DNA of 62,793 nt, filler included, from Planctomycetota bacterium (GCA_026991575.1; 5 parts of 5 records of this genome joined end to end with filler, not necessarily neighbours in it); one strand, 5' to 3'. Positions 1-62,793 are shown, numbered from the whole stretch's first letter. Notes: generated from the sequence alone by a model not told the origin. Made by a program: numbers and translations.

Positions 1-1058
1 GTGATACCAACGGCGGCAGCATGCCGTGGCAGATCCGTGAGGGCGTTCTGGCCGCGGCCGAGCACGTCGATGTGCCGCTCGGTATACACTGTCACAACGA
101 CTGCGACCTGGCCGTGGCCAACTCGCTGGAAGCCGTCCGTGCCGGTGTCGTTCAGGTGCAGGGTACGATCAATGGCATCGGCGAACGCTGCGGCAACGCC
201 GATCTGTGCAGCGTGATCGCCAACCTGGCACTGAAGATGGATGGCTACGAAGTGCTGCGCCCCGGCAGCCTGCGTCGGCTGACTGAAGCGTCCCGCTTCG
301 TGTACGAGACGGCGAACATGAACTTTCGAAACAATCAGCCGTTCGTGGGCAGTTCGGCCTTCGCGCACAAGGGCGGCATGCATGTGCACGCGGTGACCCG
401 TCGGCCGGAGACCTACGAGCATATCAATCCTGCGCGGGTTGGCAACGAGCGGCGAATCCTGGTTTCGGAACTATCCGGTCGGTCCAACATCATGGCCAAG
501 AGCCTGCAATTGCAGCTGGAGACCGATCCGGAGCTGATCGAACGCGTCTTGCAACGCGTCTGCGAGCTGGAGCATCAGGGCTATCAGTTCGAAGCGGCCG
601 AGGCATCCTTCGCACTGCTCGTGCGACGCATGGCTGGCGTGCACGAGTCGGCGTTCCAGCGGCTCAACTACCGGGTCAACATCGAAGTCGAACGAGACGG
701 CACGATCCTGACGGAAGCCACCGTGAAGGTACGCGTCAATGGCAAGATCGAGCATACGGTGGCCGAAGGGGATGGGCCGGTGAACGCGCTCGACGCGGCC
801 CTGCGTAAGGCACTAGAGCCACACTATCCTGAACTGTCCCAGATGCGCCTGGTTGACTACCGCGTTCGCGTCATCAACAGCCGAGCCGGCACCGCGGCCC
901 GCGTGCGCGTGGTCATCGAGAGCCGCGACCAGGACGGCGTCTGGGGTACGGTCGGCGTTGACGAGAACATCATCGAAGCAAGCTGGAAAGCGCTGGTCGA
1001 CAGCTTCGAATACAAGCTGCTCAAGACCCGGCACGGGTGTGCAGCGGGGAGCAAGTGA
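1..1058 (+). CDS. cimA: Citramalate synthase (LeuA/CimA family), 5'-truncated by window edge
   Basis: Frame is open from position 3 (DTNGGSMP). Contains HCHND, GTINGIGERCGNADL, FVGSSAFAHKGGMHV and the LeuA allosteric domain (GDGPVNALDAALRKAL, WGTVGVDENIIEASW). Confidence 0.85.
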   Translation, partial: DTNGGSMPWQIREGVLAAAEHVDVPLGIHCHNDCDLAVANSLEAVRAGVVQVQGTINGIGERCGNADLCSVIANLALKMDGYEVLRPGSLRRLTEASRFVYETANMNFRNNQPFVGSSAFAHKGGMHVHAVTRRPETYEHINPARVGNERRILVSELSGRSNIMAKSLQLQLETDPELIERVLQRVCELEHQGYQFEAAEASFALLVRRMAGVHESAFQRLNYRVNIEVERDGTILTEATVKVRVNGKIEHTVAEGDGPVNALDAALRKALEPHYPELSQMRLVDYRVRVINSRAGTAARVRVVIESRDQDGVWGTVGVDENIIEASWKALVDSFEYKLLKTRHGCAAGSK

Positions 1059-1087
1059 TCAGCCGGGTGAAGGAGGTCAGGCAGGCG

Positions 1088-4147
<3,060 letters not shown>

Positions 4148-4196
4148 CCAAAGCGGGCACGCCCGGTGAACGGCCTCGGCTTGAACCGTGGTGCTG

Positions 4197-5930
4197 TCAG
4201 CGGACGCGGTCCTGGTCCGCCGTGCCGCCGCTGAGGACCAATACGTCAACCGGACCGAAGCGAGCCCTGCGTTGGCCCGCCGACCAGCGCCAGGACCGCG
4301 GATAGATGCCCCAGATCGGTACACCCCCGAGCCGGCGGCTCCAGTCCGCCCAGCTCATCCGGTTCGGCTCTCGGCTCATCAGATGCTTTAGCCGGATGCG
4401 GGCCGTGAGCGGCTCGGAGATCGGAATGAACAGCCCGGTGCTCTCCCGTTCGGTACAGTACGTCAGCCACACGTGCCCCGGAACGCTGACGACAACCGCC
4501 TCAGCCGGCGCGTGCGTGGCGACGTAGCGACCGGGGGCCAGCAGGAAATCGTCCGCGATGATGGTGCCGGTTGGCGGTTTCAGCTGGCCCCGGAGGACCC
4601 GTTCGGGCAAGCGCGACAGCGGCTCGTTGGTCCAGCGTGGCCAGGTCCAGCAGACGGTCACCGTGACACAGAGCACGGCCAGTGCCCATGGCCGCCGGCC
4701 GCAGCGGCGGCTCAACGCAGCCGCAGCAACCGGCAGTAACGCCCACTGGAATTCGAACATGAAACGTGACGGCGTGAACAGACTCACCGGTCGCCCTACC
4801 CACCATTCTGCCAGGGCCCGCGCCGCGTAGGCCATCAGCGCGAACGCGACCAGCCAGACCAGTGCGAATGCTAGCCCCAGTTTTTCGAACGCAGTCAATC
4901 TGCCCCGGTGTGCGTCGAATGCCGCAGCCAGTAAACCAAGGCATGCGATAGGACCAATGTGCCAGGCGACTTGCCAGGGTGGCTCAAGGGGCTCGACATA
5001 GCTGAGAAGGCCTGTGCTGGCGGCCGATCCGAGGTTGGCTACGAGACGCAACCAGTAGACGGCGCTGATCAGCACGGTACCGGTCAAGCAGGTAGCAGCG
5101 TGGCGCGGTGCCGAAAGCAGAGGCAGACGACCGGCCAGGCGTGTGGTGGAGAGCAGTGAGAGGATACCTAGCGCAGCCAGCAGCGCGACGGCGACGTGGT
5201 GATGCGTCAGCGCCGCGGCGCCCCACAGGAACACGGCTGTGGCCGTGTTCGCGGGGGACCGGAGCCAGGTGGCAGCGCCCAGGCCAGCGATGACCAGCCA
5301 CATGGCAAGGCTACTGGGCAGTCCCCCCCACGTGTACGGAAACCACGTTGCTTCGAACAGTCCGAATGCGCCGACCCAGGCCGCGGCTTGCATTCCCTGG
5401 CGGCCACTCTGTTCCGTACGCTGCGCCGCGGCTGCGGCCAGCAGTGCGGCTCCTAGGATCGGCAGCAGATAGAACCAGCGGAACACCGTATGGGGTTGTA
5501 CGTTCTGGTTGCCCCACGTGACACTGGCCAGGCGACTCAGCAGTGCGACGACGCCATGGCTTGCCGTCGGGTAGTTTAGGTCCAGGTCCTCCAACGGCCT
5601 GAGGCTGCTTGTTACGCGGTCCTGCTTCAGGAAATGGAGTGCGACGGTGCAGTGGAAGGCGGCGTCAACGCCCGGAGGCAGACGCGATTGGGTCAGGGCG
5701 AAGGCGTGCAGAGCGACAGCGGTGGCGGTTACCGCGAATAGGTGACCCCAGATGCGGGGGGGCGGCGCAGCGCACGGTGCGCGGACACGCGCCAGCCACC
5801 ACAGGGTGACCGGCGCAGCCGCAGCCAGACAGATGCCAAAAGGGACAAGTCCCAGGGGGCCGACATAGCTGGCCAACACCGCAGCAAGGGCAAACAGCAG
5901 TGGCGGTGCAAGGGCCAGCAGCCGAAGCAT
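4197..5930 (-). CDS. Multi-pass membrane protein, possibly GT-C-fold glycosyltransferase-like
   Basis: More than 10 hydrophobic segments. A D-x3-H (DAAFH) and a YP motif lie in the first large loop, as in GT-C-like proteins. The ATG at 5930 lies 5 nt after the pfk stop. Confidence 0.5.
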   Translation of the reverse strand: MLRLLALAPPLLFALAAVLASYVGPLGLVPFGICLAAAAPVTLWWLARVRAPCAAPPPRIWGHLFAVTATAVALHAFALTQSRLPPGVDAAFHCTVALHFLKQDRVTSSLRPLEDLDLNYPTASHGVVALLSRLASVTWGNQNVQPHTVFRWFYLLPILGAALLAAAAAQRTEQSGRQGMQAAAWVGAFGLFEATWFPYTWGGLPSSLAMWLVIAGLGAATWLRSPANTATAVFLWGAAALTHHHVAVALLAALGILSLLSTTRLAGRLPLLSAPRHAATCLTGTVLISAVYWLRLVANLGSAASTGLLSYVEPLEPPWQVAWHIGPIACLGLLAAAFDAHRGRLTAFEKLGLAFALVWLVAFALMAYAARALAEWWVGRPVSLFTPSRFMFEFQWALLPVAAAALSRRCGRRPWALAVLCVTVTVCWTWPRWTNEPLSRLPERVLRGQLKPPTGTIIADDFLLAPGRYVATHAPAEAVVVSVPGHVWLTYCTERESTGLFIPISEPLTARIRLKHLMSREPNRMSWADWSRRLGGVPIWGIYPRSWRWSAGQRRARFGPVDVLVLSGGTADQDRVR

Positions 5931-5934
5931 GCGG

Positions 5935-7233
5935 TCATAGCCCTGCAAGGTAACCAAAACGCTGCCGGAACTGTTCCGGCGTCATGTTCACGACGCGCGC
6001 CAATGCAGCTAATCGCTCCGGGTTCAGGAAATCAGCCTGTTCCAGGCGGATCATGTAGCTACGGGCGCAGCGGTAGGCCTCTCCGGAGACGTTCACGCGA
6101 CGGATGCGCATACGCTTGGTTGACGGGTCGATCATGTCTTCAAAGCGCAGTGGCCGCATCTCACCGCCGAGGATGCTGACAATGGCCCCGTACTTTGTGG
6201 CTTCGTCGGAGAGGAGAAAACGGATCGCGCCGTAACCAAGGTCGCGTGTGTACTCGGCGTCGAACGGGATCGGGTCGGCGCAGCGTAGCTCGTAGCCGAG
6301 GTCCTGGGTGATCAGGCGGCAGGGAATACCCAGTTCGGCAAGCCGCCGTTCTACCCGGTCCTTGATCAACCGACCGAAGGCGATCTCACCAAGCCGCAAG
6401 TTACCGTGCGGGTCTCGTTGCACCCGGCCGTACTTACGCAGTTCCTCTTCGCCGCCGACGGCTTCGGCCAGCCCCTGGACACCGACTGCTTCGATCAGTC
6501 CCTCGGCTAGGATGACCAGTCCGTAGCGGTCTCCGCGGCTGAGCCGTTTGATGATCGAGCCGATCACGATGTCGCAGATTTCATCGACGGTCACGCGGCG
6601 GTCGTGGAACTCTTCGGGGATGATGGTCAGCGTCGCGGCTGCGGCTTTGCCGATGCCCAGCGCCAGGTGCCCGGCGGCTCGACCCATGCTGACGACGAGG
6701 TACCAGCGGCGGGTCGTCTTGGCGTCTTCGGCCAGGTTGCGCGCAAGCATGACGCCGTAGTGGCGGGCGGTCTCGAAACCGAACGTCGGTGCGGATCCCG
6801 GCAATGGCAGGTCGTTGTCGATCGTCTTCGGCACATGTGCCACTCGAAACTCGCCGGCCCCCGCCTCATAGATGCACCTTGCGGTGTATGCCGTGTCATC
6901 GCCGCCGATGGTTACCAGAGCGTCGATGCCCAGCGCTCGTAGCGACTGGAGCACGCGTTCCATGTCCTCGGGGTCTTTGGTGGGGTTATACCGGGAGGTG
7001 CCCAGGATTGAGCCACCACGGAGGTGAATGCCCGTGACGTCGTCGATGCTGAGAATGCGGCTTTGGCTTGTGTCGCCGGCTGCCAGGTACCGGAATCCTT
7101 CGATGATGCCGATGACACGCAGCCCGTTGTTGACCGCTTCGATCGTCGCCGCCGCGATCACCCCGTTGATACCAGGAGCGGGGCCGCCGCCGACAACGAT
7201 TCCGAGGCATTTCGGCGCGCTGCTGCTCGACAT
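5935..7233 (-). CDS. pfp: Phosphofructokinase, probably pyrophosphate-dependent
   Basis: GGGPAPGIN, GGSILGTSR, GGDDT, PKTIDND, GFETA, MGRAAG and LGYELRC motifs. GGDD plus PKTIDND is the PPi-type signature. Start placed at ATG 7233 (MSSSSAPK). Confidence 0.85.
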   Translation of the reverse strand: MSSSSAPKCLGIVVGGGPAPGINGVIAAATIEAVNNGLRVIGIIEGFRYLAAGDTSQSRILSIDDVTGIHLRGGSILGTSRYNPTKDPEDMERVLQSLRALGIDALVTIGGDDTAYTARCIYEAGAGEFRVAHVPKTIDNDLPLPGSAPTFGFETARHYGVMLARNLAEDAKTTRRWYLVVSMGRAAGHLALGIGKAAAATLTIIPEEFHDRRVTVDEICDIVIGSIIKRLSRGDRYGLVILAEGLIEAVGVQGLAEAVGGEEELRKYGRVQRDPHGNLRLGEIAFGRLIKDRVERRLAELGIPCRLITQDLGYELRCADPIPFDAEYTRDLGYGAIRFLLSDEATKYGAIVSILGGEMRPLRFEDMIDPSTKRMRIRRVNVSGEAYRCARSYMIRLEQADFLNPERLAALARVVNMTPEQFRQRFGYLAGL

Positions 7234-7420
7234 CAGGCTCCTCGCATCGGGTTTCCAACGTGTCCTCTTGCTGCCGTGTCCGAACGGAGGCTTGACTGGC
7301 CACGATCGCAGCGCCGGGTGGCGCGGTGGCCGGACGGCGTGTGTGAGCGGGCGCTGGTGTAGATCGAGCCAGAACGGCTCACCCGCCGCGAAAGCGAGCT
7401 TTGCCAGTCCAACGCTGACC

Positions 7421-7448
7421 ATTATAGCGCTGCCCGTTGGACCAGCAA
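7421..7448 (-). promoter_or_regulatory. Putative sigma70 promoter for pfp
   Basis: Minus strand reads TTGCTG-N16-TATAAT, about 190 nt upstream of the pfp start. Confidence 0.45.
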
Positions 7449-7686
7449 CCCACCGCCGGGCGCTGTTGCCTGTGCCCACGCCGCAAATCGGGAGCGATGT
7501 CGCATGAATCGGTGGTCGACGCTAGGCGTTTGCCAGTGGCGTGCGCGGTGCAGCGCTGTGCCGTGGTCGCCCCGCAGGCCAGCCGATGCATGGTCAACGC
7601 TGGGCACAATGGTTTCAGGTCGTCGGCTGGTCGCAAACGGGGCCGGATAACGGGTCTGTAGCGGCCGCAGCGATTTTTCAGGTTGC

Positions 7687-7715
7687 TCAAAGATTAGCTG
7701 TCGCGCCGCCGATAA
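7687..7715 (+). promoter_or_regulatory. Putative sigma28 (FliA/WhiG)-type promoter upstream of the giant secretin gene
   Basis: TCAAAG-N15-GCCGATAA. GCCGATAA is the canonical sigma28 -10 box. Confidence 0.4.
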
Positions 7716-8003
7716 GAAAGAGCGAACCCGGGTTCGGTTAACTGCGCCATGGTGCGCGACCATGGGCCGGGTGGGCCTGATCTTGACCGGTAGCGTGGAG
7801 CCCGGTAGGACGTGGCCCACCACCGGCGCAGCGGCGTGCCTTGGACGGGGGACAGAACACGTCGGAGGACAAGCTGATCGTCCTGTCCAGTGTTTTGGTT
7901 GAAGTCAGGCCAGGGACCTCGGCGCGGCAACGCTGGTGATGCCGGGCCGGGGGGTGTCGGTTTCCGGAGAGAGGCATCCGTACGGACGGGAAAGGAGGCA
8001 ACC

Positions 8004-11000
8004 TTGGTCAAGTCTCGTAAACTCGCAGTCCTTGTTGGTGGCGCCTTCGCTGCTACCGCTGCCGTGGGGGTGCTGGGGCTGCGCACGGTTTGGCACGTTC
8101 CGGAGGCGGTCGCCGAGCCTGCTCAGGCCCCAGCAACACCGCAGGAAGCCCTGCGCGAGGGTATCAGTCAGTTCCGCTTGGGCAACTATGCAAAGGCCAG
8201 TGACTGGTTTGCTGCGGCGGCAAAACGCGCCGACGAGCTGGCTGAGCCGGAGCGGGCTCTGTTGAAGAAGTACACCGAGCTGGCCAGCACAGCAGCGGCT
8301 CGTCAGGCCGAGGCCGAGAAGTGGCTCACGACCGCTCGCCAGGCGTTGCACCAGGGCCGGCGGGCCGAAGCCGAGAAAGCCGCCAGCCGGGTACTTACCA
8401 ACCCCTACGCCTCCGGTGCCCAGCGCACTCAGGCCAGGGGCCTGCTCAATCAGCTTGCCAAGGGGCAGACCGTTACGCCTGCCGCGGCGCCGTCGGCTGA
8501 GTCGACCGGCAGCGTCGTTGCAGCCACTCACGAGGTCCCGGCGGCGGACGCCGCACCGACGCCAACGAGCAATTACGTGGCCGCCACTGAGAAGGAAGCG
8601 GCCCAGAAGCTGATGGCCGAGGCGGTCGAGGCGCTCCGTGTCGGTGACCTGAATCGGGCCGAACAGCTTGCCCTGCAGGCAGCATCCTACGGCGCCAAAT
8701 TCGCCAAGGACGAGGTCACCCCTCAGGATGTGCTTCAAGCGGTGAACCGTGCGCGGCGGCTGCGCGGTACGAAGCCCATGACCGTACCGGCTGCCACGGC
8801 ACCTCGCGTCCAAGCGAAGCCCGTACGGCCGGCATCGGCAACATCCGCACCTGAGGGGCCTGCGGGCGCGACCGCGGCAGAGGCCACCACATCGGCTGCG
8901 CCACCGTCGGCCATCGTCGCCCCGGCTGGAGCGAAGACGAGCGGAGCCGACGAGGACCAACCCGCCAAGCCGACGGCCCAAACGTCCGAAGCAAGCATCG
9001 AATCGCTGAAGAGCCTGCCGCATGCGGAGCGGAAGAAGATCGCCCGCGAGCTCCTGAAGAGCGCCAGGGAGCTGATCGAGGCCGGCGTACTCGACGAAGC
9101 CGAGAAGCTGATCTCCCAGGCCGAGGAGCTCAATGTGCGTTGGGGCTGGTTCGAGGACTCGCCTGTTCGGCTCCGTCGCGCGCTGCGCCGTGCTCGAATC
9201 AAGCACTGGTTTGCCCAAGAGGACAGCCAGGCCGGGGCGGCTGTGTCCGGATCGAAGGAAGCGAAGACAGGCAGCGCTCCCGGCACATCACAAGAACACA
9301 GTCACCACAGTGCTCACGACCAGGACAGCGCCGCCAGGGCCAAGGAGCTGGTTCGCCAGGCGCGTGAGGCTTTGGCAAGCGGCGATCTGGACAAGGCCGA
9401 ACGGCTCGCCCTGGAGGCTCAGTCTTACGAGGTTCACTACGGTCTGTTTGACGATACGCCCGAGCGGGTGCTGGCCGATGTGGCTCGGATGCGTCAGGCA
9501 GAGGCTCATAGCCTGAAGCCACCGGCCGAATTGACCGACGCGGCCAGTGCCGCTATCGACAGCGAAGACGGTATTGATGCCGAGGTGCAACAGATCCCGG
9601 AGACCCGGCCCGAAGGCAGCGAGCGGGAACTGCGCAAGATCGCGGCCCAGCTTCTGGCCGAAGCGCGTCGACGGCTGGACCAGGGTGACTGGCGCAACGC
9701 ACGCGAGATTGCTCGCCGCGTCAAGAACTGGAACCTCCACTACGGGCTGTTCTGGCTGGGTGATACGCCTGACAAGGTGCTGCGTGCCTGTGACGTGCTC
9801 CGCCAGCGGATTGCGGCACGCCAGCGCGTCGAGCAAAAGGAAAAGGCCCGCAAGCTGCTGGCTGAAGCGCGCAAGCTGATCGATGCTGGCAAGTTGGATG
9901 AGGCCGAGGCGAAGGTGCTACAGGCCAAGCAGCTCGACGTGGCCTACGGCCTTCTGGAGGTCAAGCCAGATGACCTGCTGGCCGAAATCAAGGCGGTGCG
10001 CGAAGCCAGCGGATCAACCCCTGCGGCTTCGGAGAACGTTGAAGTTGCCGGTGCCGTGGTCGACGAGAAGAAGCAGCCTGCAGCCGAGGTGGCTGAGCAC
10101 ACGGCCGCTGAGGGCTCTGCCGATGAGGCACTCGTGAAGGCGTTGCTGCAGGAGGCTGAGGAGGCCGAGAAAGCAGGCGACGCCGCGACCGCCGCACGCA
10201 AGCGCGCGCTTGCGTACCAAATCGCTAACGTCCAGCCTCAAACCGGTGACGGCCAGCAAGCGGCGGAAGCGACCGGCCGCGCCAAGGCCGTGGCTTCCGA
10301 AGCGGCGGGTATCGAGACGACCGCAACGACCTCGCAGGCAAGCGAACAGGCCGGTGCCAGCGTGGCTGAGAGCGAGGCGGGCCGGGCCCGCGTCGTGCAC
10401 CGGGGCGTGACCCCGGCCGATGACAGCACGGCCAACGCCCGCAAGCGACTCGAACAGGCCAAAGCCCTGTACCGACAGGGCAACTATCCGAAAGCACGCG
10501 CCATTGCCCTGGAGATCGCAGAGTCCCATCCGGAGCTGGCTGCTGAGGCACGCGAGATCGCTTCGCAGGCAGAACTGACGGAGCTGAACACCGTCCTGGA
10601 GATCTTCAACGCAGGCGTGGCGGCGATGCGCAAGGGCGAGTACGCCCATGCCCTGCAGCTGTTCCGCCAGGTTGCCGGCGCTAACGTCACGCTCGATCCC
10701 GCAACGCAGCAGCAGCTCCAGGAGTACCTCACCCGGCTGCCCGTGTTGATCCGACAGAAGGAGATCGTTGATGTGGCAGCCGGTGGTCCGCAGCCTGCTT
10801 CCATGCAGCAAGGGGCAGTGCCCGGGCCGATGCCCGAGGAGTTGGCTGACCGGTACCAGCGGGAACGGATTCGCCTGCAGCAACTGATTGCCGACACCAA
10901 CAACCGGATCGCCGTGGCCCGGCAGAAGCTGGAGAGCGACCCGGAGGCGGCAATTGCCGAACTGCAGAACGCTCTGGAAGCGATCCGCAACAGCGGGCTG

Positions 11001-13199
11001 GACGAGGCGGCCACCATGCCGCTGGTGCGTCGCGTTGAGGCGGCTATCCGCTACGTCCAGCGCGAGAAGGAGCGGATCGAGCTGGAGCGCGTCCAGCAGC
11101 AGGCGCAGCTAGCGGCCGCTGAACAGCGGGCGCGGGAACTGGCCGCCGAGGCCCAACGCCAGAAGGAAGTCCAACAGCTCATCGAGCAAGGGCAGAGGCT
11201 CTTTGACCAGGGCCGCTTCGACGAAGCTCAAGTGATGGCCGAGCGCGCTCGTGAACTCGACCCCAACAACGTCGCGGCCCACGCCCTGTACTGGAAGGCA
11301 AAGATCAGCCGACGACTGGCCGAGGCCAAGCAGATCGAGTCGCTGGCCGAAGAAGGCTTCGTCAACGCCATGAACAGCGTCGACTGGTCGGCGATTCCCT
11401 ACGACGACCGCGACCCGGTGACGTTCCCCGACGCGAAGACCTGGCGTGAGCTCACCGAGCGGCGCAAGGCACGGTACAGCAGGATCGACGAGGCGTTCCG
11501 TAGCCAGATGGAGCTGGAAATCGAACGGAAGCTGGAAGAACCGATTGCCCCGTTTGACTTCCAGCAAACGCCGCTCTCGGAAGTGATCGACTTCCTGCGG
11601 GACGCCACCGGGGTGAACATCGTCGTCGACTGGCGCGGCCTCGAGCTGTCGGGCATCACCAGTAACGAGCCGGTGACCCTGCGGCTGGAGGGGGTCCGCT
11701 TCCGCTCGGCCCTCAACCTGCTTATGCAGCAGCTGGGCCTGACCTACTCAATCCGCGACGACGTCCTGCTGATTACCACTCCGTTGCGTGACCAGGGACG
11801 CCTGATCTCGCGAGTCTACGACGTGGCCGACCTGGTCGTGCCAATCCGCACTCTGCCAAAGATCGTCACCCCAATGGGTATCTTCAACTGGCCGGATGCG
11901 CAGACGGGCGGAGCCGGCGCCATGCCGTTTGTCATGCCAAACCAACCGCTGGCGCAGGTCGGTGTGGGCGGCTCCAGCTATGACGGCCAGTCGGCCTTTG
12001 GCGGGACCGGTACCGAGCCCGCCGGTACCGCAGGACCGCAGCCGGCTCAGGCCATCGACTTCGACACACTTATCGAGCTAATCAAGTCGACCGTCGCGCC
12101 GGACACCTGGGAGGACGCCGGCGGCGCAGGCACGATTGCCGAGTTCCCGGGCAACCTCAGCCTGGTCATCAGCCAGACCCAGGAGGTCCACGACCAGATC
12201 CGCGACCTGCTCCAGCAGCTCCGCCGTCTGCAGGACCTGCAGGTGGTCATCGAAGTGCGATTCATCACACTGACCGAGGACTTCCTGGAGCGGGTCGGCG
12301 TGGACATCGACATCGAGATCGACGACGATAGCCAGAAGCCGCTGCAGCCCTTCGGGCGCGACACCGATGATGACGGCATCGCGGACATCCTTCGCGACTT
12401 CGACCATCTGCAGAGTCTCACGGTGGGGCTCCGCGGACCGGATGGTGACTTCGCCGAGGACCTCGACATTCCGATCCGCACCCTTGGCTTCGCCCTGGGC
12501 CGGCCGGCGAACTTCGACACACCGGCCCTGCAGATGGGCGTCGCGTTCCTGAGCGACCTGGAGGTGTTCCTCTTCCTCGAGGCTGTGCAACAGGACAACC
12601 GCAGCAACGTGCTTATCGCCCCGAAGGTGACGCTGTTCAACGGCCAGCAAGCTTTCGTGTTCTCAGGCACACTGCGGTGGTCCGTGATAGCGCTGTTCCC
12701 GGTCGTCGCAGCCGGAGCAGTTGCGTTCCAGCCAGTCCCGCAGATGGTTCTCGACGGTGCGGCCCTGGTCGTGCAGGCGGTCGTGTCGGCAGACCGTCGC
12801 TACGTCCGGGTATCCGTGTCGCCGCTCTTTACGAACGTAGTCGGCGAGCGGCGGTTCCCGATCATCGCCAGCGCTCAGCAGATCGGCTTCGGCGGCGGCG
12901 GCCAGACACAGACGCTGGTCCAGGCCGAGCTGATCCTACCGATCATTGGCATGAACATCCTGACCACTACCGTGGCCGTGCCTGACGGTGGCACCGTGGT
13001 CTTGGGCGGACTGAAGTCCAAGACGGAAGAGCGCCGCGAGTTCGGGACACCGATCCTGAACAAGCTGCCGTACATCAACCGTCTGTTCATGCAGACCGGT
13101 GTGGGTACGGTCACCCAGAGCCTGCTCATGATGGTTACGCCACGCATCGTGATCCTGGAGGAGGAAGAGGAACTGCGTGGCATTGCCGTGACACCGTAG
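8004..13199 (+). CDS. Giant secretin-like (type II/III secretion, GspD/PilQ-like) protein with long helical-repeat N-terminus
   Basis: TTG at 8004 follows AAGGAGG and begins a signal-peptide-like N-terminus. Contains TPR-like repeats, an STN-like domain (FQQTPLSEVIDFLRDATGVNIVVD), an N-domain (LVISQTQEVHDQIRDLLQQLR) and the secretin C-terminal signature (VPDGGTVVLGGL...PILNKLPYINRLF...VTPRIV). Confidence 0.85.
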   Translation: MVKSRKLAVLVGGAFAATAAVGVLGLRTVWHVPEAVAEPAQAPATPQEALREGISQFRLGNYAKASDWFAAAAKRADELAEPERALLKKYTELASTAAARQAEAEKWLTTARQALHQGRRAEAEKAASRVLTNPYASGAQRTQARGLLNQLAKGQTVTPAAAPSAESTGSVVAATHEVPAADAAPTPTSNYVAATEKEAAQKLMAEAVEALRVGDLNRAEQLALQAASYGAKFAKDEVTPQDVLQAVNRARRLRGTKPMTVPAATAPRVQAKPVRPASATSAPEGPAGATAAEATTSAAPPSAIVAPAGAKTSGADEDQPAKPTAQTSEASIESLKSLPHAERKKIARELLKSARELIEAGVLDEAEKLISQAEELNVRWGWFEDSPVRLRRALRRARIKHWFAQEDSQAGAAVSGSKEAKTGSAPGTSQEHSHHSAHDQDSAARAKELVRQAREALASGDLDKAERLALEAQSYEVHYGLFDDTPERVLADVARMRQAEAHSLKPPAELTDAASAAIDSEDGIDAEVQQIPETRPEGSERELRKIAAQLLAEARRRLDQGDWRNAREIARRVKNWNLHYGLFWLGDTPDKVLRACDVLRQRIAARQRVEQKEKARKLLAEARKLIDAGKLDEAEAKVLQAKQLDVAYGLLEVKPDDLLAEIKAVREASGSTPAASENVEVAGAVVDEKKQPAAEVAEHTAAEGSADEALVKALLQEAEEAEKAGDAATAARKRALAYQIANVQPQTGDGQQAAEATGRAKAVASEAAGIETTATTSQASEQAGASVAESEAGRARVVHRGVTPADDSTANARKRLEQAKALYRQGNYPKARAIALEIAESHPELAAEAREIASQAELTELNTVLEIFNAGVAAMRKGEYAHALQLFRQVAGANVTLDPATQQQLQEYLTRLPVLIRQKEIVDVAAGGPQPASMQQGAVPGPMPEELADRYQRERIRLQQLIADTNNRIAVARQKLESDPEAAIAELQNALEAIRNSGLDEAATMPLVRRVEAAIRYVQREKERIELERVQQQAQLAAAEQRARELAAEAQRQKEVQQLIEQGQRLFDQGRFDEAQVMAERARELDPNNVAAHALYWKAKISRRLAEAKQIESLAEEGFVNAMNSVDWSAIPYDDRDPVTFPDAKTWRELTERRKARYSRIDEAFRSQMELEIERKLEEPIAPFDFQQTPLSEVIDFLRDATGVNIVVDWRGLELSGITSNEPVTLRLEGVRFRSALNLLMQQLGLTYSIRDDVLLITTPLRDQGRLISRVYDVADLVVPIRTLPKIVTPMGIFNWPDAQTGGAGAMPFVMPNQPLAQVGVGGSSYDGQSAFGGTGTEPAGTAGPQPAQAIDFDTLIELIKSTVAPDTWEDAGGAGTIAEFPGNLSLVISQTQEVHDQIRDLLQQLRRLQDLQVVIEVRFITLTEDFLERVGVDIDIEIDDDSQKPLQPFGRDTDDDGIADILRDFDHLQSLTVGLRGPDGDFAEDLDIPIRTLGFALGRPANFDTPALQMGVAFLSDLEVFLFLEAVQQDNRSNVLIAPKVTLFNGQQAFVFSGTLRWSVIALFPVVAAGAVAFQPVPQMVLDGAALVVQAVVSADRRYVRVSVSPLFTNVVGERRFPIIASAQQIGFGGGGQTQTLVQAELILPIIGMNILTTTVAVPDGGTVVLGGLKSKTEERREFGTPILNKLPYINRLFMQTGVGTVTQSLLMMVTPRIVILEEEEELRGIAVTP
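8598..10000 (+). repeat. Five ~50-aa helical repeats within the giant secretin
   Basis: Consensus A..L..EAR..L..G.L..AE....A....V.(Y/W)GLF.D.P..VL at approximately 8598, 9039, 9336, 9639 and 9843. Confidence 0.75.
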
Positions 13200-13232
13200 C
13201 CCTGGCCTGGCGGCGGGTGTCTGTCGTCCGGC

Positions 13233-13265
13233 AGACGGGCCTCCCGTCCGGGAGGCCCGTCTTTC
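13233..13265 (+). terminator. Intrinsic terminator-like hairpin after the secretin gene
   Basis: AGACGGGCCTCCCG-TC-CGGGAGGCCCGTCT inverted repeat followed by only TTC (weak U tract). Confidence 0.7.
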
Positions 13266-13505
13266 ATGCGCACCGGAGCAGGTCAGCTGTTACCTGGCGG
13301 TCGCTACCGCTGGCTGTCTTCACTGCCCCCTGATCTGGACCGGGCGGCCGTGCCCACCAGGCCCAGCCTTGCCGTGGGACACACCCTCAGCTCTGCTCAC
13401 TCTGCCGGCCACAGCACCGATCCTCCGCAGAACTCGCGCCAGGAACACCGTTGCGATTCCGTTGCTTGATTCCGCCGCGTTTCGCTCAAACACACCCCGC
13501 GGGCA

Positions 13506-13910
13506 CTAGCCACCTACGAGCGGCACCAACTTGATGAAGGTGATCTGGGTACGCGAATTCACCACGAACTCTTCATCCAGCGACGTGGCCTGTTTGTCGT
13601 CAACGAGGATCAAAAACAGGTTCCGGGAGAAGGCCTCCAGCGCTTTCTCGTACTGTTCCTTCCAATCGATCTCCCGGCGTCGTTCAAAGCGATACGCTAG
13701 CCTGTTGCCATTGATGATGCGCTCGGTGTCCGTGGGTTGCACCAGGCCACGGAAGACGTTGCCTCGGCCAAGGTTAAAGTCCTTTACCTCCTGGTAGACG
13801 CGCTCACGGATAAGTTCCCGAACCGTAATCCGCTCGGACGGCAGTTCGAGCGGCATCTCGTAAACATCGCCCGCCGTCGTTTCGTCTCGAACAGTCAACG
13901 TTACGCTCAT
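13506..13910 (-). CDS. Small protein ending in di-glycine; putative ubiquitin-like (beta-grasp) protein
   Basis: 134 aa. N-terminal beta-strands and ITVRELI helix, C-terminal LILVDDKQ...LDEEFVVN...ITFIKLVPLVGG resembling MoaD/ThiS/Ubl termini. Lies 47 nt downstream of the DUF4132 gene on the same strand. Confidence 0.7.
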   Translation of the reverse strand: MSVTLTVRDETTAGDVYEMPLELPSERITVRELIRERVYQEVKDFNLGRGNVFRGLVQPTDTERIINGNRLAYRFERRREIDWKEQYEKALEAFSRNLFLILVDDKQATSLDEEFVVNSRTQITFIKLVPLVGG

Positions 13911-13957
13911 GGAACCGCTCCCGGCGCAAGATGCGCTCCTGGCGTGTCAACGGACCG

Positions 13958-16900
13958 CTATTTCCCTTCGATCTGGCGGAGGATGGTTCGGTCCGTGATC
14001 TTCGAATCTTCGGCGAGGAGCAATGCCTTGCTGATGATGAGAGACAGCATGATATCGCCCTCAAACGGCAAGAACAGATTGCTCAGCCCCAGTTGGCCGC
14101 GCGGGTCGGGCACGATACAGAGATACTGATCGTTGGGTTCCATGAGAATGTTACCCGAACCGAGGTGGATCTTGTACGTCCTTTTCTGGCCACGGACGAC
14201 GAGGAACCGGTCGGTGAACGAGCACCGATCGGCGATTTTCAGACGTGGAACAAGGCGTTGCAGGACCTCCTTACGTGTCGCGGCCGTCTCGGACAGTTCG
14301 CCAAACGCGTATCCGTGCCAGTAGTCCCGGAACCGGGCCTCGGGACCGCCGTCCTGCCAGGTCGGGTCGTTGCCGATGGAGGCGACCCCGACAAACAAAT
14401 CGACGTCCCGCATGACCTCCGAGAACACGAGTGGTGGGATCTGCTCCAGAGGTAAAGGCTCATTCACGGCGTCCTGACCAGGTCCCCCCGCTGCGCTGAT
14501 ATATCGCCCGCCGGGCTCGACCGTGTTCTGAGCACCCTGGATCCGATAGAAGCGGACCTGGTCGGTCGACAGCAGCCAGAAGACCCCCGCTTCGTTCGTA
14601 TCCCGGCCGTAATTCTCTCCGATCCCGTAGACCCAGTACTCGGCACGGATTCCCCACGCTGGCAGCTCTTTGGTGGCCGGCGGGGATTCCCCGTCCACCA
14701 GGAGTTGCAGGCTGTATTTCCAGCCCCGGGCCGCGGCAAGCGCGCTGAACTGGTGCTGACGGACCACGTGTGCCGCAAAGCGATTCGAGTACACGCGTGT
14801 TCTCCGCTCCGCGTCGGTCAGCAGGTAGATTTCCCGGTGAGCTTGCTTGAATGGCTGTGTGATGCCAAGTTCCTCAAGACGGTCTCTCCATGCCACGATC
14901 TCATCGACCGTGCGGCCAATAGGGTGCCAGAGCGTAACTTCGGCGTTCTTGCCGACACGTACTGGCTTGCCGTCGATGTCCCTCGGGACGCCGTCGGCTG
15001 GCAACACGGGCACTCCGTCAATGCACCAGATCAGACGACGGGCGATCGTGCCGACTAGCGGATGATCCAGGTACCGCTCGCGCCACTGTTCGAATGGCCA
15101 TGACCTGCGCGCAAGGAAAAGCGATTCAATACGGTTACGCTGGGCAACCAGCGAGCTCTTGATGTCCTTGAGCGTACGTTTCAGCTCGCCAACCTCGTCC
15201 TTGTATTCCTTCCGTACCTTTGCCGGCGTGGACTTCAGAGCCTTCCCCTTGGGATCGAACCACGTCAGTTTCGCGTCCGAGCCGGTCACGATCAATTCAG
15301 CGCGATAACCGCCGACGTCCTCGCTTCGCTTGCCGACCTCCTGTAAACCAAACGTAGGAACTGCCAGCTCTTCGACCTCGTCGCTGGGTACGTCCAGGGC
15401 CTCAGCGACCGAACGGAACGCCTTGGCGACTTCCTTTTGGGCTGTACCAAACTTGACTCGCGTCTTCAGAATGGCGAGCTGTCCCACGGCCTCAGGCGAT
15501 CTCATGTTGGAGAGCGCGTAAACGGCGGCGTTGCCAACTTTGACTGCCCGCGGTCCGACGCCGGGTACTTTCTTGTATGCGCTCATCGCTAGGGACGAGA
15601 TCACGCGGGCGAGCGATTCAGGCCGAGGTAGGGTCTGCGTCAGCCAAAGCAGTCCTCGCAAGCACGTTGCATTGCCATCGTTCATCGTTCCGATGGTGCC
15701 GGGCTCCTCGCCGCGATCCCTGTCCAGCCTGGAGAACGATCGACCGGCTGGTACGAGCGAGAACCAGCGCTCGAGCCTTTCCCGCACTAGGTCCGGGCCA
15801 ATCGCCTGCACGTGCTCCTGGGCTGTGTCTAGCCATTTCTTAGACGGACGTGCGGACCTCGCGGTCAAACAATGTGCTAGCAGCTCGGCCCACAACCTTC
15901 GCTGTCCAGCATCCATGGCTGCCAGGTCCTCATTGACTGCCTCGGCCCACACCTCACCCGGAGCCAGGAAGAGCATCGGTCGATCTCCAATCAACCGCGT
16001 CAACTGGGCAACTTCGGCGCTGACCGTACCGAGGGGCGGACCTGGAATCAGCGACGTGCGAAGGAGATGCAACACAAACCGTTCCCCTTCGGTTAGCGGC
16101 TTGTCCTTAGCGTGCTCTTTGACCGCCGAAATCGACTCGTCGATCAGACCCTGATATCTCACCTGCCATGTCTCATCAATAGCTGCCAGGAACAACAGGA
16201 GGTCGAACGTTCCGTCACGTGGCAGGACCATAGGTTGCTTCAGCAGAAGCCGGAGTAATGTGCCGACAACCCTTCTGGCCAGATACATGCGCTCGTCGTC
16301 GCGCGGTGCGCATAACTCCAGGTGAACGTAGCGCTCGGCAGTGGCGAGAGCAGCCAGCGCCCTGCCGCCATGGTCCTGGTTTAGGAGAACTCGTCCTGTG
16401 GGGAACTCCTCCGGGTCCGGATCGCCGTATGGTGGCTGCCCTGATGCCGCAACCTCACCCAGCAACTTGCTCAATAAGCGGTGCTGTGCGACCAATGGGG
16501 AATCCTGAACGAGAGGAAACTGGTCGGTTTCGAGAGTCTCAGCGACGCGGATCTCGGTGGCGGACAACATGCCATAGCGTTGCTTTAGCAGGTGGAAAAC
16601 GCCGGTCATGCCCGCCGGCGCGGGTCGTGGCGGTGGTTGTGTCGCGATCCGTTCGGTCTCGGCGTCCGCATCACTCTTGTAACCACACAATCGCTCCACT
16701 CGTGCAGCCAGCCGATTTGCGTCCCTATCGATGGGTGTAGCTCGCAGGAGGGTAGCCAATCGGCGCATCGCCGCTCGTAGGTCGTCGCCTGGTGGCCTGC
16801 CAGATAGGCATTGTTCTACCGTCCGTACGAGCGATACGACCGGATAGTTGTAACTGTCCACGTACGTGGTGTCCTTGCACCAGCCTAAAAGCACGAGCAA

Positions 16901-17290
16901 GTCCTTCTCGTCGAAAGGCAGTTTCCGTCGAAGCAAGGCGCGGAGTGCCACCTCCACCGCACGCCGCCTGCACCAGATTGCTCCCCAACCAGGCGAGTGG
17001 TAGTGGATTCCGTCACCCACCTGCGCGCGAAACTCGGCTACTTTCGACAGCCAGTGCTGGAACTGAATTGCTGCCGCAAGCGCATAACGGCGTGCCTGAT
17101 TGCGCGTAGCCTGCAGTAACTTCCTTCCACTGGGGCACTCCTTCAGTAAACTCGGCTCGCAGTCGCAAGCTCGCTCTTCGCCCACTAGCGCCACCGCTTC
17201 TTCGATCCAGCGCACCAAAGTCCGGTGCTCCTCGGCCAGCGGGTCATCGGGCGAAACGTGCATGTGCTCGGGTGGAACTGGTCTTGCCAT
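13958..17290 (-). CDS. DUF4132 domain-containing protein (YehI/MolR-like)
   Basis: 1110 aa. Contains W...YLDHPLVGTIARRLIW, VTLWHP, QPFKQAHREIY, VFSEVMRDVDLFVGVASIGNDPTW and YKIHLGSGNILMEPNDQYLCIVP, typical of DUF4132 proteins. Confidence 0.85.
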   Translation of the reverse strand: MARPVPPEHMHVSPDDPLAEEHRTLVRWIEEAVALVGEERACDCEPSLLKECPSGRKLLQATRNQARRYALAAAIQFQHWLSKVAEFRAQVGDGIHYHSPGWGAIWCRRRAVEVALRALLRRKLPFDEKDLLVLLGWCKDTTYVDSYNYPVVSLVRTVEQCLSGRPPGDDLRAAMRRLATLLRATPIDRDANRLAARVERLCGYKSDADAETERIATQPPPRPAPAGMTGVFHLLKQRYGMLSATEIRVAETLETDQFPLVQDSPLVAQHRLLSKLLGEVAASGQPPYGDPDPEEFPTGRVLLNQDHGGRALAALATAERYVHLELCAPRDDERMYLARRVVGTLLRLLLKQPMVLPRDGTFDLLLFLAAIDETWQVRYQGLIDESISAVKEHAKDKPLTEGERFVLHLLRTSLIPGPPLGTVSAEVAQLTRLIGDRPMLFLAPGEVWAEAVNEDLAAMDAGQRRLWAELLAHCLTARSARPSKKWLDTAQEHVQAIGPDLVRERLERWFSLVPAGRSFSRLDRDRGEEPGTIGTMNDGNATCLRGLLWLTQTLPRPESLARVISSLAMSAYKKVPGVGPRAVKVGNAAVYALSNMRSPEAVGQLAILKTRVKFGTAQKEVAKAFRSVAEALDVPSDEVEELAVPTFGLQEVGKRSEDVGGYRAELIVTGSDAKLTWFDPKGKALKSTPAKVRKEYKDEVGELKRTLKDIKSSLVAQRNRIESLFLARRSWPFEQWRERYLDHPLVGTIARRLIWCIDGVPVLPADGVPRDIDGKPVRVGKNAEVTLWHPIGRTVDEIVAWRDRLEELGITQPFKQAHREIYLLTDAERRTRVYSNRFAAHVVRQHQFSALAAARGWKYSLQLLVDGESPPATKELPAWGIRAEYWVYGIGENYGRDTNEAGVFWLLSTDQVRFYRIQGAQNTVEPGGRYISAAGGPGQDAVNEPLPLEQIPPLVFSEVMRDVDLFVGVASIGNDPTWQDGGPEARFRDYWHGYAFGELSETAATRKEVLQRLVPRLKIADRCSFTDRFLVVRGQKRTYKIHLGSGNILMEPNDQYLCIVPDPRGQLGLSNLFLPFEGDIMLSLIISKALLLAEDSKITDRTILRQIEGK

Positions 17291-17384
17291 CGTTATCCCC
17301 TTGCAACGTGCCGTTGCCCGGAGAAACTGGTTCGGTGATCCTCGAGCCTCCAGATTTGACCCGACGGGTCAGCATGGCGCGCCC

Positions 17385-17414
17385 AGTCTAGACTTCCGTC
17401 CAAACGGTTGTCAA
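17385..17414 (-). promoter_or_regulatory. Putative sigma70 promoter of the DUF4132-Ubl operon
   Basis: Minus strand reads TTGACA-N18-TAGACT, about 95 nt upstream of the ATG at 17290. Confidence 0.55.
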
Positions 17415-17524
17415 GGAGCAAGCCGGTTGGAGCTGGACACTTCGCGGACGGCAACCAGAGTGGGGTCACCGCCCCTGCACGCTGTGCGCACCCACTGCAG
17501 AAGGCGAATTGCGCGGCACGGCCG

Positions 17525-18880
17525 TCAGCGGTCTGCGGCAGCAGCTTCGCGTCCGGCCCGCTCGCTGTCGCTGGTCCGGCGACGCAAGAACATGCGGATA
17601 GGGACCTCGGGGTAGGGCGAACGCTCACGGAACCCCGACAGCAGGTACCGCTGATAAGTGGCGTCGAACAGCTCCGGATCATTGCAGAACAGGACCAGCG
17701 TGGGTGGTCGCGTCGAGACCTGCGTGCCGTAGTAGATCTTTGGCCGGCGGTTACGCCGAATCGGCGGCGCGTGTGCCTCCAGCAGCTCCTCCAAGATCCG
17801 GTTTACCTGACCGGTGTTCAACCGCTGCCCTGCCTGGTCGTGGAGCTGCCAGGCCATGTCCAACAGTGCCTTGACGTTCTTGCCTGTCTTGGCCGAGATG
17901 AACACGATCGGTACGTATGGCATGTTCCGGAGGTGCGAGCGAATCGCTGAAGCCATCCGCCGCGTGGGCATCGGATGCATGAGGTCCCACTTGTTGACCA
18001 CGAAGATGCAAGGCTTGTATTCGTCGGCAACCTGCGCGGCCAGCCGCTTTTCGACCCGCGTCACGCCTTCGGTTGGATCGAAAAAGATGAAGACCACGTC
18101 CGCCCGACGGATCGATCGCTCTGCGCGCGCGATGCTGTAGAAGTCGACCGGGGTTGCGATCGAGCGGCTGCGCATCACGCCCGCCGTGTCGATCACCAGG
18201 TACTTCCTGCCGTCCAGTTCCACGAGCACGTCGACGGCGTCCCGCGTCGTGCCCGGACGTTCACTGACGATGACCCGCTCGGCCCGAGCAAGGGTGTTGA
18301 CGAAGGTGCTCTTACCCGCGTTCCGCCTGCCAACGACTGCCAGCTTCAGTTCGGGGGACGCGACCGCGTCCTCTTCGGACACGTCCGGTAACCGTTCCAG
18401 GATTGCCTCGATCAGCTCCGCCTTTCCGCGGTTGTGACAGGCGCTGACGCAGACCAGCTTTCCGCGGCCCAGCTTGTAGAACTCAGCCGCCAGGTCGTCG
18501 TGGCCGGGCGTATCGCACTTGTTCGCCGCCAGGACCACGGGCTTGTTCACATAGCGCAATTTCCGGGCGACCATCTCGTCCAGTGGCATGATACCTGTCT
18601 GCACGTCAACTACGAACACGATCAGATCCGCGCTCTCGATCGCCCGGTCGATCTGGCGCTCCACGAGCTGCCCGAGTTGGTCCAGATCGGCGATACCCAT
18701 ACCGCCCGTGTCCACTAGCTCAACCGGCCGCCCTTCGAACTCCACAACCGTGCTCACCCGATCGCGTGTCACGCCCATCATCGGGTCCACGATAGAGATT
18801 CGGCGACCGGCAAGCCAGTTGAAAATCGACGACTTGCCTACATTGGGTCGACCGACAATGACTACCTGCGGTAAAGCCAC
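17525..18880 (-). CDS. der: Ribosome biogenesis GTPase Der (EngA)
   Basis: Two tandem GTPase domains (GRPNVGKS/DTGG/NKCD and GRRNAGKS/DTAG/NKWD) plus a KH-like C-terminus. Confidence 0.97.
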   Translation of the reverse strand: MALPQVVIVGRPNVGKSSIFNWLAGRRISIVDPMMGVTRDRVSTVVEFEGRPVELVDTGGMGIADLDQLGQLVERQIDRAIESADLIVFVVDVQTGIMPLDEMVARKLRYVNKPVVLAANKCDTPGHDDLAAEFYKLGRGKLVCVSACHNRGKAELIEAILERLPDVSEEDAVASPELKLAVVGRRNAGKSTFVNTLARAERVIVSERPGTTRDAVDVLVELDGRKYLVIDTAGVMRSRSIATPVDFYSIARAERSIRRADVVFIFFDPTEGVTRVEKRLAAQVADEYKPCIFVVNKWDLMHPMPTRRMASAIRSHLRNMPYVPIVFISAKTGKNVKALLDMAWQLHDQAGQRLNTGQVNRILEELLEAHAPPIRRNRRPKIYYGTQVSTRPPTLVLFCNDPELFDATYQRYLLSGFRERSPYPEVPIRMFLRRRTSDSERAGREAAAADR

Positions 18881-19233
18881 GGCATCATCCTCTAGTGAGC
18901 GTCCTCCCAGTTGATCCTACGCGGGCCCGTACCGGCGGCGTTTCAACCACAGTCCGTGCGGTTACCGCGCCATACTGGCCATCGCCAACGTCCCGTGCGT
19001 TCGACGCCGACTAGAGAGGATTTGTTCCACGACGACGTTGCCGAAGCGTAGGCCGGCGCCGGGCCCGCGCCGGCCCTGGCAACGCCGCAACCGGGCCGGA
19101 TGCTTTGCTCCGGTGACGATCCCGTCGGCAATGTACCCGGCGGGCGAAGTCGGAAGGCAGATGCCAGGAGATTGTCGCAGCACGCGCGGACCGCTGTGCG
19201 CGGGTGTGTCCCGGTTCGGACCGTAGCAGCCGT

Positions 19234-20250
19234 CTAGGACGAAGGCTCCTCGGTTCGGTCGTCCGCCGTCAGCGGTCGCAGGATAATCAGGACCGGCGTG
19301 CCCACGGGCGGGATCTCTGATTCCTTGGCCACGAACATCAGTTCCACGTTCTTATCGCTGGAACGTCCTGCCACGTCGATGACCGCCGCGGCCATGTTCA
19401 CGACGGTGATCACGTCTCCGCCCTGGGCCAGGTAGTACGGCTCCCCGGTCACCGGGTTCTTCACGAGCTGGCTGCCGGCAAAGACCCAGTCCAGATCGAT
19501 CGGCTTACCCGTCTCCTCGTGCACGATCCATTGCCTGGCCGAAGCCTGGCGAAACCGCTTACCGTCCCACCATTCCAGCTGGATGTCTAGCTTCGTGCCG
19601 CTCGGCGGCTGGAACTCGGGGTCGAACCGAACCGGGTGCCCCGGCTCCGCGCCGGCAGCGAGGAGTGCCGCATGCAGGATCTTCGGATCGATATCAGCAG
19701 CCAGGATGGCTTCGTGTTCTTTGGTGTTCGTCAGGCACAGAAGGTGTTCCAGGTAGCCCCGGCGCAGGACCACGTGGCTTAACACGAGCACCAGCCGCTT
19801 TCCGGGGGCGACCGCCAGCCAGACATTGCGGCCCAATTCGGATAATTTCCCACCTGCCTGACGGATAGCCCGCACGGTGGGCGCCTCTTCCAGTTTCAGC
19901 GTCGGTGGTTCGGTTGGTTCCTCGAGTTGATCCTGCGCGGATGCTGCGGCCGGTGCCGACGCACCGCCGAGTGTGTCGGCAGCGCGACCCGCGTCCACGG
20001 GGCCGGCGGCAGGCTCGGTGGTCGTCTCAGCCGGCTGCGCGGTGCTAGCGGTGGACGGCTCCCTGTCTGACGGGGAGTCGGCGGGAGCTGGCTTGCCCTG
20101 GTCCTGTGGCGAGCTGCTGGTCGGACCCGGCACCGCATCGGAGTTCGTGCCGCCCGAACAGCCAATAAGCAACACGCAAGCCAACATTGTGGCCAGCAGA
20201 CGGCCCAGAACCCCTGCGGTGTGCTTGGGCGGCCAGTGCACGATTCTCAT
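19234..20250 (-). CDS. YdjY-like domain lipoprotein
   Basis: Lipobox LLIGC, a Pro/Ala/Thr-rich linker, then LEHLLC..TKEHEAIL, HAALLAAGAEPG, WVFAGS and IPPVGTPV. Confidence 0.65.
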   Translation of the reverse strand: MRIVHWPPKHTAGVLGRLLATMLACVLLIGCSGGTNSDAVPGPTSSSPQDQGKPAPADSPSDREPSTASTAQPAETTTEPAAGPVDAGRAADTLGGASAPAAASAQDQLEEPTEPPTLKLEEAPTVRAIRQAGGKLSELGRNVWLAVAPGKRLVLVLSHVVLRRGYLEHLLCLTNTKEHEAILAADIDPKILHAALLAAGAEPGHPVRFDPEFQPPSGTKLDIQLEWWDGKRFRQASARQWIVHEETGKPIDLDWVFAGSQLVKNPVTGEPYYLAQGGDVITVVNMAAAVIDVAGRSSDKNVELMFVAKESEIPPVGTPVLIILRPLTADDRTEEPSS

Positions 20251-20518
20251 CGGGGTTACTCCCAGGTCTTTCCCGTTGTGATCGACTCGACGTGCGCGCG
20301 GCTGGTTCCCATGCACTTCCTCACCAGGCCGGGGTGCGACCCCCGGTCCGTTCTCTCAGTGCGGGCCTTTCGAACAGGCAATCGGTTGCGGATGACCGTA
20401 CAAATAATCCTAGACGGGAACGGTGTAGCTGCGGTGCTCTCTGTGGCCGCTCCGGTTTGAGGCCGGTGCCCGCTGCTCGATCCTCGACACTGTGGACCCG
20501 CCCTGGAGAACGGTTCTG

Positions 20519-21424
20519 ATGTCGCTGCTAGTCGTCGGCACAGTCGGAATCGACGTGATCCATACGCCCACGGGCTCAGCACACGATGTACTGGGTGGTT
20601 CGGCGACATACTTTGCATACGTGGGTAGCTTCTTCACGGATGTGCACCTCGTGAGCGTCGTGGGCGAGGATTTCCCGCCGGAGTACCGAGAGCTGCTGGA
20701 ATCCCGGCGGATCGAAATGAGCGGGGTGGAGGTGGTGCCGGGTGGCAAGACCTTTCGTTGGCGCGGCCGGTATGAAGAGGACATGAACCGCCGGGAGACG
20801 TTGGAGGTCCACCTGAACGTGCTCGAGGGCTATCGACCGCGATTGCGCGAGGAACATCGGCGGATACCGTACGTGTTCCTGGCGAACAGTTCGCCGGTGC
20901 TGCAGTTGGAGACGATCGAGCAGTTGGATGCGCCCGAGTTGATCGTCGCCGACACGATGGACCACTGGATCCGGTCCGAACACGATGAGCTGCTCAGGCT
21001 GATGCGTCGCATCGATGGCTTGGTGCTCAACGACCAGGAGGCACAGCTACTGGCCGATGAGAAGAACCTTGTCAAGGCGGCACACAGGATCCAGCAGATG
21101 GGGCCGAAGTTCGTGGTTTTGAAGAAGGGCGAGCATGGAGCGTTGTTCTACGACGGGGACGCGACCTACGTACTGCCCGCGTTCCCGACGACGGACGTAG
21201 TCGATCCCACCGGAGCGGGTGATTCCTTTGCCGGCGGGTTCATGGGATACCTGGCGGCTAACCGGAGCAAGATCACAGCGCATGCCCTGAAGGAAGCGAT
21301 GGCCTACGGCATTGTGGCGGCGAGTTTTACGGTGGAAGGCTTTAGCCTGGAGCGGCTCGTAGAGGTTGATCGGGCGGCGGTAGAGGAGCGCATGGAACGT
21401 TTCCGTCAGATGGTCCGTCTCTAA
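20519..21424 (+). CDS. PfkB-family carbohydrate kinase
   Basis: LGGSATY at the N-terminus and the PfkB signature DPTGAGDSFAGG. ATG at 20519 follows GGAG. Confidence 0.92.
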   Translation: MSLLVVGTVGIDVIHTPTGSAHDVLGGSATYFAYVGSFFTDVHLVSVVGEDFPPEYRELLESRRIEMSGVEVVPGGKTFRWRGRYEEDMNRRETLEVHLNVLEGYRPRLREEHRRIPYVFLANSSPVLQLETIEQLDAPELIVADTMDHWIRSEHDELLRLMRRIDGLVLNDQEAQLLADEKNLVKAAHRIQQMGPKFVVLKKGEHGALFYDGDATYVLPAFPTTDVVDPTGAGDSFAGGFMGYLAANRSKITAHALKEAMAYGIVAASFTVEGFSLERLVEVDRAAVEERMERFRQMVRL

Positions 21425-21570
21425 CATGGAATGGGAATACAAGAGTGGAGATTCCGTGGTCACGGCAGGGGCTGTCTCTGCTCTAGGCTGCGTGACCGGC
21501 CTCGGGTGTCGGCCTTTGGCGATGGCGCTGAAGCGGCAGAGGAAACGGGCTAGCGAGTAGTCACGGAACG

Positions 21571-22224
21571 ATGGCTAAGCGAGTGCGAACGTTCATTGCG
21601 TTGGAACTAACAGGCTCGATCAAGAACCGTGCGGTCCGCATGCAGGGCATGCTGGCTTCGGCCGTGACTGATACGAAGTGGGTTGAGCCGGAGAACCTGC
21701 ACATCACGTTGAAGTTCCTGGGGGAGGTGCCCGAGCAGGAGATCTATCACGTTTGTCGGATTGCTCAGGATGTGGCCCAGCATCATGAACCTTTCGAGTT
21801 GGTGGTGCAGGGGGTGGGGGCGTTCCCGCACGCACGCCGCCCGCGTGTGCTGTGGGCCGGTGTCGAGCAGGGGGCCGAGCCTCTGAGGCGGTTGCAGGCC
21901 GAACTAGAGGAGGCCTACGCTCGAGCGGGCTGGAATCCGGAAGGGCGTCGGTTCCAGCCACATGTGACGCTGGGCCGCGTGCGCCGGCCGCGCACCACGG
22001 AGGGGCTAGAGGCGTTCTTCCAGCAGCATGCGAACTGGAAAGCAGGTCAGATGGAAGTCGACGAACTGGTGATCATGTCCAGCGAGTTAACGCGCCGTGG
22101 TCCGCTGTACGCGGTGCTTGCCCGTGCACCACTGGGCGGCATCGTCCATGGTGCTGGCGATCCGTTGGACGACTGGGTCAGTTTGGCTAAAGAGCCACCG
22201 CCGGACGAGGGCGAAGCGGTGTAG
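21571..22224 (+). CDS. thpR: RNA 2',3'-cyclic phosphodiesterase (2H family)
   Basis: Two HxT motifs (LHITLKFLG, PHVTLGR) and RTFIAL at the N-terminus. Lies upstream of recA. Confidence 0.92.
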   Translation: MAKRVRTFIALELTGSIKNRAVRMQGMLASAVTDTKWVEPENLHITLKFLGEVPEQEIYHVCRIAQDVAQHHEPFELVVQGVGAFPHARRPRVLWAGVEQGAEPLRRLQAELEEAYARAGWNPEGRRFQPHVTLGRVRRPRTTEGLEAFFQQHANWKAGQMEVDELVIMSSELTRRGPLYAVLARAPLGGIVHGAGDPLDDWVSLAKEPPPDEGEAV

Positions 22225-22280
22225 GAGACTGACACCGGGCAGGGGCGGTTGGCAGACGCGTCACGTCCCGAGGCCTCTCA

Positions 22281-22309
22281 TTGATCGGTACTTAGCAGAT
22301 CGCTAGACT
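22281..22309 (+). promoter_or_regulatory. Putative sigma70 promoter of recA
   Basis: TTGATC-N17-TAGACT, 85 nt upstream of the recA ATG. Confidence 0.5.
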
Positions 22310-22393
22310 TCAGTGGGGTTATGGTCTCCGGGCCCGTGGGAAACGGGAGCGGAGACGGTGCGTGAGGCTGGCCATCGGCATTGAGGAGAGAGC

Positions 22394-23503
22394 ATGGCCG
22401 TTCAGGATCGAATCGAGAGCAACCAGGTGCTGCGTTCGACGTTACAGCAGATCGAGCGGGAGTTTGGCAAGGGCGCGATCATGCGCCTCGGGGCAAAACA
22501 GATCGAGCCGATCGAGGGAATCAGCACCGGTTCGCTGGCGCTGGATCTGGCTCTCGGCGGTTTCGGCGTGCCCAGGGGACGGGTGGTTGAGATCTTTGGG
22601 CCCGAATCGAGCGGCAAGACCACGCTTGCTCTGCACGTCATGGCCAGTGCCCAGAAGGCCGGCGGCATTGCCGCGCTGATCGATGCCGAGTACGCGTTTG
22701 ACCGATCCTGGGCCAAACGGTTGGGCGTGGAGTTGGACTCGTTGCTCGTCAGCCAGCCCACGTGCGGTGAGGAAGCGTTGCAGATTTGTGAAATGCTGGT
22801 GAAGTCGAACGCGGTTGATGTGGTCGTCATCGATTCAGTAGCTGCTCTGGTGCCTCGTGCCGAACTGGAAGGCGACATTGGCGACAGTCAGCCCGGCATG
22901 CAGGCACGCTTGATGAGTCAGGCGTTGCGCAAGCTGACCGGCGCGATCTCCCGCTCGAAGACCTGCGTCATTTTCATCAATCAGATCCGCGAGAAGATCG
23001 GCGTCATGTTTGGCAGTCCAGAGCTGACTCCGGGTGGTCGGGCGCTGAAGTTCTACGCCACGTGCCGCATCGATATTCGCCGGGTCCAGTCGATCAAGGA
23101 AGGGGACACGGTGGTGGGCGCGCGGATCCGGGCCAAGGTGGTCAAGAATAAGGTGGCGCCGCCGTTCCGTCAGGCCGAGTTTGACTTAATGTTCGATCGC
23201 GGCATCAGCATCGAGGGGGATGTGCTCGATCTGGGTACGCAGCTGCGCATCATCGACAAGACCGGCTCCTGGTTCAGCTACGGGGACATGCGGCTGGGCC
23301 AGGGGCGCGAGAATGCCAAGCGGTTCCTGCGTGAGAACCCCGACGTGCTGAACCGTCTGGTGGAGGAGATCAAGGCGCGGCATCGCCGGGAACTGGGGCT
23401 GGACGAGCTACAGGAGGGCGCTGACGACCAAGCCGCCGCGACCGCCCAGGCTGCGTCAGCGGAAGTACCCGGCAGCAAGGGCCGGCGCAGGGCAAAGTCG
23501 TGA
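22394..23503 (+). CDS. recA: Recombinase RecA
   Basis: [50 protein letters not shown] and [11 protein letters not shown]. Confidence 0.98.
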
Positions 23504-23580
23504 CCGAGTGCCGGCCTGGTGACAAGCGGGTAGGGACCGTTGCTGCATCTCCGAAGCGCCAGCGCGGAGCGAGCGTAGCG

Positions 23581-24238
23581 ATGACCGGCGCGAAGCGTTC
23601 TCTTCTTGGTGTGATCGCCATTGCTGCTGTACTGTCGGTCGGCTATCGGCCGCAGGCGTCTGTGGGCCAGGAGCCCAACCTGGGCGGCGACCGCCGGCCG
23701 GCGGGATCGGTCGATGCAGCCGTGTTGCTAGCGGCCTTGCAGGAGCAGTTTGCCCGGGTCATCGCCCGCGCCGAGCCGTCGGTAGTCAGCGTGATTCGGA
23801 TCAAGGGGGTGGAAGCGCGGCATGAGGTCGGCCCGATCTTCCCGCGGGACCGCATTATTCTGCCCGGTCGGAATCGGGAAACCAGCGAACAGATACTCAA
23901 CGACCCACGCTACGTGCCGAACGACTTTGGCAGTGGTGTGATCATCGGCAGTGAAGGACTGATTCTGACCACGTACCACGTCATCCGCGATGCGCACGAG
24001 GTGTACGTGCGGTTTCAGGATGGCAAGCTGGCGGGGGCGAGGATTTGGGCGGCCGATCCGCGCAGTGACATGGCAGTGCTCAAGGTGCCGCGCGACGGGC
24101 TGACGCCGATTGAAATCGGGGCTGCCGAAACGTTGCGCAAAGGGCACATCGTCCTGGCGTTGGCCAATCCGCTGGCTACAGCACGCGATGGCCGAGCGAC
24201 CGCCTCGTGGGGCATCATCGCCAACACGCAGCGCAGCT
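23581..24238 (+). CDS. Trypsin-like (HtrA/DegP-type) serine protease, 3'-truncated by gap
   Basis: Signal peptide, PSVV, GSGVII..G.ILTTYHVI (catalytic His) and DPRSDMAVLKV (catalytic Asp). Confidence 0.85.
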
Positions 24239-24338
24239 NNNNNNNNNNNNNNNNNNNNNNNNNNNNNNNNNNNNNNNNNNNNTTAATTAATTAANNNNNN
24301 NNNNNNNNNNNNNNNNNNNNNNNNNNNNNNNNNNNNNN
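24239..24338. other. Artificial contig-join spacer
   Basis: N44-TTAATTAATTAA-N44, giving stops in all six frames. Confidence 0.98.
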
Positions 24339-24595
24339 TCGGCGATGCGCGGCATCGCTTCGATGTCCGTTTTCACCTGGTTGCCATCGTCTTCTTGATT
24401 TTCGACGTGGAGCTTCTGTTCTTGTACCCGTGGGCGGTAGCGGCGTGGGCGGAGCAGGGCGGCGTCAAGGCGGCGGCCGAGGCGTACGGCGAGGCACTGC
24501 CTCATCTGGTGCTGGCTGAGGTGCTGCTGTTCGTGCTGTTGTTGTTCGCCGCGTACGTCTATGCCTGGCGCCGCGGGGTCTTCGACTGGCACTGA
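24339..24595 (+). CDS. nuoA: NADH-quinone oxidoreductase subunit A, 5'-truncated
   Basis: [32 protein letters not shown]...[10 protein letters not shown]. Confidence 0.93.
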
Positions 24596-24639
24596 GTGGG
24601 CCAGGGGGGTGGTTTCCGGGCGCGGAATGCGAGGCTGTC

Positions 24640-25200
24640 ATGGCGCAGCATGACTGGTTGGAAAACGTTTTCCTGACGCGGCTCAACGAAGCGGCCAATT
24701 GGTGCCGCAAGTACAGCTTCTGGCCGATGCCGTTTGCCACGGCGTGCTGTGGCATCGAGCTGATGGCGACGGCGGCAAGTCGGCACGATATTGCACGGTT
24801 CGGCGCGGAGGTATTTCGCTTCAGCCCGCGGCAAGCCGACTTGATGATCGTCGCCGGGCGGGTGGTCATGAAGATGCTGCCCGTCTTGCAGCGGATCTGG
24901 CTGCAGATGCCCGAACCGAAGTGGTGCATTTCGATGGGAGCCTGTGCCTCCTCGGGCGGCGTGTTCGACACGTACGCCGTTGTCCAGGGCATCGACCGGT
25001 TCCTGCCGGTGGACATCTACGTGCCAGGCTGTCCCCCTCGGCCCGAGCAGTTGATTCGCGCCATCATCGATCTTCAGGAAATGGTGCAACGTGAGGGGCG
25101 CGTCAGGGGACTGGAGCGGTTGCGGCAGCGGGCGCGAACCGGTTTGCCGGTGCTGGGGGCAAGCGAGCAGCCGGGCCGGCCAGAGCCGCAACGGAATTAG
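24640..25200 (+). CDS. nuoB: NADH-quinone oxidoreductase subunit B
   Basis: [21 protein letters not shown] and PGCPPRPE. Confidence 0.97.
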
Positions 25201-25235
25201 CCGGCTGCGTGAGCAACTGACACGGAGCAGGACCG

Positions 25236-25799
25236 ATGGGCGAGGCGCAGGTTCAGGACAAAGCGGAGGCGGCGGCTGAGCAGCCCGCGTGGCTGGACTT
25301 TGTCGAGCAGACCATCGCTGCGTTGCGCGCCCGCTTTGGCCAGGAGGCCATCGAGGAGTCGCGGTTCCGCGACAACGTGCGCGTTATCGTGCCAGCGACC
25401 AAGGTCTACGAGGTGCTGGCGTTTCTGAAGAACGAACGCGGCTTCGACTTTCTTGTCGACATCACTGCCGTCGACTACCTGCACTACCCGAACGCTCGCG
25501 ATCGCTTCGCGGTGATCTGGTCGCTGATGCGCACAGACAACGGCGCGCGACTGTTCGTCAAGACCTTCCTCAACGAACCTGACCTGACCGTGCCCACCGT
25601 GTTTGACCTCTGGAAAGCGGCCGATTGGCTCGAGCGCGAAGTGTACGACATGTTCGGCATTCGCTTTGCCGGACATCCGAACCTGAAGCGGATTCTGCTT
25701 CCGGAGGAGTTCTCAGCCTACCCGTTGCGGAAGGATTACCCGCTACGCGGCAGGGGGGAACGACACAATTTCCGGCGGCTCACGCGGGAGCAGAGCTGA
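25236..25799 (+). CDS. nuoC: NADH-quinone oxidoreductase subunit C
   Basis: WLEREVYDMFGIRFAGHPNLKRIL...PLRKDYP. Confidence 0.97.
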   Translation: MGEAQVQDKAEAAAEQPAWLDFVEQTIAALRARFGQEAIEESRFRDNVRVIVPATKVYEVLAFLKNERGFDFLVDITAVDYLHYPNARDRFAVIWSLMRTDNGARLFVKTFLNEPDLTVPTVFDLWKAADWLEREVYDMFGIRFAGHPNLKRILLPEEFSAYPLRKDYPLRGRGERHNFRRLTREQS

Positions 25800-25826
25800 A
25801 CAACAGGACTGGTGCGGGAGCTGACC

Positions 25827-27050
25827 ATGGTAACCGAGACGCGGGCCGGTACCGGCCAGGCAGAGCAGGCCGAGCGCGAGTACCTGTGGACCCTTAACTT
25901 CGGGCCACAGCACCCGGCCACGCATACCACGTTGCGCATCGTGCTGACCCTGGACGGGGAGCGCGTCGTCGATGCCGTGCCCGATATCGGTTACCTCCAC
26001 TCTGGCTTCGAGAAACTAGGCGAGCACCTCGATTACAACCAGTACGTGGTCGTCACCGACCGCATGAACTACATCTCGCCACTGGCCAACAACATCGCCT
26101 GGCATTGCGCGGTCGAGAAGCTCCTGGGCATCGAACTGACCCCACGCTGCAAATACATCCGTACCATCTTGGCCGAACTGGCCCGTATCAGCGACCACCT
26201 GCTGTGCGTCGGAGCCGCTGCGCTGGACCTAGGTGCCATGACCGCCTTCCTGTACGCGTTCAACCAGCGCGAGCTGCTCTACGAGATCTTCGAACTGGTC
26301 TGCGGTGCTCGGTTCACCACCAGCTACACCCGCGTCGGTGGCCTGATGTACGACGTAGACGAGCGGTTCATCGCCCGGGTCAGGGAGTTCATCAAGCAGT
26401 TTCCCGCGGCACACGCCAACATCACACGGCTGCTGAACCGGAATCGCATTTTCATTGACCGTACGAAAGGGATCGGAGTGCTGTCCAGGGAGGACGCCAT
26501 CAACCTGGGGTGCACTGGGCCGGTGGCGCGTGCATCGGGTGTCACCCGCGACCTGCGCAAGGACGAGCCATACTTGGCCTACGCCGACTTCGACTTCAAG
26601 GTCGTGTGCATGAAAGAAGGCGATTGCTACGCGCGCTACCTGGTGCGGATGGCCGAGATGCTGGAGAGCCTGAAGATCGTGGAGCAGGCGATCGAGAACT
26701 TGCCCCCAGGCCCGGTGAACGTGGACGTGGGCACGCGGGTCGTGCTGCCGGAAAAGCCCAAGGTGTACACGACCATCGAAGGACTCATCCAGCAGTTCGA
26801 AGTGATCATGAGCAACCGCGGCTTTGAGACACCGGTCGAGGAGTGCTACGGAGCGATTGAGAGTCCCAATGGCGAGCTCGGCTTCTACATTGTGGCGGAC
26901 GGCTCCGACGTTGCCTACCGCGCCCGTTGCCGTCCCCCATCGTTCATCCACTTTGCCGTCTTCCCCTACCTGATCCGAGGACACATGGTCTCGGACGTGG
27001 TTGCCGTGCTGGGCAGCCTCAACATCATCGCGGCCGAACTGGACCGGTAG
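25827..27050 (+). CDS. nuoD: NADH-quinone oxidoreductase subunit D
   Basis: NFGPQHPATH, IGYLHSGFEK, ESPNGELG and C-terminal ELDR. Confidence 0.97.
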   Translation: MVTETRAGTGQAEQAEREYLWTLNFGPQHPATHTTLRIVLTLDGERVVDAVPDIGYLHSGFEKLGEHLDYNQYVVVTDRMNYISPLANNIAWHCAVEKLLGIELTPRCKYIRTILAELARISDHLLCVGAAALDLGAMTAFLYAFNQRELLYEIFELVCGARFTTSYTRVGGLMYDVDERFIARVREFIKQFPAAHANITRLLNRNRIFIDRTKGIGVLSREDAINLGCTGPVARASGVTRDLRKDEPYLAYADFDFKVVCMKEGDCYARYLVRMAEMLESLKIVEQAIENLPPGPVNVDVGTRVVLPEKPKVYTTIEGLIQQFEVIMSNRGFETPVEECYGAIESPNGELGFYIVADGSDVAYRARCRPPSFIHFAVFPYLIRGHMVSDVVAVLGSLNIIAAELDR

Positions 27051-27069
27051 CAAGCGGACGGGTGAGACC

Positions 27070-27570
27070 GTGGCGGAAACGACCGAGCGGAAACAGTACC
27101 TGACCGACGAGCTGCGCAGCCAGATTCTGGCTCTGGCACCGCGCTACCCTACCAAACAGGCGCTGACGCTGCCTGCTCTCCATCTGGTGCAGCACACCTA
27201 CCGCTACGTGGCGCCGGAGGCGATCGTTGAGATCGCTGAGTTGCTTGAGCTGGCGCCGGCTCAGGTGCTCGACACGATGACGTTCTACGGCAGCTTTTTC
27301 CGCACGCCAGACGCGCCGCTGGGTGAGTATCGCGTCTGGGTGTGCCGGTCGCTGCCCTGCTGTATGTGCGGCGGTGAAGAACTGCTCGATCGGCTCTGCA
27401 CCAGGCTCGGCATCCGACCGGGCGAGACCACCGCCGATGGCAAGGCAACGGTCGAGGCGGCCGAATGCCTGGGTGCCTGCGAGCTGGCTCCGTGCGTCTG
27501 GGTCAACGGCGAGGTCTGCAAGGTTGACAGCGAACAGGCTCTGGAGGCGCTCATCGAGCGGCTCCGCTGA
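27070..27570 (+). CDS. nuoE: NADH-quinone oxidoreductase subunit E
   Basis: VCRSLPC...ECLGACELAP [2Fe-2S] motif; operon position. Confidence 0.95.
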   Translation: MAETTERKQYLTDELRSQILALAPRYPTKQALTLPALHLVQHTYRYVAPEAIVEIAELLELAPAQVLDTMTFYGSFFRTPDAPLGEYRVWVCRSLPCCMCGGEELLDRLCTRLGIRPGETTADGKATVEAAECLGACELAPCVWVNGEVCKVDSEQALEALIERLR

Positions 27571-27597
27571 GCGGGTCTGCGACGAGGACGAACCGAC

Positions 27598-28941
27598 GTG
27601 GCTACCGACTTCGAGCCCGTACTGCTGGCCAACGTGGGCGTGCCCGACTCGCAGCGACTGGAGGTCTACCGCCAACGCGGTGGCTACCGCGCGCTGGAAA
27701 AGACGCTGCGGGAATACAGCCCCGAGGAGGTCGTGGAGCTGGTGGTGCAAAGCAAGCTCCGCGGCCGCGGGGGCGCTGGCTTCCCGTGCGGCATGAAATG
27801 GAAATTCCTGCCCAAAGACCGTACCGTCACCTACCTGTGCGTCAACGCCGATGAAAGCGAACCGGGCACGTTCAACAACCGCATCCTGATGGAGAACGAC
27901 CCGCACCAGGTGCTGGAAGGCATTGCGATTGCCGCCTACGCCACTCGGGCCCAGACCGCTTACATCTACATCCGCTACGAATACGTCCGGGCATACGAGA
28001 CCCTGCAGCAGGCGATCAACGAAGCGTACGAGGCTGGCATCCTGGGCGAGCGGGTGCTTGGCAGCGACTTCTCGTTGAACGTCTACCTGCATCGCGGAGC
28101 CGGGGCGTACATCTGCGGCGAAGAGACCGGGCTTATCGAGAGTCTGGAGGGCAAGCGAGGCTGGCCTCGCACCAAGCCGCCCTACCCGGCCGTGGAAGGT
28201 GTCTTCCGCAAGCCCACCGTGGTCAACAACGTCGAGACCCTGTGCTGTGTCAAGCACATCATGGACCGCGGGGTCGATTGGTTCCTGTCCATCGGTGTAC
28301 CGGCTGACCCAAACAATCCGCGCGACCTGGGCAGTTATGGCCCGAAGCTCTACTGCGTCTCCGGTCACGTGAACCGTCCGGGCTGCTACGAACTGCCGCT
28401 GGGCGTCCCCTGCCGCGAACTGATCGAACGTTACGGTGGTGGGGTCCGAGGCGGCAAGCGGGCAAAGGCGGTGATCCCCGGCGGTTTGTCCATGGGCTTC
28501 CTGAAAGAAGACGAATTGGACACGCCCTTGGACTTCAACAGCCTGCAGAAGGTGGGCTGCCTTGGGCTGGGCACGGCAGCCGTGGTCGTCTTCGATGAGG
28601 ATACCTCGATCGTAGAGCTGCTTCACCGCAGTTGTCGGTTCTTCGCGCACGAGTCGTGCGGCCAGTGCACGCCGTGTCGCGAAGGGACCGGTTGGATGTA
28701 CCGGATCCTGACGCGGATCCTCCACGGCGAAGGCCGCATCGAGGACCTGGACCTGCTGCTGGAACTGGCCGATTCGATGGGCATCATCCCTGGGACCACG
28801 ATCTGCGGACTCGCTGACGGGGCCGCCTGGCCGGTGAAGACAGCGATCCGTAAGTTCCGGGACGAATTCGAAGCATTCATTCGCTCGGGCTCGCGTCTAA
28901 CTGCAGCGTCCTCCGGTAGTGCGGCGGGCGAAGCGTCGTGA
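27598..28941 (+). CDS. nuoF: NADH-quinone oxidoreductase subunit F
   Basis: LRGRGGAGF, NADESEPGT, GAGAYICGEET and ESCGQCTPCREG. Confidence 0.98.
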   Translation: MATDFEPVLLANVGVPDSQRLEVYRQRGGYRALEKTLREYSPEEVVELVVQSKLRGRGGAGFPCGMKWKFLPKDRTVTYLCVNADESEPGTFNNRILMENDPHQVLEGIAIAAYATRAQTAYIYIRYEYVRAYETLQQAINEAYEAGILGERVLGSDFSLNVYLHRGAGAYICGEETGLIESLEGKRGWPRTKPPYPAVEGVFRKPTVVNNVETLCCVKHIMDRGVDWFLSIGVPADPNNPRDLGSYGPKLYCVSGHVNRPGCYELPLGVPCRELIERYGGGVRGGKRAKAVIPGGLSMGFLKEDELDTPLDFNSLQKVGCLGLGTAAVVVFDEDTSIVELLHRSCRFFAHESCGQCTPCREGTGWMYRILTRILHGEGRIEDLDLLLELADSMGIIPGTTICGLADGAAWPVKTAIRKFRDEFEAFIRSGSRLTAASSGSAAGEAS

Positions 28942-28948
28942 GGCTGCG

Positions 28949-30634
28949 ATGGCGACGATTCTGATTAACGGCCAAGAAGTCACCATCCCCGATGGCCAGC
29001 GATTGAACCTGATTCAGGCCGCTGCGCTGGCAGGTATCGAAATCCCGCACTACTGCTACCACCCCGGTCTGAGTGTGGTGGCCAGTTGTCGGATGTGCCT
29101 GGTGGAGGTGGGCCAGCGCGACGCGGACGGCAACATTCGGATGATGCCCAAGCTGGTGCCTGCCTGCGCAACACCGGCCACGGACGGCACCGTCGTGGTG
29201 ACCAACTCCGAGAAGGTCCGGCATGCCGAGTCTCTGGTCGAGGAATGCCTGCTGCTGGACCACCCCGTAGACTGCCCAATTTGCGACCAGGCCGGGGAGT
29301 GCTACCTGCAGGACTACTTCTACAAGTACGGCCAGCGCGAGCGGCGCGCCCCGGAGACCCCATTCACCAGCCGCCGCAAAGACCTCGGACCGTACGTCAC
29401 CCTCTTCGTGAACCGCTGCATCATGTGTAGCCGCTGCGTGCGGTTCACGCGCGAGGTGTCCGGCACCGGGGAGCTGGCAGTCGTCCGCCGCGGCAACAAG
29501 GCGATCATCGATGTCTTCGACGATTACCAGCTCGACAACCCCCTGTCGGGCAACACCGTCGACATCTGCCCGGTCGGCGCACTGTGTTCTATCCCGTTCC
29601 TCTATAAGCAGCGCGTCTGGTTCCTACGCGGAAACCGCTCGATCTGCCTGCGGTGCAGCACCGGCTGTGCTATCCAGGTTGATCACAACCGAAACCGGGT
29701 ATATCGGCTTAAGCCCCGGTACAACCCGAACGCGAACGACTGGTGGATGTGCGACTTCGGCCGGTTCGGCTTCGACTACGTGTACGCGGAGGACCGCCTG
29801 CGGCAACCCATGCGGCGAACCGATGGGATGCTCCAACCGGTCAGCTGGGACGATATCGCCGAGCGGTTCGCGGAGCTGTGGCGCGAGGCGGCCGGGCAAG
29901 ATGGAACAGGAACGATCGCTGTCGTGCTTTCACCGTTTCTCTCCTGTGAAGACGCTTACCTGAGCTGCCTGTACTTCAGGAATCTCGCGTTACCGGTACG
30001 TTTCTACTTAGGGCGCGTCCCGGTTCACGGGGCTGATGAGACCTTTCCCAGGCGGCTTCTCGGTGCCATTACCAACGGCCGGCAGCAGGAGCCCCGGTTC
30101 GTGATCCGTGCCGAGCGGTGTCCGAACCGCCGGGGGGTGGAGGCCATCATCAGGCATTTTCAGGGGGAAGTTCCCGGCTTTGACGACTTCCTGCGCGACG
30201 CGCGGCAACAGGATATTGCTGCTGCCTATCTGACGGGCGGGTATCCGGAATCGTGGCTGACCGAGCAGGAGGCCGACGTGATGGGCATGCTCCGCTGCCT
30301 GGTTGTGCACGACGTGCTACCAGGACCGCACCTGAGACATGCCTCGGTTGTGCTGCCGATGGCCGTCTGGTTTGAGCGCGCGGGTTCGTACGTCAACTAC
30401 AACGGCACGCTGCAGTGCACGGAGCGGGCCGTACTGCCGGCGGCGGACGCCCGTAGTGTTGGCCGGCTGATGTGGGCACTGCTGGGGCGGACGCGTTTGT
30501 ACCGTCCGGAGGTCGTATTGGAGGAGCTGGCTGAGGAAGTGCCGGTATTTGCACCTGCCGCGGAGTTGAAGGGGGAGTTCCCCGAGTACGGTGTTCGTTT
30601 GGACCTCAGCGAGCCTGCGCACGAAGCCGTTTAA
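28949..30634 (+). CDS. nuoG: NADH-quinone oxidoreductase subunit G (short form)
   Basis: IPHYCYH...CRMCLV, HPVDCPICDQAGEC, CIMCSRC...CPVGAL and the CX2CX3CX27C (N7) motif. Confidence 0.93.
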   Translation: MATILINGQEVTIPDGQRLNLIQAAALAGIEIPHYCYHPGLSVVASCRMCLVEVGQRDADGNIRMMPKLVPACATPATDGTVVVTNSEKVRHAESLVEECLLLDHPVDCPICDQAGECYLQDYFYKYGQRERRAPETPFTSRRKDLGPYVTLFVNRCIMCSRCVRFTREVSGTGELAVVRRGNKAIIDVFDDYQLDNPLSGNTVDICPVGALCSIPFLYKQRVWFLRGNRSICLRCSTGCAIQVDHNRNRVYRLKPRYNPNANDWWMCDFGRFGFDYVYAEDRLRQPMRRTDGMLQPVSWDDIAERFAELWREAAGQDGTGTIAVVLSPFLSCEDAYLSCLYFRNLALPVRFYLGRVPVHGADETFPRRLLGAITNGRQQEPRFVIRAERCPNRRGVEAIIRHFQGEVPGFDDFLRDARQQDIAAAYLTGGYPESWLTEQEADVMGMLRCLVVHDVLPGPHLRHASVVLPMAVWFERAGSYVNYNGTLQCTERAVLPAADARSVGRLMWALLGRTRLYRPEVVLEELAEEVPVFAPAAELKGEFPEYGVRLDLSEPAHEAV

Positions 30635-30643
30635 GGGCTGGCT

Positions 30644-31786
30644 ATGACCGTAGTCTGGATCGTGCTCAAGATCCTTGTGGTCACGGCGTTCATCCAGCTC
30701 GCCGTGGCGTACCTGATCCTGCTGGAGCGCAAGATCGCTGCGTACATCCAGCAGCGAATCGGGCCCAACCGAGCCGGCTGGCACGGGATTCTCCAGCCGA
30801 TCGCCGACGGTGTGAAGTTCCTGCTCAAGGAGGACTTTGTCCCCGAGAGCGCCAACAAGTTTCTCCACGCGCTCGCACCGGCTATCGCCATGGTCACCGC
30901 TGTCATGGCCTTTGCCGTGGTGCCTTTCGGCCCCACAGACCCGTCCGACCCAGACGCACCACAGTTCGTGATTGCCCCCGGCATCGACGTCGGACTGCTG
31001 TACATCTTCTCGGTCAGCAGTCTGGCGGTCTACGCTGTGATCCTGGGCGGTTGGGCTTCGAACAACAAGTACAGTTTCCTGGGGGGGCTGCGCTCGGCGG
31101 CCCAGGTGATCAGCTATGAGATTCCGCTGGGGCTAGCCGTCCTCGGCGTCATCCTGCTTGCCCGATCACTGAACCTGGAGCAGATCGTCGCCGCCCAGGC
31201 TGACCGGGTCTGGTTCGTCTTCTACCAGCCCCTTGGTTTTCTGATCTTCCTGGCTGCAGCCTTTGCCGAAACCAACCGCGCTCCGTTTGATCTGCCGGAA
31301 TGTGAGCAGGAGCTTGTGGGCGGCTATCACACCGAGTATTCCGGGATGAAGTTCGCGTTGTTCTTCCTCGGGGAATACACGCACATCATTACGGTCAGCT
31401 ACTTGACGGCGATCCTGTTCTTCGGCGGCTGGGACCTGCCGTTCATTGTCTCGGCCGATGACCGTGGCTTTCTGGCCGGGTTGCTCAAGGTGCTGGTTCT
31501 GTTGGTGAAGGCGTTCTGCATGATCGTGTTCATGATGTGGGTGCGTTGGACGCTGCCGCGGTTTCGTTTTGACCAACTGATGAGGCTTGCCTGGAAGGCG
31601 CTGATCCCGCTCGCATTGCTGAATCTGGTCCTGACCGCTGTGCTGGTCCACGTTGCCCGGAGCTTTGGGTTAGTGGACCAGTTTCGGGTGGCTGTCGCCT
31701 ACCTGTGGGTTATTGGTGCGATTGTGCTTGTCATCGCGGTGGGCTGGCTGATCAACGCATCGCGTCGGTCGGCCTACGGTACGTAG
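30644..31786 (+). CDS. nuoH: NADH-quinone oxidoreductase subunit H
   Basis: ERKIAAYIQQRIGPNR, AETNRAPFDLPE and PRFRFDQLM. Confidence 0.97.
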   Translation: MTVVWIVLKILVVTAFIQLAVAYLILLERKIAAYIQQRIGPNRAGWHGILQPIADGVKFLLKEDFVPESANKFLHALAPAIAMVTAVMAFAVVPFGPTDPSDPDAPQFVIAPGIDVGLLYIFSVSSLAVYAVILGGWASNNKYSFLGGLRSAAQVISYEIPLGLAVLGVILLARSLNLEQIVAAQADRVWFVFYQPLGFLIFLAAAFAETNRAPFDLPECEQELVGGYHTEYSGMKFALFFLGEYTHIITVSYLTAILFFGGWDLPFIVSADDRGFLAGLLKVLVLLVKAFCMIVFMMWVRWTLPRFRFDQLMRLAWKALIPLALLNLVLTAVLVHVARSFGLVDQFRVAVAYLWVIGAIVLVIAVGWLINASRRSAYGT

Positions 31787-31804
31787 CGGCGAGGATACGG
31801 TCCC

Positions 31805-32365
31805 ATGCGACCTGACGATCCGGACATCCTGTGGCTGGAAGAGCCCAAGCTGACGCTGGCCGAGCGCCTCTACCTGCCGGCCATTATCGAGGGGCTCAGT
31901 GTGACCGGCCGGGTGGCGCTACAGAAGAAGATCACACGCCAGTACCCGGATGAGCCGTACCGGCCAGAGGATCCGATCAAGTACCGCGGCGTTCATCGGC
32001 TGAACCGTGACGAGCAGGGCAGGGTCAAGTGCGTGGCCTGCTTCCTGTGTGCGACGGCGTGTCCGGCACACTGCATCGACATCGTGGCGGCCGAGGCACC
32101 CTGGCCGGATCGGGAAAAGTACCCGGAGCATTTTGTCATCGACGAACTGCGCTGCATCTACTGCGGTATGTGCGAGGAGGCGTGCCCGGTGGACGCCATT
32201 GAGCTGACCTCGTTCTATGACCTGACGGGTTGGACGCGCGAGGAGATGATCTTCGACAAGGAAAAACTGCTCAGCGTCTACGACCAGACCGCGCAGCAGG
32301 AACCGTTGCGCACCGCTGGCTTTCGACTGGCGCAGACGCCACCCGATGAGGCAGAGGAGCACTGA
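31805..32365 (+). CDS. nuoI: NADH-quinone oxidoreductase subunit I
   Basis: Two CxxCxxCxxxCP motifs. Confidence 0.96.
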   Translation: MRPDDPDILWLEEPKLTLAERLYLPAIIEGLSVTGRVALQKKITRQYPDEPYRPEDPIKYRGVHRLNRDEQGRVKCVACFLCATACPAHCIDIVAAEAPWPDREKYPEHFVIDELRCIYCGMCEEACPVDAIELTSFYDLTGWTREEMIFDKEKLLSVYDQTAQQEPLRTAGFRLAQTPPDEAEEH

Positions 32366-32368
32366 GCC

Positions 32369-33094
32369 ATGGTGAGCATCGCACTGGTTGCGGCAGCCTG
32401 CTCAGCAGCGGCGTTCCTCCTGGCCCTGCCCAGGGGGCAGATCGGCACCGGCCGACTCATCGGCTACGCACTGGGGGGGGTTGCCCTGTTGCTGATCTGG
32501 CTGCTTCTGGACGCCGTACCCGGCCGTGCCGGGCTGACGGTCATCACTTACCTGGCCGGTGCGTTCGCGATCGTTGCGGCTTTCCTGATGGTGACCCGAC
32601 GTAGCCCGGTGGCGTCGGCGCTTTGGTTTGCAGCAAGCGTTGTTTCGGGTGCCGTGCTCATGTTCGCCGCCGGGGCCCAGTTTCTCGGGGCGGCGACGGT
32701 GATCGTGTACGCCGGTGCGGTAATCGTCATGTTTCTGTTCGTCATCATGCTAGCGCAGCAGGAGGGCTGGGCCCCGTGCGACCGGGAGGCACACGAGGCG
32801 CCGCTGGCGGCACTGACGCTGCTTTTCTTGCTGGTTGCCCTGCTGGGGGCGGCGGCCAGGTACCGCCCTGCCGGGCCGTATGTTCCCAAGCCCCAACAGC
32901 AGTACGTGTCCTCTGTAGCGGCGATTGAGCAGAAACCGCATACAGCGGGGCTGGGCGCTCTGCTGTTCAGCGAACACGTGGTCACGATCGAGGTCGTGGG
33001 CACGCTGCTATTGGTGGCCATGGTCGGGGCGGTTGTCATCGCGGCACGCCGTCTGATCGTGCCGCCTCCGGAGGATGCCACGAACGTGGGATGA
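32369..33094 (+). CDS. nuoJ: NADH-quinone oxidoreductase subunit J
   Basis: VYAGAVIVMFLFVIML and E...LLLVAMVGAV. Confidence 0.93.
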   Translation: MVSIALVAAACSAAAFLLALPRGQIGTGRLIGYALGGVALLLIWLLLDAVPGRAGLTVITYLAGAFAIVAAFLMVTRRSPVASALWFAASVVSGAVLMFAAGAQFLGAATVIVYAGAVIVMFLFVIMLAQQEGWAPCDREAHEAPLAALTLLFLLVALLGAAARYRPAGPYVPKPQQQYVSSVAAIEQKPHTAGLGALLFSEHVVTIEVVGTLLLVAMVGAVVIAARRLIVPPPEDATNVG

Positions 33095-33101
33095 TGGCGC
33101 G

Positions 33102-33536
33102 ATGCCGGTTGAGTTCGTACGCAATTACCTGATCATCAGCAGTGTCCTGTTCAGCATCGGTGCGGCAGGCTTCGTCGCACGCCGGAACCTGATCACGATG
33201 TTCCTCAGTGTGGAGCTGATGCTGCAGGGAGTCGCGCTGAGTCTGGTTGCCTTTGGTCGTGCCTGGGGCAACTACCACGGCGAAGTGTTCGCCCTGTTCG
33301 TGATCGCGGTGGCCGCTGCCGAAGCGGCAATCGCGCTGGCACTGGTCCTGGTGCTTTACCGCCACCGCCACTCGCTCGATGTGTTCTGGTGGCAGCAGCT
33401 CCGTGAGCCGGGCACGACGCCGCCGGTGCCTGAGCCTGTCGAGGAGGCAGAGGTTTCTACCGAAGTGCACTGGCCAAAGCTACCGCCCGCGGGAATCGAG
33501 CCGGTCCGGGAAAAGGAAACGATCGATGTCGGATAG
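33102..33536 (+). CDS. nuoK: NADH-quinone oxidoreductase subunit K
   Basis: RRNLITMFLSVELML and VAAAEAAIALA. Confidence 0.94.
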   Translation: MPVEFVRNYLIISSVLFSIGAAGFVARRNLITMFLSVELMLQGVALSLVAFGRAWGNYHGEVFALFVIAVAAAEAAIALALVLVLYRHRHSLDVFWWQQLREPGTTPPVPEPVEEAEVSTEVHWPKLPPAGIEPVREKETIDVG

Positions 33537-35508
33537 CATCTTCGTCCAGTACATCTGGCTGGTGCCCGCTGTATCGTTGCTGGCAGCCGTGATCACTGCG
33601 ATCGCTGGCAACCGATGGCTCAAGCAGCAGGCGTGGCTGCCGTGCATGCTGGCAGCAGCGTTCGGAGCGGTCTGGTCCGCACTCGCGCTGGTGGTCGTCG
33701 CACAGGCGGACGAGCCCGTGGCGTTCGTGCCGGTCCTGGAATGGCTCACGGTGTCGGATCTGCGTGTCGCCTACGAGCTCTTGGTGGATCCGCTGTCGGC
33801 TCTCATGCTGTTCATGGTGACGTTCGTGGGCTCGTTGATCGTGGCGTTTGCCAGCTGGTACATGGCCCACGAGGAAGGTTATGCGCGCTTCTTCTCGGAA
33901 GTTGCGCTGTTCCTGTTTTCGATGACCTCCCTGGTGCTCGTGGCCAACCTGTTAATGCTGTACGTCTTCTGGGAACTGGTCGGGCTGTGTAGCTACCTGT
34001 TGATCGGCTTCTACTACACGAGGCCGTGCGCGGCTGCAGCGGCCAAGAAGGCGTTCGTTGTCAACCGCATCGGTGACTTTGGCTTCGCCCTGGGCATCTT
34101 CCTCATCTGGGTTACATGCGGCACGCTGAGCTATCGGCAGGTGCTGGCGGTGGACCAGGGCCTCCAGCAACTCACTGCGGCTGGGCCGGCCGTTCTCACG
34201 ACGGTGTGCCTGCTGCTGTTTTGCGGTGCGGTAGGCAAGTCAGCTCAGTTCCCGCTGCATGTCTGGTTGCCCGACGCGATGGAAGGCCCCACCCCGGTTA
34301 GCGCGTTGATCCATGCGGCGACGATGGTCACAGCCGGCGTCTACATGGTGGCGCGGTTCACGCCGCTGTTTGCTCAAGCGGCTGGCGTGGGGACTGTGGT
34401 GTTGGTGATCGGGTGCGTGACGGCATTCATCGCGGCGTTCACCGCGCTGACCCAGACGGACTTCAAACGCATCCTCGCCTACTCAACGATCAGCCAGCTC
34501 GGCTACATGTTCATGGCGCTGGGAATCGGCACGGTAGCCGGGGCCGTAGCGGCCATCTTCCACGTGTTTACCCATGCGTTCTTCAAGGCGTTGCTCTTCT
34601 TGGGGTCAGGCAGCGTGATGCATGCAACCGGGGGGGAACTGAACGTGTGGCGCATGGGCGGGCTGCGCAAGTACCTGCCGGTGACGCACTGGACGTTCCT
34701 GTGTGCCGCCCTGGCCCTGGCAGGCTTCCCGCTGTTGTCCGGCTTCTGGAGTAAGGACGCGATCCTGGCCACCGTGTGGCAGGCCTCAGGCGCCGCCACG
34801 CAGCTGGCAGGAGCAGTCGGCCTGATCACCGCAGCCCTTACTGCGTTCTACATCGGTCGCGCCTACTTTCTGGTCTTCTGGGGCGAACCGCGTGACCGGG
34901 CAATCGAGGAGCAGGTAGAGCATTACGTCCGCGACGAAGCGCACGGGCCGCCCGAGCCGCTGATCATGAAAGCCCCCCTGATCGTCCTCGCTGTGGGCAG
35001 TGTCCTGGTCGGCGCAGTGATCGCACTGGCGTTTGGGGGCCTGGTGCCGTTCCTGGCCGGTGCGTACGGAGTCGAGCCGCTTGCTCATGCAACGGCGGAA
35101 CATGACGCGCATGGCCATGCCTGGGGCATGATGCTTCTCAGCGCTGTTGTCGCCCTGGCCGGATTGGGCCTGGCTTACGTGTTCTACGGCCAGCCCAGTC
35201 CGTGGCCCGATCGACTGGCCGAGCAGCTGGCGCCGCTGTACCGCATTTCGGTCAACAAGTTCTGGCTTGACGAACTTGGCCTGATCCTGGTGGTGCGGCC
35301 GATGCTGGCCATTGCTGCCGCTTGCCGGGTGCTGGACAACGTTCTGGTCGATGGGCTCGTGCATGCCGTGGCCGCCGTGCCTGCCTGGTTTGCGCGGCTT
35401 GCGCTGCGGCCGATGCATAACGGCCTGGTACCGTTCTATGCCCTGGCGATGTTGCTTGGCCTGGCCGTGATCCTGACGCTGGTATTGTTCCAGATTCAAG
35501 GCGGTTAG
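33526..35508 (+). CDS. nuoL: NADH-quinone oxidoreductase subunit L
   Basis: GKSAQFPLHVWLPDAMEGPTPVSALIHAATMVTAG and HAFFKALLF. Confidence 0.97.
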   Translation: MSDSIFVQYIWLVPAVSLLAAVITAIAGNRWLKQQAWLPCMLAAAFGAVWSALALVVVAQADEPVAFVPVLEWLTVSDLRVAYELLVDPLSALMLFMVTFVGSLIVAFASWYMAHEEGYARFFSEVALFLFSMTSLVLVANLLMLYVFWELVGLCSYLLIGFYYTRPCAAAAAKKAFVVNRIGDFGFALGIFLIWVTCGTLSYRQVLAVDQGLQQLTAAGPAVLTTVCLLLFCGAVGKSAQFPLHVWLPDAMEGPTPVSALIHAATMVTAGVYMVARFTPLFAQAAGVGTVVLVIGCVTAFIAAFTALTQTDFKRILAYSTISQLGYMFMALGIGTVAGAVAAIFHVFTHAFFKALLFLGSGSVMHATGGELNVWRMGGLRKYLPVTHWTFLCAALALAGFPLLSGFWSKDAILATVWQASGAATQLAGAVGLITAALTAFYIGRAYFLVFWGEPRDRAIEEQVEHYVRDEAHGPPEPLIMKAPLIVLAVGSVLVGAVIALAFGGLVPFLAGAYGVEPLAHATAEHDAHGHAWGMMLLSAVVALAGLGLAYVFYGQPSPWPDRLAEQLAPLYRISVNKFWLDELGLILVVRPMLAIAAACRVLDNVLVDGLVHAVAAVPAWFARLALRPMHNGLVPFYALAMLLGLAVILTLVLFQIQGG

Positions 35509-35536
35509 GCCCGTAGGGATTTTCCGGGAACTATCG

Positions 35537-37105
35537 ATGCACTGGCTGTTGCTGATTGCTGTCGTCCAACCCGCGCTGGCCGCCATTGCGGTCGGCCTGC
35601 TGCCGCTTTCCAGAGGCCAAAGTCGGGCCGTAGCGCTTGGCTCGTCGCTGGTCTCCCTTGTGCTGACGGTGATCCTCTGCCTGAAATTTGATCCCCAGGC
35701 CGCAGCCAGAGCTCAATTCGTGTGGGCTGTGGACTGGTTCGGCGAAGGAGGTGTGCGCTTTGCGCTCGGCGTCGATGGTCTGTCGCTGTGGTTGCTGCCG
35801 TTGAGCACGTTGCTGACGGTTGTCGCGGTGCTGTCCTCGTGGGAATCGATTCGTGACGGGGCTCGTGGCTTTTACGCGCTTCTGTTACTCCTGGAGACGG
35901 GCATGCTGGGGGTGTTCGCGGCGCTGGACATCGTGCTTTTCTATGTGTTCTTCGAGTTCACGCTGATCCCACTGTTCTTCATCATTGGCATTTGGGGGGG
36001 CCCGGAGCGGCGGTTCGCGGCGGTAAAGTTCCTGATCTACACGTTTGCTGGCAGCGTGCTCACCGCTGCCGGTCTCCTCTACGTCCTCGTTGCCCATTAC
36101 AACGAGCACGGGACTTGGACGTTCGACATCGCCACGCTGGTATACCAGACCACCATTCCCACCGAAGCCCAGATGCTCCTGTTCCTGGCCTTGTTCGCGG
36201 GGTTCGCGATCAAGGTACCTGTGTTTCCGTTCCATACATGGTTGCCACTCGCACACGTCGAAGCCCCGACAGCCGGTAGCGTGTTGCTGGCCGGTGTGCT
36301 GCTGAAGCTGGGCACCTACGGCTTCGTTCGCTTCAGCCTCCCCCTCGTGCCAGGTGCCTGCCACGAGGCCTTCCCATGGGTGGCCACGCTGGCGGTCATC
36401 GGCGTGCTCTATGGTGCTTTGACCGCCATGGCGCAGGAGGACATCAAACGACTCGTCGCCTATTCCAGTATCAGCCACATGGGGTTCTGCGTGCTCGGGT
36501 TGTTCAGCTTGAATCATCAGGGCATTGCGGGAGGCGTTCTCCAGATGGTCAACCATGGCCTGGCCACCGGGGCGCTCTTTGCGATCGTCGGCATGCTCTA
36601 CGACCGGTACCACACGCGGATGATCGCCGACTATAGCGGCATGGCCCGGATCATGCCCCGGTTGGCCGTGCTGACGATGGTTGTCGTCCTGGCCAGCATT
36701 GGGCTACCCGGGTTAAACGGCTTTGTCGGGGAGGTGCTCATCCTGCTCGGCGCGTTCAAGGCCAGCTGGGTGGCAGCCATGCTGGCCACGGCAGGCATTG
36801 TCCTGGGTGCTTACTACATGCTGACGCTGATGCAACGGGCGTTTTTCGGCGAGGTGCGGGAACCACTCGCCGGAGAACACGCCGAGTCGGCCGGCGACCT
36901 GCGGTGGCATGAATTGGCTGCGCTCATTCCCATCGTGGCAGCGTGCTTTTGGATCGGTCTGTGGCCGAGGTTTTTCGTAGAGCGGATGGCTCCGGCCATC
37001 GATGTTATCGTGAACCGATCGACCCAGGTGTCCCGTAACGAGTCGACATCGAAAGTGATCCGGCTAGTGCGTCGAGCACCATCGCCAGAGGCGCGAGGCA
37101 GCTAA
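35537..37105 (+). CDS. nuoM: NADH-quinone oxidoreductase subunit M
   Basis: FAIKVPVFPFHTWLPLAHVEAPTAGSV and AYSSISHMG. Confidence 0.97.
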   Translation: MHWLLLIAVVQPALAAIAVGLLPLSRGQSRAVALGSSLVSLVLTVILCLKFDPQAAARAQFVWAVDWFGEGGVRFALGVDGLSLWLLPLSTLLTVVAVLSSWESIRDGARGFYALLLLLETGMLGVFAALDIVLFYVFFEFTLIPLFFIIGIWGGPERRFAAVKFLIYTFAGSVLTAAGLLYVLVAHYNEHGTWTFDIATLVYQTTIPTEAQMLLFLALFAGFAIKVPVFPFHTWLPLAHVEAPTAGSVLLAGVLLKLGTYGFVRFSLPLVPGACHEAFPWVATLAVIGVLYGALTAMAQEDIKRLVAYSSISHMGFCVLGLFSLNHQGIAGGVLQMVNHGLATGALFAIVGMLYDRYHTRMIADYSGMARIMPRLAVLTMVVVLASIGLPGLNGFVGEVLILLGAFKASWVAAMLATAGIVLGAYYMLTLMQRAFFGEVREPLAGEHAESAGDLRWHELAALIPIVAACFWIGLWPRFFVERMAPAIDVIVNRSTQVSRNESTSKVIRLVRRAPSPEARGS

Positions 37106-37121
37106 GGAGGCAAGCAGACCC

Positions 37122-38735
37122 GTGGTTGACCTGTTCCTGTACCTCACCCCTGAGCTGCTAATCATTCTCCTGGCGAGTGCGGCCTACGTGGTTGCGGCCT
37201 GGCTTGGGCCAGCGCGGCTGTGGCCCTGGTGGGCATTGGTCACGCTTGCCTGCGCTGCGGGGGCACTCGCTGTGGTCAGCGGTATGGAAGGGCCTGAGGA
37301 TACCGCTGCTGCGGCCGTACGTGCCGTCTCGTACGACAGCTTTGCTGTGACACTCCGCTGGCTTGCCCTCGCAAGTGGCCTGGCGATCGTTGCGATGGCG
37401 TGGTATCGAGCCGAGCTGGCGACGGCCGGCGAGTACTACGCGTCGCTAGTGCTGCTCGTGGCCGGCCTCGGTCTTGTAGCCGCGGCGAATGATCTCGTGC
37501 TGCTGTTTGCTTCGCTAGAGCTTATCAGCATACCGACGTACGTGTTGCTCTACATGGAACGACGCGACCTGGAGGCGCGCGAAGCCGCCGCCAAGTACTT
37601 CTACCTCAGCGTTCTCGCCTCCGCACTGTTCTTGTTCGGCGCAGCACTCGCTTACGGCGTCACCGGCAGCACGAACTTCCGAGCGATGCATGAGCTGTTG
37701 CTTGACCCGGATCGGCTCAGCACGTCCGTTCCGTCACTGGGGCCGATGGCCATCGGCCTTCTGCTGGCCGGAGTGGGCTTCAAGATGGCGGCGGTGCCGT
37801 TCCACTTCTACGCAGGGGACGTCTACCAGGGGACAAGTAACGTGATGGCGGCAGCGTTGTCCTGGTTCCCGAAGGCTGCCGGCCTGGTGGCTGCCGTCCG
37901 TGTGCTTGTCTTTGCGCTGCCGGGGTTGGAACGTGAGGTGGCGTGGTTGAGCTGGGTCATCGCGGTAGCGACAATGACGCTAGGCAACACGATGGCTCTG
38001 TTGCAGACGAACGTGCGGCGACTGATGGCTTTCTCGGGGGTGGCCCACGCCGGTTACATGCTCGTTGGGCTTGGTGCCGCGTCGCTGCAGGCCCCCCCGG
38101 GCGCCTGGTTCCGCGGTGTCGACAGCCTGGTGCTGTACCTGGTGAGCTATGCCCTGATGACCATCGGGTTCTTCGCCGTTGTAGAACTATTCGGCCAGAA
38201 CCCAGGTGGGCGGCGGATTGAGTCGATCGACGACTTCGCCGGCCTGGGCCAACAGGCGCCACTGCCGGCGGCGCTGGCAACGGTGTTGTTGATCAGCTTA
38301 ATCGGCCTGCCGTTTACGCTCGGCTTCTGGGGCAAGCTTTCCGTCTTCTATGCTGCCATCGCAACGCGCGACGCCCGCTACGTTGTGCTGGCAGTGATCG
38401 GATTGCTGAACGCGGCGATCGGCGCGTTCTACTACCTAAGGATCATCGCGTACATGTACCTGCGCAGCGGATACGGTCGGGTCGAGTACCGGGCGGCCAG
38501 CCCCACGTTCGCTGTCGTCGTGATTACGGCTGCTTTGACGCTCCTGCTGGGGATCTGGCCCCGGCCGGTCGCTCAGCTGGCTTACCGCAGCGCCACTGCC
38601 GTGCAGGGCGCGTTCGCGCGGCAGATCCCTGAGCATACCCGCCGGCACGATGTCCGCCGGCAAGTCTCGACCAGACCGTTCCGTCCGACGGCCGTGCAAG
38701 CCGCTGTGGGCGCCGGCCACGCGGCGGAATACTAA
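37122..38735 (+). CDS. nuoN: NADH-quinone oxidoreductase subunit N
   Basis: EAAAKYF, GFKMAAVPFH and AFSGVAHAGY; last gene of the operon. Confidence 0.96.
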   Translation: MVDLFLYLTPELLIILLASAAYVVAAWLGPARLWPWWALVTLACAAGALAVVSGMEGPEDTAAAAVRAVSYDSFAVTLRWLALASGLAIVAMAWYRAELATAGEYYASLVLLVAGLGLVAAANDLVLLFASLELISIPTYVLLYMERRDLEAREAAAKYFYLSVLASALFLFGAALAYGVTGSTNFRAMHELLLDPDRLSTSVPSLGPMAIGLLLAGVGFKMAAVPFHFYAGDVYQGTSNVMAAALSWFPKAAGLVAAVRVLVFALPGLEREVAWLSWVIAVATMTLGNTMALLQTNVRRLMAFSGVAHAGYMLVGLGAASLQAPPGAWFRGVDSLVLYLVSYALMTIGFFAVVELFGQNPGGRRIESIDDFAGLGQQAPLPAALATVLLISLIGLPFTLGFWGKLSVFYAAIATRDARYVVLAVIGLLNAAIGAFYYLRIIAYMYLRSGYGRVEYRAASPTFAVVVITAALTLLLGIWPRPVAQLAYRSATAVQGAFARQIPEHTRRHDVRRQVSTRPFRPTAVQAAVGAGHAAEY

Positions 38736-40465
38736 CGCGCCTGCTGGCTTGGCGAGCCACCGGACTCTGAACGATGACGCGGCGGAGAGCTCCTGACCGG
38801 CCTGTCCGCGTCCGAGTCGGATTCATCAGGCTCCTGTATCCGTTCGTATCGATTGAGCTGAGCAGTGACCACCACGTGGGTTAGGGGATCCTGGTCGCAT
38901 GGCAGCACGGCGACTACCACTTCGGGACCGATCGGCAGCTGGAAGTGGATCGACGTTGAGGCGATTGTGGCGCGATACTGATCCGGGCCATTTCTGCTGG
39001 ACCGCTCCGGCTGTAGCCGTTTGGTGAGCGTGAAGTGCATCCGCAGTACGACGCGTTCGGGAGCCGATCCCGGCTGCAGTTCGAACTCTGCACGCACTCC
39101 TGCCAAGCCCTCACGCATCATGATCTGCTGCTCGGCGACCTGCTCGGCCACAACCGGAATCGCAGCCGCAGCAATCGAGGACACGTTTCCTCCGACTACC
39201 GCAACGGTTTGGCCGAGTGTACACGGCACTGCAACCTGAGCCAGCAACGTGGGACGCGTCTGCGCTTGCGCCATGAGCTGGTCGGCTGCCCCGATGCGCG
39301 GCTGATCGGGGAAGGCTGGGAGTCCGAAGCCGTATTGAGCGGCCAGTTCCGCATTGGATCCATACGGCATTGTTTTCCCACTCATCTGTCGCATCCAAGG
39401 AGGTTGCCATAGCAGTCGAGGTGTCGCAGGGCCACCGAGCAGACCGTCCAGGTACGGTAACGGCACCATGATGGACGTCATGGACAGCAGCCGTTGAACC
39501 TCCTGGTCTGAGCTGGCCAGGTACCACCTGACGTGAAGCATGAAACTGGCATGCACTTGCAACCGCTCGCGCAGCTGCGTGAGCAGCTCTTCGATCTGGT
39601 CGTGAACGGCCGGGGTTTGCGAAACGACCAGGCTCGTACCGTACGCACCGATGGTGCCGAGTCCACCGTAGGGTTCCCAGGTCTCCGGGCTGCAGGTTTG
39701 GGTAATGAGGTCGACCAGGGCCGAAAGCGTCACGTCGCTCCCGGTCGGTGAGGGCGGCGAACCGAAGGTCGCGCCGGCTGCTGCGGGTTGCCGACCATGA
39801 GCCGCACCTGACCGGCTTGCCCCGGCCTGGCCTGTGCCCGCAGATTCTCCCGGTGACATCCCCGCAGCGCCCGAATGCAGAATGGGACCGAAGTCAAAGT
39901 AGTCAACCGCTTCCTTACCATCATGGTCGAGGCGTCCTGGCAAGACTCCCGTTTCCTTCAGCAGCTCGTCCAGCGACAGGGTCTGCGCAGATGCGAGCAG
40001 GTCGGCTACGGGATAGACGCGGATTTCCGTGTGTTGCGCCGCTTTGTCCCTGGTTGTGATTACCAGGATCGGCCCGTCGACGTAGTAGGCGAGGTCAAGG
40101 GGGGCAAGCATGTACTTGAGAGCAAGGGCCAACGGGATGTTCTCCACGTGTAGCCTCACGGGCTCATCGGGGCTGATGCCCTGCTCCTCCAAGGCGTGCA
40201 CATCTAGCAGAATGTTGATCCCCGTTTGATTTCGCAGCAGCGGGACGACTTCCGTCAGCGGCGTGTCGACAAACTTCAGCGTGCACGGAGCGCGGAGCGC
40301 ATCCTGCACGCTCTTTGCTCTCGCTGCAGAGCGAACGGCATGCCGGCTGCGCGCGGCCGTTTCGCTTCGTTGCGCGAAGACGACACTCCATGTCCAACCA
40401 ATCGCCAGGAGGAGAACAACGGATGTCGCGATGCGCTGCGCGGCTGTGGCGGCAAACTCGCGCAT
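38732..40465 (-). CDS. Exported STN/secretin-N-domain protein (secretin-like with degenerate C-terminal beta region)
   Basis: ATG at 40465 follows GGAGG and begins a signal peptide. Contains FVDTPLTEVV..LRNQTGINILLD (STN-like), RVYPVADL and LVDLITQTCSPETW...LVVSQTPAVHDQIEELL, all homologous to segments of the 8004-13199 secretin. Confidence 0.75.
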   Translation of the reverse strand: MREFAATAAQRIATSVVLLLAIGWTWSVVFAQRSETAARSRHAVRSAARAKSVQDALRAPCTLKFVDTPLTEVVPLLRNQTGINILLDVHALEEQGISPDEPVRLHVENIPLALALKYMLAPLDLAYYVDGPILVITTRDKAAQHTEIRVYPVADLLASAQTLSLDELLKETGVLPGRLDHDGKEAVDYFDFGPILHSGAAGMSPGESAGTGQAGASRSGAAHGRQPAAAGATFGSPPSPTGSDVTLSALVDLITQTCSPETWEPYGGLGTIGAYGTSLVVSQTPAVHDQIEELLTQLRERLQVHASFMLHVRWYLASSDQEVQRLLSMTSIMVPLPYLDGLLGGPATPRLLWQPPWMRQMSGKTMPYGSNAELAAQYGFGLPAFPDQPRIGAADQLMAQAQTRPTLLAQVAVPCTLGQTVAVVGGNVSSIAAAAIPVVAEQVAEQQIMMREGLAGVRAEFELQPGSAPERVVLRMHFTLTKRLQPERSSRNGPDQYRATIASTSIHFQLPIGPEVVVAVLPCDQDPLTHVVVTAQLNRYERIQEPDESDSDADRPVRSSPPRHRSESGGSPSQQAR

Positions 40466-40496
40466 TGTTGAACCTCCGGTTGCCAGGTGTGGTGTG

Positions 40497-41720
40497 TCAC
40501 CTTCTGTGTTGCACGAAAGTGGCTGTGGCTGCTGACGTAGTGCAGACCGTCCAGGCAACGGTGCGCTGGGGAGAGCTGCGGCTAAGGATGCGCTCCTGTC
40601 CGGCGGCTACCAAACAAGCAACGACCACGCGCCTGAGATCCGGCCGCCGCCGTGCTAGCAGCCACAGGCGATAGGCGTGGTTGTTGTTCCGGGCCAGTGC
40701 TACCAGGACGGCGAATGCCGGTTGGTTCCGCCGGCGGTAGGCCAGGTCAGCCAGAAGCAGCAGCGGTGGATCCGCCACGAGCTGCAGGCTTCGTTGCCGA
40801 AGCCGATCGTCAGCGGGTGCCGCTGCCCACCACTTAAGAAACAGGTGCGCCCCCAACCTGGACCGGTGCGTGAGGAGTGCTGCGGCGAGCAACGGGGCGA
40901 TCGGCCGGTTGTGGTTTTCGGCCAGGGTTTGCCACAGGCGTTGCACGGGGGCTGCACTAGCCAGGGCACCCACAAGCCGAAGCTGCTCGCCACGGCCGTG
41001 TGAGGAGCGGGTAAGAGATCGAAGCAGTTGGGCCAGGCGCCCCTCCGCGCACGCGCGGCGGATGCGTACTCTGTAGTCGCCGTGGCCGGATGCACGGGAC
41101 CTGATGGGGGAAGCGCTCACGCCACGTGGTACCGCAGGAAGGGCGGGGCGCTTGCTGCTGTGGAGAGCGCTCACAAAGCGGGCAGCGAACATGTCGCCAA
41201 GAGTACCGGTCCGGCTGGCCCGTGAGGGGGTTGGATGGTCGGCGGCCTCGCGCGGCTGCTGATCAGCGACACGCACAGGGTCGTTCTGTTGCTGCTGCTG
41301 GTGCTGCTGCTGCTGAGGGGACGGGTTCGCCGGGGAGTTGACCGGTGGCGCTATCCTGGGGTGAGGCGCCGTGACCCGCCGCCGCATGGCCGTGGCGTCC
41401 GGCAGTTGGTCCGACGACATGCGGCCCGGTTGGAGTAACGCCAGCCCTGCGAGCACGGCCGCAAGCGATGCAGCACAGCTGAGCGCCACCGCTAGAGCCT
41501 GGCGGTGGCCGGTGCGTTTGGCGGCTGGACGGGGCGGTTGTCGGTGGCGGACGAGGTCCTCCCAGTACGCTAGCAGCCGCGCGCGTAGTTCCTCGTCGAC
41601 CTCGTCGCAGCATTGAAGCTGCGCCAGCAGCTCGTCAAGCAACCGGTCCAGCGGGGCATTAGCTGCCTCGTGTCCTCTGGGAGGGGGTGGCTCGTGGTGT
41701 TGCTCAGCACTCATGGTCAA
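40497..41720 (-). CDS. Putative membrane-anchored anti-sigma factor
   Basis: Overlaps the ECF sigma stop. Short cytoplasmic N-terminus, one TM segment (ALAVALSCAASLAAVLAGLALL), a Pro/Gln-rich linker and a helical C-terminus. Confidence 0.55.
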   Translation of the reverse strand: MTMSAEQHHEPPPPRGHEAANAPLDRLLDELLAQLQCCDEVDEELRARLLAYWEDLVRHRQPPRPAAKRTGHRQALAVALSCAASLAAVLAGLALLQPGRMSSDQLPDATAMRRRVTAPHPRIAPPVNSPANPSPQQQQHQQQQQNDPVRVADQQPREAADHPTPSRASRTGTLGDMFAARFVSALHSSKRPALPAVPRGVSASPIRSRASGHGDYRVRIRRACAEGRLAQLLRSLTRSSHGRGEQLRLVGALASAAPVQRLWQTLAENHNRPIAPLLAAALLTHRSRLGAHLFLKWWAAAPADDRLRQRSLQLVADPPLLLLADLAYRRRNQPAFAVLVALARNNNHAYRLWLLARRRPDLRRVVVACLVAAGQERILSRSSPQRTVAWTVCTTSAATATFVQHRR

Positions 41721-42234
41721 CAGGTCCGTTCAGCTCCGCATCCAGCCAACGCTTCAACTTCGCCCTAGCCTGGCACACAAGGGTGCGGACATTCTGTTCG
41801 TTGGTTTCCATGACCTCCGCTGCTTCGCGTGCCGTCAAGCGAGCGAAGCAGGTTAGCACCAGCGCCTCCCGTTGCCTGGCTGGTAGCCGGTCAATCCACG
41901 CGAGAAGTTTTCGTTGCAATTCGGACGACTCGATCAGTGGCCTCGAAGGCTCAGCACCAGGTATTACGGCTTCGACGAGTCCAGTTTGTTCCCGGCGCCG
42001 CTGCTTCCGTCGTTGCCAGTCGCGTGCGGCGCTTAGAACGATGCGCAAGAACCAGAGGCGGAAGCGGGCGGTGTCACGGAGGGTATGGAACGCTTGCACA
42101 ACCCGCAGCAGTGCCTCCTGCAGAATGTCCTCCGCATCGTCTCGCCGCCCGCACAGGCGCAGAGCCAGCCGCAGCCCCTCGTCCAGGTGCTCTCGCACCA
42201 ACTCGTCGAGCTCCCGCCACGGTTCGCCTGGCAT
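41704..42234 (-). CDS. ECF-family RNA polymerase sigma factor
   Basis: DAEDILQEALL, F.LWFLRI and LPARQREALVL...EAAEVM...VRTLVCQARAKL (regions 2 and 4). Confidence 0.92.
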   Translation of the reverse strand: MPGEPWRELDELVREHLDEGLRLALRLCGRRDDAEDILQEALLRVVQAFHTLRDTARFRLWFLRIVLSAARDWQRRKQRRREQTGLVEAVIPGAEPSRPLIESSELQRKLLAWIDRLPARQREALVLTCFARLTAREAAEVMETNEQNVRTLVCQARAKLKRWLDAELNGPVDHEC

Positions 42235-42255
42235 CGTACCTCATGTCTCCCTCTC

Positions 42256-42350
42256 TTTAGACGGGCTGTCCGGCCGAACGTTAATCGGCGAACGAGAAGC
42301 CGCGCGCATCGTGACGCGGCTGATTTAGACGCGGGGCAGGCCCAACGTGA
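42256..42350 (-). promoter_or_regulatory. Two tandem ECF-type promoter-like motifs upstream of the ECF gene
   Basis: Minus strand reads TAACGTT-N13-CGTCTAAA (42256-42283) and TCACGTT-N12-CGTCTAAA (42324-42350). The first matches the general AAC-N16-CGT ECF pattern. Confidence 0.55.
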
Positions 42351-42600
42351 TGTGGTGCCTCGGAAATCGCGTTTCGGGCTGATCAAAGCCAGTGCGGACA
42401 GGCCGGGGCTGCAGCGCCGCGCAGCGACTTGCCCGGAGGGTTCAGAACGCACGGGGGGTGAGCGGCGGAAGCAGTTGGCCCGGTTGAGGCTGTAACGTGG
42501 TCAGAGGCACCGTGCCTCGGCCACGCCGCAAAGGCTGAATGGCACCGGCACTCGTTGTCGCCGGGCCGTACGGCCGGCACCTAGCGCCATCTCGATTTGC

Positions 42601-42651
42601 AAAGCCCCCATGCCGCGTGCGGGGAGAATCCCACTACGCGGCCTGGGGGCT
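42601..42651 (-). terminator. Terminator-like hairpin downstream of the DUF1559 gene
   Basis: Minus strand AGCCCCCAGGCCGCGT...ACGCGGCATGGGGGCT, followed by TT. Confidence 0.6.
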
Positions 42652-42679
42652 GGGCGAAGAACGTTTCTCGGCGTCGTTC

Positions 42680-43726
42680 CTAGAACGACAGATCGCGTTC
42701 GCTAATTGGTTCCTGGCCGTCCCGGGTGCCGATGGCGAACCAGACGTTCTGGTCAACGTCTTCGGAAACGAATCGCACCCGGCCGTCGCAGAATAGGATG
42801 TTCACCCCGCCGGGGTGGAGGCTACTGGGAGCCATGACCATGTTCGGGGAGGCGTGCCCGGCGTTGCAGCTCTTGCGGTTCGGACGGATGGCAAACCCAA
42901 TGCTCGAGCCGCGACCGGCGTTGGCCCACCACCAGGTTTCGCCCTTGAAGTTCCACTGGTAGGTGGTTGAATCCTCACATGCTTTCTCCCACCACTTGTC
43001 ACCCTCACGCTGCTCGCGCGTGCTCCGGCCCGAGCGCCACGGTTCGGGCCGCCACCAGGTCACCGACAGCGGATCGCGGTTGGCGAACTCGGGACGATGC
43101 TGCATACCGCCTCGGATCCACTCGGAGAACGCGGCGGTGAAGGTCGTTCCGTCGATGATGTCGCGGATGCCGATTGGCTTGTTGATTGACCAGTCCCAGC
43201 CCGGCGAGTAGCAGATACCGTTGGACCGCCAGTTGTTGAAGAAGCGCAGTGTGCCCCAGTTGCCCGCGTAGTTCTGCGAGGTGGCGTGGGGATTGCTGTG
43301 ATCGAAGTGCGGATCGGAGGGACAGAGAAACGTCTGGATCCTAGCGCGACGCAGCGTCGAGTTCGGTTCGTTGGCCCACCGCCAGCCAAGCCCCTCAGCC
43401 TGCAGGTCGAGGTTGGCTGCGTTGTAGATGTCAGCCCGGTCGAGGTAGGGCAGCAGGAACACCTTCATCGACCAACGCTGGCTCCAGTAGGTGTGGTTGG
43501 CGTTCCATCGTGGGCCGCTTGCCTGCATGTAGTCCGGAGGGAAGTAGCCATGCACCTGGTGGTAGTTGTGTAGCGCGATGCCGATCTGTTTCAGATTGTT
43601 GGCACACTGTGCCCGTCGAGCTGCCTCGCGTGCCATCTGCACGGCCGGCAGCAGCAGCGCGATCAGAACGGCGATGATCGCGATGACAACCAACAGCTCA
43701 ATCAGCGTAAAAGCTCTGCGGTTCAT
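42680..43726 (-). CDS. DUF1559 prepilin-type protein (Planctomycete family)
   Basis: [57 protein letters not shown] and the H-X9-DG motif [14 protein letters not shown]. Confidence 0.96.
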
Positions 43727-43995
43727 GATGAGCCTCCTCCCACTGTGGGCAGAAGAAACGTCAACAACAATGAGCCACCGTCAAAATGAACTCGCCTCGC
43801 GGTAGCCAGCGGCCAGCTTCCCACTGGTTCGAAACAGCCGGGAAAACACGGTACAGACAGACGGAATAACGCTGACTATCACACGTGCCCCGATACAGGC
43901 CCTAAAGAATCTCTCTTGCTGCTGATGACTCCCAACTTGCTGTCACGACGGGCAGGCAGAGGTCAAACTGGTTCCGGCGGCGCGACAGGCGGCAG

Positions 43996-44265
43996 CTACT
44001 GGTTGCCCTGTTGGTCCATGGGATAACCCTGCGGGAACATGTTCCGCTGCATCTCTTCCATCTTCTTGGGGTCCATCTCGCCCTGCTGATACATCTGGTA
44101 CATGTCCTGCATTCCGGGAGGACCCGCTGCGCCCATGGTCTTCTCCATCACTTCGTCCTGGTCCGTTGGCCCCGGAGCCCGCTCAATCTCCGAACTGCAG
44201 CCGAGCATCAGCGCGCTCAGCGCGGCTAGGACCGAGAACCACCATGCCCGCGCAGTTGTCTTCAT
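43996..44265 (-). CDS. Small Met/Gln-rich lipoprotein
   Basis: ATG at 44265 follows GGAGG. Lipobox LMLGC; 89 aa with a Met/Gln-rich tail. Adjacent to DUF1559. Confidence 0.7.
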   Translation of the reverse strand: MKTTARAWWFSVLAALSALMLGCSSEIERAPGPTDQDEVMEKTMGAAGPPGMQDMYQMYQQGEMDPKKMEEMQRNMFPQGYPMDQQGNQ

Positions 44266-44323
44266 GGCTGGCCTCCACCTTGTCTTGCTGCGACCGCGCG
44301 CGTCGTCCGGCAGCCCGGCATAC

Positions 44324-44352
44324 AGTCTACCGCGATGGCGCGGCCGCTGCAA
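44324..44352 (-). promoter_or_regulatory. Putative sigma70 promoter of the lipoprotein gene
   Basis: Minus strand reads TTGCAG-N17-TAGACT. Confidence 0.4.
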
Positions 44353-44646
44353 CCGTGTCCCACCGCTGGGGCCAATCGTCTTCTGCGCTGGGATGAGGCT
44401 GCGCTTCGGGACGAGATCGCAATGGCGGTGCCGTTGGCGGTGTTCGCGACACCGCGCGCCACGCGCCGCGGCGGCGTCTCGACCCTGAACTTGCCGACCG
44501 AAGCGGGACGGCATGCTGCGCAGGCCGGCAATAGGGGCGATCGCACCGCCGCAGCTCCACCAGATTTGGTCCTTCCTTACTGCCGTCCGCTCTGCAGTGC
44601 TGCAACTCGAACTGTGCGTTTGGTCCTTCTCCCGGTTCCGCCTCCA

Positions 44647-46236
44647 TCAGTCCTCGCTAGCCCCGGCCCCACACAGTTCGAGCCGGGGATAAGGCCGGAA
44701 GCTGCAAAAGCGGAATTCGCTGATCTGCTTGCCGTTCTCCTCCCGCACGATCCGCCGCGTCGTGGCAGCCACAACAAGGATGTTCTTCCGCTGCAACCGC
44801 GGAATCAGCAAACTGCACAGCACAAACTCGCCCATCACCATCGCGCAGCGGGTATCGTCACGGAGCTGGCCTACCAGTTGATCCGCCAGCCGCTGGACTT
44901 CGCCCAGGGTTGCTGTTTCGGACACCCGCGGGAAAGGGACGTCGTAGAGGTCTGGTGCTAATTGGCGTGCAGCTGCGATCTGCTCTGGAGACCAGGTTCC
45001 TATGGGATGATTGCTCACGTTGGCAAAGCTGCCCTGCGGTGTCCAGGAGGCAAATTCGCTAACGAGTCGAGCCACCTGCTCCGCAATCGCTCGTGACGGC
45101 CGTGGGTCCGGTCGAAGCCCGGCGTGGACCAGATCGTTGCGCAGGTCCGTTGTCTCGTGATCGCCATACCAACGCTTGCTGGTGGCGAAACGCTGGAGTT
45201 CTTGGTAGAACTGCCGGTCGAACCGCTGCCCTGGCGGAGGCGAGTCCTCGGGCATGTGGGCTAGCACGAGTCCTTCCCGCACCGTGATCATTGCCTCAAG
45301 ATAACGTCCCAGATCCAGGTAGAAACGAGCAAGCGCGGCAACAGCGCGCTGCCCGTTCTGGCCGAAAAGGTGTCCACCGGTCAGCGCATCCAGCCGCGAC
45401 CGGAGCCAGGGTAGCACGTAGCGGAGTGCGGTCAGTTGATCCACCTCGATTTGGCCAAGGTTGTCGAGTTCGCGAACCAGCCGTTGGGCCGAACTCGGCA
45501 CCGAACCGTCGCCCGCCAGCATGGCCCCGAGTCGCAAGGTCCGCAAGTCCTCAGCAAACGCATCCAGCGCCTGAGCAAATTCACGCAGCCGGGGCTCTTT
45601 TCCCTGCCGGCCACTCAACGCCCAAGCCTTGCGAATCTGGCGGCCGAACCGCTCGGCCCGCTTGCCCAGATCGCCGACATAGCCGGTGCGCATGAACGTC
45701 GCAATATCCATTGCCCAGTCAAAGGCATCCAGGACGGTGGTGAGTTCCCACACGGGGGTCCGGTTCGTTCCTTCGTCTCGATTCTCAAACGCACCATAGA
45801 ACACTCGAATGCTTTCCGGGGCGGTGTGGAGCTGACGGACGAGCGGCAGGGCGGACGCGGCCAGAAAGCCGTGAGTGCGGAAGCTGTGCGTGATGTCCAG
45901 GTACAGCTCACGTGGCACCGATTCCCCCCCGAGAAGCACGTCCATCAGGATGCGGTACTGCTGCCATTGCTCACGTTCATCCTGCCCCAGTGGGTATTCC
46001 ACCAGCCGCACCGACCGGCAGCCCATCTGCTCGAGCGTTCCACGTAGCGCCTCGCCATGCTGCTTCCGGGATGCCTCCGTGGCCAGCACGACCACTTCAT
46101 CAGGACGCAAAAACTGGGTAAGCGCGGCCGCGACGAACCTCGTCTCGCACTCCTGGCGCTCCTCGGCGTCGCACAGCACGTAACGCGTCTCTTTGTAGTC
46201 TCCCTTGCCCAGGAACGTCACCAGTCGTTTCATCAC
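44647..46236 (-). CDS. csx1: CRISPR-associated CARF-HEPN ribonuclease (Csx1/TM1812-TIGR02221 type) fused to a C-terminal Csx20-like domain
   Basis: N-terminal LVTFLGKGDYKETRY and LYLDITHSFR (DxTHG/S CARF motif), then YGAFE and the HEPN R-X4-H motif RNDLVH. The C-terminal ~125 aa (FANVSNHP...WSPEQ...DVPFP...VMGE...AATTRR...FRFCSFRPY) resemble the small Csx20-type proteins. Confidence 0.8.
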   Translation of the reverse strand: MMKRLVTFLGKGDYKETRYVLCDAEERQECETRFVAAALTQFLRPDEVVVLATEASRKQHGEALRGTLEQMGCRSVRLVEYPLGQDEREQWQQYRILMDVLLGGESVPRELYLDITHSFRTHGFLAASALPLVRQLHTAPESIRVFYGAFENRDEGTNRTPVWELTTVLDAFDWAMDIATFMRTGYVGDLGKRAERFGRQIRKAWALSGRQGKEPRLREFAQALDAFAEDLRTLRLGAMLAGDGSVPSSAQRLVRELDNLGQIEVDQLTALRYVLPWLRSRLDALTGGHLFGQNGQRAVAALARFYLDLGRYLEAMITVREGLVLAHMPEDSPPPGQRFDRQFYQELQRFATSKRWYGDHETTDLRNDLVHAGLRPDPRPSRAIAEQVARLVSEFASWTPQGSFANVSNHPIGTWSPEQIAAARQLAPDLYDVPFPRVSETATLGEVQRLADQLVGQLRDDTRCAMVMGEFVLCSLLIPRLQRKNILVVAATTRRIVREENGKQISEFRFCSFRPYPRLELCGAGASED

Positions 46237-46413
46237 AGCAAACCTCCAGTTGTGTGCCGTTCTGTAACCGTTACGCTCCTTCGTCCGAGAGTCTGACAGT
46301 CACACGCTGTGGCCGCGTGGGAAGCCGAGTGACAGCGCCGCGGACCGTCTGTCTCTGTGCTTGTTCCCAGGCCTGTTGGCTTTCGAAAACTGGCCCGATG
46401 TGCGTCAACGGTG

Positions 46414-48369
46414 CTAGTCGGCGCCACGGTTGGTTCGCGGATCCGGAACGCTCTGCTCCAGCCCGATGTCCGCCAACACCGCGCCATGGACTCGCAAGAG
46501 GAAACCGCCCGGCATAAGGATTTCCATGGCGTTCCCGTCGCGCACCGCCACGCTCAATGGCCGGCAGGGCAACGTAACGGGCGCGGTTGCCGGTGCCTCG
46601 GCCGGCGCCACACGCCACCATCCGTCGCCACCTCGCCACGTGACGACCGCTGGGCCGCCAGCAGGCCCCAACAGCCGCAGCAGCCCGACTTGGTCCCCCG
46701 GCACCGGATAGACGCTGGCTGTGCCGGCCCGACCGATGGTCTTCAAAATGTTGAGGCCGTCCACTGCCCTCACAAACCGACCGTCCCAGCAAAGCCGAAC
46801 CGGACCGGGCCCGCGGCCGACCGCCGCGTGCCGCAGCGCTTCCGCGGTGGCAGTCAGCCAGACGAGTTCTCCGTTGACCAGTGCGCAGAGCGCCTCCATG
46901 GCACCTGCCCGCGCGACTGCAGCTACGGCTGCACTCAGATCAATCGCATCCACTGTGACCAATCTGGGCCCCGACTGCCCCGCTACGGCTCGCAGCAACC
47001 AGACGCGGTGGGCACCGATCGCAGTCAGCAGCAGCAGGTCACCGGCCAGGCAAACAAGCTGCGGTTCAGTCTCCGCGGCCAGCCGAAGCGACTCTGCCCA
47101 AAGCACCTTGCTTGGCCGTTGAATCGGCACCAGCGCGACACGGCCATCGCTTGCGACGAAGCAAACGCACGTGAGGCGGGACTTTTCTTGCGTGGGCTCG
47201 AACCAGCGTGCCGGGCAATCCAGCAGTTGCTTTGCCCAAGAGGTTGCTCTGCTGTCAGGGGGAAGGGGGGTTGCCTTGCTGATCCGCAGGTCGTCAGCAC
47301 CGTCAACAAGGATGATCTCATTGTCGTGCGCGACGGCAACGGCCGGCCGGTGCGGGTGGCTGAGCAGCACAGCCCGTTGTGTCGGCTCGGCGCGGTAAAG
47401 CAGCTGTATCCGGCCGTCGGCCGACCAGTGCCACACCGTGCCACGCTCATCGCCGGCAAGCAGCCACCCGTCATGGGCAGGAACTGCTGCTGAGACCGGT
47501 AGTCCCACGCGAGAGCGACACAGGAGCCTACCGTCGGCCAGTGCCAGAAGTTCCAGGAGCATCTCGTTGCCGCGCGCCGTCGTGCGAACCACTAGCAGGG
47601 CGTTCGGCCCGACGGCATGCAGCGAAGCGACGAGCGCACCGTGCGCCGGTGGCAAACGCACGCTCCAGCGCTTCTCGATGCGCGCTTCCAGCGGCCGGGG
47701 AACGAGCAACGCGACCCGGTCATGACAGGCAACTGCCAGCGTGTCTGCGCGGGCGCGGCAAATCCGTGGAAAGTGCGAGGAGTCCGGTTCCGTTGCGTCA
47801 CAGATTGCGGCAGTGCCCACAGCCCGTAGCTCTGCCGACTCGTCCGACCAGCGGTAACCGTGGACCGTCCCGGACGCGCTCGCAGCGTACACACTACCCG
47901 CCGCCAGGACGCAACCATCCACCAATGCCTCACGCGGCAGCCGCACCCTGCCAGCCAGAGCAGCTTCGCCGCCATCGAGCACTCGATAAACCTCAAGTAC
48001 GCTGCCGCTGGCCAACAGCCTCCGGCACACGACCACTACCGAGCCGACGACCGCTACGCCCGCCCCGACTGTTGGCTCGGCCCCTGGCGGCAGAAAGGCG
48101 CGTTGAGGCGGTTGCGGGCCGTCACGGCTCACGGCCGTCACGTACAGCAGACCCGAGGCACCAACCGTCGCAACAAGCGCCCCACGCCTGTCCCAGCCGG
48201 CACTCAGCAGCGGCTCGGGATAGGCGATGGTCACCGTTGCACTCTGATCGACAAGAACCACCTTTCTTCCCGTAACCTGCACGCATGCACCGGCCGCGGT
48301 CGCTTCACCGCCATCGGCGACTGGCAGTGGAGCAAGCCCCTGAAGTCGCCAGTGAGCCACGTCCCAGCG
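46414..48369 (-). CDS. Beta-propeller/WD40-like hypothetical protein, 5'-truncated by gap
   Basis: Long ORF with repeated short beta strands and WD-like segments (LLAGDERGTVWHW, VYAASASGTVHGY). Confidence 0.5.
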   Translation of the reverse strand, partial: RWDVAHWRLQGLAPLPVADGGEATAAGACVQVTGRKVVLVDQSATVTIAYPEPLLSAGWDRRGALVATVGASGLLYVTAVSRDGPQPPQRAFLPPGAEPTVGAGVAVVGSVVVVCRRLLASGSVLEVYRVLDGGEAALAGRVRLPREALVDGCVLAAGSVYAASASGTVHGYRWSDESAELRAVGTAAICDATEPDSSHFPRICRARADTLAVACHDRVALLVPRPLEARIEKRWSVRLPPAHGALVASLHAVGPNALLVVRTTARGNEMLLELLALADGRLLCRSRVGLPVSAAVPAHDGWLLAGDERGTVWHWSADGRIQLLYRAEPTQRAVLLSHPHRPAVAVAHDNEIILVDGADDLRISKATPLPPDSRATSWAKQLLDCPARWFEPTQEKSRLTCVCFVASDGRVALVPIQRPSKVLWAESLRLAAETEPQLVCLAGDLLLLTAIGAHRVWLLRAVAGQSGPRLVTVDAIDLSAAVAAVARAGAMEALCALVNGELVWLTATAEALRHAAVGRGPGPVRLCWDGRFVRAVDGLNILKTIGRAGTASVYPVPGDQVGLLRLLGPAGGPAVVTWRGGDGWWRVAPAEAPATAPVTLPCRPLSVAVRDGNAMEILMPGGFLLRVHGAVLADIGLEQSVPDPRTNRGAD

Positions 48370-48469
48370 NNNNNNNNNNNNNNNNNNNNNNNNNNNNNNN
48401 NNNNNNNNNNNNNTTAATTAATTAANNNNNNNNNNNNNNNNNNNNNNNNNNNNNNNNNNNNNNNNNNNN
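48370..48469. other. Artificial contig-join spacer
   Basis: N44-TTAATTAATTAA-N44. Confidence 0.98.
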
Positions 48470-48759
48470 GCAGGAGAGAAAGAATGCCTCTTCGAACCGC
48501 GGCGCTAGCCCCCTAACCGAGCCGGAGTAGGGCATGAAGGCCCCTGCGCGCGTTGACGGCAAGCGGCGGGCGGATGAGTCTGCGGGAGGAGGCAAGAGCA
48601 CAGGGGAGGGGGGGCGTGGCCCGATCGGGAGGCTCTTGCTGAACAACCTGGAGCTTGCGTTGTTGCAGCATGCCCGGATGTGAGGTCAGGCGTGCCCGCC
48701 ATGCGGTATTCGGTCGTGAAGCACGCGCGGTGGTGGATCAGGGAGTTGCTCCAGCAGTG

Positions 48760-49190
48760 GGCACGGCTGAAGTGTCCGAAGACCGCGGCGACCTGCCGGC
48801 TCCTAACGCGGCACGAGCCGTCGTTGTGGGTGCTCCCGTACCACGAGGGCGTTGAGCCGGCCGACCATGAGGCCGAGCAGGCACTGCGGTCACCCGTGAT
48901 CTCGCGGAAGATCAACCTCGGCAATGGCACCGAATCTGGTGCTCGCTGCACGGAACGGTTGCCGGACATTACCGAGGCGTGTCCACGAATCGGGCGCTGC
49001 ACTCGGACCCTCGTCACAGGATCACTCGTCGCCTATCGACAAGGACGACTCCCTCTCCCCTTCTTCCCGGCCCTACCACGTGACGCCTCTGACCAGCCTG
49101 ATCCCCCAATACCCATGGACCGGTACCCACGCCGCCCAACGGCACCTCGATCGTTGCTCCGCCCGCCCGTCTGCCCCCGTGAACAGCTAC
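48760..49190 (+). mobile_element. IS66-family (ISBst12-like) transposase remnant with putative right end
   Basis: KTAATCRLLTRHEPSLWVL...GVEPADHEAEQALRSPVISRK...G..TESGAR is a decayed version of the IS66 TnpC C-terminal V.PTNN.AERALR..V..RK motif. It ends in ...GTGAACAGCTAC (reverse complement GTAGCTGTTCAC), resembling an IS66-type IR. Confidence 0.7.
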
Positions 49191-49277
49191 CAGCCCTCGG
49201 CCCACCGTGACGGCCCCTCGCTATGGGCGTCACCCATGCCTGGGTTCCCTTTCTATTTCGCTAGCTGGCTGAGCATC

Positions 49278-50144
49278 CTATCTTGCGCCATCGCCGAGTC
49301 TTGGCTCCTCCGGCTTTAGCAGGTATGGAAAGAAACCGTAGCTACTCACTACAACGGCGGCAGCTGCCAGCACAGAAATGGCTAACACTGCGGGCCCATA
49401 AGCACCGTACGCCGACTGCAGTGCAGCATAGGCTTCAGGAGCTGAGGTGCGACCATGCCACCACACGCGTAGGAACAAAAAGGACTCAAATAAAAGGCTC
49501 CAGGATGCGATGCCAGGAGCCTGGGCTAACAGCATTGGTAGCAGCAGGCGACCTCGTCCCCTCTCCTCGTACGTGGCCCGGGCCGCAACGGCAATGGGGA
49601 GCAACACCACGCCGGCACGAAATAGCAGCGAGGCGTAAAGAAGGGGTAGCCGCCACGACAGGTGATCAACGCTGCGGGCCGCGTCCATGAGGAGCTTCGC
49701 TATCGTCGCGCGCACCGGCGGGTCTGCGAAGTCGTCGGCCGCGCCCCACAGCATAACCAGGATACCTAGGGTGGCGGGCCAAAGGCAGGCGAGCACGTAC
49801 TCCTCGAGATAAGCCCCACGCTTCCTTGATGTCCTCCTTCTGCCCCAGGCGACGCAAGCCAATATCGGTAAGATAAGCGCACGCGACCGGGCGTCGGAGT
49901 AACCGTTCGTTTGGAGCAGCGGCAACAGCGGCCACGGATGCAAGACAAACAGAAGCCCCCACCCAAGGTAGCCGGCCACGCACACACACATTCCGCGTGC
50001 CAGCCCGATCGAGATGTCCAGGAGTAGCTCGTCAGAGGAAGTGCCGGGCTGCGGCTTTGCGGCCGGCGACTGAGGACAGTCACCTGACGGCGCACCGTCT
50101 GGCGACCGTTGGCAGGTGGTCCTGATCCGCTCGCTGTCCACCAT
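49278..50144 (-). CDS. Hypothetical multi-pass membrane protein
   Basis: ATG at 50144 follows GGAGG; about six hydrophobic segments. Confidence 0.55.
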   Translation of the reverse strand: MVDSERIRTTCQRSPDGAPSGDCPQSPAAKPQPGTSSDELLLDISIGLARGMCVCVAGYLGWGLLFVLHPWPLLPLLQTNGYSDARSRALILPILACVAWGRRRTSRKRGAYLEEYVLACLWPATLGILVMLWGAADDFADPPVRATIAKLLMDAARSVDHLSWRLPLLYASLLFRAGVVLLPIAVAARATYEERGRGRLLLPMLLAQAPGIASWSLLFESFLFLRVWWHGRTSAPEAYAALQSAYGAYGPAVLAISVLAAAAVVVSSYGFFPYLLKPEEPRLGDGAR

Positions 50145-50433
50145 GTTCTGCCTCCAGTCTCGGCTGGTCACCTCGGTGTGCGGTATGAATGCCAGGGGGT
50201 TAAGCTGCAACGATGCCTGACGCCTCGCGTGTGCCGCTCGAGCGAAAGTCGTCGTTGCTCGAGCTCACGGGAACACGCATCGTTTCTCCCGCGTGTGGAG
50301 TAAGCACCAGCCGGGTGAGGCCCGAAGAGTGCCGCCATGACGTGTGCCGACAAGAAAAGTCGTGACACGTCCAGCCGATAGCGCCCCTTGCGTTCGTAGC
50401 TGGGCCAGGTCGCCAACGTGCGAGGCGCTACCT

Positions 50434-52950
50434 CTACGGTCCTCTCTGTTCGTCTGAACAGCCGGTGCGGGACGGTCGCTTGCTCCGACAGCAGCGAAAG
50501 CTTTCCTTCACACGGTCCCAGCTGAGGTACCGCTTGGAGAGGTCCCTGGGCACCAGCTGTCGGTGGATCTCGTCCCAATGGCGGACGTAGTCCACCGCCT
50601 CCGGGCTGGAGAAGTACCAGCCTCCTGGGGCCGTTACCACCCAATTGAGCCCCGGAAGAACCCAGAACGACCCAACATATCGCCCGCACTTCAAACAGTA
50701 AACCATGGCTTCGCCCCGTGGATAACCAAAGCCGACGAGGTAATGGCCACCAGCAGCAAGGGACCACGTGCCGGCGGACCACGGCAGGTTCAGCCTGCGC
50801 GTGAGGCGTCCTGTGGCTAGGTCGAAGCCGAAGATGACTCTGGACTTGCTGTTGACCCCTATGTGTTCTGCGTATAGGATCAGCTCATCGGGGGCGATGG
50901 CAAAGGGCTGAAGGGCCCCTTCCGGGACTAGCGCAGGGATGTCCAGGACTCGCCACGGGCGCTCATGAGGAATTCGGTACACGACGAAGCGCCGTGAGAA
51001 CCTGGATTCCGGACCGGCGAGCAAAGGCCCGACGCTGGTGTCACGAGCGATCGCCCACCAGCCGTAGACTGGGCCCAGCCTGGCCACGAGTTCGAGCGTG
51101 GGAAGACGGTGAACAGAAAAAAGCGAGGTCCCAATAGGGAGCTGGCTACTCCGGAAAACCTCGAGTTTCGCTTCGGGTAGGCAGGCGACCCGCTCTCGCA
51201 GCCAGCCATTTTCCGGTCCAGCGGTACCACGCACCGGCATGCGTGCCAGGAATTCACCGTCAGGCAGCTTGTACACTGCATGATCGGCACGGAAATTGGG
51301 AAGACTCGTGTTAAGCTCCAGAAGGAAGCAGTGATCCAGGTTAGGAGAGACATGGGTCACGGGCCCTGGAAAGCGCGGAGTGAATGAAAACGTTTTCGCG
51401 TTCCCCGAGCGTAGGATATCGTGACAGAGCAGCTTGACCGGACGCGGTCGCAGCGAGCCTCTAAGTGCTGAGCTACCTTTGGAGGCGCGCGAAAGAGTGG
51501 CCCAACAGATCCACAACGGATAGCCATCCAAATCGAAGATCACATCTTTGAAAGAGCCTGGTGTGGCGAACCAGTCGCGGATGGGTAAGATGTCTACAAA
51601 CGGCCGTGGTAGAAGCTGCATAGAGATATCGAGGACCACAACGTGATAGTTGGTGTGGGTAGCGCTGCCGGCGGGGCGCGCCGTGCGCAGCAATTCCGAT
51701 GACATGGGAGGGGAGCACGGCGCTCTCTCTGGCTTTGGCAGTGTTCCTATTGGGCGTACTAGTCGGACTAGCAGGTGACTCCGTAGGTCGACGCGCCAGC
51801 CGCCTCCGGAATGGGATGTTCTTCCGACGCACCGCCGCGTACGGTGGTCGTAGACGAGGGTCGCCCAGGGGTCGCTGCACCACAGGTATCGACCATCGGG
51901 GCTCCATATGATCTTGGAGGCGGGGACGTCAAGAACCTCAGCAACGGGACGGGGCCAGTTTTCCAGGAGACGGCCGTCAATGGCAGAGCGGATACCGCTC
52001 GGGGTCGCAATGAGGGCTCCCGATAACCAAGGGGCAGCTACGGCAACCTGTTCCGTCCACGCGTGAACCGGCTCGGCAGAGTCGTCGGCCGTGGGGTCAA
52101 ACAGGAGGTATCTCCCCTCTCGTTCGCCTTGCTCGTAAACGACAAGAACCCGCTTCGGAACCTCTAGCCACGCGGCCTCGGTAATCTCGCCGACTTCATC
52201 TACCGTGCCCCGCCACACGGTGCTGCTTAGATCTCGCGTCAGGGCCAGTACGGAACCGTCGCTGAATCCGGCAGTAACCACCGTTCCCCGGTGACTTAGC
52301 GAAAGAGTTTGAACCTCGCCCAGTTGCGCAAATCGCTTGCGGCTGACGATTCTGCCACGTGCGACGTCAATGAGGACGATCTCGCCCGTGTCGGTACCAA
52401 CGGCAGCGATCGAAAGTGTGCCCGGAGGCGAGACGACAGCTGTGATCTGGCCCGCTAGCTCCGCGCGGAAGGTACGAACGAGCTTGAGCAGGGGCAAGCT
52501 GTAGCAGCGGAATACCCCATCGCATCCCAACACCCAGAGCTGCTCCCCGGACAGCCAACCAAGCGAAACCACTCTCGTCGCCACGGAGATTTTCGCCGTT
52601 GGAACCAGATGTGGCGCGCGGAGGATGCAAAGCTCCTCGTCTTCCGCTGCAGCGATCATACTTGAGTCAGGCGAAAAGGCCACAGCGTCAGGGTCCTCCG
52701 GAGGGGTGAGTACGACGGCAGAGACTCCGCCCGTGACAGGGAACTGTTCAGATGCTGAGATCGTGCCGGCGAACGTTCCGTAGAGGGAAAGCGCCGTACA
52801 GAACATCGTCGCAAGGACCCGGCAGAGCGAGGCCTGATGCGGAGGAGGCGTGCCACGTCCCGGGCAGGTAGCCCAGGCTGGAGTGCGTTGGGCGGGCGAA
52901 GGCCGGACCAACTTGCCGAGGACTGGCAACAACGAGGTTCGCTCGTACAT
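50434..52950 (-). CDS. WD40/beta-propeller protein directly downstream of Rhs (candidate immunity or accessory protein)
   Basis: AVAFSPDSSMIAA, IIWSPDGRYL and AVGTDTGEIVLID repeats. Starts 10 nt after the Rhs stop. Start codon uncertain (52950 or a downstream ATG). Confidence 0.65.
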   Translation of the reverse strand: MYERTSLLPVLGKLVRPSPAQRTPAWATCPGRGTPPPHQASLCRVLATMFCTALSLYGTFAGTISASEQFPVTGGVSAVVLTPPEDPDAVAFSPDSSMIAAAEDEELCILRAPHLVPTAKISVATRVVSLGWLSGEQLWVLGCDGVFRCYSLPLLKLVRTFRAELAGQITAVVSPPGTLSIAAVGTDTGEIVLIDVARGRIVSRKRFAQLGEVQTLSLSHRGTVVTAGFSDGSVLALTRDLSSTVWRGTVDEVGEITEAAWLEVPKRVLVVYEQGEREGRYLLFDPTADDSAEPVHAWTEQVAVAAPWLSGALIATPSGIRSAIDGRLLENWPRPVAEVLDVPASKIIWSPDGRYLWCSDPWATLVYDHRTRRCVGRTSHSGGGWRVDLRSHLLVRLVRPIGTLPKPERAPCSPPMSSELLRTARPAGSATHTNYHVVVLDISMQLLPRPFVDILPIRDWFATPGSFKDVIFDLDGYPLWICWATLSRASKGSSALRGSLRPRPVKLLCHDILRSGNAKTFSFTPRFPGPVTHVSPNLDHCFLLELNTSLPNFRADHAVYKLPDGEFLARMPVRGTAGPENGWLRERVACLPEAKLEVFRSSQLPIGTSLFSVHRLPTLELVARLGPVYGWWAIARDTSVGPLLAGPESRFSRRFVVYRIPHERPWRVLDIPALVPEGALQPFAIAPDELILYAEHIGVNSKSRVIFGFDLATGRLTRRLNLPWSAGTWSLAAGGHYLVGFGYPRGEAMVYCLKCGRYVGSFWVLPGLNWVVTAPGGWYFSSPEAVDYVRHWDEIHRQLVPRDLSKRYLSWDRVKESFRCCRSKRPSRTGCSDEQRGP

Positions 52951-52959
52951 CGCAAGGTT

Positions 52960-54732
52960 CTACCTGGTCCGATTAGTGCCACCTGGTCGCTGGCGATCCT
53001 TTACCATTCTGGTCACGACGCAGAAAATGTGATCAGCGAAGCGCAGAGGCTGTTCTTGGCACTTGTTGGCATCGTGTAATGCACACGCGGTTGGGAGATT
53101 GGCGATGCTGTCGAGGCGACGCGGCGCGTCCCAGTCCTTGTCCTTCTCCGTTGTGTGCTTGTCATTAGACGGGATCGGAAGGGTGATCACGTAGTCGGAG
53201 AACCCGAACTCGGCTTGCCACCGATCCCCGACATGGAGCGCCTCGTTGCAGAGCAGACCTGCCAGCTCGGCGACGCTCCACCGGACAAACTTCGGGTTGC
53301 GGCCCTCAATCCAGTCCAGGGAAAGTTCGTTCTTGTCGCGCGGCACCGTTCCGTCGTGGCGGTACACCGGGTACATGTTAGCGGGGTGGATGTCGATCGC
53401 TCGCTCTTCGTCAGGACGAGGGTGGGCCTGGTACGTGGGATGACGTCCTGCGTAAGCGTAGACGCGTAAAGTAGGCAACACCCGTTGTATATGCAGCAGT
53501 ACTTCGCGCTCCGCAGGACTGATGTCCTTTCTGGCCAGTAACTCTTTGATTGCCCAAAGGGCGGACTTCTCTGCATCCACCAGGACTTCCCTGAGTGACC
53601 TCCCGTCTCCCATCTCTACGCCCCATGCCTTGTTGTTGTCGGGGTTCCCGATCTCGATTAGTCCGGTCGGATCCCGTCTGTACACTGGGCTATTACCCGC
53701 ATACGACGGTGCAGCACGACCGGAGAGGAAGCCGATCGGGTCAGGCGAAGTAAACTGCCCTCGCGAGGGATCAAGCCACCGGGCTCTCATGGCGTAGGCG
53801 CGACGCAAGGCAGACCAGCTGCGCGCGGTGTACCCGAACCTGCTGCCCGCGGCGAGCGGGTCAGGGCCCTCCGGGTTGCCATAGCTGTCGTACGTGAGAG
53901 TTGCCAGGATGGTTCCCGTTGAGTCCGCCCACGCGCGGATGCTGCCCAGGTAGTCGGTGAGGGCGAAGGTGATTTCGCCGAGGGCGTCTTCGCGGGCAAG
54001 GAGGGAGTCGATGGCGGCCGCGTAGAGGCGGCGCTCGGTGAGCTGCGGCGTGATGCCATCCGAAGTGTCCGCATCCACAAAGTCGGCAATCGGGTTCGCC
54101 GCGAAGATCGCGCTCGCGTAGATGCCATCGACGTACGGGGCTAGGCTGCCCTGGGCGACCTGCTCGGCCGTCGGAGGCTGGGCCAGGTCATGCAGCACAA
54201 ACGTGAACCGCTCCGGCTCTGGGCCAGCCGGGCCGTCCGGGTCCTCGTACAACGCAATCCGGCGGTTGAACGCGTCGTAGACGTACGTCTCAGTCCACAG
54301 CACATTGCCCTGGCCATCCTTGTGTACCACCGCCGTCAGCCGGTTGCGGTAGTCCCACGTGTACTCCGTCACCTCACGGGTCACCGTGTTCGTCTTGCGA
54401 ATGAGGTTGCCTTCGTTGTCGTACTCGTAGTCATTGGTTCCGTCCGACAGCAACCGGTTGTCCGCTCCGGTCACATAGCCGGTGCCGTGCAGGTGCGACT
54501 CCGTTCGATTGCCATTGGGCGTGTAGCGGTAGTACTCGATCAGGTTCCCCTGACCATCCCACACGTCCGTCAGCTGACCCTGCGGGTCGTACGCATACGT
54601 GCGCGTCCCTTCCGGGCCGCTGTACGCCACAATCTGACCGGCCGTATCCCAGGTGTAGGCGAAGTCCGCCAGCGGCGTCGCATTCCCCTGCGAATCCACG
54701 TAGTCGTGGTCAATCAGCGTCACCCGCGAGGC
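52960..54732 (-). CDS. Rhs/YD-repeat polymorphic toxin, C-terminal part (5'-truncated by gap)
   Basis: YD repeats (YEYDNEGNLIRK, YTWDYRNRL, YVYDAFNRRI), Rhs core (YDSYGN, RARWLDP, DPIGF, YAGNSP...DPTG), then a ~230-aa variable C-terminal domain. Confidence 0.92.
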   Translation of the reverse strand, partial: ASRVTLIDHDYVDSQGNATPLADFAYTWDTAGQIVAYSGPEGTRTYAYDPQGQLTDVWDGQGNLIEYYRYTPNGNRTESHLHGTGYVTGADNRLLSDGTNDYEYDNEGNLIRKTNTVTREVTEYTWDYRNRLTAVVHKDGQGNVLWTETYVYDAFNRRIALYEDPDGPAGPEPERFTFVLHDLAQPPTAEQVAQGSLAPYVDGIYASAIFAANPIADFVDADTSDGITPQLTERRLYAAAIDSLLAREDALGEITFALTDYLGSIRAWADSTGTILATLTYDSYGNPEGPDPLAAGSRFGYTARSWSALRRAYAMRARWLDPSRGQFTSPDPIGFLSGRAAPSYAGNSPVYRRDPTGLIEIGNPDNNKAWGVEMGDGRSLREVLVDAEKSALWAIKELLARKDISPAEREVLLHIQRVLPTLRVYAYAGRHPTYQAHPRPDEERAIDIHPANMYPVYRHDGTVPRDKNELSLDWIEGRNPKFVRWSVAELAGLLCNEALHVGDRWQAEFGFSDYVITLPIPSNDKHTTEKDKDWDAPRRLDSIANLPTACALHDANKCQEQPLRFADHIFCVVTRMVKDRQRPGGTNRTR

Positions 54733-54832
54733 NNNNNNNNNNNNNNNNNNNNNNNNNNNNNNNNNNNNNNNNNNNNTTAATTAATTAANNNNNNNNNNNN
54801 NNNNNNNNNNNNNNNNNNNNNNNNNNNNNNNN
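54733..54832. other. Artificial contig-join spacer
   Basis: N44-TTAATTAATTAA-N44. Confidence 0.98.
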
Positions 54833-56397
54833 GCAGCGGCGGTCATGGCCACCAGGTCCTCGGGCGGCGAGCCCGCGAAGCCGGTGAACAGGCAGACACC
54901 CGTGTTATCGTGCGCCGTGCTCTTGTTCTGCTCGCTGACCACCCAGGGCGCCTTGCCTTCGGTCTTGTGTTGGATGTCCGGGTTGGCCGTTTCCAACGCC
55001 GGTGTCCAGGCGCGTAGGTGGCAGGCCCCTCGGGTGCAGGTAGCATACGCCAGCCCCATGCCTACAAAGCCGCGCGGATCGTATGCCGGGAACTCCTGCC
55101 CCTTGCTGCCAATGTGCACATCCGGCTGACCAAACTTCTCAGCAAGGCGACGCGAGCCTTCGGCCAGCTCATTGCCAAAGCCTTCACGATAGCCGGTCGC
55201 CTCGACCATGCGTATCAGCGCTTCGGACGACCCGAACTTCAACGGCATGCCCGTGATCTCATCGTTAATCACGCCACGCTCGTAGAGCTCCATAGCGGCT
55301 GCGAGCGTCGAGCCCATCGAAATCGGGTCCATGCCCAGATCGTTGCACAGCCAGTTTGCCTTAATGACCGCGTCCAGATCGTCTATGCCGCAATCGACAC
55401 CAAGCCCCCAGAGGTTCTCGTACTCCGGGCCTTCGCCGCAGATCTTCCAGTTCCGTGGATGCGTGTTGACCAGGAACTTGCCGGCCGCTTCACCCGGCAG
55501 GTGTGTCACGCGGCCGCACGCGATGGTGCATGCAAAGCAGGCCTTGTTCCGCACTAGCCGCTGCTCCTTAATGGCCGCGCCGTTGAGTTTCTCGGCGCCT
55601 TCGAAAACGCCTTCCTGGAAGTTGCGCGTGGGCAAGCCGCCAAACTCATTGATCAGATCAATCACAGCAGCCGTTCCCAGCTCGGTCATTCCCTTGCGAT
55701 CTTCGCTCTCACTGAGCCGGCGGTGCTGTTGCCAGACGGCCTCAAGGAAGGCAGCGGGATCGGCTACTGCCAGCCCTCTGGTGCCTCGGATCGCAATTGC
55801 CTTCAGGTTCTTCGCGCCCATGACGGCGCCAACCCCACTACGTCCCGCGGCCCGGTGCTTGTCGTTCATGACCGCCGCGAACCGCACGCGGTTCTCACCG
55901 GCGGGTCCAATGCACGCAATCCGCACGTCGGGATCCACCAGCTCGTCCCGAATGCGGTCCTCGGTCTCAAAGACACCGCAGCCCCACACGCTCTCCGCAG
56001 ACCGCAGCTGAACATCGTCGTCGTAGATGGCCAAGTACACCGGTCTCTCGGCACGGCCTTTGATGAGGATCAGGTCGTAGCCTGCGTGTTTCATCGCTGG
56101 CCCAAAGTGGCCACCAGAGTTCGAGTAGGTGATTGCCCCCGTGAGCGGACTCTTGGTGACCACCATGTAGCGCGAGCCGCAGGAGGTGTTCGTTCCGGTC
56201 AGCGGTCCGGTGACGAAGATGAGCACGTTGGCAGGATCAAAGGCATCAACCGTCGGATCAAGCTCTTCAAAGAGGTAACGGGCTGCCAGGCCACGACCCC
56301 CCACAAACTCACGAGCCCATTCCTCACGCAGCGGTTCGATCGTACAGGTGCCTGTCGAGAGGTCGACGCGCAGGATGCGACCAGCCCAACCGTACAT
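54833..56397 (-). CDS. aor: Aldehyde:ferredoxin oxidoreductase (tungsten AOR family), 3'-truncated by gap
   Basis: GRILRVDLS, GGRGL, KSPLTG, SNSGG, CIGPAGE, GRSGVGAVMGAKNLKAI, CxxCxxxC, GPEYE, D.LGMDPIS, YDPRG and RGACH. Confidence 0.93.
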
Positions 56398-56660
56398 CCG
56401 TATCCTCCGTTTGCCTGGTGAGCGTCAGTGGGCACCTTATCCTAACGGACCGTTCCGAAGCCGATCAACCGGGTCTGTGCCGCTGTTACCGGCGGTCCTC
56501 ACGGGGCCGTGGCACGTCCACCGCCTGCCAGGCTGCTGCCGCAGCGGGTAACGTCCCTCTCACCGACGCGCCCGAGCGGTGCAGCAACAGACGGCTGCAG
56601 CGGACGCCGCGGCACAGCGGCCTCAGCTAGCGGTCCCGCTGCTCCGAAGGCCAACGCGAC

Positions 56661-56694
56661 AAAAGAAAACGCCCGCAACGGCCGTTGCGGGCGT
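56661..56694 (-). terminator. Intrinsic terminator of the DUF4139 gene
   Basis: Perfect palindrome ACGCCCGCAACGG-CCGTTGCGGGCGT followed on the minus strand by TTTCTTTT. Confidence 0.85.
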
Positions 56695-56723
56695 ATCGTT
56701 CCAGACAGGCGGTACCGTGGCGA

Positions 56724-58880
56724 CTAGTCAATGGTCAGGTTGCTGAGATAGTCGTCGATTGCTTGCTGCAGGCGGCGGCGCTGCTGCTGCGCCGTTCTGA
56801 GCTCTTGTTGCAGCCGTTCGATTTCGTTCTCTTGATCCTGCAGCTTCTGCAGATAGCGCTTTGCCAGACTCGAGGTCTGATCAATCTGGCCCAAGTTCTT
56901 GCGGATCCTGTCTTGATCCTTGGTGATCGCCTTAAGCTGGTTTTCCAGAGCGGTGACTGTGGCCGTGACCCGTGCTAGCTCGCGCTGCAGTTCGGCCAAC
57001 CTGCGCAGGCTCTTCTTGATCTCGTCGGGTACCTCTGGCGCGTTGATGACCAGTTCGATCTGGGACAGGTTCCAGTTCCGGAGCGCGATCGATTCGGACC
57101 GCGGCTGGCTCTCGCGCACCACAAAGTCGATCGTGCTTTCCGGCGGCAGCTTGACCTTGAAGCGGTACACCGACCGTGTTCGCTCTTCGAACGTGTCAGG
57201 CTCATCGAGTTGCCAGTTCCTCTCGGCCGGATGCTCGATGATCAGGGTGCGGGGGGTCGAGCCCCGGTTGCGGATCTTGTACTCGGTTCTGCGTACGAGC
57301 TTGCTCTGGCGCACCAGCGCGCCGCGCACGATGCGGTAGGTAACCGCTGGACTGGCTGCCGTGCGGGCCGTGATGGCGACTTCGACATCCAGGTCCAACG
57401 CGTAAGACAACAGCCTGCTGTGTCCCTGTGGCGTGTTGTCGATCAGCGCATCGCCCGAGTAGATGCCCTGGTCGAAGACCGAGATTGGTCCTCTCATCAA
57501 GTAGGCCCCGCTGTCATTGCGGAAGCGCACGCCTCGCATCGGATACCGCGCATGGCTCTCGCGGTTGTAGATCGAGACTCGTTCGACCTTGAGCTCCGCG
57601 GACAGGATCGGGAGCAGCGCGGACCGCTGTCTGGGCAAGTCGACTGGGTGTTTGATCACGTACTGGAACTGGGCGCCAGCTTCCTCGCCAACGGCCGCTA
57701 CGGCGACGGAGGAGGCGAGGGCTTTGGCCTGGAGTGCCTCGAGCGCCATGCCCGGTGCCGCGGCGGCCTGGGGCGCAAGCCCCCTCCGCATTGGCGCAGC
57801 ACCCCCCAGCCGGGCTCGAACCTTGCCCTCCGCCGCCAGGTCGGCCATCCCGCCCTTGCGTTGCTCCGCCTCTGCGACTTCTAATTCCCCCTCGTGAGCT
57901 CTCGGCTTGACGGGTACGTCATAGGCCAGTTCCATGGTCGGCCGCTCGACATACAGCGGCTGGTACAGATTCATCCGGAACGAAACCGGCCGACCCGAAA
58001 CCAGGGCCATGTGCACCTGACTCCAGTCGGCATCGGTGGTGTTCTCGACAATGGCCCACCCTTGCAAGAGAGCCCGGTCCTCTTCGAGCACCATGCGGTA
58101 GGTGGTCTTCCAGACGGGCACCTCCCGCACGTATCCCACACGAACGCGCCTCTTGCCCTGGCCACGGCAGCGGAGCACAACCGTTTTCTTCTGGGTGTCG
58201 TGGGCCGTGGCAAGCACTTCAAGCGCCTGAGCCAACTCGCCGGCGATCCGTTCGTTGAGCACTTCGATCTGCTGGATCTGGTCGAGCCGCACGCTGCGAA
58301 TGCCCTCGTCCGTCAACAGGTTCACGTACTCGTGCTCCTCGACCACGTCCGAATTCGCAACGATCCGCTTCTTCTTCTCCACGCCCAGCACAGTGCCGAC
58401 GATTTGCTCGGCTGCCTGCAGCCGGACCGGTTCGCCTCGGAGCTGTTCCAGCAGCTCATACAGGCTGGGGTTGTCGGTAAGGTCGATGGCGAAGCTACGG
58501 AGCGTGCGGGTGATCGGATCCCGGGACGTGTAGCTGACGGCGGTCACCTGGCCGCCATCAAGATCTTGAACCACCAGACTCTTCAGCAGATCGTTAACAT
58601 CGTCGGCGCGGAACTGGAGCACGACGTCAGCATTCCCCTGCACGGTCCCTTCATGCTCAAAATAACCGACGCCACTAGAGAACAGGACCACGCGTTTGAC
58701 AGGCAGACTTTCCACCCGCGGTGCTTTCGGGCGGACCGCTTCTGGGGCATCGCCACCGGCCTGCGCCACAGCAGGGGCTCGGCTGATGGCTCCAGCTGCC
58801 AGAAGAAGACCAAGCACTGAGGCAGGGACGAGAAGCAAGAGAACACCGTGGATCGAGATCCGCAGTGGTCGAGAGGGCAT
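56724..58880 (-). CDS. DUF4139-type exported protein
   Basis: Signal peptide, LPVKRVVLFSSGVGYFEH, DVNDLLKSL, PVWKTTYR, LQGWAIVENTTDADW and a C-terminal coiled coil. Confidence 0.8.
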   Translation of the reverse strand: MPSRPLRISIHGVLLLLVPASVLGLLLAAGAISRAPAVAQAGGDAPEAVRPKAPRVESLPVKRVVLFSSGVGYFEHEGTVQGNADVVLQFRADDVNDLLKSLVVQDLDGGQVTAVSYTSRDPITRTLRSFAIDLTDNPSLYELLEQLRGEPVRLQAAEQIVGTVLGVEKKKRIVANSDVVEEHEYVNLLTDEGIRSVRLDQIQQIEVLNERIAGELAQALEVLATAHDTQKKTVVLRCRGQGKRRVRVGYVREVPVWKTTYRMVLEEDRALLQGWAIVENTTDADWSQVHMALVSGRPVSFRMNLYQPLYVERPTMELAYDVPVKPRAHEGELEVAEAEQRKGGMADLAAEGKVRARLGGAAPMRRGLAPQAAAAPGMALEALQAKALASSVAVAAVGEEAGAQFQYVIKHPVDLPRQRSALLPILSAELKVERVSIYNRESHARYPMRGVRFRNDSGAYLMRGPISVFDQGIYSGDALIDNTPQGHSRLLSYALDLDVEVAITARTAASPAVTYRIVRGALVRQSKLVRRTEYKIRNRGSTPRTLIIEHPAERNWQLDEPDTFEERTRSVYRFKVKLPPESTIDFVVRESQPRSESIALRNWNLSQIELVINAPEVPDEIKKSLRRLAELQRELARVTATVTALENQLKAITKDQDRIRKNLGQIDQTSSLAKRYLQKLQDQENEIERLQQELRTAQQQRRRLQQAIDDYLSNLTID

Positions 58881-59063
58881 GGGATGATCTCCACGCGGTC
58901 ATGGAACCGTTAGAGCCTACTGCGCGACCGTCCGGTCATCCGTTTCGACGCCTGGGCGCGTGCGGCAGTTCCCGCCAGAGCGGTGGCGGAGCGGCCGCGG
59001 TTCGTGCTGCCGGTCATTGCCGCCTCACTGAAGTGTGCCTTACGATCCGCGCCCGGTGAGCGA

Positions 59064-60389
59064 CTAGCGAGCGGTGCGTGCCAGTTCGTAGCAGCGGATC
59101 AGTCGGTCGTTCCGCACATAGAGCTTGCCGTCGGCGAACGCCGGATGTGCCCAGCTTACCGGTCTCAGATAGGGCACACCCTCGGTGGGCTCGATCAGTT
59201 TCACACGGCCCCGCTCCTCGTAGCCCTCGGGCGTCAGCCTGGCAACGATCAGCTCACCATGCTCGTTGAACAGGTATGTGTACCGCCCGTAGGCGATCAG
59301 GTGAGCGTTCGACCACCGGGCCCGACCAGTGGGTTGGTAGGTTTGCCAGAGTCGATCGCCGTTGGCTGCGTTCAGGCAGCGGAGCGCCCCGTAGCTGTCA
59401 ACGCCGTAGATGTAATGGGGATCGAAGCGGGGGGTGGAGATCAGGCAGTGCAGGGCGTCCGTGTTGCGTTCGCTGCGGCCCTTACGGCGCCAGAGAACCC
59501 GAGCCGAGCGGCCGTCCTCGGAAAGCTGAATCATCAGCGACCCGTCGTAGAACGCGCTCACGAAGAGAAGATCACCCTGAACCACCGGTGTTGCTACCGC
59601 CAGATCCATTCGGGTGCGGAACGGAATCCGCCACCAGGTGCGGCCCGTGGCCGGATCAAGGCCGACGACCGCGTCGGCCGACCAGAAGACCAGCAGGTCG
59701 TTCTGACCGCGGCGGACCAGAATGGGCGCGGAGTAGCCGGGATCATCGGCCAGCGCACGCCAGCGCTCCTTGCCGCTGTTGCGGTGGAACGCGACCAGGC
59801 ACGCTTCAGGTAGGCCGCCGGCATTGACGATGACCAGGTCCCGGTACACCAGCGGTGCACTGGCCAGGCCCCAGATTGGCACACGAGCCTGGTAGGCCGT
59901 CTGCAGGTCAACCTGCCAGAGCAGCTTGCCGGTGGTCAGCTCCAGACAGCGGAAGTGTCCCATGGTGCCCAGCGTGAAGACCTGGTTGTCGACGATCGTC
60001 GGTGCGGCACGGGGGCCATTGTCGTACTGGATGTCGACATAGCGACAGGGGTACTGATGCATCCAGAGCAGGTCACCGCGTTGGGCGTCGAAACACAGCA
60101 CACGTTCAACGGCTTTATCGCGCACGTAGTCCGTCACGATCACCTTTCCCTGCGCGACACTTGGTGCGGAGTAGCCCGCGGCGATGTTTGCTTCCCACAG
60201 GAGCCGCGCCTGGCCGGCGACCAGCCGCGTGGGGTAGCCCGGTTCGGTGAGCTGACCGTTGCGACGGGGCCCGCGCCACTGAGGCCAGTCAGCCGCGTGG
60301 GCAGCCGATCCCAGGACGATTACGGCCAGGATTGCGATCACGCTGCTGTGCGACGGCCGCCACCAATGGCTGCAACCGGTGCAGATCAT
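59064..60389 (-). CDS. PQQ-binding-like beta-propeller protein (BamB-like, Planctomycete family)
   Basis: ATG at 60389 follows GGAGG. Signal peptide, ADWPQWRGPRRNG, GYSAP repeats and WAHPAFADGKLYVRND..I.CY.L. Confidence 0.9.
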   Translation of the reverse strand: MICTGCSHWWRPSHSSVIAILAVIVLGSAAHAADWPQWRGPRRNGQLTEPGYPTRLVAGQARLLWEANIAAGYSAPSVAQGKVIVTDYVRDKAVERVLCFDAQRGDLLWMHQYPCRYVDIQYDNGPRAAPTIVDNQVFTLGTMGHFRCLELTTGKLLWQVDLQTAYQARVPIWGLASAPLVYRDLVIVNAGGLPEACLVAFHRNSGKERWRALADDPGYSAPILVRRGQNDLLVFWSADAVVGLDPATGRTWWRIPFRTRMDLAVATPVVQGDLLFVSAFYDGSLMIQLSEDGRSARVLWRRKGRSERNTDALHCLISTPRFDPHYIYGVDSYGALRCLNAANGDRLWQTYQPTGRARWSNAHLIAYGRYTYLFNEHGELIVARLTPEGYEERGRVKLIEPTEGVPYLRPVSWAHPAFADGKLYVRNDRLIRCYELARTAR

Positions 60390-60581
60390 GGCGGTTCCTC
60401 CCATGAGCCGGTGTGCTGGGTGGGACCGGATGCTGCCGCCATTCTATGCGACGGTGGTCTGGGGCGGCCCCAAGCTGACCGGTAATGCATGGGGTGCGGT
60501 TCGAACCTTACAATCGACTGAGACCGTCGGGTACAGGTCTCGGCCGCGGGCCTGTGGGTCGGAAGCGCAGACGAGGTGATC

Positions 60582-60972
60582 ATGAGCTCAGGTGTACTAG
60601 GTGGCGGGTTGGTTTCCCGGGCTCACCAGCTCGGCCTGGTCTCGCTCGAGGACCTCGAGCTCTGCTGGGAAAGGCTGGGTACCCGGAACGTTAGCGACGA
60701 ACAGCTCATCGACGAGCTGATCCGGCAGGGGATCCTGACCCGCTTCCACGTCGAGAAGCTGCGCAAGGGGGATTCGAAAGGGTTCTTCTACGGCCGTTAC
60801 AAGGTCTTGTACAAGATTGCCTCCGGCAGCTTTGCGCGCGTGTATCGGGCTGTCGACCGGATGACGGGCGAAACGGCGGCCGTTAAGGTGCTGCGGCAAC
60901 GCTGGAGTAGCGACCCGGCGTCGATCGAGGCGTTCAAGCATGAGGCCAGGGTTGGGTTGATGCTGCGGCATC
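60582..60972 (+). CDS. Ser/Thr protein kinase, 3'-truncated by gap
   Basis: YKVLYKIASGSFARVYRA...AAVKVL...FKHEAR (kinase subdomains I-III), preceded by a Planctomycete-type N-terminal helical domain. Confidence 0.85.
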
Positions 60973-61072
60973 NNNNNNNNNNNNNNNNNNNNNNNNNNNN
61001 NNNNNNNNNNNNNNNNTTAATTAATTAANNNNNNNNNNNNNNNNNNNNNNNNNNNNNNNNNNNNNNNNNNNN
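60973..61072. other. Artificial contig-join spacer
   Basis: N44-TTAATTAATTAA-N44. Confidence 0.98.
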
Positions 61073-61390
61073 GCGGGCGGGGGGTCTTTATGCCCCCCCG
61101 CCCGCAACGTTGATGGATAGCGCGGGCCCATCCTCCAATGATTCTTTCCCCTCCGGGCCGCGGGCGGGTCGATCCCGCCCGCGGCCCGGCTGGTGGGACT
61201 CCCTTGGGCGCACGCTGTGCACAGAGAGCCTGCGCCGTGGTCCCGGAGGGAGCGCGATGCCAGCCCGCCGACGCCGCGGACACCGTCCGTGGCGTCGGGG
61301 CATTTCCACTAGGGGAAAAACAAACAAAGCCCGTACCGCCCGCGCTACCCATCAACACAGCGGCAGGGGGGCACAAAGGCCCCCTGCCGC
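61073..61390. repeat. Highly structured non-coding element bounded by ~55-bp imperfect inverted repeats (candidate ncRNA, MITE or IS subterminal region)
   Basis: 61073-61127 is an imperfect inverted copy of 61338-61390. Internal stems: 61153-61168/61174-61189 (16 bp perfect), 61268-61281/61285-61298 (14 bp, one G-U) and 61145-61152/61311-61318. Confidence 0.7.
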
Positions 61391-61475
61391 CCATTGAAGC
61401 ACCCTCCTGGCTCGATTCGGCCATCTCCCGGCCAGCGTTACTGCTCTTCCGCCCCCTCGCAAGCGCCCAGTTACC

Positions 61476-62793
61476 TTCGGCGACACGGTGCGCTATGAGT
61501 ACGACGTGCTGCACCGGCCGGTGAAGGTGATCGATCCCGATGAGGACACCGACCCGACAAACAACCCCGTCTGGCAGACCCTCTACAACGCAGCCGACGA
61601 AGTCATCGCAACCATCGATCCGCTGGGCCGCCAGACCACCTACGGCTACGATGCCCTCGGAACGCTGGTCAGCGTGACCACGCCAATGGGCTTTGTCACC
61701 AGCTACCGCTACGACGCCGAGCAGCGGCTCCTGTCGGTCACCGACCCGCTGGGCCGCACCACCAGCTACGAACGCGACGCACGCGGCCGGGTCATCGCTA
61801 TCACCGATCCCACCGGCGCCAAGAGCACCTTCGCCTGGGATGCCGTCCACCGGCTCGTCCGGCGCCCCGACCCCCTGGCAGGCCTGGAAACCAGCCAGAC
61901 CGACTATCAGTACGACAATCTCGATCGACTCGTCGAGGTCGTCGACGCGGAGGGCAACCGCTGGAAGTGGGAGTATGACTTGGTGGGTAACCGGATCGCG
62001 GCGATCGATCCGCTGGGCAACCGCTACGAATGGGACTACGATGCACGCAACCGAGTGATCGCCACCAGAGATCCGCTAGGCAATCAGACCACCATCAGCT
62101 ACACCCTCACCGGCATGGTCGCCGCGGTCACTGACCCCTTGGGCCGCACGACGCGGTACCGCTAAAACGCCCGCGACTGGCGGACGGCCATCATCTTGCC
62201 CGATGGCGACAGCGACCCGAACAACAACCCGGAGATCACTTTCGGCTATGATGAGGAAGGCAATCTCATCTCGCTGACCGATGCCGATGGGAACACGACC
62301 CAGTGGCGGTTGGATGCCGTGGATCGGGTCATCGAAGAGATCAACGCGCTGGGACTCAGCCGCTTCTTCGAGCACGATGCTGCCGGACAACTGACGGCCG
62401 TCGTCGATCGCAACGGACGGCGGCGTGAGTTCGACTACGACCTCGACGGCCGCCGCACCGCAGAGAAGTGGCTCGATGGCCAGGGCCAGATCATCTTCCA
62501 GATCAACTACACCTGGGATGCCGCCAACCAGTTGATCGGCGTCTCCGACCCGAACCAGACCTACACGCTTGCCTACGAGGACGCCGGCCGCATCATCAGT
62601 CTGGACAACACCGGCAGCCCCTCCATCTACCCGGTCATCCAGCTTGCCAACACCTACGACGATGCGGGCAACCGCATCCGCCTCACCGACAACTACGGCA
62701 CCGAGTGGCGGTACCAGTATGACAGCCTGTCGCGCATGACGCAGGCGGAGTTGGTGGTCAGCGGCACGCCGAAGGCAACCGCGCAGTTCGCCT
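61476..62793 (+). pseudogene. Rhs/YD-repeat gene fragment lacking an N-terminus, with an in-frame TAA
   Basis: YD repeats (DPLGRQTTYGYDALG and similar) begin abruptly at about 61476. TAA at 62163-62165 occupies the Tyr position of a YD-type repeat (TTRYR*NARD), and the frame continues with YD repeats to the window end. Confidence 0.8.

Follow-up and report, generated by a model that had tools for sequence, protein, structure and literature searches.

A two-gene locus of a Planctomycetota bacterium points to an undescribed protein-tagging module that has no activating enzyme of its own and occurs in bacteria of many phyla. The explanation that fits best, held tentatively and at a probability somewhat below even, is a ubiquitin-like protein (Ubl) working with a giant E2-like carrier, the E1 most likely coming from elsewhere. 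The two genes would form a dedicated ubiquitin-like system in which the 134-aa protein would be a Ubl with a flexible, unprocessed Gly-Gly tail and the 1110-aa protein a scaffold (N-terminal region and DUF4132) with an E2-like DUF7737 at its end. Cys1058 of DUF7737 would take the C-terminal glycine of the Ubl as a thioester and then hand the Ubl on, either to a target or to the large protein of which it is part. Activation would most likely be borrowed from a housekeeping MoeB/ThiF-type E1 encoded elsewhere in the genome or, alternatively, reside in an unrecognised region of the large protein. We infer the thioester, the source of the E1, the targets and the physiological role. No published description of a Ubl/DUF4132-DUF7737 pair was found in the literature.

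The window is the whole stretch of DNA analysed, 62,793 nucleotides made of five records of genome GCA_026991575.1 joined with filler. An earlier note, made from this DNA alone, had described a self-contained two-gene unit between der and a convergent secretin gene. Both ORFs were found on the minus strand, the small gene lying 3' of the large one across a 47-nt gap, and the neighbour annotation agrees with this placement: der/EngA has two GTPase domains and a KH-like domain, and the convergent secretin is 1769 aa long. The features discussed below are:

13506..13910, minus strand: ubiquitin-like beta-grasp protein (predicted from fold model, relatives and structure searches), 134 aa, tail ITFIKLVPLVGG then stop (LVGG-stop)
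13509..13514, minus strand: codons of Gly133-Gly134, directly 5' of the stop (read from the sequence; conserved in relatives)
13911..13957, minus strand: 47-nt spacer with GGGAG and no terminator-like site on the minus strand
13958..17290, minus strand: DUF4132-DUF7737 protein, 1110 aa (Pfam): N-terminal region 1-680, DUF4132, middle alpha/beta domain, DUF7737
13970..14281, minus strand: DUF7737, residues 1004-1107 (Pfam E 6e-41), weakly E2/UBC-like in the structure search
14117..14119, minus strand: codon of Cys1058 (QYLCIVP), candidate Ubl-accepting cysteine, invariant and placed after strand 4
14165..14167, minus strand: codon of His1042 (KIHLGSGN), invariant in the relatives' alignments
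14375..14797, minus strand: middle alpha/beta domain, about residues 832-972 (AF2 model residues 193-333)
14720..15247, minus strand: DUF4132, residues 682-857 (Pfam E 1.3e-52; the genome search hit the same stretch)
17385..17414, minus strand: sigma-70-like promoter candidate TTGACA-N18-TAGACT, 10/12 to consensus, 95 nt upstream of the large-gene ATG

Strand, spacing and conserved adjacency suggest that both genes are co-transcribed. The GGGAG of the spacer is Shine-Dalgarno-like and lies 9 nt 5' of the small-gene ATG; the minus strand has no terminator-like site in the spacer or 3' of the small gene, and the 73 nt 3' of the stop have no greater folding propensity than shuffled sequence (z +1.1). 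The promoter that the unit was said to own is present and is the single such site within 13100-17800, but shuffles yield 1.0 +/- 1.0 sites, so that by itself it is not significant and stands as a candidate only.

An obligate gene pair with variable surroundings

Pairing of the two genes is obligate. Of 79 loci, drawn from five phyla, 76 have the DUF4132-DUF7737 gene next to the small gene and on the same strand, and the three loci without an adjacent large gene are at contig ends. Both orders occur (small gene first in 44 and large gene first in 28 of 72 loci). Co-occurrence in other genomes thus bears out the association proposed from the single locus. Among 401 sampled Planctomycetota genomes the small gene is present in 23, with the large gene within a few kb in 22 of these; DUF4132-only matches were found in 16 Planctomycetota genomes, none of which has the small gene.

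No third conserved gene accompanies the pair. The absence of adjacent E1, E2, JAB, thiamine or molybdopterin-synthesis genes, remarked on earlier, holds at the source locus and among relatives: neither an E1 or JAB nor another adenylating fold turned up in the module or in the 75 ORFs that flank it at 36 loci. These ORFs are metabolic or housekeeping genes that vary by locus, together with two PIN-domain genes.

A patchy distribution (the 23 of 401 Planctomycetota genomes and, in the phylum to which genome G415 belongs, 2 of 251), a G+C content of 0.58-0.62 against 0.63-0.68 in the flanks, and the lack of an orthologous copy in the closest sampled relatives would all suit an antiphage system of Bil/Bub type, in which infection would lead to conjugation of the Ubl to phage proteins. 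There is also precedent, the known bacterial Ubl-E2 systems being antiphage. However, neither protein matches a PADLOC-DB 2.0 model or family at E<=1, the 75 flanking ORFs include no defence-island hallmark, the pair is bordered in the window by der and the secretin gene, and it is without the E1 and JAB that define Bil/Bub operons. With these ordinary, locus-variable flanks and no phage relatives found for the pair, the defence module envisaged by the earlier note is rated very improbable.

The small protein and its glycine tail

The small protein belongs to a large, unannotated family. Searched against Pfam and NCBIfam (E<=1) it fell into no family, giving two chance-level Pfam rows only, and a profile search of PDB sequences returned nothing below E 0.8. 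Its AF2 model (pLDDT 71.6; tail residues 132-134 below 50) predicts a ubiquitin-like beta-grasp fold interrupted by a central insert of about 50 residues, the architecture that the earlier note had read from the strand pattern, and the structure searches agree. In the VIA all-against-all structure search, all of the top 50 rows were ubiquitin-like or MoaD-type beta-grasp folds and 114 chains scored Z>=5; the best was 5mpo_B (human MOCS2A; Z 8.0, rmsd 3.2, 79 aligned), with ubiquitin, ISG15, SUMO and FAT10 near MoaD at Z 5.7-7.5. The top Foldseek rows were of the same fold type, with a best E of just 1.2e-3.

The C-terminal Gly-Gly is free and flexible. It is invariant in the alignment of relatives and closes the sequence of 119 of 120 close relatives and of 137 of 150 representatives taken at 50% identity, the 13 exceptions among the latter appearing truncated or frameshifted; its conservation in homologues, on which the earlier proposal depended, is thereby confirmed. 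No genuine fused form was found: three longer proteins are all apparent frameshifts or readthroughs.

The carriers of the MoaD-MoaE, ThiS-ThiG and CysO-CysM pairs likewise combine a beta-grasp fold with a free GG tail, and the small protein could instead be a thiocarboxylate carrier of this kind, charged by a MoeB-type E1 and a cysteine desulfurase, with the large protein using or receiving sulfur. Such a role would echo an older link of MolR to molybdate metabolism. It would fit the best structural match (MOCS2A) and the recurrence of MoaD chains. Sulfur carriers are normally encoded beside the partner enzyme and apart from E2 or JAB genes, a placement shared by the small gene, and their MoeB/ThiF-type E1 may be encoded elsewhere. 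The source genome has two ThiF-family genes, both on other contigs, which are also candidates for the E1 in trans of the preferred explanation. The best of them has a PLP enzyme on one side and a class-V aminotransferase on the other, a sulfur-relay setting; the presence of ThiF as such is uninformative because it was found in 387 of 401 sampled genomes. The two molybdoenzymes among the 75 flanking ORFs point the same way but are within chance. Against a sulfur carrier, ubiquitin, ISG15, SUMO and FAT10 match the fold nearly as well as MoaD; the chance-level Pfam rows leave the small protein without a ThiS/MoaD-type family; and in the large protein Pfam recognises neither MoaE, ThiG or CysM nor a rhodanese domain, and none of the known synthase folds is present. 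Its C-terminal domain is instead putatively UBC-like and has a Cys that is invariant in the main clade, a feature that, to our knowledge, occurs in no sulfur-carrier pathway. Identity of 65-70% across orders, over the whole length of both proteins, is far above what is known of ThiS/MoaD. A sulfur-carrier role is accordingly considered improbable.

DUF7737, its cysteine and the glycine tail

Relatives of the large protein made up 7472 of 8000 scored candidates at E<=0.001 and span 850-2000 aa. In the large protein itself DUF4132 (PF13569) scores 178.8 bits and DUF7737 (PF24879) 139 bits, against a gathering cut-off of 27, and all of the best 120 relatives have both domains. Residues 1-680 match no family. 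The best VIA match of the middle domain is 2pww_A (Z 7.5, rmsd 3.8, 106 aligned), with TBP-like and KA1 folds at Z 4-5. No nucleotide-binding fold was recognised in the large protein, and the suggestion that it might activate the Ubl therefore found no support.

In its predicted structure, DUF7737 weakly resembles an E2/UBC fold. The AF2 model of residues 640-1110 (pLDDT 83.2) folds it as a helix, four strands, the Cys and two helices. In the VIA search with this model, 26 of the top 50 rows fell on DUF7737 (model residues 352-471), and 21 of the 26 were of E2, UEV or RWD type; their Z of 4.1-5.0 is under the noise guide of 7-8 for this search. Examples are 2f4w_A (Z 5.0, rmsd 3.6, 88 aligned), 1zdn_A (4.9), FANCL (4.8), Atg10 (4.6), the UBE2O chain 9mc9_B (4.1) and 8tyz_C, a chain of a bacterial E1-E2-Ubl complex according to its PDB title (Z 4.6, rmsd 5.3, 98 aligned). 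Foldseek found nothing (best E 0.15), Pfam UQ_con was not listed for the large protein at E<=1, and an ESM Atlas search gave no usable match.

The histidine and cysteine proposed earlier as catalytic candidates (YKIHLGSG...QYLCIVP) are both present, and in the main clade both are invariant (32/32 and 51/51 aligned relatives), so that the YLCIV cysteine is indeed conserved among homologues. Cys1058 lies after the fourth strand of the model, where E2 enzymes carry theirs. An HPN motif upstream of the Cys is a hallmark of E2/UBC proteins; the main-clade H-L-G-S-G-N ends 11 residues before the Cys and is not a literal HPN. Its His is nearly universal, only 2 of the DUF7737 rows that cover position 1042 lacking it, whereas the Asn of H-x4-N is conserved in the main clade only. 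Of 94 assessable DUF7737 rows, 12 have another residue in place of Cys1058, and these are chiefly distant or orphan forms.

Cys1058 and the partner's GG tail co-vary across relatives. Among 97 ORFs with DUF7737, the Cys is present in 82, all but two of which (80) are paired with a GG-ended partner, counts that are dominated by one clade of related and hence non-independent sequences. Of the two others, one (G137) has no partner in its genome and the second (L063) is a pair whose non-GG tail probably reflects a 3' frameshift. Twelve ORFs are without the Cys: three have a GG partner, among them the distant relatives L092 and L098, three have partners ending in GA, GA or SG, and six have no partner, four of these being at contig ends. 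That all the GA and SG tails go with Cys-less partners is the pattern predicted by coupled chemistry. Distant relatives of 1600-2000 aa, in which V, A, Y, N or L replaces the Cys, nevertheless keep their Ubl partner, so that pairing does not require the Cys.

When residues 640-1110 were co-folded with the Ubl, the ipSAE was 0.52 against 0.00 for the best of three controls. Of 157 solved complexes, 116 clear the mark applied, as do 2 of 215 mismatched pairs; at 0.60 or under, just 18 of the 157 passed, together with both of the passing mismatches. Contact agreement between runs was at least 66% and partner pLDDT at least 71. The models lend weak support to the proposal that the large protein may bind the Ubl.

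Binding of this kind also fits the main alternative, in which the Ubl would be a stable regulatory or structural subunit held non-covalently by the large protein. DUF7737 would then be a catalytically dead E2 variant of UEV or RWD type that merely holds the ubiquitin fold, and the GG tail would be kept for its fit to a pocket, not for activation. The RWD and UEV folds among the structural matches, the lack of a linked E1 or JAB gene, the whole-length identity across orders, which fits a tight complex, and the persistence of the pair in Cys-less relatives, some with GA or SG tails, all favour it. It accounts less well for a GG that directly precedes the stop in nearly all relatives, with no fused form found, for a Cys invariant in 51 of 51 main-clade proteins, and for the restriction of the GA and SG tails to Cys-less partners, and it is rated as rather unlikely.

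Relation to known ubiquitin-like systems

If the Ubl is conjugated through DUF7737, the nearest comparison is with Bil/Bub operons (E1, E2, JAB and Ubl), in which a glycine-tailed beta-grasp protein is likewise encoded beside a protein with a conserved Cys in an E2-like fold, a fold that is putative for DUF7737; one chain of the bacterial complex 8tyz recurs in the structure-search rows for this domain. Unlike those operons, the pair has no linked E1 or JAB and neither PADLOC match nor defence-island setting; its E2-like domain would be the tail of an 850-2000-aa DUF4132 protein, and its Ubl has the insert of about 50 residues and stops exactly at GG, so that no trimming would be needed.

In the archaeal SAMP/UbaA and Thermus TtuB/TtuC systems, GG-ended Ubls are served by one housekeeping E1 encoded elsewhere. 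This is the arrangement in trans assumed in the preferred explanation, although neither an E2-like component nor a partner with DUF4132 is known in these systems. A UBC-type domain on a very large scaffold is found in UBE2O and BIRC6, giant eukaryotic E2/E3 hybrids; as proposed for the large protein, such a domain would both hold the Ubl and choose the targets. No relation to these enzymes is detectable in sequence, and the bacterial protein has a dedicated Ubl gene of its own.

DUF4132 is also common to MolR-type proteins and to YehI of E. coli (Pfam E 2e-47), which aligns with the relatives of the large protein over columns 5-194 (hhalign probability 98%). YehI ends soon after DUF4132 and is without the middle domain and DUF7737; its small neighbour YehK has no GG end, and WGR, MoxR, VWA and SWIM genes lie nearby. 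Since DUF4132 here occurs without a Ubl, the link to the Ubl is with the DUF7737 end and not with DUF4132 as such.

A possible counterpart is the DRA0165-DRA0166 operon of Deinococcus radiodurans, likened to the pair by published description only and with putative homology between DR_A0165 and the Ubl. In two reports, a small gene lies directly upstream of that for a DUF4132 protein, the small product is said to have a conserved C-terminal region, and the operon is described as a DdrO target induced by mitomycin C (PMC8533742, PMC9650054); the reports disagree on the presence of an RDRM operator (PMC8533742 vs PMC9650054). By analogy with this operon, the role of the pair may be related to stress or DNA damage.

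The gene pair and its small ubiquitin-like product

The two genes lie between der/EngA, upstream, and a convergent secretin gene on the other side, with the following features at the site.

13958-17290, minus strand: large ORF, 1110 aa
13506-13910, minus strand: small ORF, 134 aa, beginning 47 nt after the large ORF, C-terminus LVPLVGG followed by the stop codon
17414-17385, minus strand: candidate promoter, TTGACA-N18-TAGACT
17358-17370: perfect 6+1+6 palindrome, GACCCGTCGGGTC
7890-13199, plus strand: secretin gene, 1769 aa

The two-gene unit described in the earlier note was confirmed, with both ORFs, the 47-nt gap and the terminal GG in place. The same note gave the unit a promoter of its own: the site is present, at a count no higher than in shuffled sequence, in which one such site is expected. 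The small gene has GGGAG 9 nt ahead of its ATG and no terminator-like site was found between or after the two genes, which we infer to be co-transcribed. Over the pair the G+C content is 0.58-0.62, lower than in the upstream flank (0.63-0.68) and immediately downstream (0.64). Starting 15 nt downstream from the -10 hexamer, the palindrome may act as an operator or form a 5'-UTR hairpin, and it is absent from the upstream regions of related loci. The secretin is unusually long: its Secretin domain is confined to the C-terminal 200 residues, and about 1500 Ala/Glu-rich, TPR-like residues come before it. In the genome search, window positions 1-24238 correspond to contig C43, and 24239-62793 are N or lie off this contig.

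The small protein has no family match in Pfam, PADLOC or NCBIfam, and a profile search of PDB sequences returned no match. Its relatives at E<=0.001 comprise 2016 proteins in a 90%-clustered set and 1434 representatives in a 50%-clustered set. The AF2 model (pLDDT 71.6) consists of two N-terminal strands and a long helix, followed by an insert of some 50 residues modelled with low confidence, three further strands and a disordered tail. When this model was compared with 48,161 solved chains, all of the best 50 rows were ubiquitin-like or MoaD-type beta-grasp domains, which bears out the fold proposed from sequence. The top match is MOCS2A (Z 8.0, rmsd 3.2, 79 residues aligned), and the HOIL-1L UBL domain is matched with Z 7.2 and rmsd 1.9. 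The survey of homologues for the terminal dipeptide likewise agreed with the proposal: GG ends 119 of 120 and 137 of 150 relatives, the 13 exceptions in the latter set appearing frameshifted or truncated. The assignment of the small protein as a ubiquitin-like protein (Ubl) is therefore well supported. Only three longer proteins turned up as possible fused forms, and all resemble readthrough or frameshifts.

Pairing, distribution and neighbourhood

When a single genome was scanned for each species, 301 species proved to have a relative of the small protein. The 79 loci kept are assigned by their record titles to Planctomycetota, Gemmatimonadota, Verrucomicrobiota, Acidobacteriota and Armatimonadota. 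A DUF4132-DUF7737 gene adjoins the small gene on the same strand in 76 of them, the other three being cut by contig ends, so that the association raised in the earlier note holds in both gene orders (small-first 44, large-first 28). The small gene was also found on large replicons of Nonomuraea, Chondrinema, Fulvitalea and Novosphingobium, and its family spans at least eight bacterial phyla. In the RefSeq annotation of Chondrinema, the pair reads 'hypothetical protein' then 'DUF4132 domain-containing protein'. One of the loci counted, L056, comes from a genome flagged as unpublished, and no conclusion here hinges on it. Comparative genomics could hardly make a stronger case for a functional link between the two genes.

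No conserved third gene emerged from neighbour clustering of the 79 loci (no other cluster exceeded 9 of 79), a rough procedure in which the leading clusters were taken up by high-GC ORFs shadowing the pair. The family scan of flanking genes covered 75 of 163 listed ORFs, from 36 of 41 loci; all 75 are unrelated metabolic or housekeeping genes, and ThiF, JAB and UBC families are missing among them, so that the reported lack of an adjacent E1, E2 or JAB gene holds at these loci too. Such ordinary surroundings also speak against a defence role for the pair, as does the lack of a PADLOC match for either protein. Moreover, no relative of the pair was found in viral_contigs or, by tblastn, in phage records, and among phage families only phrog_20839 matches, with the DUF4132 part alone. 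The defence role put forward earlier thus finds no support and is very unlikely.

Among 401 sampled Planctomycetota genomes the small gene is present in 23 (17 of the 244 of high quality), with the large gene within a few kb on the same contig in 22 of the 23; a broader profile finds it in 28 of 401. In the phylum of genome G415 it occurs in 2 of 251 genomes, one of them G415 itself. The closest sampled relatives of the source genome also lack an orthologous copy. The module is therefore accessory and patchily spread. Synteny was considered as proof of insertion and set aside: in relatives the genes near der are arranged differently, and no clean empty site was found. One genome with the same order carries the secretin end, a 360-aa gene and der within 3.8 kb, with the pair absent.

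The only planctomycete carrier with a small GG gene but no large partner is G038. Here, a TnpB/IS605-OrfB-like gene with a Cas12f1-like TNB domain lies directly upstream of the small gene (locus L094, G038:C94, 4027-6274), an arrangement that points to disruption by a transposon. Tandem extra copies occur at L050 (6468-9329), L018 (7950-9719), L035 (632-5436), L065 (4747-10934) and G355:C55. A Verrucomicrobia MAG among them has three small-family ORFs ahead of one large gene; in the others a single small gene is accompanied by two DUF4132-DUF7737 genes, on either side of it or both after it, and the extra copy in L035 has lost the cysteine discussed below. As single cases, a Pnkp-type RNA repair enzyme (kinase-phosphatase-ligase) is encoded just upstream of the pair in L032 (4081-6711), and PIN-domain genes adjoin it in two other loci, without a pattern.

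DUF4132 also exists without the Ubl. Profile alignment of the E. coli YehI protein, which has DUF4132 alone, is confined to that domain (98% probability), and YehK, the small protein encoded next to it, lacks a terminal GG. A further 16 planctomycete genomes match the DUF4132 part only, and none of the 16 has the small gene. The Ubl therefore tracks the architecture that includes DUF7737, which argues against DUF4132 being a hidden E1. The E. coli K-12 partner set is unlike that of the Ubl-bearing form: yehI and the yehH pseudogene are clustered with genes for the WGR protein YehF, a MoxR ATPase, a VWA protein and a SWIM zinc-finger protein (L085, 6475-20945).

The C-terminal domain of the large protein and its cysteine

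Pfam places DUF4132 at residues 682-857 of the large protein and DUF7737 at 1004-1107; NCBIfam, like PADLOC, gave no match. The C-terminal half is 65-71% identical across planctomycete orders, apart from one near-copy at 95%. Among the carriers that the databases name, Planctomicrobium piriforme and Anatilimnocola aggregata are in culture. Residues 640-1110 were modelled with AF2 from a 51-sequence alignment (pLDDT 83.2). Foldseek found no solved structure at E<=0.001 (best E 0.15), a profile search of PDB sequences found no match, and the ESM Atlas gave no usable match for residues 995-1110. With the all-against-all aligner, the middle domain (about 832-972) matches the function-unknown Bacillus clausii protein 2pww_A (Z 7.5) and also TBP-like/KA1 folds. 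DUF7737 is aligned in 26 of the best 50 rows, and 21 of these 26 are E2 (ubiquitin-carrier enzyme), UEV or RWD folds at Z 4.1-5.0, below the tool's own noise guide. They include UBE2J2, E2S, FANCL, Atg10, UBC9, UbcH5, UBE2O and one chain of a bacterial E1-E2-Ubl complex. As these Z values fall under the guide, the E2-like call draws on the consistency of the matches and not on their strength. The modelled DUF7737 consists of a helix, four strands, the invariant Cys1058 and two helices, the same order as in E2 enzymes. A zinc site formed by C1023, H1042 and C1058 was rejected, C1023 being missing from distant members that bear the cysteine.

Co-folding of residues 640-1110 with the Ubl gave an ipSAE of 0.52, as against 0.00 for the best of three controls; at least 66% of contacts agree between runs and the pLDDT of the partner is at least 71. 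Of 157 solved complexes, 116 reach the ipSAE mark, as do 2 of 215 mismatched pairs; values up to 0.60 account for only 18 of these solved complexes and for both passing mismatches. Co-folding lends weak support to a complex between the Ubl and the large protein.

Residue at the Cys1058 column and tail of the adjacent small ORF, for every DUF7737-bearing ORF in the loci collected (n=97; counts are dominated by one clade and rows are not phylogenetically independent)
Cys present, n=82: partner ends in GG, 80; otherwise, 1; no partner, 1 (genome G137)
Cys absent, n=12: partner ends in GG, 3; otherwise, 3 (GA, GA, SG); no partner, 6 (4 at contig ends)
DUF7737 fragments without the Cys column, 3 rows: no assignment possible

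The single Cys-bearing row with another tail (L063, IG) has an ORF extending 31 codons beyond the homologous end and is probably frameshifted. Of the three rows that lack the cysteine and have a GG partner, one represents an additional large gene next to a complete pair. The two assessable Cys-less orphans, with Ile (G018) or Ala (G336) in place of the Cys, are flanked by 3 kb or more of sequence on either side, and the small gene is absent throughout both genomes. All three GA or SG tails belong to partners of Cys-less proteins, the pattern expected if the cysteine and the terminal glycine work together. We tentatively favour a reading in which an E2-like cysteine, carried by the C-terminal domain of a giant scaffold, handles the Ubl, and activation is supplied in trans or by an unknown source. 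A purely non-covalent complex of the two proteins fits these confined tails less well and is rather unlikely, but agrees with the behaviour of distant relatives of 1600-2000 aa, which lack the cysteine and keep a partner, ending in GG in two cases (L092 and L098). The cysteine is thus dispensable for binding, and the pair may be used non-catalytically in some lineages. In L092 (G359:C3, 4752-5810), which encodes an 1868-aa protein, the large ORF has no stop ahead of the small gene and the latter is in two halves in different frames; this is either an assembly error or a decaying or fused copy.

Activation and possible links to stress

No likeness to adenylating enzymes was recognised in either protein of the module. 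The source genome has two ThiF-family genes, both on other contigs than the pair, and one of these lies between genes for a PLP enzyme and a class-V aminotransferase, a sulfur-relay context. A ThiF match is present in all 23 small-gene carriers but also in 387 of the 401 sampled genomes, so its presence is permissive only and does not discriminate. That the small protein serves as a sulfur carrier is quite improbable. Handling of the Ubl by the E2-like cysteine could extend, though this is doubtful, to a self-sufficient two-protein system: no Rossmann-type E1 would be needed, as the large protein itself would activate its Ubl at the GG tail, hold it on Cys1058 and pass it to targets, with a possible switch-on by DNA damage or oxidative stress. 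If so, it would represent minimal E1-independent protein tagging across at least eight bacterial phyla.

Known bacterial Ubl systems are either E1-E2-JAB-Ubl operons or sulfur-carrier pairs. In contrast, nothing beyond a Ubl and a giant scaffold with a fused E2-like domain is retained in this module, which is nevertheless strongly conserved and widespread. In archaea, one housekeeping E1 serves both sulfur transfer and protein tagging. If the chemistry of the cysteine and the GG tail is real, either bacteria would do the same or a new activation mechanism would be involved. We know of no function for DUF4132 (E. coli YehI/MolR, Deinococcus DRA0166) or DUF7737, and the module provides both families with a concrete, testable functional hypothesis.

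Upstream of 73 loci, LexA-box and RDRM-like patterns (a few regions over-long) are no commoner than in shuffles, and no common palindrome emerged. Among the listed papers naming DUF4132 no link to a Ubl was found; 'DUF7737', 'PF24879' and 'PF13569' are not mentioned in the literature searched, and a broader search gave nothing relevant. In D. radiodurans, the product of drA0166 has DUF4132. According to PMC8533742, the drA0165-drA0166 operon is targeted by DdrO through an RDRM located at -83, and mitomycin C induces the DRA0166 protein. Unlike this account, PMC9650054 states that no RDRM is present; it presents DR_A0165 as a small protein related to stress, with which thioredoxin is pulled down.
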